Source of the DNA: Amphiscolops sp. MND2022
Taxonomy: Eukaryota
Length of the DNA: 64,000 bases
NCBI GenBank assembly: GCA_964187785.1
Contig: OZ076409.1
Coordinates: 11,906,001 to 11,970,000, forward strand
Direction: 5' to 3'
Shown in pieces: positions 1 through 64,000 of this stretch. The position numbers and the translations under genes are program-made. Under the pieces are notes generated by a model. It did no database searches. It was not told the DNA's origin and was given only the letters and a program-made list of their open reading frames with translations. The number at the start of each line of letters is the position of its first letter. Within the stretch, counting starts at the first letter, position 1.

Positions 1-38
1 ACTGTGATTGGTTAATTTGCAGGAGGCAGCCTGTGACA
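1..38 (-). repeat. First 38 bp of the 3' LTR of element A
   Basis: Exact match to 5940-5977, ending in TGTGACA on the + strand. Confidence 0.85.
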
Positions 39-1432
39 CTGCGGGTGGAATAAATAAAAACGACCCTGCATTAAGTCCATTCAATTAAGCTTCCTTCATA
101 ATTGCTGTCACGTAGGCCGGCTCACCTCTTGGTGTTGATCTCCTTATCACTCCCGTCATCAGAATAGGTGTGAACAATGCTCAAGTTGTTAATATCAAAT
201 ACACTCGTCTCAAGTGGGTAATTAACGAGTCGCTTGGAGGCAATTAACGGCACGCACCAAAGGTTTCTCTTAAAATGGTTTTAGCCAATCAAAATTGACT
301 TTCGATAAAATGGAAATTGGATAGTAAAATGGTGAAAATAATAACTAAAATAATCCAGAATGCGGAAATTCTAACTAAATGGTAATAAGGGCAACGGAAC
401 AAAACGGCAAAACGGAACAAGGTAAATGGCCATAATCGGCTTCTAACTAACTAATTTGTAAATAATGAGCAATCTTCTGTACATTTCGCTGGCAGACTCC
501 ATGCACAGTTTTAAATTCGTAAATAGCCATAAAATATTAACCCGGTAATCTCTTCAGCCACGAACTCGAACTTTCAATCTCTAGGATTGTCATTTATTCC
601 CATTTAGTTCCAATTCCATTACGATTTGTATTCTTTTAATTTTGAATTCTTTCGGCATCCCTATCTATGTACTGCATTGTTATGTACGTCCATTTGGGTT
701 CCAACACAGTTGCCGACTACATCTTCCTCGGAGTATTCCGGGGCATCATCCCCTTTTCAGCCGAGCTCGGCCACTTTCCCTAACTTCACCAGCCGAATGA
801 GGACGGTTACCCAGAAGGAGTTTCCATCACTGCAGGATGTCTTCAAACACAAGTTGATCTGGATTTTTATTTTGAACTAATTTAACTTGATCAGGGTTAA
901 AATTTGTTCACAAAATGCTTCCTGCTTCCATCACTAAACACGTGATAACACGTTTCATTCAAATTTTTAGAACACTTTCGAAAGGTTTCTGACGCGGCAA
1001 AATGGATTTCTTTCAAGGAAGCTAACCGCCAAATTTCATCTCTTTCTGTTTATAGAATCAGAACAAAGAGACTACTCGAACACCAGATCCCAATTCACCC
1101 GTGGGTACAGGTTATGCTGTTGTGTTTTCACCGCCCCTGTTTCCTCCTCTTAGAGTAGAGAGGTCCCCAAGTAGTACTGACAGTGTTGATATTACAGCTT
1201 ACGCTGACGAAAAGGTCAGACTCCATGCAGAGGCTCAATTGCTAGAAGGGTCACAGGTCGCTGAATCATTCATGGCGACCAAGAGACAAAGGACGAAGAA
1301 GGAAGAAGGGTAGATGCAGTAGGAGGAGAAGTAGAAGGAGAGGTAGAAGCAGAGGGAGGAAGGACTTTAAAAATGAAAAGGAAAAGAAGAAAAGAGAGCA
1401 GTGTTCCTTCTTGGACGCTTATTAATCTTTTC

Positions 1433-2683
1433 CTAGTATCTGAAGTCTTCTGAGTAGTTTGGATTAGGATTAGGTCTCAAATTATATCTTCCACCTCTAG
1501 GACTCAGACTTTCATTCCCTTCATCATTCTGCGATATTTCGGGCACGATAATATCATCCCCCCTTTTTGGAGATTTTTGTGCATCGCTTTCATTAGCAGA
1601 ATTTCGTTCTGAAACATTTGCATTGTTTTCTTGTCTTTCGGACAGATCCGGCAAAGATTTTTCTGGATTTTTGTGGTAAACGGCCGAATCCGGCCAATCA
1701 GAGTTTTCATTTCTAGTAGCTTCACTATCTCCATTTGCATTGCTGACGTCACTTTTCAGTCGTTTATCTCGACTGTGCTCTGTATCGTTGACGTCATTCG
1801 GACAATCAGTCGTGATTATGTAATCCGCTTCATTCTCGCTTGCGTTATCTGCGTTCGCTTTTGCCGTACTCGGTCTTTCTTCATTCGGCAAGCTAGCAGG
1901 AATAGGCTCGTTGCCTCGTGTAGCTAGCTGTTCACCAAAGTTTGTTTCCCACGTAACTGTGTACAAATCGTCCTGCGGAATGACAATTTCTTCGTCCGGC
2001 AGTAATCGCTCTTCTCGGAAAATGTCCTCAAGCGGTTGATTGGGGACAAACTTTTTGAGGCGAACTCGATTCAAGATCTGAGTTTTAAGGTTACTGTTGG
2101 TTGACAGGGGTATACAGTCTGGTTCACCATTTTTGGTAATGAGTACATTCTGGAACTGTCTCTCGTCTAGTAGCGATTGTGGAATTGATTCTGCACAGTT
2201 TTCGATATTCTCGGTTCCCAAGGGGTTTGGAAACACCGGATGGTTTAGCGCTATGGTTTTCTTGTTATGGGTAATTGGAGGGTTCTCGTGGACTGTCTTG
2301 TTGCAATGTTCAATATCGTCTAGAACATATTGAAATTGCAATAGATCCTGGTTGCAGATCTCAGTGTCCCAGTAGTGATCTCTTCCATAATCTGGGTCGA
2401 TGTATGTAGGGTTGTAGTCGTCTACTAAGGGAATGGGCCTGAATCGGGTAGTAAAGGTAGTTGTGTAATCAGGATCCCAAACAGGAATTGATTTCTGGAA
2501 CAAATGGGTATTATTATAGGTAATAATGATAGCTTTTTCAATTTGCTGCTGCCAGACAACAGAAGGATAGCCCATCAATTGTTGTTGGTAATTATGAAAG
2601 TTTTCGGTTTGAGGGTCCGATTTGATGTATTGACGGACAGAGACTTGTTGGTTGTATTGGAGTGGTGGCGAAGCTAGTTTTTT
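1433..2683 (-). pseudogene. Element A pol remnant: pre-protease region joined in frame to the integrase C-terminal tail
   Basis: Lies in the -1 frame relative to gag. The N-part aligns with element C pol (RPIPLxDxYNP...DPDxG...YWD; GEPDxxPLxTN) up to LK. It then jumps to TQILNRVRLKKF...GRYNLRPNPNPNYSEDFRY, which is typical of gypsy IN tails. Confidence 0.8.
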
Positions 2684-4392
2684 GACTCATCTTTGCTTGA
2701 TGAGGATTGGGAATTGGATGATGTTGGCTTGTGATGGGGTTTTGAGGATTTGGGGTCAGGATCGCTGTCCGACGAGTCCTCTGGCCTGGTGCGTTTGGGC
2801 TTGAGATGCGCACCAGCACCTTGCCAGCATCTCTCCTCAGGGTGGTTTGTCTTGCCACATGTCCCACATTTAGGATAAACCTTTTTCTGTGTGGGCTTGC
2901 CTTGTTGGGCATCTTTCTCCTTCTTCTTTTTGCGCTTTTCACAGTCTTTGACGATGTGGCCCTTTTCTTTGCAATAGTTGCAGGTAATGTCACTCATTTG
3001 GACGTTTGATGGAACAGTTTTTGTTTTTGTGGCTGAAGACGTCATTGATGCCATTGGTAGGTCATGAGATTCTTCAAGCGCGTTTAGCTCCAATTCTCTC
3101 TCAAGATGAGCGACAATTTCGTCATAGGAGCCGTTCTCTAATCTGGCCATATTTACTGATCTTTTTTGCTTGGGCGGCAGTTTTGCGTATAGGAGACTGT
3201 CAGTAATCTTTTGGGCATGGTCTCCGAATGCTTTTTCTGCGCCTTGATTCAGCTCTTCAAAAAAATGTGGTAGTTTTGTCGTATTTGGATCAAATACCAG
3301 ACGGTGCCATTTATGTTTGGCAGTTGCTTGAGATTCGGGTTTGACGTATTTCCGTCTGAAGATGACTAATACGTCCTCGAGAGTTTGTCTGTTAGCTGTG
3401 CTAATGTTTCGGAATGTTTGCAGAGCGTTTTTTCTCAAAAGCGAATGAAAATGAATAATTTTCATCTGCTCGGACATCAACTTGATCATCGTGTGGAATA
3501 GATATACGAACAGCCCGAACTTCTTGCTTTTGCCGTCAAAAGTCATAGTGTTTGAGTTGACTGGGCGGATAGTGGGTTGTTGGGCTGTTGGACGGTTCTG
3601 CATACTGGTCAAGACATCAGCTAGCCTGTTGATAGGGTCTTGTTCCGGGGCCGGAACGGTCCTTTCTTGTGCTGGGATCGTCGTGTCGAGCAGGGGATTG
3701 AGGTCATCATGGGATCGGTTGAGATGACTTCTTGATGGCATTCGTCCCGTGAGAAACTCAGGAATATCAGTTGGAGATTCGTTTTCTCCTGTCACCATGT
3801 CGTAAGCACGCGCGTTTGTGGATGTAGTTGGACCGTCTTTCTGACAGTCCATAAATGGCTTACTTCTCGAGTTATCTCTGGAATCTGAGTTTCGCAGAAC
3901 TTCGGAATATCCTTCCGGTCTCTCGGCCGGAACGTTCCATCTTTCTCTGGTCAAATGTCCCGATCCGGCCACAATGGCATTTTGAATCTGGGGTAAAACC
4001 TGATTGCTAATTGCATCATTTATGGCTCTCTGTATCTGAACACTGACACTATTCATCATCTCGTCCATCTCTCTAGATATTCGGGAATTCAATTCACTCG
4101 ACAGTCTATTTATCTCAGCACTAGAATTACCTCCAGCAGAGTTTTGGCCGTAATCGGCATTTGGACTAAGTCCGTCATTTCTTGAATTTAAGTACCTGTT
4201 TTCATCATTATTTTCAAATTGATCACCAAAAGTACTTTCAGGTCTTCTGGTTTGATTACTACTGAGGCTTTCATCTCTCTCATTTCTACTGAAATGGTTT
4301 TCTCCGAGCATCATATCTACATTTTCAATGTCCGAAATTATCTCAACTCCTCTAGATTTTCTGGTTTTCTTCTGCTTTCTTGTTGTAGGCAT
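2674..4392 (-). CDS. gag: Gag-like polyprotein of element A (572 aa, open); N-terminal 198 codons probably inside the LTR
   Basis: CNYCKEKGHIVKDC and CGTCGKTNHPEERC knuckles; strong similarity to element C gag. Confidence 0.85.
   Translation of the reverse strand: MPTTRKQKKTRKSRGVEIISDIENVDMMLGENHFSRNERDESLSSNQTRRPESTFGDQFENNDENRYLNSRNDGLSPNADYGQNSAGGNSSAEINRLSSELNSRISREMDEMMNSVSVQIQRAINDAISNQVLPQIQNAIVAGSGHLTRERWNVPAERPEGYSEVLRNSDSRDNSRSKPFMDCQKDGPTTSTNARAYDMVTGENESPTDIPEFLTGRMPSRSHLNRSHDDLNPLLDTTIPAQERTVPAPEQDPINRLADVLTSMQNRPTAQQPTIRPVNSNTMTFDGKSKKFGLFVYLFHTMIKLMSEQMKIIHFHSLLRKNALQTFRNISTANRQTLEDVLVIFRRKYVKPESQATAKHKWHRLVFDPNTTKLPHFFEELNQGAEKAFGDHAQKITDSLLYAKLPPKQKRSVNMARLENGSYDEIVAHLERELELNALEESHDLPMASMTSSATKTKTVPSNVQMSDITCNYCKEKGHIVKDCEKRKKKKEKDAQQGKPTQKKVYPKCGTCGKTNHPEERCWQGAGAHLKPKRTRPEDSSDSDPDPKSSKPHHKPTSSNSQSSSSKDESKN
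3786..3797 (-). other. Putative primer binding site TGGTGACAGGAG (tRNA-Leu-like) of element A
   Basis: Immediately follows TACGACA; identical in element C; resembles the TGGTGTCAGGAG complement of tRNA-Leu(CAG) 3' ends. Confidence 0.7.
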
Positions 4393-5977
4393 TAGAAAGA
4401 AAGTCCGAGGTAAAACAGTGAATTAGGTTTTATTCGGAAAATAGGATTTTGTACGTTGTATCGTAAACAGGTATATCAAACTAAACTTGGAGAAGCAAAA
4501 TACAATTGTGTCCCTCTCGGAAAAATACCAATATATATACCCCTGAGAGGGTGACACTCACATTCCTTTTTAACAATCTATTTACAAATTCCATAAAGGG
4601 CACATGACCATGGCGGGTGACCACTAACATTCATTCATTTTTAGCGGCGTCAACTGCATCAAAGCACTTAGGAATTTGTCCCGTTAGGGCCAAAGGGAAT
4701 TCATACCTAATTCATTCGCAGCAAAATCATTTAAAGTTTACATAAAATATGGAATGCACTCAAATGCATTTTCTAACTGCAAATACTATCATCAAAGGGG
4801 AGCGGAGGAATTTAGCCTTATTATAATAGGCAAACAACACTTTGACCAAACATCAAAACTAATACTTTCAAATTGTTTACAGTGAGAGGAATGTAAACTA
4901 TTTAGCGGCACGTGCCTACACACGTGCGTAGAATCAACAAAACAAAGACACAGTTTCATGCAATAGAAATGAACATAATATAGCAATATGGCCTAATACG
5001 GCCATTGGACTTGGGAGCTGGCCAATAGTGAAGGCCGGAATAGGACAGGTGACGGGTATTCGGATTGCTACTACTGGTCGTTATTATTGCACTAATTGGA
5101 TTTAAAAAGCTCATTAACATCTTCAAGTATATAAATATAATCTTACATGACTGTAAAACAAACTCATTCATGCTTAAAAGCATCTCTAATAATAATAAGC
5201 AAAATGGCCTAAACCGGCCATTTGCCTTTTGTCCTGCATTACCAATCTAATATAACGTCAAGTGGCCATATACGGCCAATCAATTAAAAATGTGTACAGC
5301 GCTTTACACAATCTGGCCTGAATAGGCTAATTGCCTCGTATTAAGTAAACATTATTAAAATACTGGTCAAACGGCCTTAACCGTCTGAAAAAGCCAAGTC
5401 TGTGGTGTAGTTAGTTAATACTGCACTAGAGGGGTTATTCAGCCTAAGAGTACAAGCACATGAATCCTGGTTAATAATTAGCATCACAATTGCGCTTTTG
5501 TGAAATGGCCGGAACCGGCCGTCTGACTGGATATTTATTAAAAGTAGCGAAGTTATGTCCACAGGCCTTATTCGGCCATTAATGAATGGAAATATTAACT
5601 GCGTAGCAAATGGAGTAATTTGATTGGACAAGGCCGCGTGCTCAAGTGACGTATCTGGTACGGGATTTTATCAATAGCAACTATAATTAAAACAATTACC
5701 AATACCTCTTCTAACACTTTTAATCATGGCATCTGACGTATTAAGACAGCTTCAAGTACTTTCCAAGAAAATACACAGCACTACTGATTAAATAGCACAG
5801 ATTACTTGATAAAAGCTAAATAGGCCGGAACCGGCCATTGGACCAGCGTCCGCGAGCATAGTGGTTAGATTAAGGCAAGCGGCCATAACCGGCCAAATAT
5901 TGTATTGCTGAGAGATAATACTAATACTAGCTATACTGCACTGTGATTGGTTAATTTGCAGGAGGCAGCCTGTGACA
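3798..5977 (-). repeat. Inferred 5' LTR of element A (about 2.18 kb)
   Basis: TGTC...GACA termini; outer end fixed by the match to 1-38; inner end inferred from the adjacent PBS. Confidence 0.65.
4532..4560 (-). promoter_or_regulatory. LTR core promoter TGAGTGTCAC-N11-TATA (element A)
   Basis: Same motif and spacing at 59793-59819 in element C; AATAAA at 4434-4429 downstream. Confidence 0.55.
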
Positions 5978-6083
5978 TCCCTCTTTTTGTGTCCTTTCAC
6001 TATACCCCCCCCCCCCTAGAGAAAAAGAATATATTCTTTTTCTCTAGGGGGGGGGTATAGTGAAAGGACACAAAAAGAGGGAT
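5977..6083. repeat. Spacerless palindrome of about 107 bp
   Basis: Arms are perfect reverse complements around GAATA|TATTC, except a C12 versus G9 run. Confidence 0.9.
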
Positions 6084-7531
6084 ATATCACTGGCTCATTT
6101 TTATTGATCTAAAGGAAAATTCATCTATTCTGTCAATCAATTGATCTCTTCAAATCTATCGACACTTTTTATTGGCTCTTATTATCCAAATCTCCACTCA
6201 GCCAATCAGAAGCGTTCATATATGAGATCTGCGCTATTAAATGTGCAAAACTTATGACTGTCAAAACTTCAGCCAATCAGCAGCGTTGATAGAAAGACTT
6301 CATACATGTATTTAAACGTGCTTCATTTTGTCCCTTTTTGCTATGAGGGGGCATAGCGAAAGAGATCCTGATAACCATATTTATTTTTGCAAGAAAACAT
6401 TTAGTTTGCGAATTTTTAAACTCCGAGTACACTCTGAAGAACTTCTGAATTTGGACATTCTGTTAGTTACCGCTGATTTGAATTGCTAATAGAATCGCTG
6501 AAAAATTCCTGAGCGGCCGCTAACTCGCTAATTAGCGGTGTCAAAACTCTGTTTACACCAAATTGAAGTTGAAGGCTTATGGAACGGAGTTGGCAGATGT
6601 ATACTTATAACTTTGTATTTTTGCTTCTTGCGCTTTTCTGGACCGAAGTAAAAGTAGAAGAAATCATCGATCGATAAATAGTTTCAAGGCATATAAACTT
6701 CAGGGAAGCTTGTGGGATTGGAGTTTTTGGCAGAAATCTGAGACTTCGTATAGAAAGTTGAGCTGTCTTTTCTTGATTGGATGAAAATCGCATGAAAAAC
6801 ATATTTTTGAGTTTTCAAAATAGTATTACCATTCTATTGAAATGTATCAAATTTAATCAAAATATTAAGTTTTTGGCTTTGTCTGCAGTCAACATGGAGT
6901 CAATCTTCATCTTTAATTTCAAAATAAAAAAGGGTCTTTCTCTTGGATTTTTCCATTTATTCGAAAGTTTCGAAATTATCACTTAGATCTTGTACTAGTT
7001 CATCTAATAGCGTGTTGTTTGGTGCCTCAACTTCATGTGTTCAATTTTAACTTTGGCCATTAGTTAATGTTTCAAGCTTAGAATCATGAAAACAATTCTG
7101 CAGAAACTGTCATTTGTTATTGCTGGTGCACGAAAAATTATAAACAAGATGCATGCTATGCACCGGGATATTTTGCGCCTTCAATTGGCTAACAATAGAC
7201 AAAAATTCAGACTCTTAATCGAAAATGTACTTCCTTGATAAAACGCACTTTACTCCAGATATAACGTCAAAATTCAGGTGTAGCTTGCTGGGAAAATTGG
7301 AACCATTTGTGTAACTTCCGCCTCCTCCTTAGTAAAACGCAAAATAGTTCAGATATAACGTCAAAAATTCAGAAATAGCGCAGTATTTTCGAACTTTCGC
7401 TTCCTCTTTAGTGAAACGCAATTTACTCCCTATATAACGTTAAAAGTTCGGATGAAGCGTACGGTCAAGTTCGGACAAATGGCAGCTTTTCCTAAGCACC
7501 AAGATATTGATTGAAATGTGAAGTAAGAAGT

Positions 7532-7729
7532 TGTTGTAACTCTCTTCTATAACTGTGAATAACATTGACAATTCAAACTTTATTCTATCTTGTTCTGAGA
7601 CTTTATGATAGTTCATCATCTGCATACAATAGGCAGGTACTTGATAAAAAGAACATCAACAGTATAGTAATAATCATATAAATACAGACTAATTAACATG
7701 TATGTAAAGAGTCTGAGTCCTCTACTACA
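7532..7729 (-). repeat. 3' LTR of element B
   Basis: TG...CA termini; preceded on minus by PPT GAAGGGGGGAA (7730-7740). Confidence 0.97.
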
Positions 7730-10700
7730 TTCCCCCCTTCACTATTGGCTGTCGACTGGCCAATGGGGTTTTGTGTAGCTTCTGTATGGCGGTGATTCCT
7801 CCAATGGTCCATATGTTTGTGGACGGATAACCGGTCCTCGCATTGGCTTTTGTCACAGTGTTCTTCTATCCGTGACGTCTGTTTGTTGTCTGCCTTTGGT
7901 TTTAATTCTGGTTGTTTGTTTCCATATCTGTTTGGGTTTGGCCCGGTGCTTCTTCCGAGTTCAGCCTTTCTACGGTGGTTTCTGTAATCATGACATATTG
8001 GGTTATTATATCTGATAATTGGGTTAGTTTTTGGTAATCTTTTCGATCTGCGTACTTTTTTTTCTTCGCGTTTAACATCTCTTTCTAGTTCAGTACTTGA
8101 GCTCAGGTTGTTGGCAAAATCTAGATCAAGGCTATTCTCTTCCCCCTCGTTAGGGAATGTATTATCATTATTAAACGCCTTACCGTTTTCGTCTCTAATA
8201 AAAAGCTCTTCGTTGGCTTGTTTCGCGTCGCTGATAGCACGGTTGATTTCCGTGTCCGTCATGTTGGTTGTTATGGTGAGCGGGCCGGTGCTTTTGTTTG
8301 TGCCCCCCGGTGTGCTGTGTGGTGAGCTTGACTCCGACCGTTCCCGTTTCTGTACTGGTTTGCCTCGGCCGAATGTACCCTTTTTGACCGTAGTGTTGTC
8401 TGTTTGGTCCGGCGTTGGCTCTGACTCGTTGTCTGACTCCAGTATATATGTCCTTCTTGTTTTGGATGGAGACTTCGTGAACCGGCCATCTGGTCCTCTC
8501 GGCCCGGTTCCTCTGTTGTTGTTGCAGTCCTGGTTAAAAGTATTAAGTGGTTTACTAATACATTTTTTATGTATTATTCTTCCATTCGGTGTTGTCACCG
8601 TGTGTTTTGTTCCGGACACGGCTATGTTCGGTTTATCCATGTAGGCACTTTCGAATTTTGATTTTTGATGTTTTTTCTCTAAGAAAAGGAATGGGTAGTT
8701 ACTAACTCCTTTATCGTTTTTCTTCGGCTTCATTGGTAGCTGGTCGGACACACCGCCGGCTACACTGAATGAGTATACCTGTAAGGTATCTGGTTTTGCT
8801 GAAATGGAATTTTCCGATAGTTTCTTCAAGCTATCTAAATTTAGTAGGTTACTAACTTCCGTGTTTGGACTTCGGCCGTAGTGTAATTCGAAAGCTGATT
8901 TTTTTCAGTCTCGTGTGTGGTGTTTTACGCATTATTTCTAGAGCTATATCTAGAGCTTTTCCAAAACGTTCTCCGGCTTTTAAGTTTGTTAAGAGATTTT
9001 CTTTGAGTGTTCTGACTCCTCTCTCTACTGAGCCTGTTGGGGTATGAATATACGGTGTGCCGTATATCAATTTGATGTAATGTTTTTTACAAAAATCGCG
9101 GAAGAGGCGTCCTGTGAAAGCGGTTGCTTTATCCGATCTGATCGTTTTCGGTATCCCATTTAGTTGGACATACTGTTCGATAAATTTTACCGCCGTTTCT
9201 CCGTCCGTATTTTTGCAAAAGCTGGCTGCCGGTCATTTACTAAATCGGTCTATGGATAGTAATATATAAAACCGGTGGTTATTTTCTGTAATCGGGCCAA
9301 TGAAATCCATTTGAATTTTCTCGTTCGGATTGTTTACCGGTGGTAGATTGTTTTTCTCCGTATACGGTATGTTAGGTTTAATGCTCTTCGCGGACATTTT
9401 GCATGGTATGCAGGAGTCGCACTTTTTCTGAATGGCTTCGGTTATCCGTGGCCACCAGAAGTGTCGGGCTGCTAGGGTCATCTTGTTGATGGCCGGGTGT
9501 CCTTTGTGTAGCAAGCTTATAACCGTGGTGCGTAGATTCTTTGGGACCACGATTTCGTCTTCCATGAATACGAGGCCGAATCTGCTTGACAATTTCTTTC
9601 TGACTGGTAGATATTCTTCGGGTATCAGCTCATGTTGCTGTCTTTCCAGACATACTAGTGTTTTCAGTAGGCTGGCGTCGTTCGTCGTCTCTGTCATAAG
9701 CAGCTGTAGATCGGTAGAAAAATTTTTCTCCGTTTCTCGCACTGCTTGTTCCAAATTCCAGTCGTTTTGTTCTTCGGCGGTTATTTTTGGAGCGTGCCCC
9801 ATCTTCACGTATTGGACGCTCTTTACTCCGACATAGCGTGCCCAATTTATTGCCGGTACTTCTAAGATTGATGGGTCTTGATCGGTGTCGGTTTCTATTT
9901 CGCCTTCCTCCATCGGTGCTGTCTGGATGTAAGTTTGTTGAGATGGTCCGGGTCTGTCATGTTGGACTGGGGTGGGACGGTCCATGTTCCAGTATGGATC
10001 AACCGTCCATTGTTCGCTGTGTCTAGTGGTTGGTACAAAGCCTCCCGTCTGTTTGGGGCTGATTCTTTGTCTAAGATCTGCCGTTTAGTGGTTTCTCATA
10101 ATTTGTTGCAGTCTTTCTTCATTGCGTAAGAATTTTGGTTTGTGATAGCGTTTCCATTTTCCCCCGGTTAATCGATAAATCCCGGGTTTAACGATTTCTC
10201 GCCAGCGGTTTATCAATTCAATTGTTTCCGCGGTTGGGTTTGCTGCTTCAATTTCGTTTATTGTATTTGCGTCCATTGTCAATTTGATGCTTTGGCAGTG
10301 TTTTTGTTTGAAGCGTGTTAACGTGTCAGTGTTAAGGCAATCAATGGCAGTTCGTCTATGTGTGTCGCTGGTCCGTGGTTTGTTGTTTGCTTTGCGTTCA
10401 CTTTTCTCCGTTCTGTTCTCTGATTGGTCAGTTTGGTTGCTAAGACAACCATATTTGGAGATAAAGTTGTAGTGCGGTAATATGTTGTTGATTACATATT
10501 CTTCATCGTATGCGTCATCTGTTTGCGGTGGTAGTATCGGATTTCTACTGAGATAATCCGTGAGTGCTAAATGTTTACCGGCTATATGGTGTACGTTGAT
10601 ATTGAAATGTGCTAATCGGTCCAGCCACCGTGTTAAGCGTGCGTTGTAGGTTTTATTGGACTGGTTCCGCTTGATTAATGGTTCTAGTGCTTGATGATCG

Positions 10701-13316
10701 GTTAAAAGTTTGATCGGTTTTCAGTAAATGTATAAGCGGAAATGTTCTAAACCCCATACTACCGCCAATAATTCAAGTTCATTTATTGCGTATTTCTTTT
10801 CGGTGTCTGAAAGGAAACGACTCGCGAAGCCAATCGGTTTTAATTTCCCGTCCGGTTGTTCTTGCCATAGGGTTGCCCCCAAGCCTTTTGTGCTTGCGTC
10901 CGTTGTTATCACGTTTGGGTAATCTGAGTTGTAGTGAGCCAAACACGGTATCTCCGTGATCTTTTGTTTTAAGTTTTCGAATGCTTGTGTGTGTTCTTCG
11001 GTCCATATCCATTCGTTCTTTTTTTTCAGTAACTGTCTCAAGCTGTCGGTTTGGGCGGAGAGGTTGTCAATATATTTTGACAAGTATTGAATGGCTCCCA
11101 GAAATGATTTTCGTTCTTTTTCATTTTTTGGTTGTTTTAGTTCTTTTATGGCTAACAACTTGTCTTGAAGTGGTCGGATACCGGCCTGGTCAATTTTGTG
11201 GCCTATCCATTCGATTTCCGTTTTGAAAAATTTGGACTTGTTTTCACTCAAGCGGTATCCGGCTTTTTCTAGTCTGGTTAGGACGTTAATCAATTCTTTT
11301 TTGTGTTCTTCCTTTGACCCTTTAGTTACGACGATGATGTCATCTAACCACGCTGGATGTTTGTTATCCAGTGTTTGGTCAATCTTCTCCTGAAAGACCG
11401 TTGGTATATCCGCTAGACCGTAGAAGCCCTTTAGGAAGCGGTAGTAACCGGTAAAATTTCCCCCGGTTACTGCGAATATGCACAAGTTTCTAGCTTCTCT
11501 TGATAACAGTAGTTGTCCGTATGCGTAATCTAAATCGAATTTTGAGATCCATATCTCATCTGCTGGACCATCTGCTATTTTTCTTGATATCCGTGAAATC
11601 AATTCCTCCATGTTAGGCATTTGTGCCTTTCTTTTCACGGTTATTTCATTCAATTTTCGCGAATCGAGGGCGATTTTTATTGACTTGTCTTTCTTTACCG
11701 TGATCACGGCTGGACTTACGAAGCAGTTTTCGTCGATATTGTTGGCTTTTTCGATATGTCCTTGTTTTATTAGTTTTTCTATTTCCTTCCCCACCGATTG
11801 TTGGAGGTGAATCGGTATTGGCCTTCCTTTCTGTTGTATCAGTTTCGCGTCTTCTTTTAGTTGTATCTTTACTTCCAGTCCATTTACTGTATGGTTTTCT
11901 GTGAAAAGTTTCTTGAATTTCGTTTTCAATGATGTTATGTCTGGGTCTTCTTTTATTTGTTGTATTTGTGGGACGGTTTTGTCCGTCTCCAGCGTTATTC
12001 CCAGCTTTTTCATCCAGTCTAGGCCCAGTAATGGGTTGGTTCTTTTAGTTGTCACTAAAATTTCCAGTTCTTTTTGTTTTCCGTCGATTTCCACTTTGGC
12101 CGTCGTTTTTCCTTCAAATTGTATCCGGTTATCGTTTACATCCCTGTATTCCGTTTTTAGTGGATGTAAATGTGTGATGTTGTTGAATAGTGATTTTGGT
12201 ATTAATGTTACCGGTGATCCGCTGTCAATGATGAATTTGATTGGTCGGTTATTGACCAGTGCGGTGATTGTGAAGAAGTCCGGTCCGTTGCTGTTTATTG
12301 ATCGTGTTGAATGGATCTTTTGTTTCACTGAATGGGTTGTGTTCGGTGTCCAATCGTCTTCATTCGCGCTACTTGTCTCTTCCTCCATTATATGGTTCAC
12401 TCTTTTATTTGTGCGGCAACATTTGGCGAAGTGGCCTATTTTTCCGCATTTTGCACACTTCTTTCCTCTGGCTGGGCATTCATGTTGTCTTGACCAGTTT
12501 GGTGCTCCGCAACGGTTGCAGTCGACTTTTTTGAATTTTGTCGGTTTTTCCGGTTGTTCTTTTGTTGGTTTTATTTTACGTTTATTCAAGTAACGTATTT
12601 TCTTCTCTTCTGTTTCGGGTGAGTCATTTTGTCGTAAGTGTATTCTAGTATCGCGTCAGTTATTGCTTCTACCGACATGTCACTCTTTCTGATTTTTTTC
12701 TTTAGGTCGTAGTCTCCGGTTGATTTTCCGATGACTGACAACAATTTTGGTGCTAGAAGTTCTGCCGCGGTTATTGTTTCAAATTCCCATTTTTTTCAAT
12801 TTCTAGTATTCGTTTCCACACGTCTGCTGCAGATTCACCGTCTTCTCGTTTCAGGTCGAAGAAATCGGCTCTACTATGTTGTACGTTCCTTTCCGGTGTG
12901 AAGTGTAGTCGGAAAAGTGTGTAAAGTTTATACAATGGTAGTGAGCCCGGTTCTCTCTCTCTGATTGTTTTTGTCATTTCCGTGATAGCATTCTGTCCAA
13001 TTGCCCAGATGAAAATATCTTTTATTTCCGTTTCGAGTTGGTCACGGTAATGTGTCAGTATCTCTTTGTTGTTTGTCATGGTTGATAGGTCAATTTCTTT
13101 CGTCCTTTTTATGTATTGGACGAATTTTCTCCACCACAAGTTTGCACTGGTGTGGTCGTGTTTCTCCAGTGTGGGAATGGTCTATTCCTGAGTGCAGGTC
13201 CGGTCAGCCGTCCTGTTCATTGTGTCGTTCGGCAATGTTTGGTTGGTTTGCCGTGTACCCGATGAAGACAGTATGGTGTTTCCATCTCTTGGGTTTTCTT
13301 CCGTATTTTCATCCAT
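7693..13316 (-). pseudogene. Element B gag-pol, broken by several stops and frameshifts
   Basis: ATG at 13316. Gag knuckles CNRCG..HEC..CAKCGKIGHFAKC; protease IDSGS; RT DLDYAY...WLDD; RH TDAS...ELE; IN H-H-C-C, MDFIGP, RSD, VER. Confidence 0.92.
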
Positions 13317-13369
13317 ATCTTCTTTCTGGATGTTTTGTATTTGTGTTGTTTAGCTTTTAGTTCTAAGCT

Positions 13370-13379
13370 GACTGCGCCA
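13370..13379 (-). other. PBS of element B, TGGCGCAGTC (tRNA-Ser-type)
   Basis: Directly follows the 5' LTR end; same start as the tRNA-Ser PBS of 17.6/297-type elements. Confidence 0.8.
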
Positions 13380-13577
13380 TGTTGTAACTCTCTTCTATAA
13401 CTGTGAAAAACATTGACAATTCAAACTTTATTCTATCTTGTTCTGAGACTTTATGATAGTTCATCATCTGCATACAATAGGCAGGTACTTGATAAAAAGA
13501 TCATCAACAGTATAGTAATAATCATATAAATACAGACTAATTAACATGTATGTAAAGAGTCTGAGTCCTCTACTACA
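13380..13577 (-). repeat. 5' LTR of element B
   Basis: 196/198 identical to 7532-7729. Confidence 0.97.
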
Positions 13578-15309
13578 GAAGTAGAGAATTGGCAAAAAAA
13601 ACGCAAAGAAGTTTGTGATTTTCCTCCCATGTACACAAGTAAATTGTGGGGCAGAAAATAAGTCGACGCCCGTTCAAGTTTCAGAAAAAAAAGTTTCTTG
13701 AATATGCAAAGGACACTGTTTTTAAGCTTTATTCAATTTCTCAGAGCCAAAAAAACCCAAGTGATACACATCAATCTCAGAAACCACATTTTCGCAAACT
13801 GGAAACACAAAAAAATCAGTTTTTTCAAAAACATTTTTTCGAATCTTTTCGAAAACGTCTCATCGTGTCGAAAAAATGACATTCAACTCAAAAAATTCCG
13901 CTTTCTCAAGCCGAAATCGGCTAGAAATGCGAGGGGATACCCTTTGTTAGAAAAGACGCACAGAGCCCAAAAAGCTGAATAAGTCTTTCCACAATTCTTA
14001 GGAAAACGTATCAGTTCCACAGGATCAAAAAGTAACAAAGAGGTCATCCTCAAGACTCGGGAAACATGTTTCTTTTAGAGAAAAACTAAAAGAAAAAGTC
14101 TGCAAACCAACTTTGTGATTTTCTTCGATTGCTTATCTTCTAGAGAAAAGATTGCATGAAAATTCATTGGAAAAGATCGAAAAACATGCCTTTGAACATA
14201 GAAAGATTAATGTGTAAGAGTAGTTATTTTCTCATTCGTGGTAAAACTGTTAATACCTGTTTCAATACCGGCAAGCAAGAAACTCAGACTTCAACCATTT
14301 TTTACTCGATCTTCAAATTAGGGTTGTTTAACTTTGCATTGTTTAACATTTCAAATGATAACTGTTATTTACTGTTAACCAAGGACCATTGATCTCAGGT
14401 TCCAAACCCGAAAATTCACAAAATTAAATTGATCTACAGTAGAATACGAAACGTTAAACAACCTAGTAATTCATTTTTTTTCGAATTTTTAGCTATATGA
14501 CTTTTTTGTAAAACTGAACAGTGCGGTGTTTGTTTCTCACCCTTTCTCGATCCAAGTTGTCACCATGACCACCCTTTTTTAAGAACTTGAGTTCAATATG
14601 CTGTTTTTTGCACTTTTACATTCCTTGATTTGATCATGGTCTAAAAAGTTTTCCATATTCTTTAATGAACTGTTCTCAAAAAGCAATACAGATACCCCTC
14701 GAATCTTTTGTTTTACCAATGCCAAAACACTGCGGAAACCCATTCAAAAACTGAAGTGTTACCTTCAAACACTCAAAAACCTAAGGGTATCATTTGACAG
14801 TTTAAATCATCAAATGTACCCAGAAATCTAGGTATCAAAATTTCTTCCGGTGGCTCTCGTAACAACGAGTGCTTGTAAGCTTAATCTGGCAGGGTTGAGT
14901 CGAATCAACGGTACATTTGGGTACCATTTTGATGTTTGGAAGCAATTCAGCGTTGTAGGTTTTCTATCGAGTAACAAGACGGAAACGTCTAAAATCGGCT
15001 CAAGAAGCGCAAACATTTTAGGATATGCTCAAGACGCTTTTTCAATGGAAGTTTCAGTTTCGAAACACCGTAAGGATGCTTTTCGTGCTGCGGAAGCACT
15101 TCAGAAGTTAGGATATATCGTGTTGAAACAAATGCGAATGCTTTTTCCCGATCCTACACCTCCTCATCAGTAAAACGCAAATTACTTCGGATACGTCCGT
15201 ATATTACGTAAGTTTTGGAATATATTGAAAAAAAATATTTGTCGGTATATCTTGAGAAAACCTAATCTGACTGAAAATACTTTTGATACAGTTTCATGGT
15301 TCCGAAAAA

Positions 15310-15660
15310 AAGGGAGAACGCCTTTGGGCTTTTTGAAACTTCAGTTTGCTGCAAAATATGAAAAAACTTGAAGGGGACCCTTTGGAGACAAGACAATTCA
15401 AAAAAGTCGCAGTGCCGACAAAAATCAAAAGGAACGCTACAGTCTCGTCCGGTTTTTTATCCTACGTTAGGAATGGAGTAAATGAAAAGGGGTAGAAAGG
15501 CCCCTTGCACTATCTTAGATGCGTTTCCGCTTGCTGGTCCAGTAGTTTAGTAGTTCTGTAAAAAGTGTCCACTACGCATTCATTTTGTTATCTGACGAAA
15601 AAAACTAATCACTGTAATAGTCGGGCTTTTTTCCTTGAAGGAAAATGCGCCGACTAAAAA
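15310..15660 (-). mobile_element. HINE-like (non-autonomous Helentron) family 1, truncated
   Basis: Ends in GCGCCGACTAAAAA; body similar to other family-1 copies. Confidence 0.55.
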
Positions 15661-16271
15661 GGGGGTTCATGAAGAGCATCGGAAATGACATTGAATTTCA
15701 CAAAAAAACAATGACAATGAATCGGTTGTTTCAGTCTGAATGATTTTTAAAGGTTTCGAAAATGAACTTTAATTATGGTGTCTCGTTTTAACGCTTTGAT
15801 CGAAAAAATTACTGAGTGATATTTTGGTAAACTACTGTACATTTCAAAAATTGCCCACAATGATTTTTCGAGGACTTACGCGAACCTTTATAATCCGAGC
15901 CGTTTCCTAGTTTCTATTTTTTTTCTTAGAAACAAAATTTTACAGAACATCATTATTTTTCGTTTTCTCAAGAAACAAAAATCTTAGTTTTAGCACCAAA
16001 CATTCATCAGGTTCTGCCAAAAGCTACTAGAAGCGCTAATGAAAGGTTGTAGACTGTTTAAAATACTCGGATATTTTGTCAAACACTTAAGGTCTGAAGG
16101 TGTCTGATTTTTTCCAAAGACGTGTTAGCACAATACCTTAAAATATAGCAGTCACACTGCGATTCTTGTCGGTCTACTTTCAGACGAGCCATTGACCGAC
16201 TGGACAATTGGCCGACAAAAACAAAAGTGAGAATTCAATTAAAGCTCATTCGATTAATACGCCTTTTTTCA

Positions 16272-16733
16272 TTTTTTTAGTCGGCGCTTTCCATAAGAGT
16301 CGACTATAGTCATGGCTTTTCGTCAGTGTTTTTTAAGACTACCTGAACCAAAATAGTTATACAAAATTTTGAGAAGACGCCAAAATGTGCCTGTTGGCCC
16401 AAGGAACTGAACCAAAAAGGTTCCCCGCGTAACATCCAATACCGGACGAGACCAAAGGGTCCATCTTTAGATTTTTTTCGGCAATGTGTGACTTTGTTTT
16501 AAAAAATTTTTTTCCACCAAAGGGTCCCCCTTCAATTTTTTTGGAGTTTTGCAACAGAATGGATGTTGAAAAATACTAAAGGGTCCTCCCTTTCAGTTTT
16601 TTTCGGCATTGTGAGACTTTCAATTTTTTTTCACAAAAGGTTCCAAACTCACCAATACTTTGACATTTTGAAGTCCTTTTGCTATTTTTGAACCTTAGAC
16701 ATGGCGCCGACTTGGGCCGGTCCCAGCTTGTTT
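16272..16733 (+). mobile_element. HINE-like family 1 element
   Basis: 5' TTTTAGTCGGCGC...CGACTA hairpin; 3' subterminal inverted repeat GCGCCGACT followed by a GC-rich stem-loop and CTTGTT. Confidence 0.65.
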
Positions 16734-17113
16734 CAGAAAGACTTTACATCGTGTTTAGAGAAACAATATTGAGTGTTATACAGTTTGATTCAAATCCAAT
16801 TTTAATTCTATGTGAATTCCCGCCACAAAACAGCACTGAGAATAGTTTAACAACCAATCATATTCAACTTTGGTTTAGAACTTTTCATAAGCTGTCCAGG
16901 AATGTATTTTGTTACAACGAACATTTGTCACCAAAGACTACCCTGTCTGGAACATTCCGCATCTTTCATTTTCTGAACTCTGCCGACAGTGTTTGATCTC
17001 ACCAAAAGCACTTGTTTTTCAGTCGACACTAACTGATTTCATGACCTCACAATAGCTTTGAAAAACTGAAGATCCTGAGTCACATTCTACTTATACTAAA
17101 AATACAGTAAAAA

Positions 17114-20100
17114 CTAAAGTTTTTTGGAACTAGAACTTTTCTTCTTCAGTTTAAGTCTGCAATCGGGGCAGTACCACTTTCTTTTGGTGGTTCCTGACGC
17201 GGGGATTCCGACACATGGGTAGTGGAACCACTCGATTGGGCAGTCTAGATTGTCACACGCTATCATGTTACCGTACGAGAAATCATTGCATATGCACCAT
17301 CTCTGTTCACTCGAGTCTGCCGCCGCCATTTCGGACGATGACTCATCAGTGCCGTCACTTTGCGCCATATTGTACTCTTGCTCTTTTTCTCCTGAGTCAA
17401 GTTTCCGTTTCTTTCGCCCCATCGAGGAGCTTCCAACTGGGGGTACTATGTACTCAGATGTGTCGAAACCGTATCTGGACTGTAGAAGAGAGTTGCTGGA
17501 ACCTCCTGACCCGGATCTCACGCGGTGCTTTTCGGCGCTGAGGAGACGCTTCGGTCTGTTTTTGGGGTAGATGCTGAGCACCTCGCTCGAATGAGGGTGT
17601 CGGCCAGTAAAGGCTTTGGCTATTTTGTTGGTTGTTGATTCCATTCTACAACACAATGTTGAATGTCATGGTTTGAAGGGTTAGAAACAGGGGTTTGATA
17701 TCGCTAATTTTTTCGCTAATCGCTAAATGGCTGATTTCAAAATGGCTATTTCGCTGAAAAGGTTTCTCTTCAAACTAATAATGTTTCATTTAAAGTGTTT
17801 TGAAATAAAATGACTACTCAATTCAGTTTTTTGCAAGAAAAAAGACTGGAATTTTTATACCGTGTGGGTTTTACAAGGGTAAGAATTGGAATTTTTCAAA
17901 ATTCATTATGCAACTCGTGTCCTCAGAGGAAATTTTGAATTTGGACCATCTATTAATTGCCACTAATTTGAATCGCTAAAAAATCGCTTTGATGTATCGA
18001 TTTTGTTCCAACCACTGTTTTGACATCGCTAATTTTTTTTTCGCTAAGCCGCCAATTTCAAATTCGCTATTTTGCTGAAAGTTTTTCTATCGAAGCTATC
18101 AAAAACATTTGAATACAAGTATATTTTAAAAATGAACGATGGTTCTTTCGGTTTGAAAGTTTTTGCAAGAAAAAATAATGGGATTTTTATACTGAGCGTG
18201 TTTTATAAAACTAAGAGTTAGAATTTTTCGAAATTCATTCTGAAACCCAGAGTATACTTTGGAAAATGATTTTGGACATTCCGCTTATTTGAACCGCTAA
18301 TGATATTACTGAAAAATTCCAGCGCGGTCGCTAATTCGCTAATTAGCGGTGTCAAAACGCCGGTTAGAATTCAACATTAGTAAATTTCACGAAAAACTTG
18401 GATGAATCAACGTCAGAATAGAAAATTTAGAAACTTCTTTGTCTTTGATGATACAATTATCTTGTCCAGTGAAAGTGGGTGAAATTCCCGGAAAGGGAAG
18501 ACTCAGGGAAGAAAAGCAATGTTTCAGAATTAAGTCTTACCCAAGCGGCAGGGAATACATTCCTGACAACATGGAATCGTTAGAATCCACCATTGATGAT
18601 AGCTCTAAAACAAAAACATAGCGACAATAAATGGTTGCGACATGATCAAAAAGACAGCATGTTATTGACAAAATATTTTCGACTGAAAGCATCCAAATCT
18701 TGGACTACAGGATCCGTTGCTTGTACTGCAAGTGGCAAGGTTGGCTTTGTTTTAAACAGGTGTTTTAAACAAGGGATAAAAAACATGTTTTAAACAGCAT
18801 TGAAAAAAAAAACAATGTTTTTTATTTTGTTTTTTTTTTTCCACTACAGTTTCTCTTACTTCATCTGAAAACGTAAAGGGCCTTGAATATATTCGACATT
18901 GTAAGGCCGATATCATGCCTGATGTCATGAAAGTTTTAGCAAAAGATCCCTTTGTGCCAAGTGTTTTTGAAAATTTTAAAGAGGCATCTATAACCTCATG
19001 GTGGAAGCTGGGATTACGTATGGGCTTTCCTGAAGGGATGTTGCAGTTTGCTTTGTCTTTTACCAGCTGTGTGCAGTTATTTTGCATTTCTTTGAAAAAA
19101 AACAATAAAAAACAAGAAAAACATGCATTTTTCGAAAAAAAACTGTATAAAACGAAAAAAAAAACATGTTTAAATCGCAACCTTGGCAAGTGGTGAAGAC
19201 CCTTTGCATTCTTACTGAAGTATTTTGAAATTTCATTTTTCTCAACAAACTATTTCTAAGCAAACAATTATTCGCTTAATTTCAATAAAAGTGTCTTCTT
19301 CATTGCTGCTAAAAGAATAAAACTACATGCTAATAGAAAACAATGGCTGTGAAAATTTGCCAGGAACGAAGCTAGAACTTCAGCAATAATATTCCAGCTA
19401 ACGCAAAAAAAAATGAAACGCGACCTTTTACTGTCCTTGAAATTTACTGATGAGATTTATTTATTCTTCTTCTTAATGGAAAAGCAGGTATAGTAATCAC
19501 CTACCGTATTTCTTCGAATACAGGCCGCGGCTTGTAAGTTGTTTCTGTAGTGATTTCGCAGCATATATTCAAAGAAATGTGATGAGCTATGGCTTTTAAG
19601 ATTAAATTTTTAAGCTTAATGCGGCTTCTAATCGGGGCGGCCTATTCGGGGGCGACTTTAACTAGAAACCAACCAGACGGCGAAGTGGGAGGAGTGAAGA
19701 ATACACTATGCATGGATTGGTCTGCATTCTCTGACATCGAGGTTCCATTTGCATCGAAAGAAGATTGTCTGCCCCCCGCGTCCGAAGAATGTTTGCTACT
19801 TTTGTTTTTCTTCATGGAGTGTGAGCTACTGATTCGGTCTCTATCGGTGCTTCCGTTTTTGTCTTTAGTTGATGGAGATTTGACAGGGGAACTCAAATGG
19901 GCTGCTGTGGCGTAGATGGAACTGAAATTTGAGAAACGAGGGGTTGTTTCTTCTTCAGCAAGCTGACGTGAAACCTTAGCTTCCAATATCTGCGTTATCC
20001 CAGCGTTGTCTGCTTCCAACTCCAATTTGAATCTGTTGAGATCCTAGAACAAAAATAATTCATCTCTCATTTTGGAGGAAAATAGGACGAGAATGATTTT

Positions 20101-21534
20101 CAAAAAGCAACAGAAACTGCAAAAATTAAGAACACCTTTGTGCAAAATACCAGGCTTTTAAAATAAGACGGTAGTCTAATAACCACAACATGGTGATTTT
20201 GGAATGCAAAAGTGAATTTCTTCAAGAATGCGAAAAACACGATGCGATTCTGCCCGAATTTGAGGAATTAAAAAGTATTTTTCAATGGTTTTCGTCTGAA
20301 CTTTGTACGCGACTTCAGTTAGTTTAAAAATCTCGCATTATTGTTTCGCGTTAAAACAAAAAAATTAATAGGAAAACAATTTAACATTTTACAAAGTATA
20401 TTGTCAGAATGTTATCTAAACATGAAATGTAGGACAATTTGTTGGAAATAAAGGACAATTTGTTGGAAGAAAAGCGTTAAACCGTGTCCGTTTAAGTTCG
20501 CCACTTTTAAGTTCGCCACATATAAGTTAGCCCGTAAATCTTAGCCATATTTAATTTAGCCACCATATATGTTCGCCACATTTTCGGCCAATCAAATTCG
20601 AGCATTCAAAATTACGATAACGTAGTCAGATATGTTCACATACCCCTAGTGCCCTAAATGCAGGAGCGAAGCGAAGCGGAGCGACGTGCCATATGGCCAT
20701 GCCTCAATGTTGCTACTTGGCGAAGGGAGCGAAGCGACCGAGCCATACAACAAATATGCTAAGTATTTTTCCGCTTAGTGAATACTTTCATTTTTTCGGC
20801 TTAGTGAATATTCTGCTTCGTGACACCCCACCAACAGTTCTCAGGCGAGAAAATTAAATGAACAATTTTGTTATTCAGATAGAACTAGCTACCGGTTCTT
20901 ATCATTAGCACTAGCAATCGATGAAAAACGCTAAGCGGTCAAACCACGATATAAAGACTGAAGCAATGAAAGTTGCTTCAGTAGCAAATACGAAATTGTG
21001 TTTCTTCATAGTATTGTTAACCAGATTATGCTTTATACATTACGTATCGGAAAATATGATGCGATTTTCAGCGCGTAATTTTCAACCCATTCAGCCGCAA
21101 CTGAAACGAGTAAGTTCCACGTCAAAAACCAGTCTGAAACTTCTCACAAACAAAAAAATCCTTTGCGTAAAAATGCAATATTATCGCGAAACTAGACGAA
21201 CCTGGTCCAATCTTCGAGAATACCTTTCCACCAAATCGAATAACTGCATCATCACTTTTATTTTCTCATCTGCATCGATGGAAGCTTGTTTGTAGCCATT
21301 TTCCACGTCATCGAACACTTTGCGATTTCTCTCTTGGTTGTTTGGATTGTTGCTGACCTGTTGACCCCCGGATAACGACGAACCACTGGAGCTGCAGCAA
21401 CTGTCGACCTTCTTACGTAACAACTCGACTTGATTCTGCACTGACAGATCCAGTTCTCGGATCAACGTGCACTTGTCTCGGACCTCGGCAGGCAAACCCT
21501 CGACCAATTCCAAAAAATCTTCCAGGAATAGCAT
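17114..21534 (-). CDS. ING3: Inhibitor of growth protein 3-like (ING N-terminal domain + PHD finger)
   Basis: Exons 21534-21202, 20043-19674, 18604-18541, 17645-17114, all GT-AG with compatible phases (0,1,2). MLFLEDFLE start; RLDQ|DLNRFKLELEADNAGITQILE is ING3-typical; PHD CICNDFSYGNMIACDNLDCPIEWFHYPCVG...WYCPDC. Confidence 0.92.
17688..18362. mobile_element. Composite of two hAT-type MITE (family CAGAGTTTTGACA) units in ING3 intron 3
   Basis: TIR-like ends; 8-bp TSD GTTAGAAA/GTTAGAAT; related copies near 6400-6550, 36354-36701 and 40748-41062. Confidence 0.7.
18736..19185. mobile_element. hAT-type non-autonomous element in ING3 intron 2
   Basis: TIR CAAGGTTG/CAACCTTG; perfect 8-bp TSD GCAAGTGG. 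Confidence 0.85.
20481..20762. mobile_element. Partial MITE with tandem AAGTTCGCCA terminal array and a core shared with 41252-41406
   Basis: Tandem motif array plus about 150 bp near-identical to the centre of the 41148-41550 MITE. Confidence 0.6.
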
Positions 21535-22759
21535 TTTGAAAAACAGCGATAGTGGCGGTCGCAATTGATGGAACAATGATGCTCCACGAAGCTAAGTTGG
21601 TTGGTTAATGGATGCGCAATGCAATGAGTGAGAATCTGAAAGAGTTCTTCGGTAACACTGCTGCTATCGAATATATGCCTCTTTTTGAAGCCTTAGAGAT
21701 GCATTCCTAAGTTTATCCATTAGCTTACTTTTGTCAAATGCTTATTTTTAGTACTTTTCAAGCAACTGAGACCTGGATGTTTCAATACTGTCAAAAGTCT
21801 CAACGGAGGAACTTGCTAAAATATTCTAAAATTATACATTGAACACTTGAGCTACAGAGTCCAGTTGCATTTGCACGTTAACTTTGAGTCATTTTTTTGC
21901 AGAATTTAAAGTAATCAATTTTAAAGATCATGGCAAAAATCGTTTTCATGACGATGGAACCCATTTCGTGATTTTCTTCTCACAAACTTTATTTTTTCAG
22001 ATCCAAAGCATCTAAACTTACAACATCGTTCTATTTAATCTTTCCTGAAACGTATAAGGTACGAGTCAAGACTTGTACCTTGGAAATGAAGTTTGACCTT
22101 TGAAAACTTTATAATTAACAGAGTATTTCGAGTTGAACATTTTCATTCAGATGCAAATTACAAAAATAGAAGTTGGTAAAGGTATAAATAAATAATCAGA
22201 GGCAAGGCAATTAATAATTTGACACCATTTGCAATAATTAAGGCTGTAACTTGAGATCATAACATGTTTCATTCTTGGAATAGGATGAGCTCACAAAAAC
22301 GTAACGGAACTCATGAAATTTATAGTTTGGGAGAAATTGACATATTTCTCAGGCAGCTCCTTGAAAAAAGATGGAATTAATTATAACCTTCTGAATTTAT
22401 TTCGGCTACACTTCTATAAAGATCTAAGTGTTATACGATTGTTGAGTAGAATTGAATTATTTAGGACTGAAAAGTCAACAATATTACCGAGATCCAATTG
22501 GATTTTTATTTCATCTAAGATCGATATAAGCTGCCTCAATTTGCACCTAAAGCGAAAAGTGCGAAGCAATGCACCAGGCAAATCGAGTTAAAAGACAAAG
22601 ATCAGACAGAGATCGGACAAGAAATTGAGTTCAAAAATTGATCATGCCGATTCTTCATAATGCAACTCTACACAAGTACCTCAACTGAATAAGAATTCAT
22701 TTATTGAGACACAGAAATGGAGCCGAAACTTTCGAAGAAACTCAACAGCACTCGTCAAC

Positions 22760-23333
22760 GGTGTGCGTTCATTTCACCCCATATCATTTCACCCCACAAT
22801 CATTTCACCCCACATTCATTTCACCCCATTTTCATTTCACACCATATTGTAATTATACAAAAGCGTCTCGCCTTAATTAACCAATTAGCAATTAAACTTT
22901 GATGCCTACTGTTTTTGAGTCAGCTTTGATTTGATTGTCAGTTTCTGGCCTGTAGCATTTTTTTTTGCCGTAGAAACACCGAATAAGAAATTTTTCGCTG
23001 ACGATTCGCAACATCCATAATTGTAAATTTTGATTGACAGAAGAAAAATGATTTTTATTCAGCGCCTTTTCCAGAAGTATTACAATTCCGATAAATGAAA
23101 CTATTCGGTTCCGAGTTTGTGGTTCACATAGAAAGCATCGTTTGCTTATCTAATTGGTAGTTAGATTCAAGACGCTTTTAGATTAGCGCTAAGATTAAAA
23201 TTGGGTGGCAATAGTCATTTATCTGAGACGCATTTGATAATTTAAAAGTGGGGTGAAATGAACGTGGGGTGAAAAGAACCTGGGGTGAAATGATATGGGG
23301 TGAAATGAACGTGGGGTGAAATGATACTAAACC
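22760..23333. mobile_element. MULE/foldback-type MITE with CATTTCACCCCA arrays
   Basis: Inverted tandem arrays at both ends; 9-bp TSD CTCGTCAAC; decayed copy at about 24583-25005. Confidence 0.85.
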
Positions 23334-25776
23334 CTCGTCAACTTTCCAGAAAAATTAATAGATAATAGATTTTGGAAGCTCCAGCAAAAGGGACCAGCCC
23401 AATTTTCGTGAATTGATTTCCTATTTGGATGGTTATGCTCAACGAAATCTAATAATGGGCATTATGAACTAAGAGCAGCAAACTGCAATTCGAAAAAGGG
23501 ATATTAGGAAAAGAATGTTACTTACTAAGTTATCGACTTGTCTTCAAATAGTCAAGGAACTGTTTTTGGAAAATTCTCAAAACGTCACAGTGCCGCAAAA
23601 AAATGAAAATTCTGATTACTTTGGTCTAAGTTTAATCCAATTGCAGCATTTTACCAAAGATGAATGCGTGAAACAGAGAGATTTGACGTGAAATTGAGAG
23701 AAAACTCGAACCATCAATTTTTGCAGAAAAAATGTTTTGTAGTTTTTTTAACAGCACGGATGGAAAAAGCGTTCCGCGGCTAGCTAAAAATTCTCACCGA
23801 TGAGGGCTAAAATTTAGATTTTTAATCTTGAAGCAATTGTTGTTCTTGTAACTTGATTGCAAAATTCTTCGAACATTTTTTTTGAAATCAGTGTAATTCC
23901 ACTAGAATGAAAGTCACATGGAATGGAAGCGTGAAATTATTCGGTCCTTCAGCGTGAATACTGCGGAGCCACTGAAGGTAATTACCACTGAAGAGTTTAT
24001 TGTAACGAGTCCAATTTAACGCTTGAAAAATTGCTGCTTCACGAAGAATTTAACCTTTCAAGGCTCAGTCAGAGCATCGCCCAATAGGAATTTTGGTCAA
24101 GTTATTTCCACGTTTGTTGGTTACAGAATATTTAACAGTTAATCTAAATTTGCATTGAATTAAAAATTGAAAAAATGAATAAATAAGCAACTGGGTTAAA
24201 TTTTGATGACATTTCACGTAAATAATTAGAAACTATTATCAACGGGAAAGAAATTTACAAAACTTCACCAAAGGCAAATGTATCAACACAAGTGAATTTT
24301 AAAAGATTCGGCTTTTATATATTGTCGGAGACGTCAAAACTTCACTCAAGAGTTTCGACCTGTTTTTGGCTGATATATGGCTTGAAGTTTGGTCCAATGA
24401 CCTCGAAATCTAAAACAGAACTTTAAGGTGCTCAAAACTGACGATGTCAGATTCACAGGAAAACCTCGATGGCGAAATTTTGACGTCCCAAAGACGAATA
24501 TCGGCAACCATCGCAGACGGAATAATATTTTCGTGAACTTCTTTCTACACTATATAAACAGAGGCATAAAGATGGTTATGTGCACCCACATTGTAATTAT
24601 ACCGAAGCGTCTCGTCTTAATTATCCAATTAACGAGTAAAATTTAATGCCTACTGTGTACTGTGAGTCAGTTTTGATTTGATTGTCAGGTTCTGGCCATA
24701 AGTAACGCATCCATAGTTGAAGATTTGATTACGCAACGAGTCCTTTTTTGAACGATTGACAGAAAAAATGTTTTTTTTCAGCACCTTATTCAGAAGGAAG
24801 TGTTACAATTCCGATGAGTGAACTTTTGGGTACCGTTTTCGTGGTTCACATAGCAAGCATCGTTTGATTATCTAGTTGGTAATTCGATTCAAGACGCTTT
24901 CTTCTTGGTGCTAAAATTGATACTGCGTGGCAGTAGTCATTAATCTGAGACGCCGCATTTGATAATTAAAATGGGGATGGAAATAAATTTGGGGTGAAAT
25001 GGTAGTGAACCATGTTGAACTATCGAGTGACCTGACCACTGACAGAGAATGCAACGCATTTGGTTTCCCAGTTTTCGAATGAACTGCAAAAGTAAAATTG
25101 ATTGATTCGCATTAGTTAATCGAGACAAGTGAGACAAAACAAACGCAAACCACGGAACGCGTATCAACGTGTTTGTACTCTATGCTGGGCTAGCCAAACT
25201 ACATTTGTTGAATTTCCAGAGAAGAGAACTTAAAAGCTTAACATGGCCCAAGACTTCGGGAAAATTCGCATCTTTTTTTGTTTCTCCCAGACATTGGATT
25301 CCAATGTCTTCTTCCAACCATAGGTTGCCATATATTTCAGGATGTGAGAACTATCTCCTTGTCTTCACTTTGCCTCTATCCCAACTTGGTAGCGTTTTAC
25401 CAGAACAATTTTCACTCTTACCAATGCAAAAAAATCCCAATCGACTCAAAAACGAATGATTCCAAAATCTAAAAGATCAAGTGTTTCCTTTAACTGATCT
25501 GAGAGGTAATATAATATGGAAGATATAATTTCTTGCCTGGAAAAGGTAAACACTGCCTATAAAAATGTTACTATTTTCATTACTATTCAAGACGAATTTT
25601 CAATTAATGCGCATCAACCAAAATCACTAATCAAATATCTCTGGAAAGCACCGAAAAGATATTTTGGCAACATCTACGAAGCTGAATAAACTTTCACCTT
25701 AAAACAAATTAGGTTCTACAAAAAATAAATCAGAGCCGACTGTAGCATCTTCACAACTCCATGGATTGAAGGTCAG

Positions 25777-26519
25777 CAGAGTTGGAACCAAGCACATGGT
25801 TAAATGCTGCCGGGCGGGCTTTTTCGATCTTGATTGTTTTCGGGCCGGGTATAACAATTTGGAAAATGAATCGAAAATTAAACTGGGCTATATAATTTCC
25901 GCAATTGATTCCTTTTATTTGCTCGCTGTAGATTTGGACGCTCGGTAATTACACATACAAATCTCTAACTATACAATTACAGAGACAATTACATGTAAAA
26001 TATTCTCAGCCAAAAAAATTGTGATTTGATTTCTGTTGTAACACAGAGGCGAAGCGGTGCTTCGCAACACATGACGAAGACGAATCATGGCTAGACGAAT
26101 GCCGAAAAATCGTATATATTCAATCGCATGCGTATATATTCAACAGTTCAACTTTGTTCAATAACGTCCCTATGGGTCACAGTGGTCAACACGTATGCCG
26201 TGCAATCGTGAGGCTGCAGGTTCGAATCTCTCTGGGGTTTTGGCTTTTATCTAAAAGGCGCTCATTATGAAGTTGACTATTGTGGAAAAAAAACTTACTT
26301 AGCTGGACTGCAATGCACATTGACTTCGTGATGTGCAAAAAATAGGATTTTTGAATTCTCATGATGCGTATACCTGATTATCATTTACAATTTACCTTCG
26401 CGTGTCAAATTCGTTTTCGGTCAGTTTCGTCGGGTATTAAAAATGTTCAAAAATATCGGGTCGTGTTAGGATTTTTGAAACGGGCTCGGGTAGAAAATCA
26501 TGACCCGGTTCCAACTCTG
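25777..26519. mobile_element. hAT-type MITE 50 bp downstream of the ceramide synthase stop
   Basis: TIR CAGAGTTGGAACC/GGTTCCAACTCTG; 8-bp TSD AAGGTCAG/GAGGTCAG. Confidence 0.8.
26041..26342 (-). mobile_element. HINE-like family 2 with an internal tRNA-like segment, nested in the hAT MITE
   Basis: Second copy at 51048-51339; subterminal IR CACATGACGAAG/CTTCGT(C/G)ATGTG; stem-loop GCGAAG..CTTCGC; B-box GGTTCGAATC. Confidence 0.7.
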
Positions 26520-26569
26520 GAGGTCAGCACATGACCTTTCAGATGGGTCTCGGTGGTGGTTGTTTATTA

Positions 26570-27406
26570 TTAGTCGTTGTGTTCGTCATCTGATCTCGTA
26601 TCGGCCAATTCCTTGCCATTGGTGAACCTGATAATTGCAGCAACGAGGAAGTAGGCCCACATACAATTGAGAGCCATCAAAATTGCGATGAGGACGTTGC
26701 AAAAGTAGTACAAAGTTAAAAAGTAGCTAGATGGTAGAAGTAAATTAGGAAAAACGTAGATAGGCACTTCGTATAGGATGCTTTTCCATACATAGAATGG
26801 AATGAGGTAAAGACGAGTATAGAAATAAGTAAGAGTAAGAAGAAGAAAGGTGAGATAAGAGAAGGTCTTGAGTTTGAGATATTTTGCCAGTTTGGCCAAC
26901 TCCAAGAAAGGATCCATAATGTCGTGAAAAAGCATGAGCAGAGTGCCGACTCGGAAGAAGTTGTGATGATAGCTGAGAACTATGAGTAATATTGTAACCA
27001 CGTGGTGCAGTAACATTAGAAAGAAGTCTTTTCTCCTGACCGCGACGCAATGGGTCAACATCTCCGTGCAATAATAGGCCAACTCCAACATGTAGTACCA
27101 GTAGACTGCAGGGCTCATCACCTGGTTGTTGAAATCGATCCACATGTACTTAGATTCATACAGGTAGTCTGTCGGAACAAGAGTAACCAGACCATAGGCG
27201 ACAGTCCAGGCATGGATGAAGAACTTCCAACAACCCTCCCGGTACTTATGCTCTTTCTGGGGATCCTTGAGAATTTCGGCTCTGGGCTGGGGGAAAAACG
27301 AGAGCACGCAATTGGCCAGCTCGTTTTCAACTATCCGCCGGATGACAAAGAACGCTGCTATGAGAACTAAACTAGAACCCAACTCGTTGACTGTAAAATT
27401 TGACAT
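26570..27406 (-). CDS. CERS: Ceramide synthase (Lag1/TLC domain, no Hox-like domain), single coding exon
   Basis: KYREGCWKF; Lag1p motif RRKDFFLMLLHHVVT...GTLLMLFHDIMDPFLELAK; C-terminal DTRSDDE; in-frame stop upstream of ATG 27406. Confidence 0.93.
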   Translation of the reverse strand: MSNFTVNELGSSLVLIAAFFVIRRIVENELANCVLSFFPQPRAEILKDPQKEHKYREGCWKFFIHAWTVAYGLVTLVPTDYLYESKYMWIDFNNQVMSPAVYWYYMLELAYYCTEMLTHCVAVRRKDFFLMLLHHVVTILLIVLSYHHNFFRVGTLLMLFHDIMDPFLELAKLAKYLKLKTFSYLTFLLLTLTYFYTRLYLIPFYVWKSILYEVPIYVFPNLLLPSSYFLTLYYFCNVLIAILMALNCMWAYFLVAAIIRFTNGKELADTRSDDEHND

Positions 27407-29090
27407 CTTCACGAGTAAAATGCTAGGGTTTTGATGCTTTGAAGTAACAGATTATAAACCGCAATTGCTTTTCAAAGAACTGCAATAGAAAAAAATAGAA
27501 GAATGAACTTAGAGAAATTGCAAGGCACGAAAAGGCACGAAAGATAGGTAGCACCGAAGCAATAAAAATAATTTAATAACGGGCCGATTTAACTTTAAAA
27601 GTTTCGAAATTGCACATTACTAGGTGGAGCTAGAAATCAAAGAAGAAATCGTTGAAGTAGTCCTGTTTTAGAACGACAGACCAAATCGGCAATTCTGTAA
27701 ACAGAGGTCTATAAAAGTGTAAACATTGGATTGCGAAGGAACTTCAACCTTTATGAGATAATCAAGTGCATACGTTGGCCTCAAAAGCAACGATAAGGAA
27801 TAAATCAGCTCGAGGATTGCAGTTCAGTGTTGTAATTCAGCAATATATCTAGCTTCCAAACGGAGGGAGAACGCTTGTTTAGAGTGTACACAAAAGCACT
27901 ATCCCATCGAAGAACTGCAGACATGAGTTGTTGTGTTGAATCAATCGCAACCATGTGGACCTGTAAAATAATTTACTTTCCAACACCTCAAATCACTTCT
28001 GTCGCATACGAATAAATTGCAAAAAGGGCTGTTAATTTCCGCACCAGTCACCCAGTAGACACTGAGCCTGAAAACGACCGGAACTGGAACCTACATGGCG
28101 ACATGGGGAGGATTTTTGACGAGCGAGCTCAATTTACGATGATTGTTTCATTCCGAAGAACTACCAGGAACATCCACCAGTACTTTGAGGAAGGTAGAGA
28201 AATTCGATTAGCGCAGGAAGTCTTATTTCAATGCTTGTTTGAGCAACTGCATCAACAGGAAACAAATGCTAAGGCATTTATAAACGCAACTTGAACCATG
28301 TTTTTTTTCTCCTCAACAAAAGAATTTTCTCCTCAACAACCTTTGGGGACAGATTGCTTACAAGGTATAATTTGAGCTGGCGTTCTTTAGAAGGGTATTA
28401 AGTTATTCCTAACAAACTGCCTAATCTTTTTTTTCAAGGGTGTGAAGTACCAGTCAATACTGTAAACAGATTATGGAATAATTGTAATAATTGCGCAGAG
28501 TTCAACGACAAAAGTTAGCTCCTTGGCATATTTTTCTGGACAATTCTGAGGTGTGTTCATCAAAAAGTGCCTAGAATAGAAAACTCCAAAAATTTCGATT
28601 AAACTGAACTTTTTGTGCAAGTTCCGAGCGTTTTGGTTGGCTTAAGTTTATTGGCTACGCTGGAGTTTTTGCAACATGTTGTTGCTAAAAATAATCCATG
28701 GCGGAAAATTCCTCGATGCTCTATGGACGTCTTTTGTTATTCATCACGGATCATCTAATTATAATATTGATAATTATGCCTGTGCCTCAGAGGACGCCGA
28801 AAGGCGTCGCCAGTTAGAACAAATCGAAACATCTATTGCGGCAACTGTCAGCAAGGGAAGGGTGTCGATTTACAACAAACCAATACTAGTGCTTACCATA
28901 ATAACTGTTCAGTGGGCGCTTTTTGAAGACTAATTACACCGCTACTACTTTCTTCAGCCTCACACTGATCTGTCCACTTTTCGACAGAACATACTCATCC
29001 GAACACTGTGGTTACTTTGATTAGTAAGATGGTTAGTGCGCGCGGCTGGCAATCAGGAGTTTGTGGGTTCGAATTCCACACTGTTGTTCA

Positions 29091-30723
29091 TTTTTAGCTA
29101 GCGCTTTTTGTTAGAAAAATCCGACTATAGAAATGGCTTTTTTCAAGATCAGCGAACTGAGAGATTTCTATATAAGTTTTTATAGGTTGTAACTAACTTA
29201 CTCCCGTTTCGGCTTGGTGGTTAACGCGGATTTCCAGGCCTGGTGACGGGGCCTGAGAAGTAGAAGTATTTGGGTTCATGTCCCGCACTTAACCAAAATT
29301 GTATGCTTTCGTAGGTTGAGGAAAGACAAAAGGGTCCACTGTGGGGTTTTTCAGCATTAAGCCACTTTCCTCAACTTCAGTTTAACAAAACCCCATTCCT
29401 TTATTTTTAGCAGAAACAAGGTGCTTAGCGAGCAGAGGGCCACCTTGGGTTTTTGCAGCACTATGCGACTTACCGAAGATGTTATAAAGGATTTTTTTGT
29501 ACAAATGATGTTTTCATGTTTTCTTTGAAGTTAAACCGTTTCCCGTGTCTAAAGGGTGCCCAGGTTTTCAATCTTTGAGAATCTGTACAGATCTGCAGGA
29601 TTTTTGCAGCTCTTTGAAGATATGTGCAGATCTGCAGAATTTTTGCAGATATTTGCAGATTCGAAAAAAACTGACATACTCAGAAACATAATAAAAACCC
29701 CACATCGATGTTTAAAACTGGAGAGAAGTCGTATTTTTGTCAGAATGATGAAAAATTTTTCTGCAGCAATCTGTACAGATCTGTAGAGATTACAGATCTT
29801 TACAGAGCCGAACAATGACCAATAAATTACTATAACGTATTTCAAGTTAACAGCAATTACTAAAAATACACCACCAAACTATGTTGTGGAAATATTACAA
29901 CAACAACACTTTATCAACACATCTACCAACCCAGAAGGTTGCCACTTGTCAAATTTTAGACATGCCTCAAAACGAAGTCAATATGGTAAACGAGCCTCTG
30001 AAAGTTGAAAAACCAGTTCTGGAATGTTCGAGTGAAATGGATAAATTACGGTGTATAACAGATACCGCACTTTCTCCAGTCACCAAAATTATCGTGATGG
30101 GGACAAATGGGAGAATTTTGAGTGATGGAGGATTTTAACTAACTGACCCTAGGTCAGCTAAAATACTCGATAAAGTAGTTGAAGAAGTCCAAAAATATAG
30201 TATATTGGTTCCTTAGAAGCTGCAGAAAAATATATTTCTGCAAAAATCTTTGAGAAAATCTGCACACTTCTGTAAAGATCTTGCAGATCTGTATGGATCT
30301 TCAAGATTCAGTGCAACGATCTTTGCAGAACCCTGCAGAAAAAATCCTGCATATCTGCACAGATTCGCAAAGATCGAAACCCTGGGTGATTATTTTGTTC
30401 CCCTAGAACTGATGAGTTTTGTAAATAATTAAGGAAAACACTTCAACTTTTTCGAAAAAAATACTGGGTCAAAGGGTAACCACTTCACTTTTAAAAATGT
30501 TTTCGGCTTTTTCGACACTACTAGACATTTTCCAAAAACTGAGTTTTCTTATGTTTCCAGTTAAAAAAAAAAGCGATTTTCGAGCCTTATGGAAATCCCT
30601 TCGGGTATTTTTTGACACTGTAAATTTGATAAAACTTTCACAAAAGTGTCCTTTTGCATTTTAAAAAACCTTGTTTTTTGAACTTTGAGCAAGGCGCCGA
30701 CTTGAGCCGTCCCCGTCTTGTTT
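29091..30723 (+). mobile_element. HINE-like family 1 composite, interrupted by an EnSpm-like MITE
   Basis: 5' TTTTTAGCTAGCGC...CGACTA; 3' GGCGCCGACTTGAGCCGTCCCCGTCTTGTT. Confidence 0.5.
29559..30386. mobile_element. EnSpm/CACTA-like MITE with AGATCTGCA subterminal repeats
   Basis: TIR CCCAGG.TTTC/GAAACCCTGGG; 2-bp TSD TG. Confidence 0.6.
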
Positions 30724-33127
30724 TCATTTGCAGCAGGTAGAGACCAGGCCAAACGGTACACGTGTGACTTCTCTTGAAATTTTCACTTCGCTAAAATGTC
30801 CCTTTTTGGAATGTTTTTAGAAAATAGCAATTTTGGAGCCTTAAGGAAACCAAGTTGTATTTTCGAGCATTGTGCGATTTTCGAAGTCGCAAAAAACTTT
30901 GCGAGCGGATAAATTCTGCTCAGTGAAAACGTTCAGAACTTTATTTAAAAAACCACATGACACTGAGCGGAAATTTATCACTTTCCAAAATCTTTTCTAT
31001 ATTTTGGGTTTTTCGTTTTACGTTAGGGAAAAGCTTGAACGGCTCTTCGCGGATAAAATCTTTCTTTGAGATCTTTTTTAGAAGTCAATCCCGAGCATTC
31101 AAAAAATCTGAACTCTATTCAGGCCTTTAGCGAGGGACCAACTTTAGACGGCCCTGTGTCGTTTGTGGTTATCTTGATGATCCGTATTTTGGTATACTTT
31201 GAAAAAAAGTCAACCACTTAATGAATTTTTCCCTTTTATTGAGAGTTACTGAAAGTCTTCTTACCAAGATATCTGATGTTATATTGCGAAAAGATAATGA
31301 AAAATACTGAAAGCTCGATAGACAAAGATGATTAAACTCTAATGCAAATGACCAAAGGTCACAACTGAATTCAATTGGGTTAGTTCAACTTCTAGCTTGG
31401 ACGGACGGACCTAACACACCTTGACGTTAGATCAGCTACTAACTTACTCGTTAATTCGATCATGGCTGTAGTATGATGGGGTTCTCAGATGCGAACTTTC
31501 TCGATGAACGAAGGTGATCAGCTCTAAATCGCTTGACTCGATGACATAACCATTGATACTACTAAAAGGCTCTACAGTATAACTTGCAACGTAACGACAC
31601 CAGAGATGAAAATATTACATTCAGATGATATTTTTGAAAAATATACATTCACTTTGTTTATGGCCAACAATGAGTGTATTAAATATTTTGTCCTATATTG
31701 TGTGAGAAAAACTAAATGTTCAAACAAAGAATTTTCATTTGTATATTTATTGACTGAAGTTACATCCATCAGTAATAATATCAACCTTTGAGTAAGACTT
31801 CCTGGACTGATTTCGTAACTAAATCCAAATACTTCAATATTTGGCCAAGAAATGTTTTGAAATCAGTTTTCCCAGAAATGCCAAAATGATGTTTTTCTGA
31901 AAGTTATAATCTTACAATCATCAAAATTTAAAGCTATCATAGAATCGTATTGTTTATAGTATAAGCTATATTAAATTCTATAATTAATGATCATAGGGTC
32001 AGCTCTGAACAACGATGCAAACAAAAATAACAAAAAACTCTTACAACTTCGATTCTCTCGACGAGCTGTACCAAAACAGTAGAAGGGAGCCATAAATCAC
32101 AATCAGTTACAGTCCAGGGATTGTTATGAAACACCAAGCTAGATCTGTGCAAGCGTTGTAATGACCCAGAACAAAGCCCAAATGAGCACAAAGTGGCGCG
32201 AATATTGTGACTGAAAGTATACCAACTCTAATTGCTAGCGATCCCCGTGAATAGGCCCGAACGAATGGTTAGCTATGTTATCAATTTGTGTTTGATAAAC
32301 ATCAATCAACCAACAATTCGGTGTGCTAGGTAAACTTGACTCGATAGATTAGAACATCCCTAGTATGTACTGGGGTAGAATGTTATCGCTGTTAATCACC
32401 CGAACGCGACAGCCGGTGGAAGAATGTTGAATCAAGAAAGTTGGTCGTTCGAAAAGTAGATAAAGAAGTTTGGCAATAAGGTCCCTTAATCCGTATAGAT
32501 CAGTGGTTAATCGTCAAAATATTGAGTCAATAAAATAACGTCAAAAAGGACTATGATACACGCCAAATGGGAAGATTTATAGGTCAACGCAGTTCTGGAC
32601 AAATGATTAAACTTTCAGGAGACAGAAAACGAGGTCTGACAACAATGCAACTGGGGCTAAGAGATTAGTAGACATTTGAATAGTACAAGAAAAATCACTT
32701 ACTTGTACGATGCCATTTTTGAAATCGAGATGGTCAATGAATCACCGCCTTTCATTTTTGATTCAGAATCGGCCATTTAACAAACATCGTGTTCTCGTCA
32801 TCATTGCCAAACAGACAGCGTTCTAATTGGCACCACTAGGAGAGCCCATTTTATAGTCGGCGGTTTCGATAGAAAAAGTCGGCTATAGCAGTGGCTTTTA
32901 AAGACCAGCAAACTGACAGACTTCTATGTTTCTATAGTCTCACTGTCACTTGGCCAAAGGGCTAACTCGGATTTGCGAGCATAGAGGGCCCCTTAAAGAT
33001 TTTCGGCACTGCGCGAATTACCGAAAAATGGAAAAAATTCGAAAAAAATTCCACATTTTTCGAGGTTTTCCATAAGGGAAAACCTTTTTTTGGGTTTGAA
33101 GAGTTGGTTTGCTGTCTCTTCGAAATA

Positions 33128-33582
33128 AACAAGCCGGAACCGGCCCAAGTCGGCGCCATATCTTGACTCAAAAATGGCAAAGGACTTAAAGTGTCAAAGT
33201 ATTCTCTTCTACAGCACCCGAAAAATCCAAAAGTTGGACCGAATTGACGCGCCAGGGGACGCTTTGAGATTTTTCATCCATTCTGTCGCAAATCATCAAA
33301 AAATGAAGGGGGACCTATTGGTGGAAAAAAATTTTAAGTCTCAATGCCGAAAAAGAAACTGAAAGGGGGACTCTTTAGTCTCGCCCGGCATTGTATGTTA
33401 CGCGGAAAAAAGGAAAAACCGTTTTGATTCAGTTCGCTAGGCCAAATGGTTCAATTTGACACCATAAGATTTTGTAGAACTTTTGGTAGAACTATTTTGG
33501 TCACTTCAGGTGTATCGAAAAAAACATTGACGAAAAGCCATGACTATAGTCGACTCATTTCTCAAGATGCCGACTAAAAAAA
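33128..33582 (-). mobile_element. HINE-like family 1 element
   Basis: AACAAGCCGGAACCGGCCCAAGTCGGCGCC at the left end, GCCGACTAAAAA at the right end. Confidence 0.65.
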
Positions 33583-33889
33583 GGCACGTTAATGTTAGGA
33601 AAGGAGTAAAATTTTTGTGAAACCGTCCATCAACTGAAAAAATTTTATAATCACAGGGCATGTTTCATGTTTCTAAACCAGCGGTATTGAGGGTAAGTTA
33701 ATTAAATCAACAAATTGGGACTGTGCATTCATCGTTGATTTCCGGACTGTCCTCGGGGATAAAATGTTCCCCGTCTAGTCATCTTTATTTCGACCTATGA
33801 AGCCTCAAGCGGGAATCCGGCGGTTGTAACGACTTGTAATTAGTGAAACTCTTATTTTAACAATTCTATTGCTTATAACCTTTGAAATC

Positions 33890-34290
33890 AGAGCCGCATA
33901 TGCGGTAAAGGAGTCAGATTAGGACTTTTCCTTCTGACTCACTAGAATCCCAGCCATACGATTTCGATGATGTTTCGATGAAGACCTTATATGGTGTAGA
34001 AAGACTCCATAAAAGTTCGTTAAATTCGTTAGTTTTTGAGAAAATCGGAACAAGTCCAAAATTGCGGTTTTTAAGTTATTTTTGGGCTACTTTTGGCTGT
34101 TTTTCAAACCCCGTCATTCGATTTTAATTCCATTGCGCGCGCAGGAGCATTTTTGTGCAGAATAACTATGCTAAATTGTACATAAAAAATCGTTTAGACA
34201 GTTTTTGAGAAATTTGATTTCTCACTGAAAGGTCGGGAGAAAAAGGTACGATTGCATAAGTAGTTGAAATTTTTCCCACTCCTGAAAAAC
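33890..34290 (-). mobile_element. HINE-like family 3 element (second copy 40300-40575)
   Basis: Shared GAGCCGC....GCGGTAAAGGAGTC stem-loop plus subterminal IR ACTCCT; homologous bodies. Confidence 0.55.
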
Positions 34291-36225
34291 GCGTTCGATG
34301 TGTCGTGAGAAACTCGAGAGTTAAAGGCGGATGTAAAAATCTCATTTCTAAAAGAGATTTTTTACGTGTCGATCTAAAATTAGGTTGTCACAATTCAGCG
34401 CTATAACCTCGACAGTGCTTTTGTCCCCAAATGAGGATTTTTTTCACAATCAATAAAATATTACGAAACGCAAAAAGCATATAGGAAAACGAAATTTAGT
34501 TTTTCTAATCAACAATCTATTGGACTACCTGGGGCGAGTTGTTATTTGTGTCAATATAGTTTGTTTTCCGAACCACCGGCAAAAAGGTAACAAGAAAAAA
34601 GTGAAAATTTGCAAAAAAATACTTTTCAGAAAATTAACTTTCTCTCAATAACACAGCAACTGTTTGCTAAGTTACTGTCACACTCTAGTAACACAGTTTG
34701 CCACCAATGAAACCGCTTATAGAAGTTTTTTTAATGAAGCTTCAGCGAAAAGTTCGAGTGGCATTTGAAAGTGGCGCCAACTCCCAGTCTAACTAGTGTG
34801 CATTTGAAAGCTTAGGTAAAGGGCTTTCAGGAACAGAAAACTGATTTGAGTTGCGGCTATTATTCGTGGAGAAATTAGGCTTTGAAAAAATTTTTCCAAT
34901 TTTTGTCACTTTTTCAACTTCTCGGTGTACTGTCGAGGATAATGGGCGAAAAACAGTTCCTAAATCTGAAAACTGATATGAATACGAATAACTAGTTTTA
35001 ATTTTAATCAAAGAAGGTTCAGACTGGACCCAGATATGTTCCCATGTCATCGCGAATTTGTCAAGTGACACTAACACATAACATTAATGACGTTTCAATG
35101 CAACATGTTCGTTCGGAAGTTCAACGTCAACCTACTCAGAATCGAAAATCGCAACAAAATAAATTCATCGGTTAACTCAGGAGTAAAATGACTGTTTTCG
35201 TATGAACCCGAATGTAAAGCTGGCTGTATAACTGGGCCTTTTTCTTTTCCGGGGCGCTTGGCGCCTCTTCAAGTTGGCTTTCGCTAAAACCTACCACTGG
35301 TCAAGTATTGGCGTATTGTTTCGCTCCTACATTTCTAGTTTTTAGAGTTTACAGATTCTGTTGAACTGATGAAACAAATTCATCTTTTCTTCAGTCTCAG
35401 GTAAATCAAGTTAGTATTCCATTCTAGATGGTTTCGTGTCTGGGGTTTAGTTACGATGTTGGTCTTTCCTTAAGGTTATTACTTCTATAACTTTAACACT
35501 AACTTTCACCAGCACATTTATTTTCGCAAACTCATCATTAATGAATCTAAAGCTCATTTTATCAGCTTTCGATGAAAAACTTTCGATGAAAAACTCCAAC
35601 CATTGAATGACTTCAAAAATAAGAATGACGTACTGAGGTATTTGAAGCCCAAGAAGAAAAATGAAAGTGAAAGTTGTATCAAGTTCATTTGCATCTAAAT
35701 ATAAGTTGAATAATTTTCGAATAATAGATAAATTATATGAACGGGAGTCCATTTCGTTCCATGAAGCGAAGCAATTGCAATACACGTGTCAGCTAATCTG
35801 ATTCCCAGACCGGTGCTTTGAAAAACAAAGGACACTTAATTAGGCAATACTTTTACTTCATGACACGCGATTTCTTGCAACACGGGTTCAAGAACTTGAA
35901 CGCTCCCGGATAAACCGGAGACCCACGTGAAGGAAATTCAGGTGAAAAACGTGATTAAAATACAGGCAAGGGTAACAGAGTTAAGGAAAATAATCAATCT
36001 CCAATAAAACTCATTTACCAGCTCAACTCATGAACAGGTGCCGGACAAAGGAAGTGATCAAAATATCTAAAAATAGAACTAAAACCGGGAAAGCAACAAA
36101 GATCACAAACCAAATTAAAAGCCAATAATTTTTCCAAAGCAGCTAACATTGTCTTTCATTTCAAGTTCAGACGGCGTTGAGAGAGGCAGCATAGTAACAA
36201 ATAATGCCAGATTTTAACACTTGAA

Positions 36226-39200
36226 ATGGGTATATTTACAGTTTGGCTTGGAATTTTTCCATCAATTGGCATTCTTATGTTCGTTCTCTACTGGAGGAGG
36301 ATTGTTAAAACCCACCGCCATATTCCGGGGCCACCCCAGACGTAAGTTGGAACCAGAGTTTTGACACCGCTAATTAGCGAATCAGCGGCCGCGCAGGAAT
36401 TTTTCAGTGATATCATTAGCGGTTCAAATAAGCGGAATATCCAAAATCATTTTCCAAAGTATACTCTGGGTTTCAGAATGAATTTCGAAAAATTCTAACT
36501 CTTACCTTTATAAAACACGCTCAGTGTAAAAATCCCAGTATTTTTTCTTGCAAAAACTTTCAAACCAAAAGAACCATCATTCAATTTTAAAATATACTTG
36601 TATTCAAATATTTTTGATAGCTTCGATAGAAAAACTTTCAGAGAAATAGCGAATTTGAAATTGGCGGCTTAGCAAAAAAAATAAGCGATGTCAAAACCGT
36701 GGTTGGAACAAAATCGATACATCACTTCAACCATGTCTAATCAGGATTACTGATAATCGATAACCGTGTCAGGTTTCAAAACGAGTATTTAGAGCAGTGA
36801 TTTAATCGGTACTTTTCAAGATTGAGCAATATCGCTTACGAAATGAATTTTTCACAGAAAATATCAACGGTAGAGAAAATAAACATGAATCATTAAATCC
36901 ATCTCAACTTCACAACAGGTGCTAGTAAGGTATTATCAAATCTCAGGAGAATTCCCTGCTGCACAGATGAGCGGAAAAATCTATTCAACACTGCGACATG
37001 ATTTCCCAAAGGAAAAACTGTAATTTCATTTCTTTGATAAAATTAGACTTACTATACATGACAAGAAAGCGAATCAGAAATCGCTTCCCTTTTCCACTTA
37101 AATTGATTTTGGGAAAATTGGGCAAATTTAGAGTTTTCTTCAAGTGAATAAATAGCGGAAATAAATTGAGGCTTCGCAGTCCCAAAAGCACAGGATAATT
37201 TTTTAATTTTGAAAAGACAATTATATTCGGCAGTGTAATTCAAATAGCGCCGATTAGAACTAGCCGCGAACAGCTCAAATTGGAGCTCCGCTGAAACTCG
37301 AAAAGCGCAAAATTTGTCTGTTTTTCTGAGAATCGAAACTTTATGAGAAGTCGGCGTCATATCTAAGGCTCAATAATATTCAAGGAAAAACTCAGCCTAT
37401 TGTGAAATTTTTCATTTATCACACAGCGCCGGAAAATTCCGAAAGGGTTTTCCCCGAAACTCGAAAAGTTTTTTTTTCTGCATTGGAAACATCAGAAAAA
37501 ACTAGTTTGCTTTTGAGAATTAAAATTTTTCAAAAAAGTATTTGGTAAAAAGTTGCATAGTGCCGAAAAACCCAAAAAGAGACCCTTTAGGCTCATTAAA
37601 CATTTTTTACAAACCGACAACTTCAATAAAATACAAGGGGGTACCCTTTGATAGAATTCAAAAAATATCGGAAAAAAGTCGCCTAATGCCGAAAAAACCC
37701 TCTACTTTCGGAAACATTAAAAAACTTGTGGTTTAGTGCGAGACTCGAAACCACGCTCTCCTGCTTCTGAAAGTCTGGAAATTAGTTGGCGAAGGAGTGG
37801 AACAAATGAACTGAAAAAGTGGACCGATCGCGTTGAACTGGCGAAAAAAACTAGCCACTGTAAGAGTCGTCTAAAAATGGTATATCCGAATTATGCCTAT
37901 TACATCCTAATTTTCTCACGTTAAATAAGAATATGCAATATCAGTGAATTTCAATTAGCAAAAAAATTGAACTTTAGCAGGATTCGAAACACGCGAAACA
38001 CGTGTTTGCTGCCGAAACCAACAATTTATTTTCGTAGCATTCACGTCTGTCTTGAAGGAAGAAAATACTGCTGGGTACATCTAAAACTGCACCCATTTTC
38101 AATATATGGGAAGTTGAAATTCATCACCCACTTGACGTTTCTTTAGCAAATCTTGCCGTGCTCCGATTTTATAGTCAAAGATGAAGTTTCTTCCACAAAT
38201 TTCATCGGTGAAAAAAGAGACGCACGTTCAGTATTGGGGTATTTTCCGTACCGAACTAAATTAGCTACATTTTAGGCCTCGAGCGTGAAAACTTCCAAAG
38301 TTTCAAAGAACTCCGCATAGTAATACCAACTAAAATATCCAGAAGTTGGACAAAAGTTGCATCGAAGTGTCAGAAAGTGCAAAAACGCATTTTCGTACTG
38401 TTTTGAGCATATGAAGGCTTTTTCAAATGATAAACTGCTGATTTATATAATGAAAGGTTTTCTAAAACCATGATGTTTTCTTTTTGAGCTGTAGATGTTC
38501 ATATCTCAGAAAACTCAACGTTTTACAGAAACAGTCGAAGTTCGAATGAATTTTCGTTAATCTGGGAGGCATCATTACATATCTGAACAAAAGCGTGAAA
38601 TTTTATCTCTAAACAGCATGTTGCATAGCTTTTTGTGTCGACATGGAATTATCTGGACACGCTGACCTTTGAAAACTACAAAAAGGTGACTTGGGGGGTC
38701 AAAATGTTCATTTTTGGTGTTCTTTTAAAACACTTTTGATCCATAAATTACACAATCTCTGTTGTAAAAGCTGTTTGCTTTGTTTATTATTGTGGGCGTT
38801 TGAATTTTTCGAAACGTTCGATAAATTTTACGGAAATTGTCTAAAATAGTCGAAATATGGACTATCGAGCTTTTTGGACAGTTCATTTCCAACGAAAACC
38901 ATCAGATTGCTTCCCGTAACACCGTACGGCATAACTAGCTGGTTCGTTGTTGAAATCTCTGGATGATCTAATCTTTCGAAAGGTTCAAAACTTTACAAAA
39001 ATGCTCACTAAAGGTTAAAATTTGGAAAAGATAAATTTTCATGTAACGGAACTATTGGAATACTCTAACTCTCTCGGAACTATTCGAATACTCTAACTCA
39101 CGGAAATATTCAGAAACTGTAGAAAAATTGCTAAAATTTAGGCTCCAAAAGTTTTTGACGCTTTTTGACAACTTTGATGTCATTTGGTCATAACCAAAAA

Positions 39201-42200
39201 GTCCAAAAATCTCTCGAAATACCTATCATATTTGGCACAAAACTAAGTTGGTCAGCTGAATTTTATGGAAGAACCCCTTTAATTTGGGTACATTTGGAGT
39301 CCCGTTGGAACATTTAATTTTGGAGAAAATAAACGCGGATAATGGTAATTTTCTCTACACATGGAAATATGGGCGGAACGTTCGTAGCATATGTAATTTT
39401 GAAGACAGCAGAACTGTTTTGAAAAAAAAAATATCACAATGAAAGTGTCAAATTTGTGATTAATACATTTTTCGACTTCCAAATGCAAGATGGACAATTT
39501 TCGAAACTTTTCACCCCACGAGTATCGAATGAGTGACGATTAAGTTCAAGAAAATATTTACCTTCTGAGCATAATCTATCAAAAAATGTATAAAACTTTT
39601 AAAGTGCCTAAATGAGCCAGCCAAAATTTCAAACACTTATGCAAACTTCGAATAATTTCTCGATGTTATCGGGCGCCTTGTAATTATCTGAAAGGGCCGA
39701 CAAAGATACCGGAACCGCGGCGAAGGAATGTAATTCAGATTGCAAGACAAGCATAACAAGACACTCGTGAATGTTTTTAAACTGCAACAATTTTAATAGA
39801 GACCGCGGCTAGAACATATTCTACTTGGGTTTCCAAGTCCTTGTAGCATATAGGCCCTTTAGCTTAACCTGTGTTATTTTTACAGATGTTGTAAAGCCTG
39901 AAATTGTTTGAATTAAAGATGAAAAATTGACTACTCCTTCCCGTCTCACATTTTTTCAACCTTACGAGATACAAAAAACTATTTCAAATAATTCCAAACT
40001 ATTTCACCTTATTTTCCTGACACCATAGAGATTCATACAATCAACTACTGATTTATTGTTTTCAATAATTTGACACATTTGACGAGTTTTTGGGAGAAAA
40101 AATTGCGAAAATGTCATTTACAACGTTGAAACCCAGAAAACTATTCAACACCCAGGTACATACACTCTTCAATAGCTAATTTGATTTTACAGACTACTGA
40201 GGGGCAATTTCAAAGAACTCCGAAAACTCTCAGCTACCCGAGGCCTATCATTTCAACTGATCCTCAAACAATGGTGAGAAATACCACTTTACAAAAAAAC
40301 CAGAGCCGCTTGTGCGGTAAAGGAGTCGGAAACGGATTAAAATATTGAAAAACAAATTACCCACTTTACTGTCATTTGGTCATTTTTGGCTATGGTTCTC
40401 AGATCCCTGTCATACGATTTTGATATCATTGCACACAAAGGACCCTAATATGGTGTACAATGACTGTAAAAAATTTCGTTCGAATCGTATGGACAGTTTT
40501 TGATTTTTCATTGAAAGGTTGGGAGAAAAAAAGGTGGATTGCATAAGTAGTCGAAAATTTTTCCGACTCCTAAAGAATATCTTCTACATCATTACACAAA
40601 ATTCATGCTCTAGGCAGGACATCTACGGAGACCTGTTTGTCTTTCGATTGTTTCACATGTCAATGGTGGTTGTTGCGGACCCCAAAGAAATACAGGTTCG
40701 TTCAAACTTCAGCACTCCTTCGAAGTACTACTTATTGCAGTGCCAAGCTGAGTTTTGACATCGCTAATTTTTCCGCTAATCACTAAACCGCTGATTTCAA
40801 AACCGCTATTTCGCTGAAAATCCTTTTCTTCGAACTATTAAATAATTGAATTCAAGAATATTCAAAATACAAACGATAACCTAATTCAATTTTTGCAAGA
40901 AAGAAAACTAGAAATTTTATACTGCGTGGGCTTTACAGATGAAGAGAAAATAGAAATTTTTCAAAATTCATTCTGAACCTCCGTGTATTTTCTGATAAAC
41001 TTTTGAATTGGACAATCTATTAGTTGCCGCTAATTTGCTGATTAGCGGTGTCAAAACGCTTGTGCCAAGTATTACAATTTTGGAAAGATCTTCTTGAGAA
41101 AATTCTAATAGCATTATTTGATTTTGTTGATACAAAATTACGGAAAGGGTGTCCGGACATTACGCCCAAAGACATTACGCCCAAGGACATTACGCCCAAG
41201 GACATTACGCCCAAAGCGGACATTACGCCCAAATGTTAATTACGCACAAAGAAATTACGATAATGTAATCAGCTATGCTCACATACCCCTAGTGCCCTAA
41301 ATGCAGGAGCGAAGCGAAGCGGAGCGACGTGCCAATATGGCCATGCCTCAATGTTGCTACTTGGCGAAGGGAGCGAAGCGACCGAGCCATACAACAAACA
41401 TGCTAACCTCTTCAAATAATAACCTGAAAAAAATCGCTGCTATTCTCTTTGAATAGCCTAATTTCCTTGGGCGTAATTTCCGTTTGGGCGTAATTTCCTT
41501 GGGCGTAATGTCCTTGGGCGTAATGTCTTTGGGCGTAATGTCCTAGAACCTACGGAAAGGTATCTTATCTCAACGAATGATCAAGACAACATATTAAAAT
41601 GGGCCTGCGGAACGATACAAAACATAGTCTGAGTTCTCGAGGAGCTTACATAGCTCATTTATATTTTTATCCATTTCCTCATTAAATTAACGGTAATGTA
41701 CTTCAATTTTATTGATATAAAACCTCCTAAACGATTAACAAGATCCACTAAATGCTCATATACAATTCATCATTGTTACAATTGTATGACAATGGGCAAA
41801 AAGTTTCAACAACGTAACGTATCATCATTTTGGTACATGTTATCAATTTCGCCGGACCATGTTTCTTTCAATTGAGAATTTCATCGCAAAATATGTCGAC
41901 GTAACTAACGGTATTTAAACATTGTTTCTTATTCACAATATGATTGAAGAAAATGTCAGATTCGGAAACGAACTCCCTACAAAACTACAAAGTTTCAGTT
42001 TCTCACTCAAAAAGTTGGTAGATGAACAAATGGAATTGTTGATGTGTTTCAGAAACTGTTGACGGACGCAACCAAATTCCCGAAGTCGAAACGCTACGAG
42101 GAATTCCATGCTCTTTATGGCACGCGGTAACTAAGCTGCCAATAACCTTTCAATTCACATCCCACCACTTTATATTTTAATTCAAAATATAAATAGGTAG

Positions 42201-45200
42201 TACGTACATGAGTACGTACATATTTAGAAGCGATATGCGGAAAACTCGTCGAAAACAACACGTCGAAATTAAAAGGGCGGAAAACTGGTCAAAAATTAAC
42301 TCGCCGAATAATCACTGATTACCCACAGGGACTACCCAGTGCAAATTATGAATTAATTTTCCTTAATTGATGTGTGAAATTTTCAGTTTTACGCATAATA
42401 TAGCTTCCTTAGATATATAATTGCTTGAAATGTTTCACTTTTATAGTTTACCGTGAAATACATCATAATAACCTAGACCTTCATAAAATAGTTCGATCAT
42501 AACATAGCTCTATAGTTGTCTGAGATAATTTTCTCTTCCTAAGACGAGTTTTCCGCACGGAGAATTTTCGGCAAGTTGCTTTTCGACGGGGTTTTCGCCT
42601 TGAAATATCGACAAAATCAAACAATTTGCTCAGTAAATTTTTCAAATTCTACAAATAATGGAGCAACCTTGGCTTAGCAGCGCTAAGGAAGGATAATTTT
42701 GCTGAAGAACTATTTTGCATGAAGTACGACTGGAAGGGTGCAATTAACAAGTTAAGACAAAGGGGAGGGTTCCTATTTTGTGAGATTATACTTTTGTGGT
42801 TCAAGGCTTATCCCACAGAGCATATTGGTGGAACAAAACCAAACTGCTTGGGCTATGAAGAGACGTCTCCTAAATGTGTTCTTCAAACGAAAGTTAGTTA
42901 ACATTCAGTACATACGTTGGGTATAAAATAACAGAATCGGAAAATTCGCAACTGGCATAAATTATGTTCTGGAAAACAATTATGGTACTAGTATGTTTGA
43001 TATAAAGTAACAATACGAAAATTCATAATAAAAATATTTCTGTGACTAGAAAAACTTAAATAAAATTCATCAAGTACTATCGACTTCGGCTAATCGAATA
43101 CTGGCGGGATCAGAAGAAAATATTCGATTAGACGAAATATCCTATAGAAAAACTCGAAAACTACTTCAAAGATGACGGATAGTAATTATGAAGATCACCT
43201 GAGAACTAGTTAAAGCGATAAAGTAAAACCATGTATGGGCGATGGGCGATTTTAGAGGAACAAACGTGGTCACCGATGAATACCATCTCTGCGAGTGATT
43301 GAATTTTCGGAGGTTTAGAAATCTTTCTTGGGTACTGGTAAGGCACTAGACTTTACTTCACTCTAGGGAAATTGTTCACACAAAACTGATTCAAAAAAAT
43401 TCCTTTCTGTAGATTTAAACAGTTTCCACTGCTGTAAAAGGGTCGGCAAAGGTGCATCTTTAACCAGAAATAAGTTTAAAACATGTTTTTGCTAATCAAA
43501 TAAACATGTTTTTGGAATAATGATTGTACTAGACTCATTTCATAGTTACAACAAAAACAGTCAAAAATTACAATTAATGACACCGAGAACAATATCAAAA
43601 AACGTGCTCAAACACCGATGGTTGAAAAACGGGAATACAAATACGGCAATAAAAAGCTGGAGGTGTACGTGAATTCATCCAATTCACTGAAAAAGTCAAT
43701 TCGAACGAGAATTCTGTTTCATAAAGCATTTTTCTGAGGTAAGAAGTTTTTTTCTGATGTTGCCAAGAAGCTGGGAAAGCCAAGATTAAAGTACAATGAA
43801 GGTAGTGGTTACAAAAGGTCAGTCGCTTTACCGCTGTGAGCGTTTCTTTTCAGTGCCATAGACGAGTACCTGGTTTGTTTCGACGAGGCGGCAGGAAGAC
43901 TCATGAGCAGAATCCAGACCCAGATGGACGAAGCCACCGACGGGGAGCCAATCTCGCTCTACCCCCTACTCACAGAAGCTGCCCTGGACAGTGTTCTTAG
44001 AGCAAGCATATTTACTATTTAGCCTCCAGTGATTTAACAGCTAGCTAGCTGCATTTACTCACAAGTAACATAATCTCACCTAAATTCATGCCCACGTCTC
44101 GACACATCATTTCGTGATAACGGGAAAGGTTTCCGTTTGAGCCGAGAAGAGAAATGATAAACGCCGTAGAAAACAAGCAAAAAATTTTCACAGTGAAATG
44201 ATCCTTAATTTTTGAAATTTCTCAAGACGCACAAAAAGCGTCAGATGAAGTTTGTGACATTACAAAGCTGAAAATACAGTTTATAAATGCTTTTTATCCC
44301 GGAAAGCGAAAAATGTCACTAGGTTTCTAGCTTGAAGGCACAGAATCGCATACTGAACCGTTCACTGATAGCTTTGTTTTCACAAAAAACGGAAATCACT
44401 ACTTTACCGTAGATCTTCAATCTCAATATCAAGACAGCTCTCAGCGAATCTGCGAAAAACGCGATTATACCAGGACTTCAGTAATACAGAATAGTATAAT
44501 TTAGAGTTGAACCTATTCAAAACTAATCATCTTGGTCTTTTGAAACAGGGAGACGAAACAAGGCGGGGAAGTCTAAAGTCGGCACCCCGCTCAAAAAGCT
44601 CAGTCTCATTAAAATGCACAGGGTGGGAAATTTTCATGATATTCATAGAAATCTCCGAGAGGCGACCTGTCGCATCGAAAACGCTTTTTCTAAAATGGAA
44701 ACATCAAAAACCTAAACGAAAAAAAAGAAAAACCCAAAACCACGAAGTTGAAACACGGGAAAAACAGAAGGGCAATCTTTTGAAATGAAAAGTTTTCCAA
44801 AAAAAGCCCCACAGTACCGAAAGAAAACCAAATGGGGGACCCTTTGATACGTCTAGGGTTTAAAAACGATATTCAGTCCTAGAAGGACATCGAACCGACG
44901 GTGGTCTTGTGAAGTGCTTATTGCCAATGTGAACTAAAACTCTAGGTTGAAAATAGGGACCATTTGCGTACATTTTGTGTCATCTCACAAAAAAACTAGT
45001 CACTGCAATAGTCGAATTCATTTTCTTATGAAATGCGCCGACTAAAAAAAATATGCCCGGGGCAAAGTATTATTTCTGCTTTTAGGACTTCAGTAGTAAC
45101 TTCTTTCATGTTCAATAATTGTGCGCTATATGAATGATTAAGATATGCTTCTATTATTGAACATGAAAGAAGTTACTACTGAAGTCCTAAAAGCAGAAAT

Positions 45201-48200
45201 AATACTTTGCCCCGGGCATATTTTTATTTAGAAGCATATCTTAATCATTCATATAGCGCGCAATTAATCACTACCAGTTTACAACGCCTTTAATTCTTCT
45301 CGGACCAAAGAAAATGTAACTACAGTGCTGTGATAAAGAAATGGAACATAAGGCTGTGATAAAGAAATGGGACTCTCCAATTTTACCTAAATAAACAAGG
45401 CATCGAGGGTTTAATTGACATGGCCTCCTGTCGTTGTTTAATTTAATAGACGCTGATAATCCGCTGACAATCCATTTTAACAAAAAGCCCCAAACCACAG
45501 TGAAACAACGATTTCTTGTTATATCTCTTTATAACAAAGGAAAATCTGTCAATTTCATCTCAAAATCAATGAAAATTCCTAGAACAACCATATATAACAT
45601 AATACAACGATACAAAAAGGACCCAACAACCCTAGAAAATAGACCGAAAACCGGAAGACCTCAAATATTGGACAAGTTTGAGCAAAAATTAATTATTAGA
45701 AAGTGTTTGGCTCAGCCAAATCTGAATTCTACTCAACTTTTGGCGTCCCTAGAGTTATCACAAAAAGTTTCTACAAGTTACGTCCGGAAGCTGTTATTGA
45801 GAAACGGATTACAAGCAAAAGTTTGCACTTCAAAACCGTTTCTTTCCAGAGCAAATCGACTTAAACGATACGTTTGGGCAAAAGATATGTTACAAAAATC
45901 CGACCTTTTTGGAAAAATGTGCTGTTTTCGGACGAAACAATGATTGAGTTGTTCCCAAAACGGAGAAATTTTGTCCGCCTACCCAAACAGAGTGGAAATC
46001 GGCAAAAATATGTTGGTCAGCATGCTAAATTTGGCGGAAAAAAGATGATGTTTTGGGGTTTTATCAAAGAGTCAGGTGAAAGAAAGTTGATAAAAGTGGA
46101 GAATCGTGTCAATTCAAGCGTTTACACCAACATTTTGGCCTCTCATTTGCTTCCTCATATGTATTTGGTGAAGTTTTGCAGCAAGACAATGCTCCAGCTC
46201 ATAAATCAGCGGAAACTTCTACATGGTTTCTCGAAAACGGTGTTGACGTTCTCGAAAATTGGCCCCCAAACTCGCCAGATCTCAATATCGAAAATTTGTG
46301 GTCTATTCTGAAAGGCAGAGTTGCGAAGAGACACCCCAAAACTTTGGAGGACTTGGAAACTTTTGCTCTTGAAGAATTTTACGCAATTCCTGACGAGTAT
46401 GTACAAAAACTTTTCAAGTCGATAAAAAATCGGTTGATTCTAACTAAAATTAACCGGGGAGGTTTCACCCGATATTGAAAGCTTCAATATTTTACCTAGT
46501 TTGTTAATACTGTTTCAATATTTTCATGAGGTTGTTCAATTGAATGTTTTTCATTCAGTCCCATTTCTTTTTCACAGCCCTATGTTCCATTTCTTTATCA
46601 CAGTACTGTACTAAGCGTAGACAAACTTTCGCATTCGCATTTGAATGCAAGCGAAGCTCTCGGCGAACGAATAATTAACACTCGTTCGCCTTATCTCTAA
46701 CTCGGCGTACGAAAGCATAATAGCAAACATTCACTCGCTTCATCTCAATGAATTTCGCGTTTCATTTCAAAAAAAGAATTCAGATTTCAATATTATTCCT
46801 GCTATCAGAGAAATAATAAAAATAACTTAATATATGATTTTCAACAACTATTCAGAACTAAAATAAAGTTAATCACATCCAATATAATTTCACATGCAAT
46901 GTTATGCTCTTAAATCACTGGATCATTCGGTGTTATTAGTTCAAAACCTCTCACGAGTCCAAAAGCTTCCAATAAAAGAGCAACATGAATAAAAGAACAT
47001 TTCAGTAGTTGAGGGGAGAAGCAGTTAAAATTATTATTCTCATTCTCAAAGACTGGCTGCAGTGAATTGACTAGTGTACTGAAAATCGTGTATCGTGTTT
47101 TTAGTCGGCGCTTTTCTTAAGAAAAGAGCCCGACTATTACAGTCACTCGTTTTTTTTTATTTAAGACAGACTCGAAGCGACGAACGTTAAAATTAACGTT
47201 CAACTACTAAAGAAAGTACTAAACTACTGGACCGGTAAAGGCAAACGGGGAGCGCATTCATTTACTTTTCAAACGTTACCTACAAGCCCGGACGGGACTA
47301 AAGGGTCCCCCTTTTCGATTTTTTTTCGGCACTGTGCGACATTTTCCGAAAGAAATTTTTTTTCGAAAATTTCAAGTTTTTTTCCAAAAAAAATGTTTTG
47401 CGCTTTTTGAGCCTTAGATATAGCGCCGACTTGAGACGTTCCCGTCTTGTTCGTATATTTTTCTCTAAAGCATCGGTATTGTGTACGAAAAATGGTGTAC
47501 GGTACTGTGTATCGACTGTAAAAATCAAGTTTTTGGTTGGATATTCATCCAAAAACAGCATGTTTGACAATTCTTCAAATTCATTGGTAACAGACTGTTT
47601 TATTGGTAACATCTCAAATTACGAAAAGAGAACATTCTATCTACCGATCCAGGACCTACCGCAATGGATAAAATCTCCATGGAACTAGATTTTTGATCCC
47701 TTATTCTAGTTCCTTTCTTCGTCTGAATGTCAGGATAATTTCATTGAAATAATTTTCAATTATTTTCGTGTCCAACGGAACGCCGTATAAATTTTATACT
47801 CATTTCGGAAGACAATGAAATTCAAGAAAATTCGTGCATTTCGATAGGGTACATGTACCGACGTCAATTCATTGCGTACAAGTAAGGGAGTCCTGAAAAA
47901 ATTCAGTTCGCAGAGAAGTTTTGGACTAATGATTTGTGGATATATAAACAGACATTGTGAATGTCACAAACCTTATATGACAACTGTATTGGCAATGTTG
48001 TACAGGCTTTGTTCAACATCAAGTTGGACCGCTACAAGGGATTTGCAGAAAAGGTGGGCAAACTGTTTCCTGCCCTGCAAGCCCAGCTGAGAAGTCCATT
48101 TCGAAGGGTGAGTAATCAATCAATCGATCATGATTTAACAGCGAGTGGCCGCTAGCAATGAAATGATTCATGTTCTGACCAAGTTTCCTTGTTAAAATTT

Positions 48201-51200
48201 AATCAAACTGTTTCTAATTCAAGACATTTATGTACAAAAAGAACAAAGCACTACTGAACCATCTTTAAAATTTGTTGTTGATCAACGGTTTTGAAAAAGA
48301 CGTGAAATGATTGACAATTGAGGAAGCCACATACAAAAATCCACAAATTTGGCAAAAACGAACAAACCGAACGTGTCAAAGGCGTTAAATATCAAAAAAC
48401 TGAATCCGCAGAACAAACAGATAAAATTGAAAAACATGATCAATAGTTGCAAAATATCCCCCCCCCCCCAAAAAAAAAATACTCTGCGACCTGAGGACTT
48501 TTTAATTCGAAATTGCCAATACTAGTAGTGATAACTAGAGGCACCCAAAAGTTACTAGGTTCCATACGTTTACAATTCTGTGACAATTCACTTGCCAGGT
48601 TACATAAAGTTACGATCGTAGAGTTTGATTTTTGCGGTTTCCTGTGTGAGAAAATCCTGATTTCAGCTGTAAATTCTGACGATTTATCTAATTTTTGATT
48701 GGCCAATGCTTATATCTGTTCATTTTCAAATGCGATGGGCTAGAAATTGGCAAATGTTAATAAAATGCCTAAAAGCAGAGCCGGAAACTCGAATTTTGTT
48801 GACATTTTAAAATTTCAAGCATGTATCATTAAAATACAATTTCGAGTTTTTTAAGGTTGATTTGGGTCCCTAGTGATGACATTTATAACATGAAAAAATG
48901 GAGTCGAAAACTTTTTCTCTCCGTTTAATAATTTTGTCGCAAAATTGCAGATATTTCCTGGAAAGAACGAAAAGAGGATGGCTCAGATGCTGGAGGAGAT
49001 TAGACAGACTTGCAGAGACATTATAAACGACAACCTACTCAACAACGGGCAGGGTGGAATTTGCACCAACGTCAACATGTGTGCTCAGTCCCAATCAGGT
49101 AACGGCTTCTGATATCAACACCCAACTTGCACTCATAATTAAAAAGGCTTGAACTTTCACATGAATCAGCATGCATCGCATTTTCTGCATGCAATTTCGG
49201 CATCTGATGCTACTTTCTTTAACAATCGAGAAATTGCCAATAGTCAATCCTTTTGGTCTCACTTCTGCAAAAATTGTCCATTCCGGGAATCGATAATCAC
49301 CATTTCCTGATCTCCAGTCACAGTCACTCCCGCGTTAACCACTAGGCCAAGTGTCGGGACAAGCACGGTAATGGGAAAGCAGTTAGAAATTTATAGAACT
49401 GTCAGTTCGCTGACTAACAGAGAATTTTGAAAATGAGAATTTTGAACAATCTCACAGTGTCGAAAAATGTAAAAGCATTTGGACTTTTTCAACATCCATT
49501 CAGATGCAAAATATCAAAAAAAATTGAAGGCAGGACCCTTTGGAGATATTTAAAAAATTTCCAAAAGTCTCACAAAGCCGAAAACGGGGAAAGTCTCATA
49601 GTGCCGAAAAAAATTGAAAGTGGGAGGGACCCTTCGGCTTTGGAATGGTTTTGTATTTCATGTTAGAGGCTTTAGATGCGTTCAAAATGTAGTACCAAGT
49701 ACTTATGGTAAAAGTGCATAATGCACAAAAAGTGGTACATACAGGGTGAGCTTTTTGGTCTGACGAAAAAAACTAGCCACTGTAATAGTCGGGCCGACTA
49801 AAAACCACTACCGGTCTGCGTTTTATACGTAAAAGCAGACTGAAAATCCGTCCGTTTAAGGATGAGTAATATTTATGCAGCTGCGACAAAATGTCATTTC
49901 ATGAAAATTCGCAAAAATATTCAAATTCCAGTCAATTTCTCACTATCTCATTTTGAACTTCACAAGAATTGCAAAACTAACAGGTTTCGTTCAAAGCATT
50001 CAAAACTTGGCATGTTACCTGAAAAAACAATCTCTATGCTTGGGTTCAAAATATAGGGATAACGAACTTTTGCATCCGCTGAAGCACTTCAAGCTCACAT
50101 ACTAATTGGCCAAAACTCTTAACTCGCTAATCGAATGGTTCAATTTTGCAACTAAGAAAAGAAATTAGCGGTTCAATTTTTCACTCTGCTCACGCAAAAC
50201 CGACGAGCTATTCAAAAGATAAAATCTCTACAAAATAGGCCCCTGCGGGGCAGTATTATTTCTGCTTTAGGCTTTCATTTTCAATAATAGAAGCACATCT
50301 TAATCATTCATATAGCGCACAATTAATCACTACCAGTTTACACCGCCTTTAATTCTTCTCGGACTAAAGAAAATATAACTACTAAGCGTAGACGAAGTTC
50401 CACATTTGTATTTGAATGAAGGCTAAGCTCTCGGCGAACGAATAATTAACGCTCTTTCGCTTCATCTCAATGACGTCAGCGTACGAATGCATAATTACCA
50501 CTCGCTCGTTCCATCGCACGAGAATCGAAATGTCGTCGGCAGCTTGAGAAATTTAATTCTCACGCTTACCACTCACTGTTGAACAAATTGTCTAAATTTT
50601 TCAGTACGTGTTCAAAATCGCGGCGAAAATTGAACTGAAAAAAAGTTGGATTGTTGAGATTTTAATATTATTCCGGCTATCGCAGAAATAATAAAAACGA
50701 AGCACAGAGGGAATTGTTGGAAAATAACTTCAGAAAACCGGCATTACGATGACATGGTTGACGAAGTTCTTGTTATGGTGATGGCGGGTACCGACTCCAC
50801 AGCCAACACATTGGGATTCCTAGTGAAAGAAATGTGCAACTACGCGCCATATCAAGACAGGTAATTGAATTTCAGTTTCCTTCAATCTCATCTTTGCTTA
50901 AGCCGTGCTCAATTGTTTTTAGTTACTAGTCGCCATTGACACCTCTGATTGTATTTGTAACCTTATGACGCATAGCCCCCACCCCAGTTGCACCTCCTGA
51001 AAAACAGGTCCCTCAAGCATTATTGGGGACGTGTCGTTCATAAGATCCACACAGAGGCGAAGCGGTACTTCGCAACACATGACGAAGACATCGATTATTT
51101 TAATATGCGTATATATATTATTTTAATCGCATGCGTATATATTCAACAGTTCAACTTTGTTCAATATCGTCCCTATGGCACACTGGTCAACACTTATGCC

Positions 51201-53376
51201 GTGCAATCGGGAGGCCGCAGGTTCGAATCTCTCGGGGTTTTGGCTTTTTCTAAAAGGCGCTCATTATGAAGTTGACTATAGTGGAAAAAAACTTACTTAG
51301 CTGGACTGCAATGCACATTGACTTCGTCATGTGCAAAAACTTCAACAATATAAAGATGTTCCCTAGATACTTCAAAATTTAGAAAAGAATTCTCATAGAT
51401 AGTGTAAAATGTTTCATCGTCGGTACAGAATGGCGGGAGAAATATTGCGAGCAATGGATGGAGATGACAAAGTGGCCACCAGAAATTTCCTGTCCAAGCT
51501 GGTGTTCACCCAGCAAATGATAAACGAGACTTTGCGCAAATACCCCACCATCTGTGGCACTACAAGGACATGCAAGGAGGACACAGTGATCAGCGGAATC
51601 AAAATACCCGCTAATACCGTTATCATGGTAAGCTCTACACTAAGTGAACCAGAAACGGAACACACAAAATATTCACTCTTCAAAATCGTGATATTTGTAA
51701 ACAGACACTGATAATCTTTCACTTTCACTGTCAACCATCCTCTCATTACGTAATCAGAACTTCAACAAAGAATGAGCCGAACCTTCAGAAACGTCTAGAT
51801 GTCTTCACAAGCCATTTCTTTTCGTTCACACTTTAGATGTGTGAAAATTGATTTGCTTCGAAGAAAAGTTGTCAAACTGTCTGACTGAAAAGTGGAATGG
51901 CAATGTTCAGAGTTGTTTCGAAAAATCCAAAAACTTTACCGGAAACGGTAATTCTGACATTTTTGAGAGAAATTGGACAAAGAAAGAAACTTTAGTCGGG
52001 TATTTCGAAACCCCAATTTCCCGACAAACCCATCAATGGACAATTTTTGAATGCCATTTCAGATAAGCACGTACTTACTTCACCACAACGAAAAATACTG
52101 GAAAAACCCATCCCTCTTCGACCCAGAAAGATTTGCTGCTTCTGAGAAAACTGTGGAAACGGAACCGGAAACGAGCAACAAAAGTGAAGGAAAAGTAAAC
52201 GATGCAACGGAGCAGGAAGTGAACGCTAAAAAGAACTGCTTTCTTCCATTCTCTAAAGGCCAACGGGTTTGCATAGGAGCGAACTTCGCCAAGGTTAACT
52301 GTTTTAATTGGATCCATTTAGAATTCAAACTTCCATCATCAGAAAAATTGGCATGTTCAACGACACAGCAGTCATGACCTGAAATCATGATATTTTAAAT
52401 TTTCGTTGAATGAAACCAAAAGCTTTTCGACTTCCATTTTTTCTTTTCCGACAAAACCGATAGATCCCATTGGAACTTGCTCGAGAAGATTCTTGCTTTC
52501 GTTTTTTTTTCAAGATTTTTGATCCTTCAATGGATCCATGTTTTCTTTCGGTGTAAATTGAGAAATTTCATCATAAATTAGTTTGGCTTTTCCAGTCAAT
52601 GCATCCAGATTTTCGTATTACGTGCTCATTTAGTATTTCTGGACTAATAGTCTGTAAAAATTGCGATTGTTTTGTTGATAAAAGGGAGACCTGTCACCAA
52701 CCACCACCTACAACCAAAAATTCGTTCTTATTGATGCTTAGCAGTGTATTGACTTGCTGGGTGATTATCTCTTTTCACTTAGGACCGCTTTTTGGGACAC
52801 CGCTTTCGCTTAAAGCGCTTTTTAATTTTCGCTTATTCGCTTTTGAAAAGTCTGCTTTTTATCTCTTATGTAACGTAACATTGCTAAAAATAATTTGAAA
52901 AATAAATTGAAGAAACAAGGCTTTCAAGAACAGGAGATTTAGAAAGTACAATTCCACAGTGAGTCGGTGTAAAGATGTTAATTGAGATGTAAGCGGTGAT
53001 CAGCGGTATGTTAAGAGTAAGTGGTTTGATCTAGTTCGTGAACAGCTTCTCTGAACAAATAACGAATCAGCCACTCACACAAGCAATACGCTTTCTCCAA
53101 CTTTGTTAACTTTTAAGTCTAAGTGACGTTTTTATTACATCCGCTTTCGCTTATGTCGCTTTTATTGTATTTGCTCTCGCTTTCGCTTATTTAGCACTCT
53201 CGCTTTAAGCGGGTCAATACACTGATGTTTAGATGGAAATGCAGATTGTGATGGCTCGGCTATTGTCACAATTCCACGTCGAGTGTCTCAGTACCTCTGA
53301 CGACTTCAACGAAGCCTTGGCTTTGAGGCCTGGGGATTCTGTACCAGTGCGCCTGACGAAACTGGTCAAGCATTGA
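36226..53376 (+). CDS. Cytochrome P450, microsomal, CYP46/clan-4-like, 12 exons
   Basis: Exons 36226-36341, 40193-40273, 40614-40695, 42053-42126, 42806-42892, 43854-44001, 48006-48107, 48951-49098, 50734-50860, 51429-51627, 52063-52293, 53233-53376 join in phase. Motifs: TM anchor + PGPP, WAMKR, AGTDST, ETLR, PERF, FSKGQRVCIG. Confidence 0.9.
36354..36701. mobile_element. hAT-type MITE in P450 intron 1
   Basis: TIRs CAGAGTTTTTGACA/TGTCAAAACCGTG; perfect 8-bp TSD GTTGGAAC. Confidence 0.85.
37347..37877 (-). mobile_element. HINE-like family 1 element, decayed
   Basis: AAGTCGGCGTCATATCTAAGGCTCA end and family body; tRNA-like GAGACTCGAAACC inside. Confidence 0.5.
41148..41550. mobile_element. 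MULE/foldback-type MITE with GACATTACGCCCAA arrays
   Basis: Inverted tandem arrays; perfect 9-bp TSD TACGGAAAG. Confidence 0.9.
44557..45051 (-). mobile_element. HINE-like family 1 element
   Basis: AACAAGGCGGGGAAGTCTAAAGTCGGCACC ... GCGCCGACTAAAAA. Confidence 0.6.
45323..46608 (+). mobile_element. Tc1-family DNA transposon in P450 intron 6
   Basis: 52-bp TIRs (CAGT.CTGTGATAAAGAAATGG..., with two internal direct repeats); TA TSD at 45321-22 and 46609-10; empty paralogous site near 50380. Confidence 0.95.
45434..46478 (+). pseudogene. Tc1 transposase with two frameshifts
   Basis: HTH + GRP; WKNVLFSDE; MFWG; QQDNAPAH; WPPNSPDLNIENLW, spread across three frames. Confidence 0.93.
47098..47451 (+). 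mobile_element. HINE-like family 1 element
   Basis: TTTTTAGTCGGCGC...CCGACTA; GCGCCGACTTGAGACGTTCCCGTCTTGTT. Confidence 0.65.
49400..49804 (-). mobile_element. HINE-like family 1 element, truncated
   Basis: Family body; ends TAGTCGGGCCGACTAAAAA. Confidence 0.5.
50253..50693. mobile_element. Non-autonomous element with short TATTATTTCTGC/GCAGAAATAATA terminal inverted repeats
   Basis: Paralog spans about 45068-46817 and carries the Tc1 insertion and an inverted duplication. Confidence 0.6.
51048..51339 (-). mobile_element. HINE-like family 2 with a tRNA-like segment
   Basis: Near-identical to 26041-26342. Confidence 0.7.
52742..53224. mobile_element. hAT-type MITE abutting the last P450 exon
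   Basis: TIR CAGTGTATTGAC/GTCAATACACTG; CGCTT subterminal repeats; 8-bp TSD ATGCTTAG/ATGTTTAG. Confidence 0.85.
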
Positions 53377-53607
53377 GAACTGGAAGGAAACATAGAAACG
53401 CTATTTTCGACTGCATGCTGACTTTCGTATTAACTAAACTTCAAGATTAAAACTTGAAGAACCAAAGAAAACAATTCAAGTTTTATCAGAGCAATCAACT
53501 TAAAATCATACTAGATCATTGGAGCTAGTTACAATGTGTGATTTGTACACCACGCAAGTTCAAGAAAGATTACATACAAATTTAATTTATTGGGAAAATA
53601 TTCAAAA

Positions 53608-54180
53608 TCAAGCAGTTTTTTCCAGGTATTCAACCAAACTTTGCAAGGCTTTGGCTCTATGAGAAACCGCATTTTTCTGATCTTTTGTCATCTCTCCATA
53701 AGTCATATCTGATCCATCGGGTAAGAAACATGGATCCCATCCGAAATCGCGCGCCCCTCGAGGCGTAGCTACTATCTGTCCGTTAGTTCTACCAGTGAAT
53801 AACAACACGTCTTTACCAGGACCTTCGCAATAGGCGAAAATAGTTTGGGCATAAGCCGTTCTATCTTCTTGACCATTGAGGACTTTAGAAATTCCATCAG
53901 GACCCAACTTCGTGAGAAACCATTTGATATATACACCTGGTAACCCTCCCCAAGCATTGAAGCAAAGACTTGTGTCTTCTGTAATGACTGGGCCACATCC
54001 TAAAAGATCCACTGCATGTTTCGTTTTCATTTTTGATACATCTTCAGGGTCGCCTTGCAACTCTGGTAAATCAATATCGAGAGCTTCTATCTTCAAATTT
54101 GTGGACTGAGATAACAGGTCCTGAACTTCTCTAACCTTGTTTTTATTGCCACTAACAAGTTTCAAAATGTTTTTGGACAT
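53608..54180 (-). CDS. ITPA: Inosine triphosphate pyrophosphatase (HAM1 family)
   Basis: SGNKNK, DLPELQG, EDTSLCF, GLPGVYIKWF, FGWDPCF, KNAVSHR motifs; 190 aa; AATAAA shortly after the stop. Confidence 0.97.
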   Translation of the reverse strand: MSKNILKLVSGNKNKVREVQDLLSQSTNLKIEALDIDLPELQGDPEDVSKMKTKHAVDLLGCGPVITEDTSLCFNAWGGLPGVYIKWFLTKLGPDGISKVLNGQEDRTAYAQTIFAYCEGPGKDVLLFTGRTNGQIVATPRGARDFGWDPCFLPDGSDMTYGEMTKDQKNAVSHRAKALQSLVEYLEKTA

Positions 54181-55272
54181 TTCAAGTCCTAAAAAGGTTT
54201 AGCACAGATTACACAATATTCATTTTCTGCTAATACTCCACGCATAAAAAAGCGTTCCACAAAGTACTTGTTTTGGATTTTTCTTCAGCATGACTGCTAT
54301 TTGGGATGTTTTTCTATTACTTTTCTTGACCTCCATAAAAGCATCTATAAATGAATATCTACTGCATCAGCCAATACATATCTCGGCTTACAAGCAGGGT
54401 TGAGAGCCTCAAAGTGTTCCGGCAGATTTTTAAAAATAAGTACTGTTTCATTTCAGGGGGTCGCTGCATATAAATTCGTACCATATTGTAAGAGCCGATA
54501 ACCAGGAGCACTTGGGGGGGGGGGTGTTAAAATCTCAGAAAGAAAAAAAATCGCTACTGACTAAGCATCTTCCCTGACTGTTCATTTGCTAAAACAGTTC
54601 ATGGCTTCTTGGAAAGTAAAAACCAAGTTTTTTACATTTCCAAATGTTGTTACGGAATTGTAATCAACTCCAAAAAATGAAAGGTTCAATTTAAATTAAA
54701 CATGAATTTATTAAGAAAAATGAAAATTAACGTAAACCCGAGCCTCATTTTTGCACGAAAATAGCTTAAGGCAACAAAAGTTCATGTTCTACAGTGCTTC
54801 ACGTCAAAAAAACTTTTCAGCTAAACTAAGATCTTTAATTTTGTCAGGTATCAAAAAAATTTTGATGCTCTAAATTTAATCTACATCTCAATTTTGAATG
54901 ATTTGCTGTCAATGCGTGTTTCAAACTCATTTAATCCTACGTGTATCAACCCCGCAAGAAACAACTGGCAACGCTTGTTGGAAACAACAGAAGCTCATCA
55001 GGGGCTGACATCATGTTGACTCAAATATTGGAAATCTATTCACCAAAACGGAGTTAATTAAATGACAAATAACGATTCAGCGAATTGATTTGCTTTCGGC
55101 ATTACTCTCAAAAATTAGAATATTGACACTATATTATCTTTTACTGACAACAACAATTCTTATTATAAATTACACAAACTTCATTGCAAAACAAAAGGTA
55201 ATAAGTCGGGAAACAAAGCATCAGCATCTGAGAGGCAAGATTTCATGAAAAATTTTCTATATGGAGCAATTG

Positions 55273-55854
55273 TCATCTTCTCGGGGATCGATGTCTGTTG
55301 CTTGAACCATGTCTACTTCTTCGCTTCTGATGAGGAGATGGAGATCTTGACCTTGAAGGAGAGATGAAAAGATTGCGTCCACTTCTTTGAGGCGGACAAT
55401 CTCTTGAGATATGACCTGTTTTACCACAAGTATAGCATGATCTCGTTTCCACAAAACTGCGTCTAGGAACCCTATTAGGACTATCACTGCGATCAGCTGT
55501 ACCTCTAGACTTGGCAAAACTGACCCCTAAACGAGCTCCCTGAAAAGTGGTATTATTCAAAGAGTGGCACGCATCTTCAGCGTCTCGTTCATGCTTGAAC
55601 ACGACAAATCCGAATGTTGGATTCGATTTGGAGAGATAAACACGCTCTTGAAGTTTCCCATACTTCGAAAACAGACTGTTCAAGTCAGAAGAACTAGTTG
55701 AGTCGTGGAAATCACACACATACAAACGATATCCCTTTGAAATACTATCATACTCGCATTTTCCGTGATTTTGTGAACGTGAGCTTTTAGGAGAATTAGA
55801 CCTCGAGTGTGATTTTCTCGAGGTAGATCTACGCTTTGATCTGTGAGAAGGCAT
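55273..55854 (-). CDS. SR splicing factor, SRSF7/SRSF3-like (RRM + CCHC knuckle + RS)
   Basis: RNP2 LYVCDF, RNP1 FGFVVF, DAEDA, CYTCGKTGHISRDC, RS-rich termini. Confidence 0.85.
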   Translation of the reverse strand: MPSHRSKRRSTSRKSHSRSNSPKSSRSQNHGKCEYDSISKGYRLYVCDFHDSTSSSDLNSLFSKYGKLQERVYLSKSNPTFGFVVFKHERDAEDACHSLNNTTFQGARLGVSFAKSRGTADRSDSPNRVPRRSFVETRSCYTCGKTGHISRDCPPQRSGRNLFISPSRSRSPSPHQKRRSRHGSSNRHRSPRR

Positions 55855-57429
55855 AAGAACCTGAAAAGTAAAAAAGCACGATTAAGTTTGACTAATTGAT
55901 GCAAATTATATCAACGAAAAAACCACGAACTCATGGGACCATCAACCAAGCAGCCGTACTTCGAGTTACGATCTCCCCAGCCAATCACTGCATCAGCAAA
56001 AGACTACGTCTACCAGACGTTCGCATATTATTTTGTTTTTTTTTTCAATTTCTAAGTTTAACTTTTTCGTCTCGTTTTCACCGATATTCATAATTGCGAT
56101 GTAACATCTTTGTTTTTAGTGATGATTTAGAAACAGAGTTCCGCGATATTCAAGTGATTGTCGACTAACTTCTGTTCGTACTTCAGGAACATGGAAGTAT
56201 AACAACCCAAGCTCGACATGATTGTGAGAAAATAGCCATTACAGGACTCGAACCTGTATCCCATTATATATATAAATCTAAAACCCCTGGTCAAGGGACC
56301 TGCCTAAACGTGCAGTGATGAAATCCCATCAATAAATAAATAATGAAAGTGCATCTCCAGATTACTGCACCGAATGATTTCGCACCAAATAGATTGACCA
56401 AATTATATCCATATGAATGTATTAATTTATGATTGAGCCGTTAAAGCTATAATTTCATTAAGCACAAAGCATAAATTATCCCATTAAATATCAACAAAAT
56501 TTCAAAAATGCATTTGAACAGCTGGAGTCAGTATAAATACGTGAATTGTTTCAGTTAAACGCGTTTCTTCTACCATTTACAGCTGAAATAGCACTTCAGT
56601 GGTTGTATGCGGGGAATAATCAACTTTTTGAATGAGCAAACGACTTTTCAACTAGCAAACTAACAAGTAAATTAAGCACCAAATCGTATTCTCGAAACTT
56701 TTATTCTAAAAACTGCGCGAGAAACAGAAAACTAAATGCATAAGTAGCACGTTTTTGACTGAGTGCTTTAAGGTGCTAATTGCAACACAAAAAAATTCAA
56801 GTCAACAAGTGAAAAAATTGGATATGTAGTTTTTCGGCGCAAAATCGCCTTTTAACTTTTTGAAACAAGTGAAATCAGTTACTAGTTTGTGAGGTCAAGT
56901 TAAACCTGCGTCTTTACAGAGAGGCAATACAGGAGACTGAGGTTGCTAACAATTCTCTGATGTTATATTCTTAACGTTGCCATTTCAGACAGCAGCCTGT
57001 GACCTCAAAATAATATAAATATTTTTAGGACCCAATCTTACTTCCTAAATTAGACCTTCCTTTTTCAATAATCATGAATAAGCCTCGTATTACAGGATTG
57101 GCTGCTTATAATCGAACGATTATTATCGTTGATTGTAATCAACTTGATTAAAACTATTTTAATCATGGTTGATTGAAAGTCAAAGTAGGCCGGTTTTCAA
57201 TTTGAAGTATTTATTCATTGTACGAATCTGCAGTTTCTGATTTTAGTTCAATCGGAATACGTTCTTATCACTTTAGACTTGCTCATTCGAAAACATAAAA
57301 ATCAGTTTGGAGTTGAAAAACCCCAAAAACTGTTTTTTAATACAGATTTTGAATTTTTTTCAAAAACATTCAGTTTCTGCACGCTGATTTTTATTCAATA
57401 TAACAATTCAAACTTGATTATACTAAATC

Positions 57430-58940
57430 ATTTTCCCGTGTCTTACCCTTGTATTTGAGTTTCCCACATTCATTTGTATGATGCCATTTTGCGTCTAATG
57501 GGTATTATTCTTTTTCATTTGCTTTTTGAATTCAATTTTAGCCATTTCAACCGTTTTTTTGTTTTTCGAGTTACATTGGAGTCTATATATTTTGCGTGCT
57601 TCTCTCAAATTTTTTGATAAGTGAGTCAATTTTTTGCTCCGGTATGGTTTGGAATTATTACAGAGTGTTTTCCGTGGTATCGAATTTTCACAAACTCCTT
57701 TCACTAGGCACATAAATGTTAGGAGAGTTTTCGTAGGTGCTTCCGTTTTCATGCTATTCATGTTTTCCAGCATATTTTCCAGTTGTACACTTATTTTTTC
57801 CCAATTTGCCATTTTGTTGTTTAGCCACACCGTTTTGGATTATCATTTTTCACAGGAATATCTATATCAAATAGAACAGACCGATGACCTTGCTCTGGAG
57901 CACCAGAGAAGAACTCGATATCTTCGATCACTCGTGCATTGCATACCAGATCGGAGCAATTTTGTTCAGTGATGCAAAAATCGATTATGCTGCTACCTTT
58001 TTTGCTTGCTGAGACAAAAGTGGGCTGGTGAGGGCTTATTATAGAAAGACTATTGTCTGCACAGTAGTCGGCCAGTAATTTACCATATTTAATTTCTAAT
58101 TTATCGCCCCATAGCGGATGCCTCGATTTCCAATCCCTGAAGATTATTGGTCCGGTTTTATTTTAGACCAGGAAAATTTATAGTCATAGCTAAGAGAAAT
58201 TGTTTCATAACAAGTTGACTCTGTTCAACTTTTTCCACAATTCCTAGTACATTTCGCAGTTTTTTATCAAATGCTGTGTGATCCTTGCCGCAATTCACAC
58301 AGTAGAGTTCATTTGGTGGGATACAATCTTTCGCATGTTCTTGCTTTTCCTGGCATGTATATTCTTTATGACGGTTTGTTGGGTGCTCGTAGCCACAGAT
58401 GGCACACCACGATTGGTTTCTACAAAATTTGGATACATGGCTACCCCACTGTTGACAGTTGAAGCATTGAATAATCCGTTTGGTGGTACGTTTTGTGTCC
58501 ATCTTGAAGTTTATATACTCTAGCGTAATCCCATTTTTAAGATATTTGTTGAACGTGCATTTTTTCTGGGAAACTAGTTCCACTAAAGGTATGGCCTTTC
58601 CGCCTTTGATGTATCGGATCACTTGAATTTCTTCCCCTTTTTCACCAGCTAAAACATTCTTGATGTCATCAGTGGGAATTTCAACCGGCACTTCTCGGAT
58701 TATACCCCTATGTGATCTGCTTTCATTCAGTGAAAAATCTCTAGTATCTGTCCCGAGAAGATTCGAACACCACTTGTTTTTCACTCTAGTGCAATACTCT
58801 TAGTTGTTAAATAATAGTTCAATCTTGCCAAGCTTGTTGGTAAAGATGAAATCCAGTTTGATACCGGGGAAATGAGTATACAGCCTCCGTTTCTGTAATA
58901 CACTAAAAGAAAGAATATCATCCTCTATTGTGCCAAAAAT
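57430..58940 (-). mobile_element. Decayed non-LTR retrotransposon (ORF1 with three Cys/His knuckles + partial AP endonuclease)
   Basis: QCFNCQQWGSHVSKFC, CAICGYEH, CVNCGKDH; APE-like GDWKSRHPLWG...PTF...SIIDF at about 58140-57975; no RT present. Confidence 0.8.
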
Positions 58941-59064
58941 GTATAGTGTTTGTTCATCAGGATATTTACGATTATCAGTACAAGTTTCCTTTGCATTAGT
59001 GAGAGGTTTTTATGAAACTTTGGATGCATAAGAGGAAATATTGGTATTAAACGAGGTTACTAAT

Positions 59065-60578
59065 TGTCGCAGGCTGCCGCCTGTGACGGCGTGGCTTACC
59101 AAATAACCCCGGAAAATGATCTCAACAACCCAGGACTAGGTGTCCTGCCAATATAAAATAAACACTTAGAACTCATGTGATATACTACTATATATTGTTG
59201 CATTACTCAATACACAATAATCATAATCATTGGGTGCTTAAATTACATGTGATTCACAATTATTTCAATATGTTGACCTAAGGTCAGTTTGATGGCAATC
59301 ACTCACTTTAGTATACTAAAGTGTCAAAACGTTAGCGAAACACCCTACTCATTTGCAAATTATTGTATCAGTGCTAATACAAAACCTGTTGCAGTTAAAA
59401 TACCAATGTGAAGTTGACGTAGTTAATATCAACTAGTAAAGAGTGAAGACAATGCATTCACCTGCCACTATGTTGCTGCCGGGTCGACGCGCAGTACGCT
59501 GTACCCTTGTCCAAATAAATATAGCAAAATGTATTTAGTTGCCGCCACGTGGACGCAAGGTCCACTTAGCCGATAAAAGTTAGATGTTGTTCCCCAGTGC
59601 ATGAAATGTTGCTTACTAGTATTAGCATACTTTAACATAACTGCCGCTTCTATTTATAGAATTTTGGATTAGTGACGTAATATCTCTAGTGACGCCATGT
59701 TCTATTTATAATATCTGTGATGTCATAGTTAGATTGATCGCTATTTTTATAATGATGTCATTCCTATTTTTACTTAATGACACTCAGAATATTGAGTGTC
59801 ACGGATGTAAAAGTATAAATAGGAGGAATTTGTTACTAGAAATTCATTCAATACCTGCTTTGTGATACAATTGACACTGTTGATACAATTCTGATCATTC
59901 GAAATTTACTGTTGAAACGTTATTTTCTTATTGACATGCCTTCTACCAGGAAGCAGAAAGCTAAAGAAAAGCGAGCAAGACAATCTGACGTAATGTCAGA
60001 CGTAGAAAACCTTGATATAATGCTTGGAAGTTATTCCAGAGATGCACAAGTAGAGCAAGGTAACATTAGTGACGTTGAAGGGGACTTTGAGTCTGATAGA
60101 CGCCAACAGAGCACCGACTTAGTCGAAGGAAACTTCAGGTCACTCTTGAATACCAATGTAAGTGAAAATAGTGAAATTACGGCTGAAACTATGAGAGCAA
60201 TTAACTCAGAAATTTCATCGCAAATGTCCAGAAAATTAGATGAAATGAAATCAGATTTGAATTTGCAAATAATGGATGCTATAAACTCAGCAATTCAGGA
60301 AAAGGTACTTCCCTCCATTGAAAATACGTTAAATTCGGTTAAAACCACTCAAAACACAAAATGGGACATTCGGTCAGATGGACGGCATTCCAGTTTAGTA
60401 GGACAGTCTGCCTCCAATAGTGACCCTCGGTCAAGTGGACGGCACCAAAGCGCACAAGCACCGTTAGACTTGAAATCAAGTGGAAATCGGCCAAAATCTA
60501 ACCTTAAAGAGAGTAACCTTTACAATCGCTCCAGAGATAGTTCCGTAGATTCTATTGAGAGCGATGTCGTTTACGACA
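59065..60578 (+). repeat. Inferred 5' LTR of element C (about 1.51 kb)
   Basis: TGTCG...CGACA inverted termini, followed directly by PBS-like TGGTGACAGGAG (60579-60590). Confidence 0.65.
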
Positions 60579-61715
60579 TGGTGACAGGAGCCAAACTTAC
60601 CCCACATATAGTCCCAGAATTCCTGACTATGATTCCTGACTATTCCTGAACATCAACAAAACGATGATAATGACGACACGCTGGATACAACCCTTCCAGC
60701 ACAACAACCAATACGTACCAACACCACGGAGGGCATCACCGAACCTCCAGTTGACCCCATTAATAGACTTGCAGATGTGATTATGGGGATGAATACGAAA
60801 CCATCCACACAAACCCTCATGGTACGCCCAGTCAATACCACAACACTGACCTTCGACGGCAAATCTGAAAAGTTTGAACTGTTTGAGGATCTTTTCCACA
60901 CGATGATAAAGATGCAACCAGACATGTCGGAAGCAATGAAAATTAACCATTTTTACTCACTGCTCCGCAAAAATGCATTGCAGACATTCCGCAACATCAG
61001 TTCGGCAAACAGACAAACTCTCGAGAATGTCCTAGCCGTCTTTCGCAGTAAATATGTGAAACCAGAGTCCCAGGCAACGGCCAAACACAAATGACATAAA
61101 CTGGTTTTTGACCCAAATACCATGAAATTACCTGACTTTTTAGAAGAACTCAACCAAGGCGCTGAGAAAGCCTTCAGTGAACACGCACAAGCCATGATTG
61201 ACAGCCTGCTATACGCCAAACTACCACCAAAACTCAAACGTTCAGTCAATATGGCGCGATTAGAGAACGCTACATATGAAGAAATTGTCACTCACTTAGA
61301 ACGTGAGCTCGAACTTAATGGACTTGAGGAAGGCGACGACATTCCCGTTCCCACAATGTCCACCACCCCGACAACAACACGATCGGGTAAAGGCGTCCTT
61401 TCTTCTGGCATTGACCCAAACGTCACTTGCAACTATTGCAAGAAACTGGGACATGTCAAGGACGATTGCAGAAAATTGAAAAGAAAGGAAGAACAAAAGC
61501 TCAACGATGGGCAGGGCACCAAAAGGGAGTACCCGAAATGCCCGACTTGTGGCAAAAAAAACCACCCGGCCGAACGATGTTGGAAAGGAGCTGGAGCCCA
61601 CCTCAAGCCCAAAAACCTCAAACTGCATAACGACCAACCTGAGGAATCGACTTCCAGTCAAAAAGACGATACAAACAAACAGAATACTTCCATCCTTAAA
61701 AACTCAAAAAACTAA
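59936..61715 (+). pseudogene. gag: Element C gag (frameshift near 60630, TGG>TGA at 61092)
   Basis: Collinear with element A gag; CNYCKKLGHVKDDC and CPTCGKKNHPAERC knuckles. Confidence 0.88.
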
Positions 61716-64000
61716 ATTTGCCACGACTTCACATTAACGAAAAACTGCGGGTCAGACAATATATAATATCTGACCCCCCTTTTGTTTATTATACTGAATA
61801 TTATTCATCACTTCGACAAAACTCATCAGCTGACTGGCAGCAGCAGGTGAAAAAAACTCCTATCAATTTACTTGACTCAGACCTTCTGTCCAATAGACTA
61901 CAATGTAACACCACTACCATACGGCCCATACCCCTCATAGATGAATATAATCCATACTACCCTGACCCAGACTTTGGTTTTGACCTTTATTGGGACGCTC
62001 AGATCTACAACCAACCTCATCTCTATTTCTACAACAATTCCAACCCAAATGATTCAAGCAAAGAACCCGATTCATATAACGATGGTCGAAATCTCAACCT
62101 AGCTCTGACCAAGGCTCTGATAGACCCTTGGCAAACTAAAAGGACTACCAAGTTGGCGGTTCAGGAAGACCCCGCGCAAGACTCTTCTCAAGACGGACCT
62201 GTGGTCACCCTCACTGCAACCGTCGAAGAACGCTTTGTGAACACGCTCATCTCACGAGACGGTGAACCCGACTATGTTCCGTTGACAACAAACCTCGGAC
62301 TAAAATATAAAAGACGCATGCTCTATTTTCCAATGGATTTTGGCGAACTCACATTAGATGGCCTTATAGACACGGGAGCCCTATCTAGCGCGATCCCAGA
62401 TGCTGATCTACGGAAAATCCGATTACTTGCCCCTCAATCAATAGTTAAAGAGGGCCCAGCTCCCAATTTCCAAATCATGGTTGCAAATGGACAACTGGAG
62501 ACTCCCAAGAGCACTGTCGAACTCAAATTTGAAGTCGGGGACATCGAATTCCACGAGATATTCATAGTCATGGAAAAGCTCACAAGTCCATTAATTGGTC
62601 TCTCATTCCTTCAACGGAATAATACCATCCTGGATATGCGACAGGGAGTCCTAAACTTCCCATTCTTTTCCATGCAATTGAAAACAGCGGATCACAAGTA
62701 CACCAATGTCATGGAAACCCGTCAGTATACGCGAGGACATAACTATCCCGCCCAATGACAGACACATGGTTTCCATGTACTCCAATATATATGCAGACAC
62801 TAATGTCACAGAAATCCTTCAACCGAGCAACGCCCTCACTGAGGACGGAGACATAGCCTTCTGCGCTGCTCTAGTCACACTGACTCAAGGTCAGGTTTCG
62901 ATTCATGTGAATAATTTCACTGATCAACCCTATACCCTTAAACGGGGGTTGGACATTGCCAATTTCTCTGTCATGACGCCAGAGCAAATGAAATACGTCA
63001 AACCTATTGACGCTGTGACCACATGGCACCTTTTACAAGATAATCCAGAAAATGCTGCCTATTACGCCAGTAGTTTAATCAAATCTACAAAAACTGAGGA
63101 AGACCAAGGAAACTATTGGTTTCCTACTCCAGAGGAGCCTGGTGATCCCCAGCTCCATACTCCAATTCAGCAAAGAATCTTGAAGGAGTTAAAAAACCTT
63201 CAAGAGCTGGAAAAACTCAACCCTCAGGACGACCCTGAGTCCAGAACACAATTCATTGCTAATTTTGACTGGACAGACTCCACGTTACAACCAGACGAAA
63301 TTGCCCAAATTGAGGAGCTACTTGTCGAATTCCATGACATATTTGCAAGACATCGATTTGATATAGGCATGAACGAGGATTTCAAGGTCAAGCTCACACC
63401 CAAAGATGAATCCCCAGCCTATAGCCAAAGTCTTCCAACACCGATTAATCTCAAAGAAGACATTCTAGTCGAATTGGCACTATTGCATCGATATGGAATC
63501 ATAACAACGCTTCCATTCTCTAAATATGCAAGTCCAATCTTTGCCCAGAAAAAACCAAACGGCAAATTACGACTTTTGGTCGATCTTCGCAAAATTAATA
63601 ACCTCATCTCTGATGATTATATTAACAACAATCATCCTGTGAGTACCTTAACAGACGCCGCACATCATATGGCAGGTAAACGATTGTTCTGCAAATTAGA
63701 CTGTTCACAAGCGTATCACTGCCTACAAATGGCGGACCAGAGGTCCATTGAGATGCTTGCATTCAACTTTGCTAGCAGGACCTTCGCATACCGCCGACTG
63801 GCGCAAGGCCTCAGCAGAGCCCTTTCTGCCTTTTCAAGCTTTATGCGTGAATACTTGGACAAAGTGATCAAAGCTGACCAATGCGCAGAGTACGTCGATG
63901 ATATCGGAATTGCAGCAAACACGACTGAACAACTGATTAGAAACCTCCGAGCGACGTTTCAGTGCATCCGAAATGCAGGGCTCAAACTCACGATGCACAA
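61706..64000 (+). pseudogene. pol: Element C pol (pre-protease domain, protease, RT start), one frameshift near 62720
   Basis: -1 frame relative to gag; LIDTGA protease; RT SKYASPIF..KLRLLVDLRKIN..YVDD. Confidence 0.88.

Follow-up and report, generated by a model that had tools for sequence, protein, structure and literature searches.

Element A, an LTR retrotransposon on the minus strand of the DNA analysed here, probably begins its gag gene far inside its own long terminal repeat. On the sequence available, we regard A with good confidence as a complete, very young, pol-deleted element of the Ty3/gypsy type, whose gag frame opens 198 codons inside the 2,180-nt LTR, stays open across the LTR end and reads on through a 12-nt primer-binding site (PBS) for tRNA-Leu(CAG). 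The first third of Gag would then likely be translated from the U5 region of the 5' LTR. With about 200 codons in the LTR, the layout is a lengthened Ty3/gypsy counterpart of the arrangement in Ty1, and it recurs in further families of the same genome.

Element A and its probable gag start within the LTR

The window, by which we mean the whole stretch of 64,000 nucleotides under analysis, corresponds to G000:C1:11906001-11970000 of a 1.07-Gb eukaryotic assembly and was compared with its flanks. Coordinates of all features are collected in Table 1. A is a complete LTR retrotransposon of 8,120 nt in total. The preliminary description had predicted a 3' LTR in the left flank that matches the 5' LTR including the ORF and ends at a target site duplication (TSD). 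Such a copy is present: it measures 2,180 nt, is 99.9% identical to the 5' LTR (approximately 2 differences; window 3798-5977 against L011:6859-9000 plus window 1-38), spans the whole ORF segment and thus runs past position 4392, and is followed by TCCCT at L011:6854-6858. Both LTRs have TG...CA termini. A blastn extension of the repeat down to 3790 turned out to be a spurious gapped and mismatched tail, and the true end is 3798. The gag ATG at 4392 corresponds to LTR position 1586 of 2180. With 198 codons (198.3) inside the LTR and the PBS directly after it, the junction lies exactly where the same description had placed it within the gag frame.

Table 1. Coordinates of the features of elements A and C in the window.
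Feature	Position	Strand	Remarks
A 5' LTR	3798..5977	-	2,180 nt, TGTCAC...ACGACA; end toward gag at 3798
A 3' LTR, first 38 nt (U3 end)	1..38	-	remainder left of the window, L011:6859-9000 = G000:C1:11903859-11906000
A TSD TCCCT, right copy	5978..5982	.	left copy at L011:6854-6858
Expected polypurine-tract site of A	39..60	-	immediately upstream of the 3' LTR; flank sequence, not purine-rich
A gag ORF	2674..4392	-	572 codons, CCHC zinc knuckle
LTR-borne first 198 gag codons of A	3798..4392	-	basic N-terminus, variable linker, conserved helix-modelled region (residues 89-143)
A LTR terminal octamer TTACGACA (U5 att end)	3798..3805	-	last 6 nt invariant in the 9 elements having the junction
A PBS TGGTGACAGGAG	3786..3797	-	directly after the LTR end; in frame part of the M-V-T-G codons
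A promoter block GAGTGTCAC...GTATATAT (TATA box)	4533..4559	-	148 nt upstream of the gag ATG; no ATG between
AATAAA, candidate poly(A) signal	4429..4434	-	leader; 42 nt before the gag ATG
A ORF2, pro-pol remnant	1433..2575	-	380 aa from ATG; open frame 1436-2686 overlaps the gag end in the -1 frame
C 5' LTR	59065..60578	+	1,514 nt; 3' LTR at about 74047-75560, outside the window
C LTR-borne gag start	59936..60649	+	214 codons inside the LTR
C PBS	60579..60590	+	12-mer identical to that of A

A clear polypurine tract was looked for in the flank ahead of the 3' LTR of A and not found. The sequence before the 3' LTR reads CACCCGC(A/T)G in A and in E2 and E13, two copies of a related family described below, and is not purine-rich; the elements of type C have only a short GGGGAG there. 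As a side observation, a 107-nt perfect palindrome with 37-nt arms (window 5977-6083) starts exactly at the TSD of A, and the insertion site appears to be the edge of a foldback or MITE-like sequence.

Relatives of the A Gag are numerous in the protein database (1,879 at E<=0.001), and most of the best 120 cover 100% of the query. Full-length relatives of approximately 570 aa are abundant. Besides these, many short ORFs of 100-250 aa, forming hundreds of clusters, match only the N-terminal part of Gag, as is expected from 3' LTRs and solo LTRs. An AlphaFold2 model of the A Gag, built on an alignment of 12 rows, reaches a mean pLDDT of 43.5, and its sole confident part is a helix at residues 89-143 (pLDDT 80-88). 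The LTR-borne part is thus modelled as mostly disordered with this one long helix. A search of the ESM Atlas with residues 1-215 returned no usable match.

Downstream of gag, ORF2 aligns with an intact relative such that the first approximately 200 aa of the post-gag ORF are fused to the last approximately 220 aa of pol; A has therefore undergone an internal deletion of pol. No core of protease (PR), reverse transcriptase (RT), RNase H or integrase (IN) is retained. The deletion junction, represented by a 401-nt probe (window 1900-2300), is covered by all 40 scored genomic matches at 90-100% identity, and the LTR/ORF segment likewise finds 40 out of 40 scored matches at 99-100%. Hence, A is one copy of a young, abundant, non-autonomous family. 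Its PR, RT and IN would have to be supplied in trans by 16-kb relatives, for instance the E13 family.

The LTR/PBS junction in ten elements

The window contains exactly two copies of a 20-mer comprising the last 8 nt of the LTR and the 12-nt PBS, one at 3786-3805 (-) and one at 60571-60590 (+); none is expected from 100 shuffles. In frame, it reads Y-D-M-V-T-G. Its nucleotide identity in A and in element C had been noted before and is exact, and the view of this site as an LTR end joined to a PBS also held: TGGTGACAGGAG is complementary to tRNA-Leu(CAG) at its 3' end, covering the last 9 nt plus CCA. A gene for this tRNA was called in the same genome by both ARAGORN and Rfam (L047:1439-1520). 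A pattern search of the genome for the matching tRNA 3' end gave 1,068 forward and 20 reverse occurrences. Four more loci carrying this 3' motif were sampled; ARAGORN called no tRNA at any of them, nor did Rfam at the three on which it was run. As four out of five sampled dispersed loci thus lack a tRNA gene call, the dispersed tRNA-Leu-type 3' ends may be tRNA-derived repeats or SINEs. Of the 1,068 forward occurrences (TTCGAATCCCACTCCTGTCA and variants), many lie in a tandem array on contig C8 (G000:C8:35587100-35631900) with a spacing of approximately 240-300 nt.

The LTR of element C ends at the same position of the 20-mer as that of A, 214 codons into the ORF. Its 3' LTR was not found within 10 kb to the right of the window and sits about 15 kb downstream; the two LTRs are 98.9% identical over 1,514 nt, the TSD is CTAAT, and the whole element has 16,496 nt. 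The gag frame of C is broken after codon 237, which is 23 codons past the LTR end. A 97%-identical copy of C on contig C12 carries an intact gag of 595 codons.

The preliminary description further held that the LTR-borne ORFs of A and C are both open and conserved as protein, while the U3 regions upstream do not align. The protein part stands: the two LTR-borne products share approximately 30% identity, with the basic N-terminus and the long helical block as the conserved parts, and the N-terminal MP(S/T)TRKQK is kept between lineages whose DNA is past alignment. For U3, global nucleotide identity compared with that of the ORF part was uninformative, as the values hardly exceeded the shuffled baseline; a blastn alignment of the A and C LTRs, used instead (word size 7, E<=0.01), found nothing beyond the 20-mer. 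Two further observations concern the opposite LTR end. Lineages share a conserved stretch of approximately 25 nt at the very start of the LTR (e.g., 59065-59090 (+) and 5950-5977 (-)), and in C-type elements the 5' end forms a near-perfect palindrome, GTCGCAGGC GGCC GCCTGCGAC.

A protein search with the LTR-borne ORF of C gave 157 matches. Among the 150 listed, most lie in open frames of approximately 600 codons, and several matches occur as pairs 6-15 kb apart. Seven regions were taken from such pairs, and E2 and E13, two copies of an A-lineage family, were found via the database protein P0050. Altogether, ten elements of at least seven families from this one genome were examined: A; Cwin, C12, C9, C10, C7, C4 and C8; E2 and E13. 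All ten possess LTR pairs, which are 97-100% identical. In nine of them, representing at least six families, the LTR end ...ACGACA is followed directly by the same 12-mer, and eight show clean TSDs of 5 bp, no two of them alike. Seven elements have an intact gag of 570-598 codons; the frame is broken in Cwin, C4 and C8. The Ty1-type layout was recovered: the gag ATG precedes the LTR end, and the frame is open across the PBS. The number of gag codons upstream of the LTR end amounts to 198 in A, 195 in E2 and E13, 214 in Cwin and C12, 215 in C9 and C10, 216 in C7, and 252 in C4. E13 is 16.06 kb long and has identical LTRs as well as long gag and pol frames.

Some elements deviate individually. 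C8 has neither the junction motif nor a TSD. The locus of C7 is rearranged, the 187 nt upstream of both LTR copies being identical; the element lies in a local duplication (G000:C7:53007001-53031000, L039-L041), where another stretch, of 254 nt, occurs twice at a distance of 18.5 kb. The high codon count of C4 (L037-L038) results from an insertion of approximately 38 codons, made up of repeated DLRSDG-like units, which is common to its close relative C8.

Upstream of the gag ATG, a block of the form GAGTGTCA(C/T)...GTATA(A/T)A(A/T) is conserved across lineages at a distance of 113-148 nt. Between this TATA block and the gag start, no ATG occurs in seven out of the eight elements in which the block was found by pattern, with approximately 2 expected; C9 has one ATG there, and C4 carries a variant TATA outside the search pattern. 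A canonical poly(A) hexamer in the LTR was sought across the families and none is conserved, which leaves the split between R and U5 uncertain. AATAAA is seen 22-42 nt ahead of the ATG in A and in the C4/C8 pair.

From this arrangement, we propose the following course of events. Transcription would start approximately 30 nt past the TATA box, with the LTR ATG as the first AUG in the genomic RNA. R would extend over the short distance from the transcription start to a poly(A) site near the ATG, and U5 would comprise approximately 600-650 coding nucleotides, with a minus-strand strong-stop DNA of approximately 700-760 nt. Both LTRs would receive the gag start during reverse transcription. In the invariant 20-mer, the integrase end (ACGACA) would be joined to the PBS, and the combination happens to read Y/H-D-M-V-T-G. 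As this peptide is encoded by att and PBS nucleotides, its conservation is probably driven by the nucleotides and not by the protein.

Selection on the LTR-borne codons and alternative readings

Across lineages, the LTR-borne codons evolve under purifying selection, as had been suggested for an LTR-encoded domain of this retrotransposon lineage on first description, and this selection is frame-specific. For eight C-type pairs, pN/pS in frame is 0.27-0.49 (bootstrap upper bounds <=0.61; Fisher p 4e-10 to 4e-19). Between A and the C-type families it is 0.63-0.70 (p 5e-5 to 8e-8), and between A and its autonomous relative E13, computed in frame only, 0.33 (p 3e-21). The shifted frames +1 and +2 give 0.9-1.7, both for the C-type pairs and for A against the C-type families. 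Variable sites between A and E13 are distributed as 95/87/163 over the three codon positions of 214 codons. For pairs of families, dN/dS (Nei-Gojobori) is 0.17-0.36 in the LTR-borne part versus 0.06-0.13 in internal gag. All of these are pairwise estimates from non-independent pairs with a common history, and dS approaches saturation (0.5-0.77 raw). Cis-acting nucleotide constraints that overlap the codons would lower dS and hence work against the selection signal.

These data also bear on where Gag begins. The junction itself creates an in-frame ATG from the CA of the LTR end and the TGG of the PBS, with G at -3 and at +4, and in most LTR elements gag starts after the PBS. Gag could initiate at this ATG or at a later one, with the LTR-borne frame as an untranslated leader that stays open. 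We judge this very unlikely. The frame is open for 195-216 codons in all seven intact elements, the purifying selection is frame-specific, the N-terminal motif persists between lineages whose DNA is unalignable, and the leader from the TATA box to the LTR ATG is free of ATGs. Quite unlikely, too, is that selection on the LTR-borne frame chiefly maintains a short, separate Gag-N product of 3' and solo LTRs, comparable to the accessory ORFs found in the LTRs of other retroelements, with the fusion to gag in the 5' LTR being secondary. Every LTR does have a TATA block, a leader, an ATG and approximately 200 codons, and the hundreds of short-ORF clusters noted above match only this part. Against it, the frame runs into gag without a stop in 7/7 intact elements, and selection via Gag suffices, the LTRs being regenerated from the 5' copy in each cycle. 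The chance that the repeats are no LTRs at all, but a segmental duplication or an assembly artefact that includes the gag start, is practically negligible: one locus (C7) does lie within a local duplication, but eight independent insertions with different 5-bp TSDs and TG...CA ends are at hand, the repeat always ends exactly at the tRNA-complementary 12-mer, and the LTR identities are 97-100%. We retain the reading of a gag gene that starts in the LTR and is likely translated across the PBS.

How this layout arose may be imagined as follows, although we consider the scenario unlikely. Priming would have moved to a tRNA-Leu-complementary site inside gag, and the LTR would have taken in the 5' leader plus a third of gag, since the PBS sets the end of U5, and all sequence ahead of it ends up in both LTRs. 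The 3' and solo LTRs would have become promoter-plus-ORF cassettes from which helical Gag-N fragments could arise. If this is true, every 3' and solo LTR in the 1-Gb genome is a self-contained cassette that may yield Gag-N fused to neighbouring sequence, and such fragments could serve copy-number control or be co-opted by host genes.

Relation to known elements and further observations

In C, the Pfam domains of pol follow the order gag-asp_proteas, RVT_1, RT_RNaseH, Integrase_H2C2 and rve. Judged by domain content and order, the pol genes are of Ty3/gypsy type. Ty1/copia was rejected as superfamily, as RT and RNase H precede IN. A BEL/Pao identity had been considered from precomputed PF03564 matches on many gag relatives, which are the only BEL-like trace; A's own gag has no PF03564 match, and no BEL/Pao Pfam domain (Peptidase_A17 or DUF1758-type protease) was found at E<=0.01. 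This assignment was dropped in view of the Ty3/gypsy-type pol domains.

The closest known layout is that of Ty1 and Ty2 of Saccharomyces cerevisiae (Ty1/copia), where gag starts in the LTR and the PBS is translated. In Ty1, the GAG ATG lies inside the LTR, but only a few to about a dozen GAG codons are contained in the 334-nt LTR, compared to 195-216 codons (approximately 600-650 nt) here. The primer of Ty1 is tRNA-iMet and its IN is encoded before RT, whereas here the primer site corresponds to tRNA-Leu(CAG) and the order is PR-RT-RH-IN. Protein-coding sequence that lies in an LTR, and hence occurs twice per provirus, is also known from retroviruses: MMTV sag and the 3' part of HIV nef are ORFs in U3, accessory genes expressed from the 3' end of the genome. 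An accessory ORF of this type was rejected for the present elements, whose ORF is located past the promoter and its TATA block, in R/U5, is continuous with gag and is the start of gag itself, not a separate frame in U3. Finally, internally deleted non-autonomous LTR elements that retain gag form a general class. A resembles them in having LTRs, PBS and an intact gag without PR, RT and IN, and in its many near-identical copies; it differs in that its gag is partly LTR-borne.

For Ty1, one source places the start of the genomic RNA inside the 5' LTR, at nt +238 (10.1101/176248), and another mentions 'silent substitutions in PBS' of a helper element, which locates the PBS within the GAG coding sequence (PMC6844567). 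No description of a long LTR-borne gag start was found in the open-access literature, and the available parts of PMC3601003, PMC7175516 and PMC13524379 are silent on it. The elements described here extend the principle of Ty1 by more than one order of magnitude, in a Ty3/gypsy lineage.

This has consequences for annotation and for the understanding of such elements. LTRs are usually handled as non-coding; annotation pipelines mask them and let gag begin past the PBS. In the present elements, approximately 600 nt of each LTR are conserved coding sequence, gag models begun after the PBS miss a third of the protein, and clocks based on LTR divergence combine sites with and without constraint. Both the primer site and the integrase end double as codons, such that cis signals and protein sequence constrain each other, and the strong-stop DNA needed for reverse transcription would be unusually long. 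Among 3' and solo LTRs, thousands bear a promoter together with an open 5' fragment of the gene whose frame continues into host DNA.

Several further open frames were observed in the 16-kb elements. Between pol and the 3' LTR, approximately 4.5 kb of conserved antisense open frames are located (in C at L012:3005-7265 (-), corresponding to window coordinates of about 67005-71265). They were found in C, C12, C9, C10, C7 and E13, share the motif ...LFHH.FLQ...GEYSLEF and show only a weak C2H2 match in Pfam. Just upstream of the 3' LTR, a sense frame of 240-296 codons (L012:9126-9998 (+), about 73126-73998 in window coordinates), also seen in C12, C9, C10 and E13, matches no Pfam family. Elsewhere in the window, two direct repeats of 198 nt (7532-7729 and 13380-13577) with 99% identity lie 5.85 kb from each other and enclose minus-strand ORFs; they probably delimit another LTR element, B.

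Follow-up and report, generated by a model that had tools for sequence, protein, structure and literature searches.

The 64,000-nt stretch of DNA analysed here (the window) holds the 5′ part of an LTR retrotransposon, element C, which measures 16,496 bp, runs from TGTCG to CGACA and, as read from its flanks, has CTAAT on either side. The 5′ copy of this target-site duplication (TSD) occupies positions 59060..59064 (no strand), and the 3′ copy lies outside the window, at C1:11981561-11981565, directly after the 3′ LTR. The 5′ LTR (59065..60578, + strand; 1514 bp, TGTCG...CGACA) is 99% identical to the 3′ LTR (C1:11980047-11981560), with 16 of the 1514 positions differing. An earlier note on this DNA had placed the element start at a TGTCG and estimated an LTR of about 1.5 kb; TGTCG is found at 59065, with CTAAT just before it, and alignment of the two LTRs together with the TSDs fixes the length at 1514 bp. 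The LTR boundary is thus proven, not just inferred, by recurrence of the 1514-bp repeat with the same ends and CTAAT. A sister copy on C12, 98.7% identical to the window copy, is 16,427 bp long, has GGTAT on either side and shares the LTR ends of element C; its two LTRs differ at 7 of 1514 positions. When the 1.07-Gb eukaryotic assembly was searched with a 1525-nt nucleotide query, consisting of the LTR from its second base plus the primer binding site (PBS), four places matched at 99-100% identity. Query positions 1-1525 were covered in the window copy and the C12 copy, and positions 1-1513 only in two partners, 15 kb downstream of each copy, where the match stops at ...CGACA. A purine run, GGGGAG, abuts the 3′ LTR in both elements.

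The pol domains of element C follow the order gag-asp_proteas, RVT_1, RT_RNaseH, Integrase_H2C2 and rve (Pfam, all above cut-offs). They begin with an aspartyl protease frame bearing a DTGA motif (61718..62758, + strand) and the start of the pol frame, with reverse transcriptase (62706..64000, + strand), which extends past the window; RNase H and integrase lie further on, outside it. Taken together, the LTRs and TSD, the PBS and purine tract, the pol order and the Gag core identify element C as a Ty3/gypsy-type (Metaviridae-like) LTR retrotransposon. Membership of the Ty1/copia group was rejected, the integrase being placed after reverse transcriptase/RNase H and not upstream of them. Element C also contains an antisense gene, resembling the antisense ORFs that passages of a review describe for other LTR retrotransposons, in the interval from pol to the 3′ LTR (PMC7264820).

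A gag frame that starts inside the LTR

The gag frame opens at an ATG at 59936, and its first 643 nt belong to the 5′ LTR (59936..60578, + strand), whose last base is 60578, 642 nt on from the A of that start codon. The earlier note had read about 214 codons of gag within the LTR, and the exact figure is 214 full codons and the opening base of codon 215. The junction that it described 642 nt into the ORF, TACGACA|TGGTGACAGGAG, is present at 60572-60590, and the terminal A of the LTR combines with the TG of the PBS into an in-frame ATG (YD-M-VTG), which is codon 215. The PBS itself, TGGTGACAGGAG (60579..60590, + strand), reads in the gag frame as (A)TG GTG ACA GGA G, or M-V-T-G. Its proposed assignment to tRNA-Leu is borne out by the host genome, in which genes for tRNA-Leu(CAG) (L038:1440-1521, identified with ARAGORN, and L041) and tRNA-Leu(AAG) (L045) have the 3′ end ...CCCACTCCTGTCA; with CCA added, this end pairs with all 12 PBS bases (12/12) and with none beyond. 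As the note had also stated, there is no TGG-type PBS between the TATA box and the ORF start, no TGG triplet occurring from the box at 59814 to 59936. The 3′ LTR does not end upstream of the ATG, an outcome that would have spoken against the note's reading; the entire ORF segment lies within it, up to one base past codon 214.

Reading from 59936, the window copy remains open across the PBS and for a short distance beyond it (60591..60649, + strand), until a premature stop at 60647-60649. This stop results from a frameshift: at about 60651 the window and C12 copies differ in length by 8 nt. The Gag core follows in the shifted frame (60653..61715, + strand), with a DUF1759-like domain, a CX2CX4HX4C knuckle region and an in-frame TGA at 61092-61094. 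The window copy itself, frameshifted after the PBS, cannot make an LTR-Gag fusion. The equivalent ATG of the C12 copy begins an unbroken 595-codon frame that crosses the LTR end, reads the PBS as M-V-T-G and runs on through DUF1759 and the zinc knuckles. DUF1759 scores 28.3 bits in this Gag (residues 309-439; Pfam cut-off 25.4), and zf-CCHC scores 17.5 bits, under the Pfam cut-off of 20.8, with CX2CX4HX4C still readable in the sequence. The claim that the LTR part is fused to Gag thus stands for the C12 copy and its relatives, where the two are in frame, and fails for the window copy, where the frameshift and TGA leave the ORF unjoined to gag. The observation that a gag ORF starts inside the LTR is confirmed as real.

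Several promoter-like features precede the ORF. The TATA box, TATAAATA (59814..59821, + strand), belongs to a TATA(A/T)A(T/A)A motif that precedes the ATG by about 120 nt in 8/8 aligned LTRs from four lineages. An initiator-like TCATTC (59844..59849, + strand), 32 nt past the TATA start, marks the predicted transcription start and hence the putative start of R; the same 8 LTRs, from four lineages, keep a TCATT about 30 nt past TATA, roughly 90 nt before the ATG. Further upstream, U3 contains a cluster of CRE-like motifs of putative function (TGACGTAA, TGATGTCA and ATGATGTCAT; 59673..59761, + strand), which is partly conserved in other lineages, TGACGTAA/TGATGTCA being conserved in the 8 LTRs. 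The ATG at 59936 is the first after TATA, and none occurs between the predicted start and this position. A start near 59846 would place the ORF in R/U5 and not in U3, a predicted location that is also expected because selection on the segment as part of Gag requires the genomic RNA to contain it. An accessory gene encoded in U3, of the MMTV sag type, was rejected, the ORF lying downstream of the conserved TATA/initiator and being fused to gag. Downstream of the predicted start, a scan of the remainder of 9 LTRs found no conserved poly(A) hexamer (AATAAA, ATTAAA or common variants), and within the element C family this interval contains no canonical hexamer at all.

Recurrence across lineages and in solo LTRs

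A tblastn comparison of the 595-residue Gag with 30 loci from the nucleotide search separated the loci into two classes. At loci with a PBS, most or all of Gag aligned, in one frame at L008, L018 and L023 and in two or more frames at L007, L012, L017, L021, L022 and L029; at L015 and L016 the Gag match stops at residue 244. At partner (3′-LTR) loci, Gag residues 1-214 only were matched, and in 3′ LTR copies similarity ceases right after ...GYD. Wherever the LTR frame is unbroken, the offset from ATG to PBS is 643, 649 or 757 nt, always 3n+1, and the LTR part comprises 214, 215, 216 or 252 codons in four diverged lineages. D(L/P)(R/K)S-x-G repeats (about 60365-60505 in the window, + strand) occupy the region where lineages differ in length by 38 codons. 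The junction ATG (codon 215) is nearly invariant. Nucleotide sequences of different lineages become alignable at the ATG or a little ahead of it, whereas mid-U3 is unalignable. Across the clade, LTRs measure 1.5-1.7 kb and elements 14-16.5 kb; one relative, on C7, has 187 extra bases at the repeat start and no clear TSD.

A fifth family, found beside the C12 copy, encodes 181 codons and one further base in its LTR and has the junction ...GSY|MVTGA; the PBS is entered in the same phase. Its LTR segment is only about 30% identical over the first 140 residues, but its Gag core is highly similar. This family is much more abundant, with paired matches 14.1 kb apart, regularly spaced on C5. The open frames measure 562 aa in the 5′ matches and about 185-250 aa in the 3′ ones. 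Amino-acid identity is about 30-60% in the LTR segment versus about 75-85% in the Gag core, making the segment by far the faster-evolving part.

The arrangement is also widespread in the genome. A protein search with the 214 residues returned 24,677 first-look candidates, and a second N-terminal query returned 15,489. Among the 150 matches listed from the 24,677, 139 have no stop inside the match and 39 (counted from the listing) lie in open frames of at least 595 aa; most of the other listed matches have frames of about 220-300 aa and typically lie 14-15 kb from a long one, as 5′ and 3′ LTRs would be expected to. The junction pattern TAY-N-ACA|TGGTGACAGGAGC has 1086 exact matches in the genome versus 0 for a reversed-pattern control. 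Beyond these searches, a word-indexed protein search gave 137 matches, all of them ENA proteins, and a profile search 1026 clusters, with many short predicted proteins of 80-300 aa at the top of the latter.

Copies of the LTR without an attached gag core behave as the earlier note had anticipated when it suggested that 3′ and solo LTRs would carry the same promoter and ORF, reading out into host DNA. This is seen in 3′ LTRs and in an isolated solo LTR, L020, which has no internal sequence upstream and no PBS downstream, is bounded by a perfect GTTCC duplication and has an open 218-codon frame; solo LTRs thus do not uniformly lack the ORF, a result that would have counted against the note. A second solo LTR, L013, has CCCAA/CCCAG as its flanks and two stops in the frame. 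In 3′ and solo LTRs the total frames are 218-273 aa, and their C-terminal tails are arbitrary host sequence.

Selection on the LTR-encoded segment and its interpretation

The dN/dS analysis that the earlier note had recommended reveals purifying selection on the LTR ORF. In the gag frame, the LTR part has dN/dS values of 0.18-0.36 (Nei-Gojobori; 11 pairs from 12 sequences of four lineages), whereas the same aligned nucleotides give 0.73-1.35 in two control frames, figures to be read with the provisos that the pairs share lineages and are not independent and that a codon alignment guided by the tested frame slightly favours the gag frame. Differences in the gag frame are in excess at third positions (40/28/76, for example), and the Gag core downstream has a dN/dS of 0.08 in one clean inter-lineage pair. 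Whole-codon indels and stop-free copies provide support that is independent of dN/dS. A chance open frame is ruled out by the selection tests. The reading of the Gag N-terminus as LTR-encoded is therefore supported by selection, and a selected, LTR-encoded N-terminal third of Gag is a real, clade-wide feature.

What this segment may do is suggested by its sequence and predicted fold. Its most conserved stretch is the N-terminus, MPSTRKQKAKEKRxRQSDVMSDIENLDVMLG, a motif also present in the 30%-identical fifth family; in the window, the basic N-terminus (59936-59983, + strand) is followed by an acidic disordered stretch. Searches with the 214 residues found nothing in Pfam and nothing in a PDB profile search with E up to 1, and the best score in the ESM Atlas, 0.76, was not usable and revealed no relative. 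An AlphaFold2 model built from a shallow, 50-sequence alignment (mean pLDDT 41, pTM 0.18) is usable only for residues 83-139, which form one long helix (pLDDT 73-90; 60182-60352, + strand), the remainder of the extension being predicted as disordered. The earlier note's basic N-terminus and helical segment accordingly have counterparts in the basic start and the modelled helix, and its placement of both in R/U5 stands as a prediction. From these properties we infer a matrix-like addition to Gag, in which the basic, NLS-like N-terminus might serve targeting or nuclear import and the helical module might serve multimerisation.

Taking these results together, we consider it very probable that element C is a member of a large clade of Ty3/gypsy-type elements in which the gag frame starts deep inside the LTR, and that the LTR segment is a fast-evolving, selected N-terminal extension of Gag. 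Transcription would start at the conserved TATA and initiator, some 90 nt before the ATG, and the genomic RNA would begin with a short leader followed by 181-252 gag codons in R/U5. The sequence shows that the frame then crosses the LTR end, reads the PBS as Met-Val-Thr-Gly and continues into a conserved Gag core with a DUF1759-like domain and zinc knuckles. The extension is made up of a conserved basic start resembling an NLS, a single long amphipathic helix and a disordered tail that contains repeats. The primer would anneal, and the minus-strand strong-stop (about 730 nt) would be synthesised, on translated sequence, as happens in Ty1. Because both LTRs are copied from one template, the promoter and the ORF are also present in every 3′ and solo LTR, where the ORF runs on into host DNA. 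The junction ATG (codon 215) may act as a second start, producing a shorter Gag.

We considered several alternatives. First, the LTR ORF might mainly encode a separate product of about 200 residues with a short read-out tail, expressed from the promoters of 5′, 3′ and solo LTRs, its continuity with gag being secondary. The 218-273-aa frames of 3′ and solo LTRs, which bear both promoter and ORF, would suit such a product, as would the short predicted proteins of 80-300 aa that top the profile search and the much faster evolution of the LTR segment than of the Gag core. However, no lineage has a stop where the LTR ends or close by, the reading phase is strictly preserved through the PBS into gag even though a free-standing protein would not need it, and LTR-only frames finish in whatever host sequence lies beyond. 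We regard a mainly separate product as improbable. Second, Gag might start at codon 215, the ATG formed at the junction, or beyond it, leaving the upstream frame as an untranslated leader conserved for RNA or LTR functions. The near-invariance of the junction ATG fits this proposal, although the PBS sequence forces it, and so does the predicted disorder of most of the extension. Against it, the third-position excess and the dN/dS of 0.18-0.36 are restricted to the gag frame, all length changes are of whole codons, including the 38-codon difference, and the listed matches are stop-free in 139 of 150 cases, with the frame continuous with gag in five families; RNA-level constraint alone predicts none of these, and a start at codon 215 or beyond is very improbable. 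Finally, a segmental or tandem duplication including the 5′ end of gag, with the 1.5-kb repeat not being a true LTR, would accommodate tandem arrays with shared repeats, such as those at 14.1-kb spacing on C5, and the C7 element with 187 extra bases and no clear TSD, but is extremely improbable and was rejected given two independent copies with perfect 5-bp TSDs outside TG...CA, a PBS after the 5′ repeat and a purine run before the 3′ repeat, a solo repeat with its own TSD and 3′ repeats that end at the same base in many elements.

A further reading concerns the thousands of 3′ and solo LTRs. The truncated Ty1 Gag p22 exemplifies the logic of copy-number control. By analogy, 3′ and solo LTRs could be dispersed promoter-plus-ORF units that supply in trans a free N-terminal Gag fragment, consisting of the basic N-terminus and the helix with a short tail of host origin, perhaps as a dominant-negative or copy-number factor, or that contribute to a host-exon fusion, and the third of gag in the LTR would be an evolved regulatory legacy. 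This proposal is speculative and we think it unlikely; if true, a regulatory gene would be left at every insertion and after each LTR-LTR deletion.

Relation to known elements

LTRs are normally regarded as non-coding control sequence, and annotation pipelines separate 'LTR' from 'internal'. In this abundant, young clade, a third of Gag (181-252 codons) lies in the LTRs. There are several implications. First, Gag models built from internal regions only are truncated. Second, solo and 3′ LTRs are predicted as short 'genes' and may express protein. Third, the LTR sequence is under protein-coding, promoter and reverse-transcription constraints simultaneously. The arrangement is a natural system for studying how a single stretch of RNA can serve translation, packaging and priming. 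A full-text literature search found no account of a long portion of gag encoded in an LTR; older subscription-journal papers and Repbase reports are thinly covered in such a search, and a prior description may exist.

Coding sequence within LTRs has precedents of other kinds. MMTV sag, HIV nef and HTLV pX lie in or overlap U3. Such U3 ORFs are accessory genes located upstream of the promoter start, are expressed from their own or spliced mRNAs and are not Gag, whereas the ORF of element C lies downstream of TATA and constitutes the N-terminus of Gag. For MMTV, an ORF in the 3′ LTR is described in part of one report (PMC2118998). Additional ORFs of LTR retrotransposons are placed in the internal region in passages of the review cited above (PMC7264820). 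The plant elements Ogre, Retand, Grande and RIRE2 and the fungal Boty carry extra coding sequence beyond gag-pol in large gypsy-type elements; by contrast, the segment in element C is part of gag and not a separate ORF.

N-terminal extension of Gag from leader sequence is exemplified by the glyco-Gag (gPr80) of MLV, for which excerpts of one paper give a CUG start at nt 357, a PBS at nt 146-163 and an extension of 264 nt (PMC3265304). As those excerpts present it, glyco-Gag resembles the Gag of element C in being extended N-terminally from the leader, with an added targeting function. It differs in that its start lies outside the LTR and yields an alternative isoform, whereas element C uses an AUG inside the LTR and its PBS is translated. 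An extension of the glyco-Gag type was rejected for element C, whose gag start is within the LTR and precedes the PBS by 643 nt.

The Ty1 LTR is 334 bp long. In Ty1, according to portions of one study (PMC5454406), the 5′ UTR is 53 nt, the PBS lies at RNA nt 95-104 inside the GAG frame and the TIPIRT domain includes 327 nt of GAG coding sequence. Ty1 and Ty2 resemble element C in that the GAG start codon lies in LTR-derived sequence upstream of the PBS (R/U5 in Ty1, and by prediction in element C), the PBS falls within the GAG frame and priming signals overlap coding sequence. The same arrangement, with gag starting in the 5′ LTR and the frame running across the LTR end and the PBS, is found here with phase 3n+1 in five families. 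The scale is different: Ty1 has about 14 codons before the PBS, whereas the families described here have 181-252, or 13-18 times more. The elements also differ in kind, Ty1 being copia-type and primed by tRNA-iMet, whereas element C is gypsy-type, has a tRNA-Leu primer and LTRs of 1.5-1.7 kb and encodes a recognisable, selected protein segment within them. These results extend the principle known from Ty1 more than tenfold and carry it into the gypsy group.

Leucine tRNA ends and transcript signals of element C

The 3' end of tRNA-Leu, to which the primer-binding site (PBS) of element C is matched, occurs 980 times in the genome as GTTCGAATCCCACTCCTGTCA, with 966 of these occurrences on one strand (C8:35587099-35636985 and further; loci L035-L037, L040, L042-L044 and L046). 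Many of them form a tandem array with a step of about 236-296 bp. At dispersed sites, a 45-nt 3' portion of tRNA-Leu followed by CCA adjoins TGTCG..., an LTR end, which suggests that in some elements a much larger part of the primer is copied in the PBS region.

From the predicted transcription start to the LTR end of the element C family (window 59845-60578), neither AATAAA nor ATTAAA is present, and the only hexamer variants are AATGAA and TATAAA. Between protease and reverse transcriptase, the pol frame of element C (residues 15-98 of L031:4182-7679; window 62750-63000) gives a weak dUTPase-like match (E 0.005), which at 17 bits falls below the 22-bit cut-off.

Related families and neighboring repeats

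Besides the family of element C there is a second one with partly LTR-encoded Gag. It is very young and abundant, with copies 88-99% identical (L049, C12:42540887-42541573, minus strand; further loci L050-L054), and a first look in the genome search gave a count of 15,489 candidates. Its Gag has 560 residues, 181 codons of which are LTR-encoded. Copies are spaced 14.1 kb apart and include regular tandem arrays, for example at C5:3361675, 3375777, 3389879 and 3403981. About 570 bp downstream of the 3' LTR of one member of this family lies the C12 sister copy of element C. A relative on C7 (C7:53008970-53025090; L047+L048) has a 1727-bp repeat that starts with TTGCTC and carries 187 extra bases at its 5' end that are absent from relatives; a clear target duplication was not seen.

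Just upstream of element C, on the opposite (minus) strand, a 208-aa frame (window 58158-58784) contains cysteine/histidine knuckle-like motifs, CFNCQQWGH..C and CAICG..H, and might represent part of a different retroelement. Three further direct repeat pairs in the window are probably other elements already labelled in the sequence-only first reading: one at 7532-7729 and 13380-13577 (99% identity, 5848-bp spacing), one at 45229-45323 and 50288-50382 (95% identity, 5059-bp spacing), and one at 26119-26292 and 51122-51291, where two copies of a tRNA-like, SINE-like unit are separated by 25 kb.

An antisense gene between pol and the 3' LTR

The 7-kb interval between pol and the 3' LTR holds a conserved gene on the antisense strand, split into frames of 744/678, 186/211 and 380 aa. 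It was seen at L048:467-2698 and L047:8372-9511 (both minus strand) in the C7 relative and at element positions 7946-12055 (minus strand) in the C12 copy; for element C the location is about C1:11973000-11977100, outside the window. Between two lineages, protein similarity is kept in places where nucleotide similarity is almost lost, for example near a C-x2-C...H-x-H zinc-finger-like motif. Both lineages also have, at the same codon, an intron about 100 nt long with canonical GTAAGT...YAG signals. No match was found in the PDB; the sole Pfam match is a weak one to zf-C2H2_ZN292 (E 0.001), and the Atlas comparison offers leads only, with a score of 0.85 (mollusc clusters; zf-C2H2_12; zf-BED/ZBED5-like).
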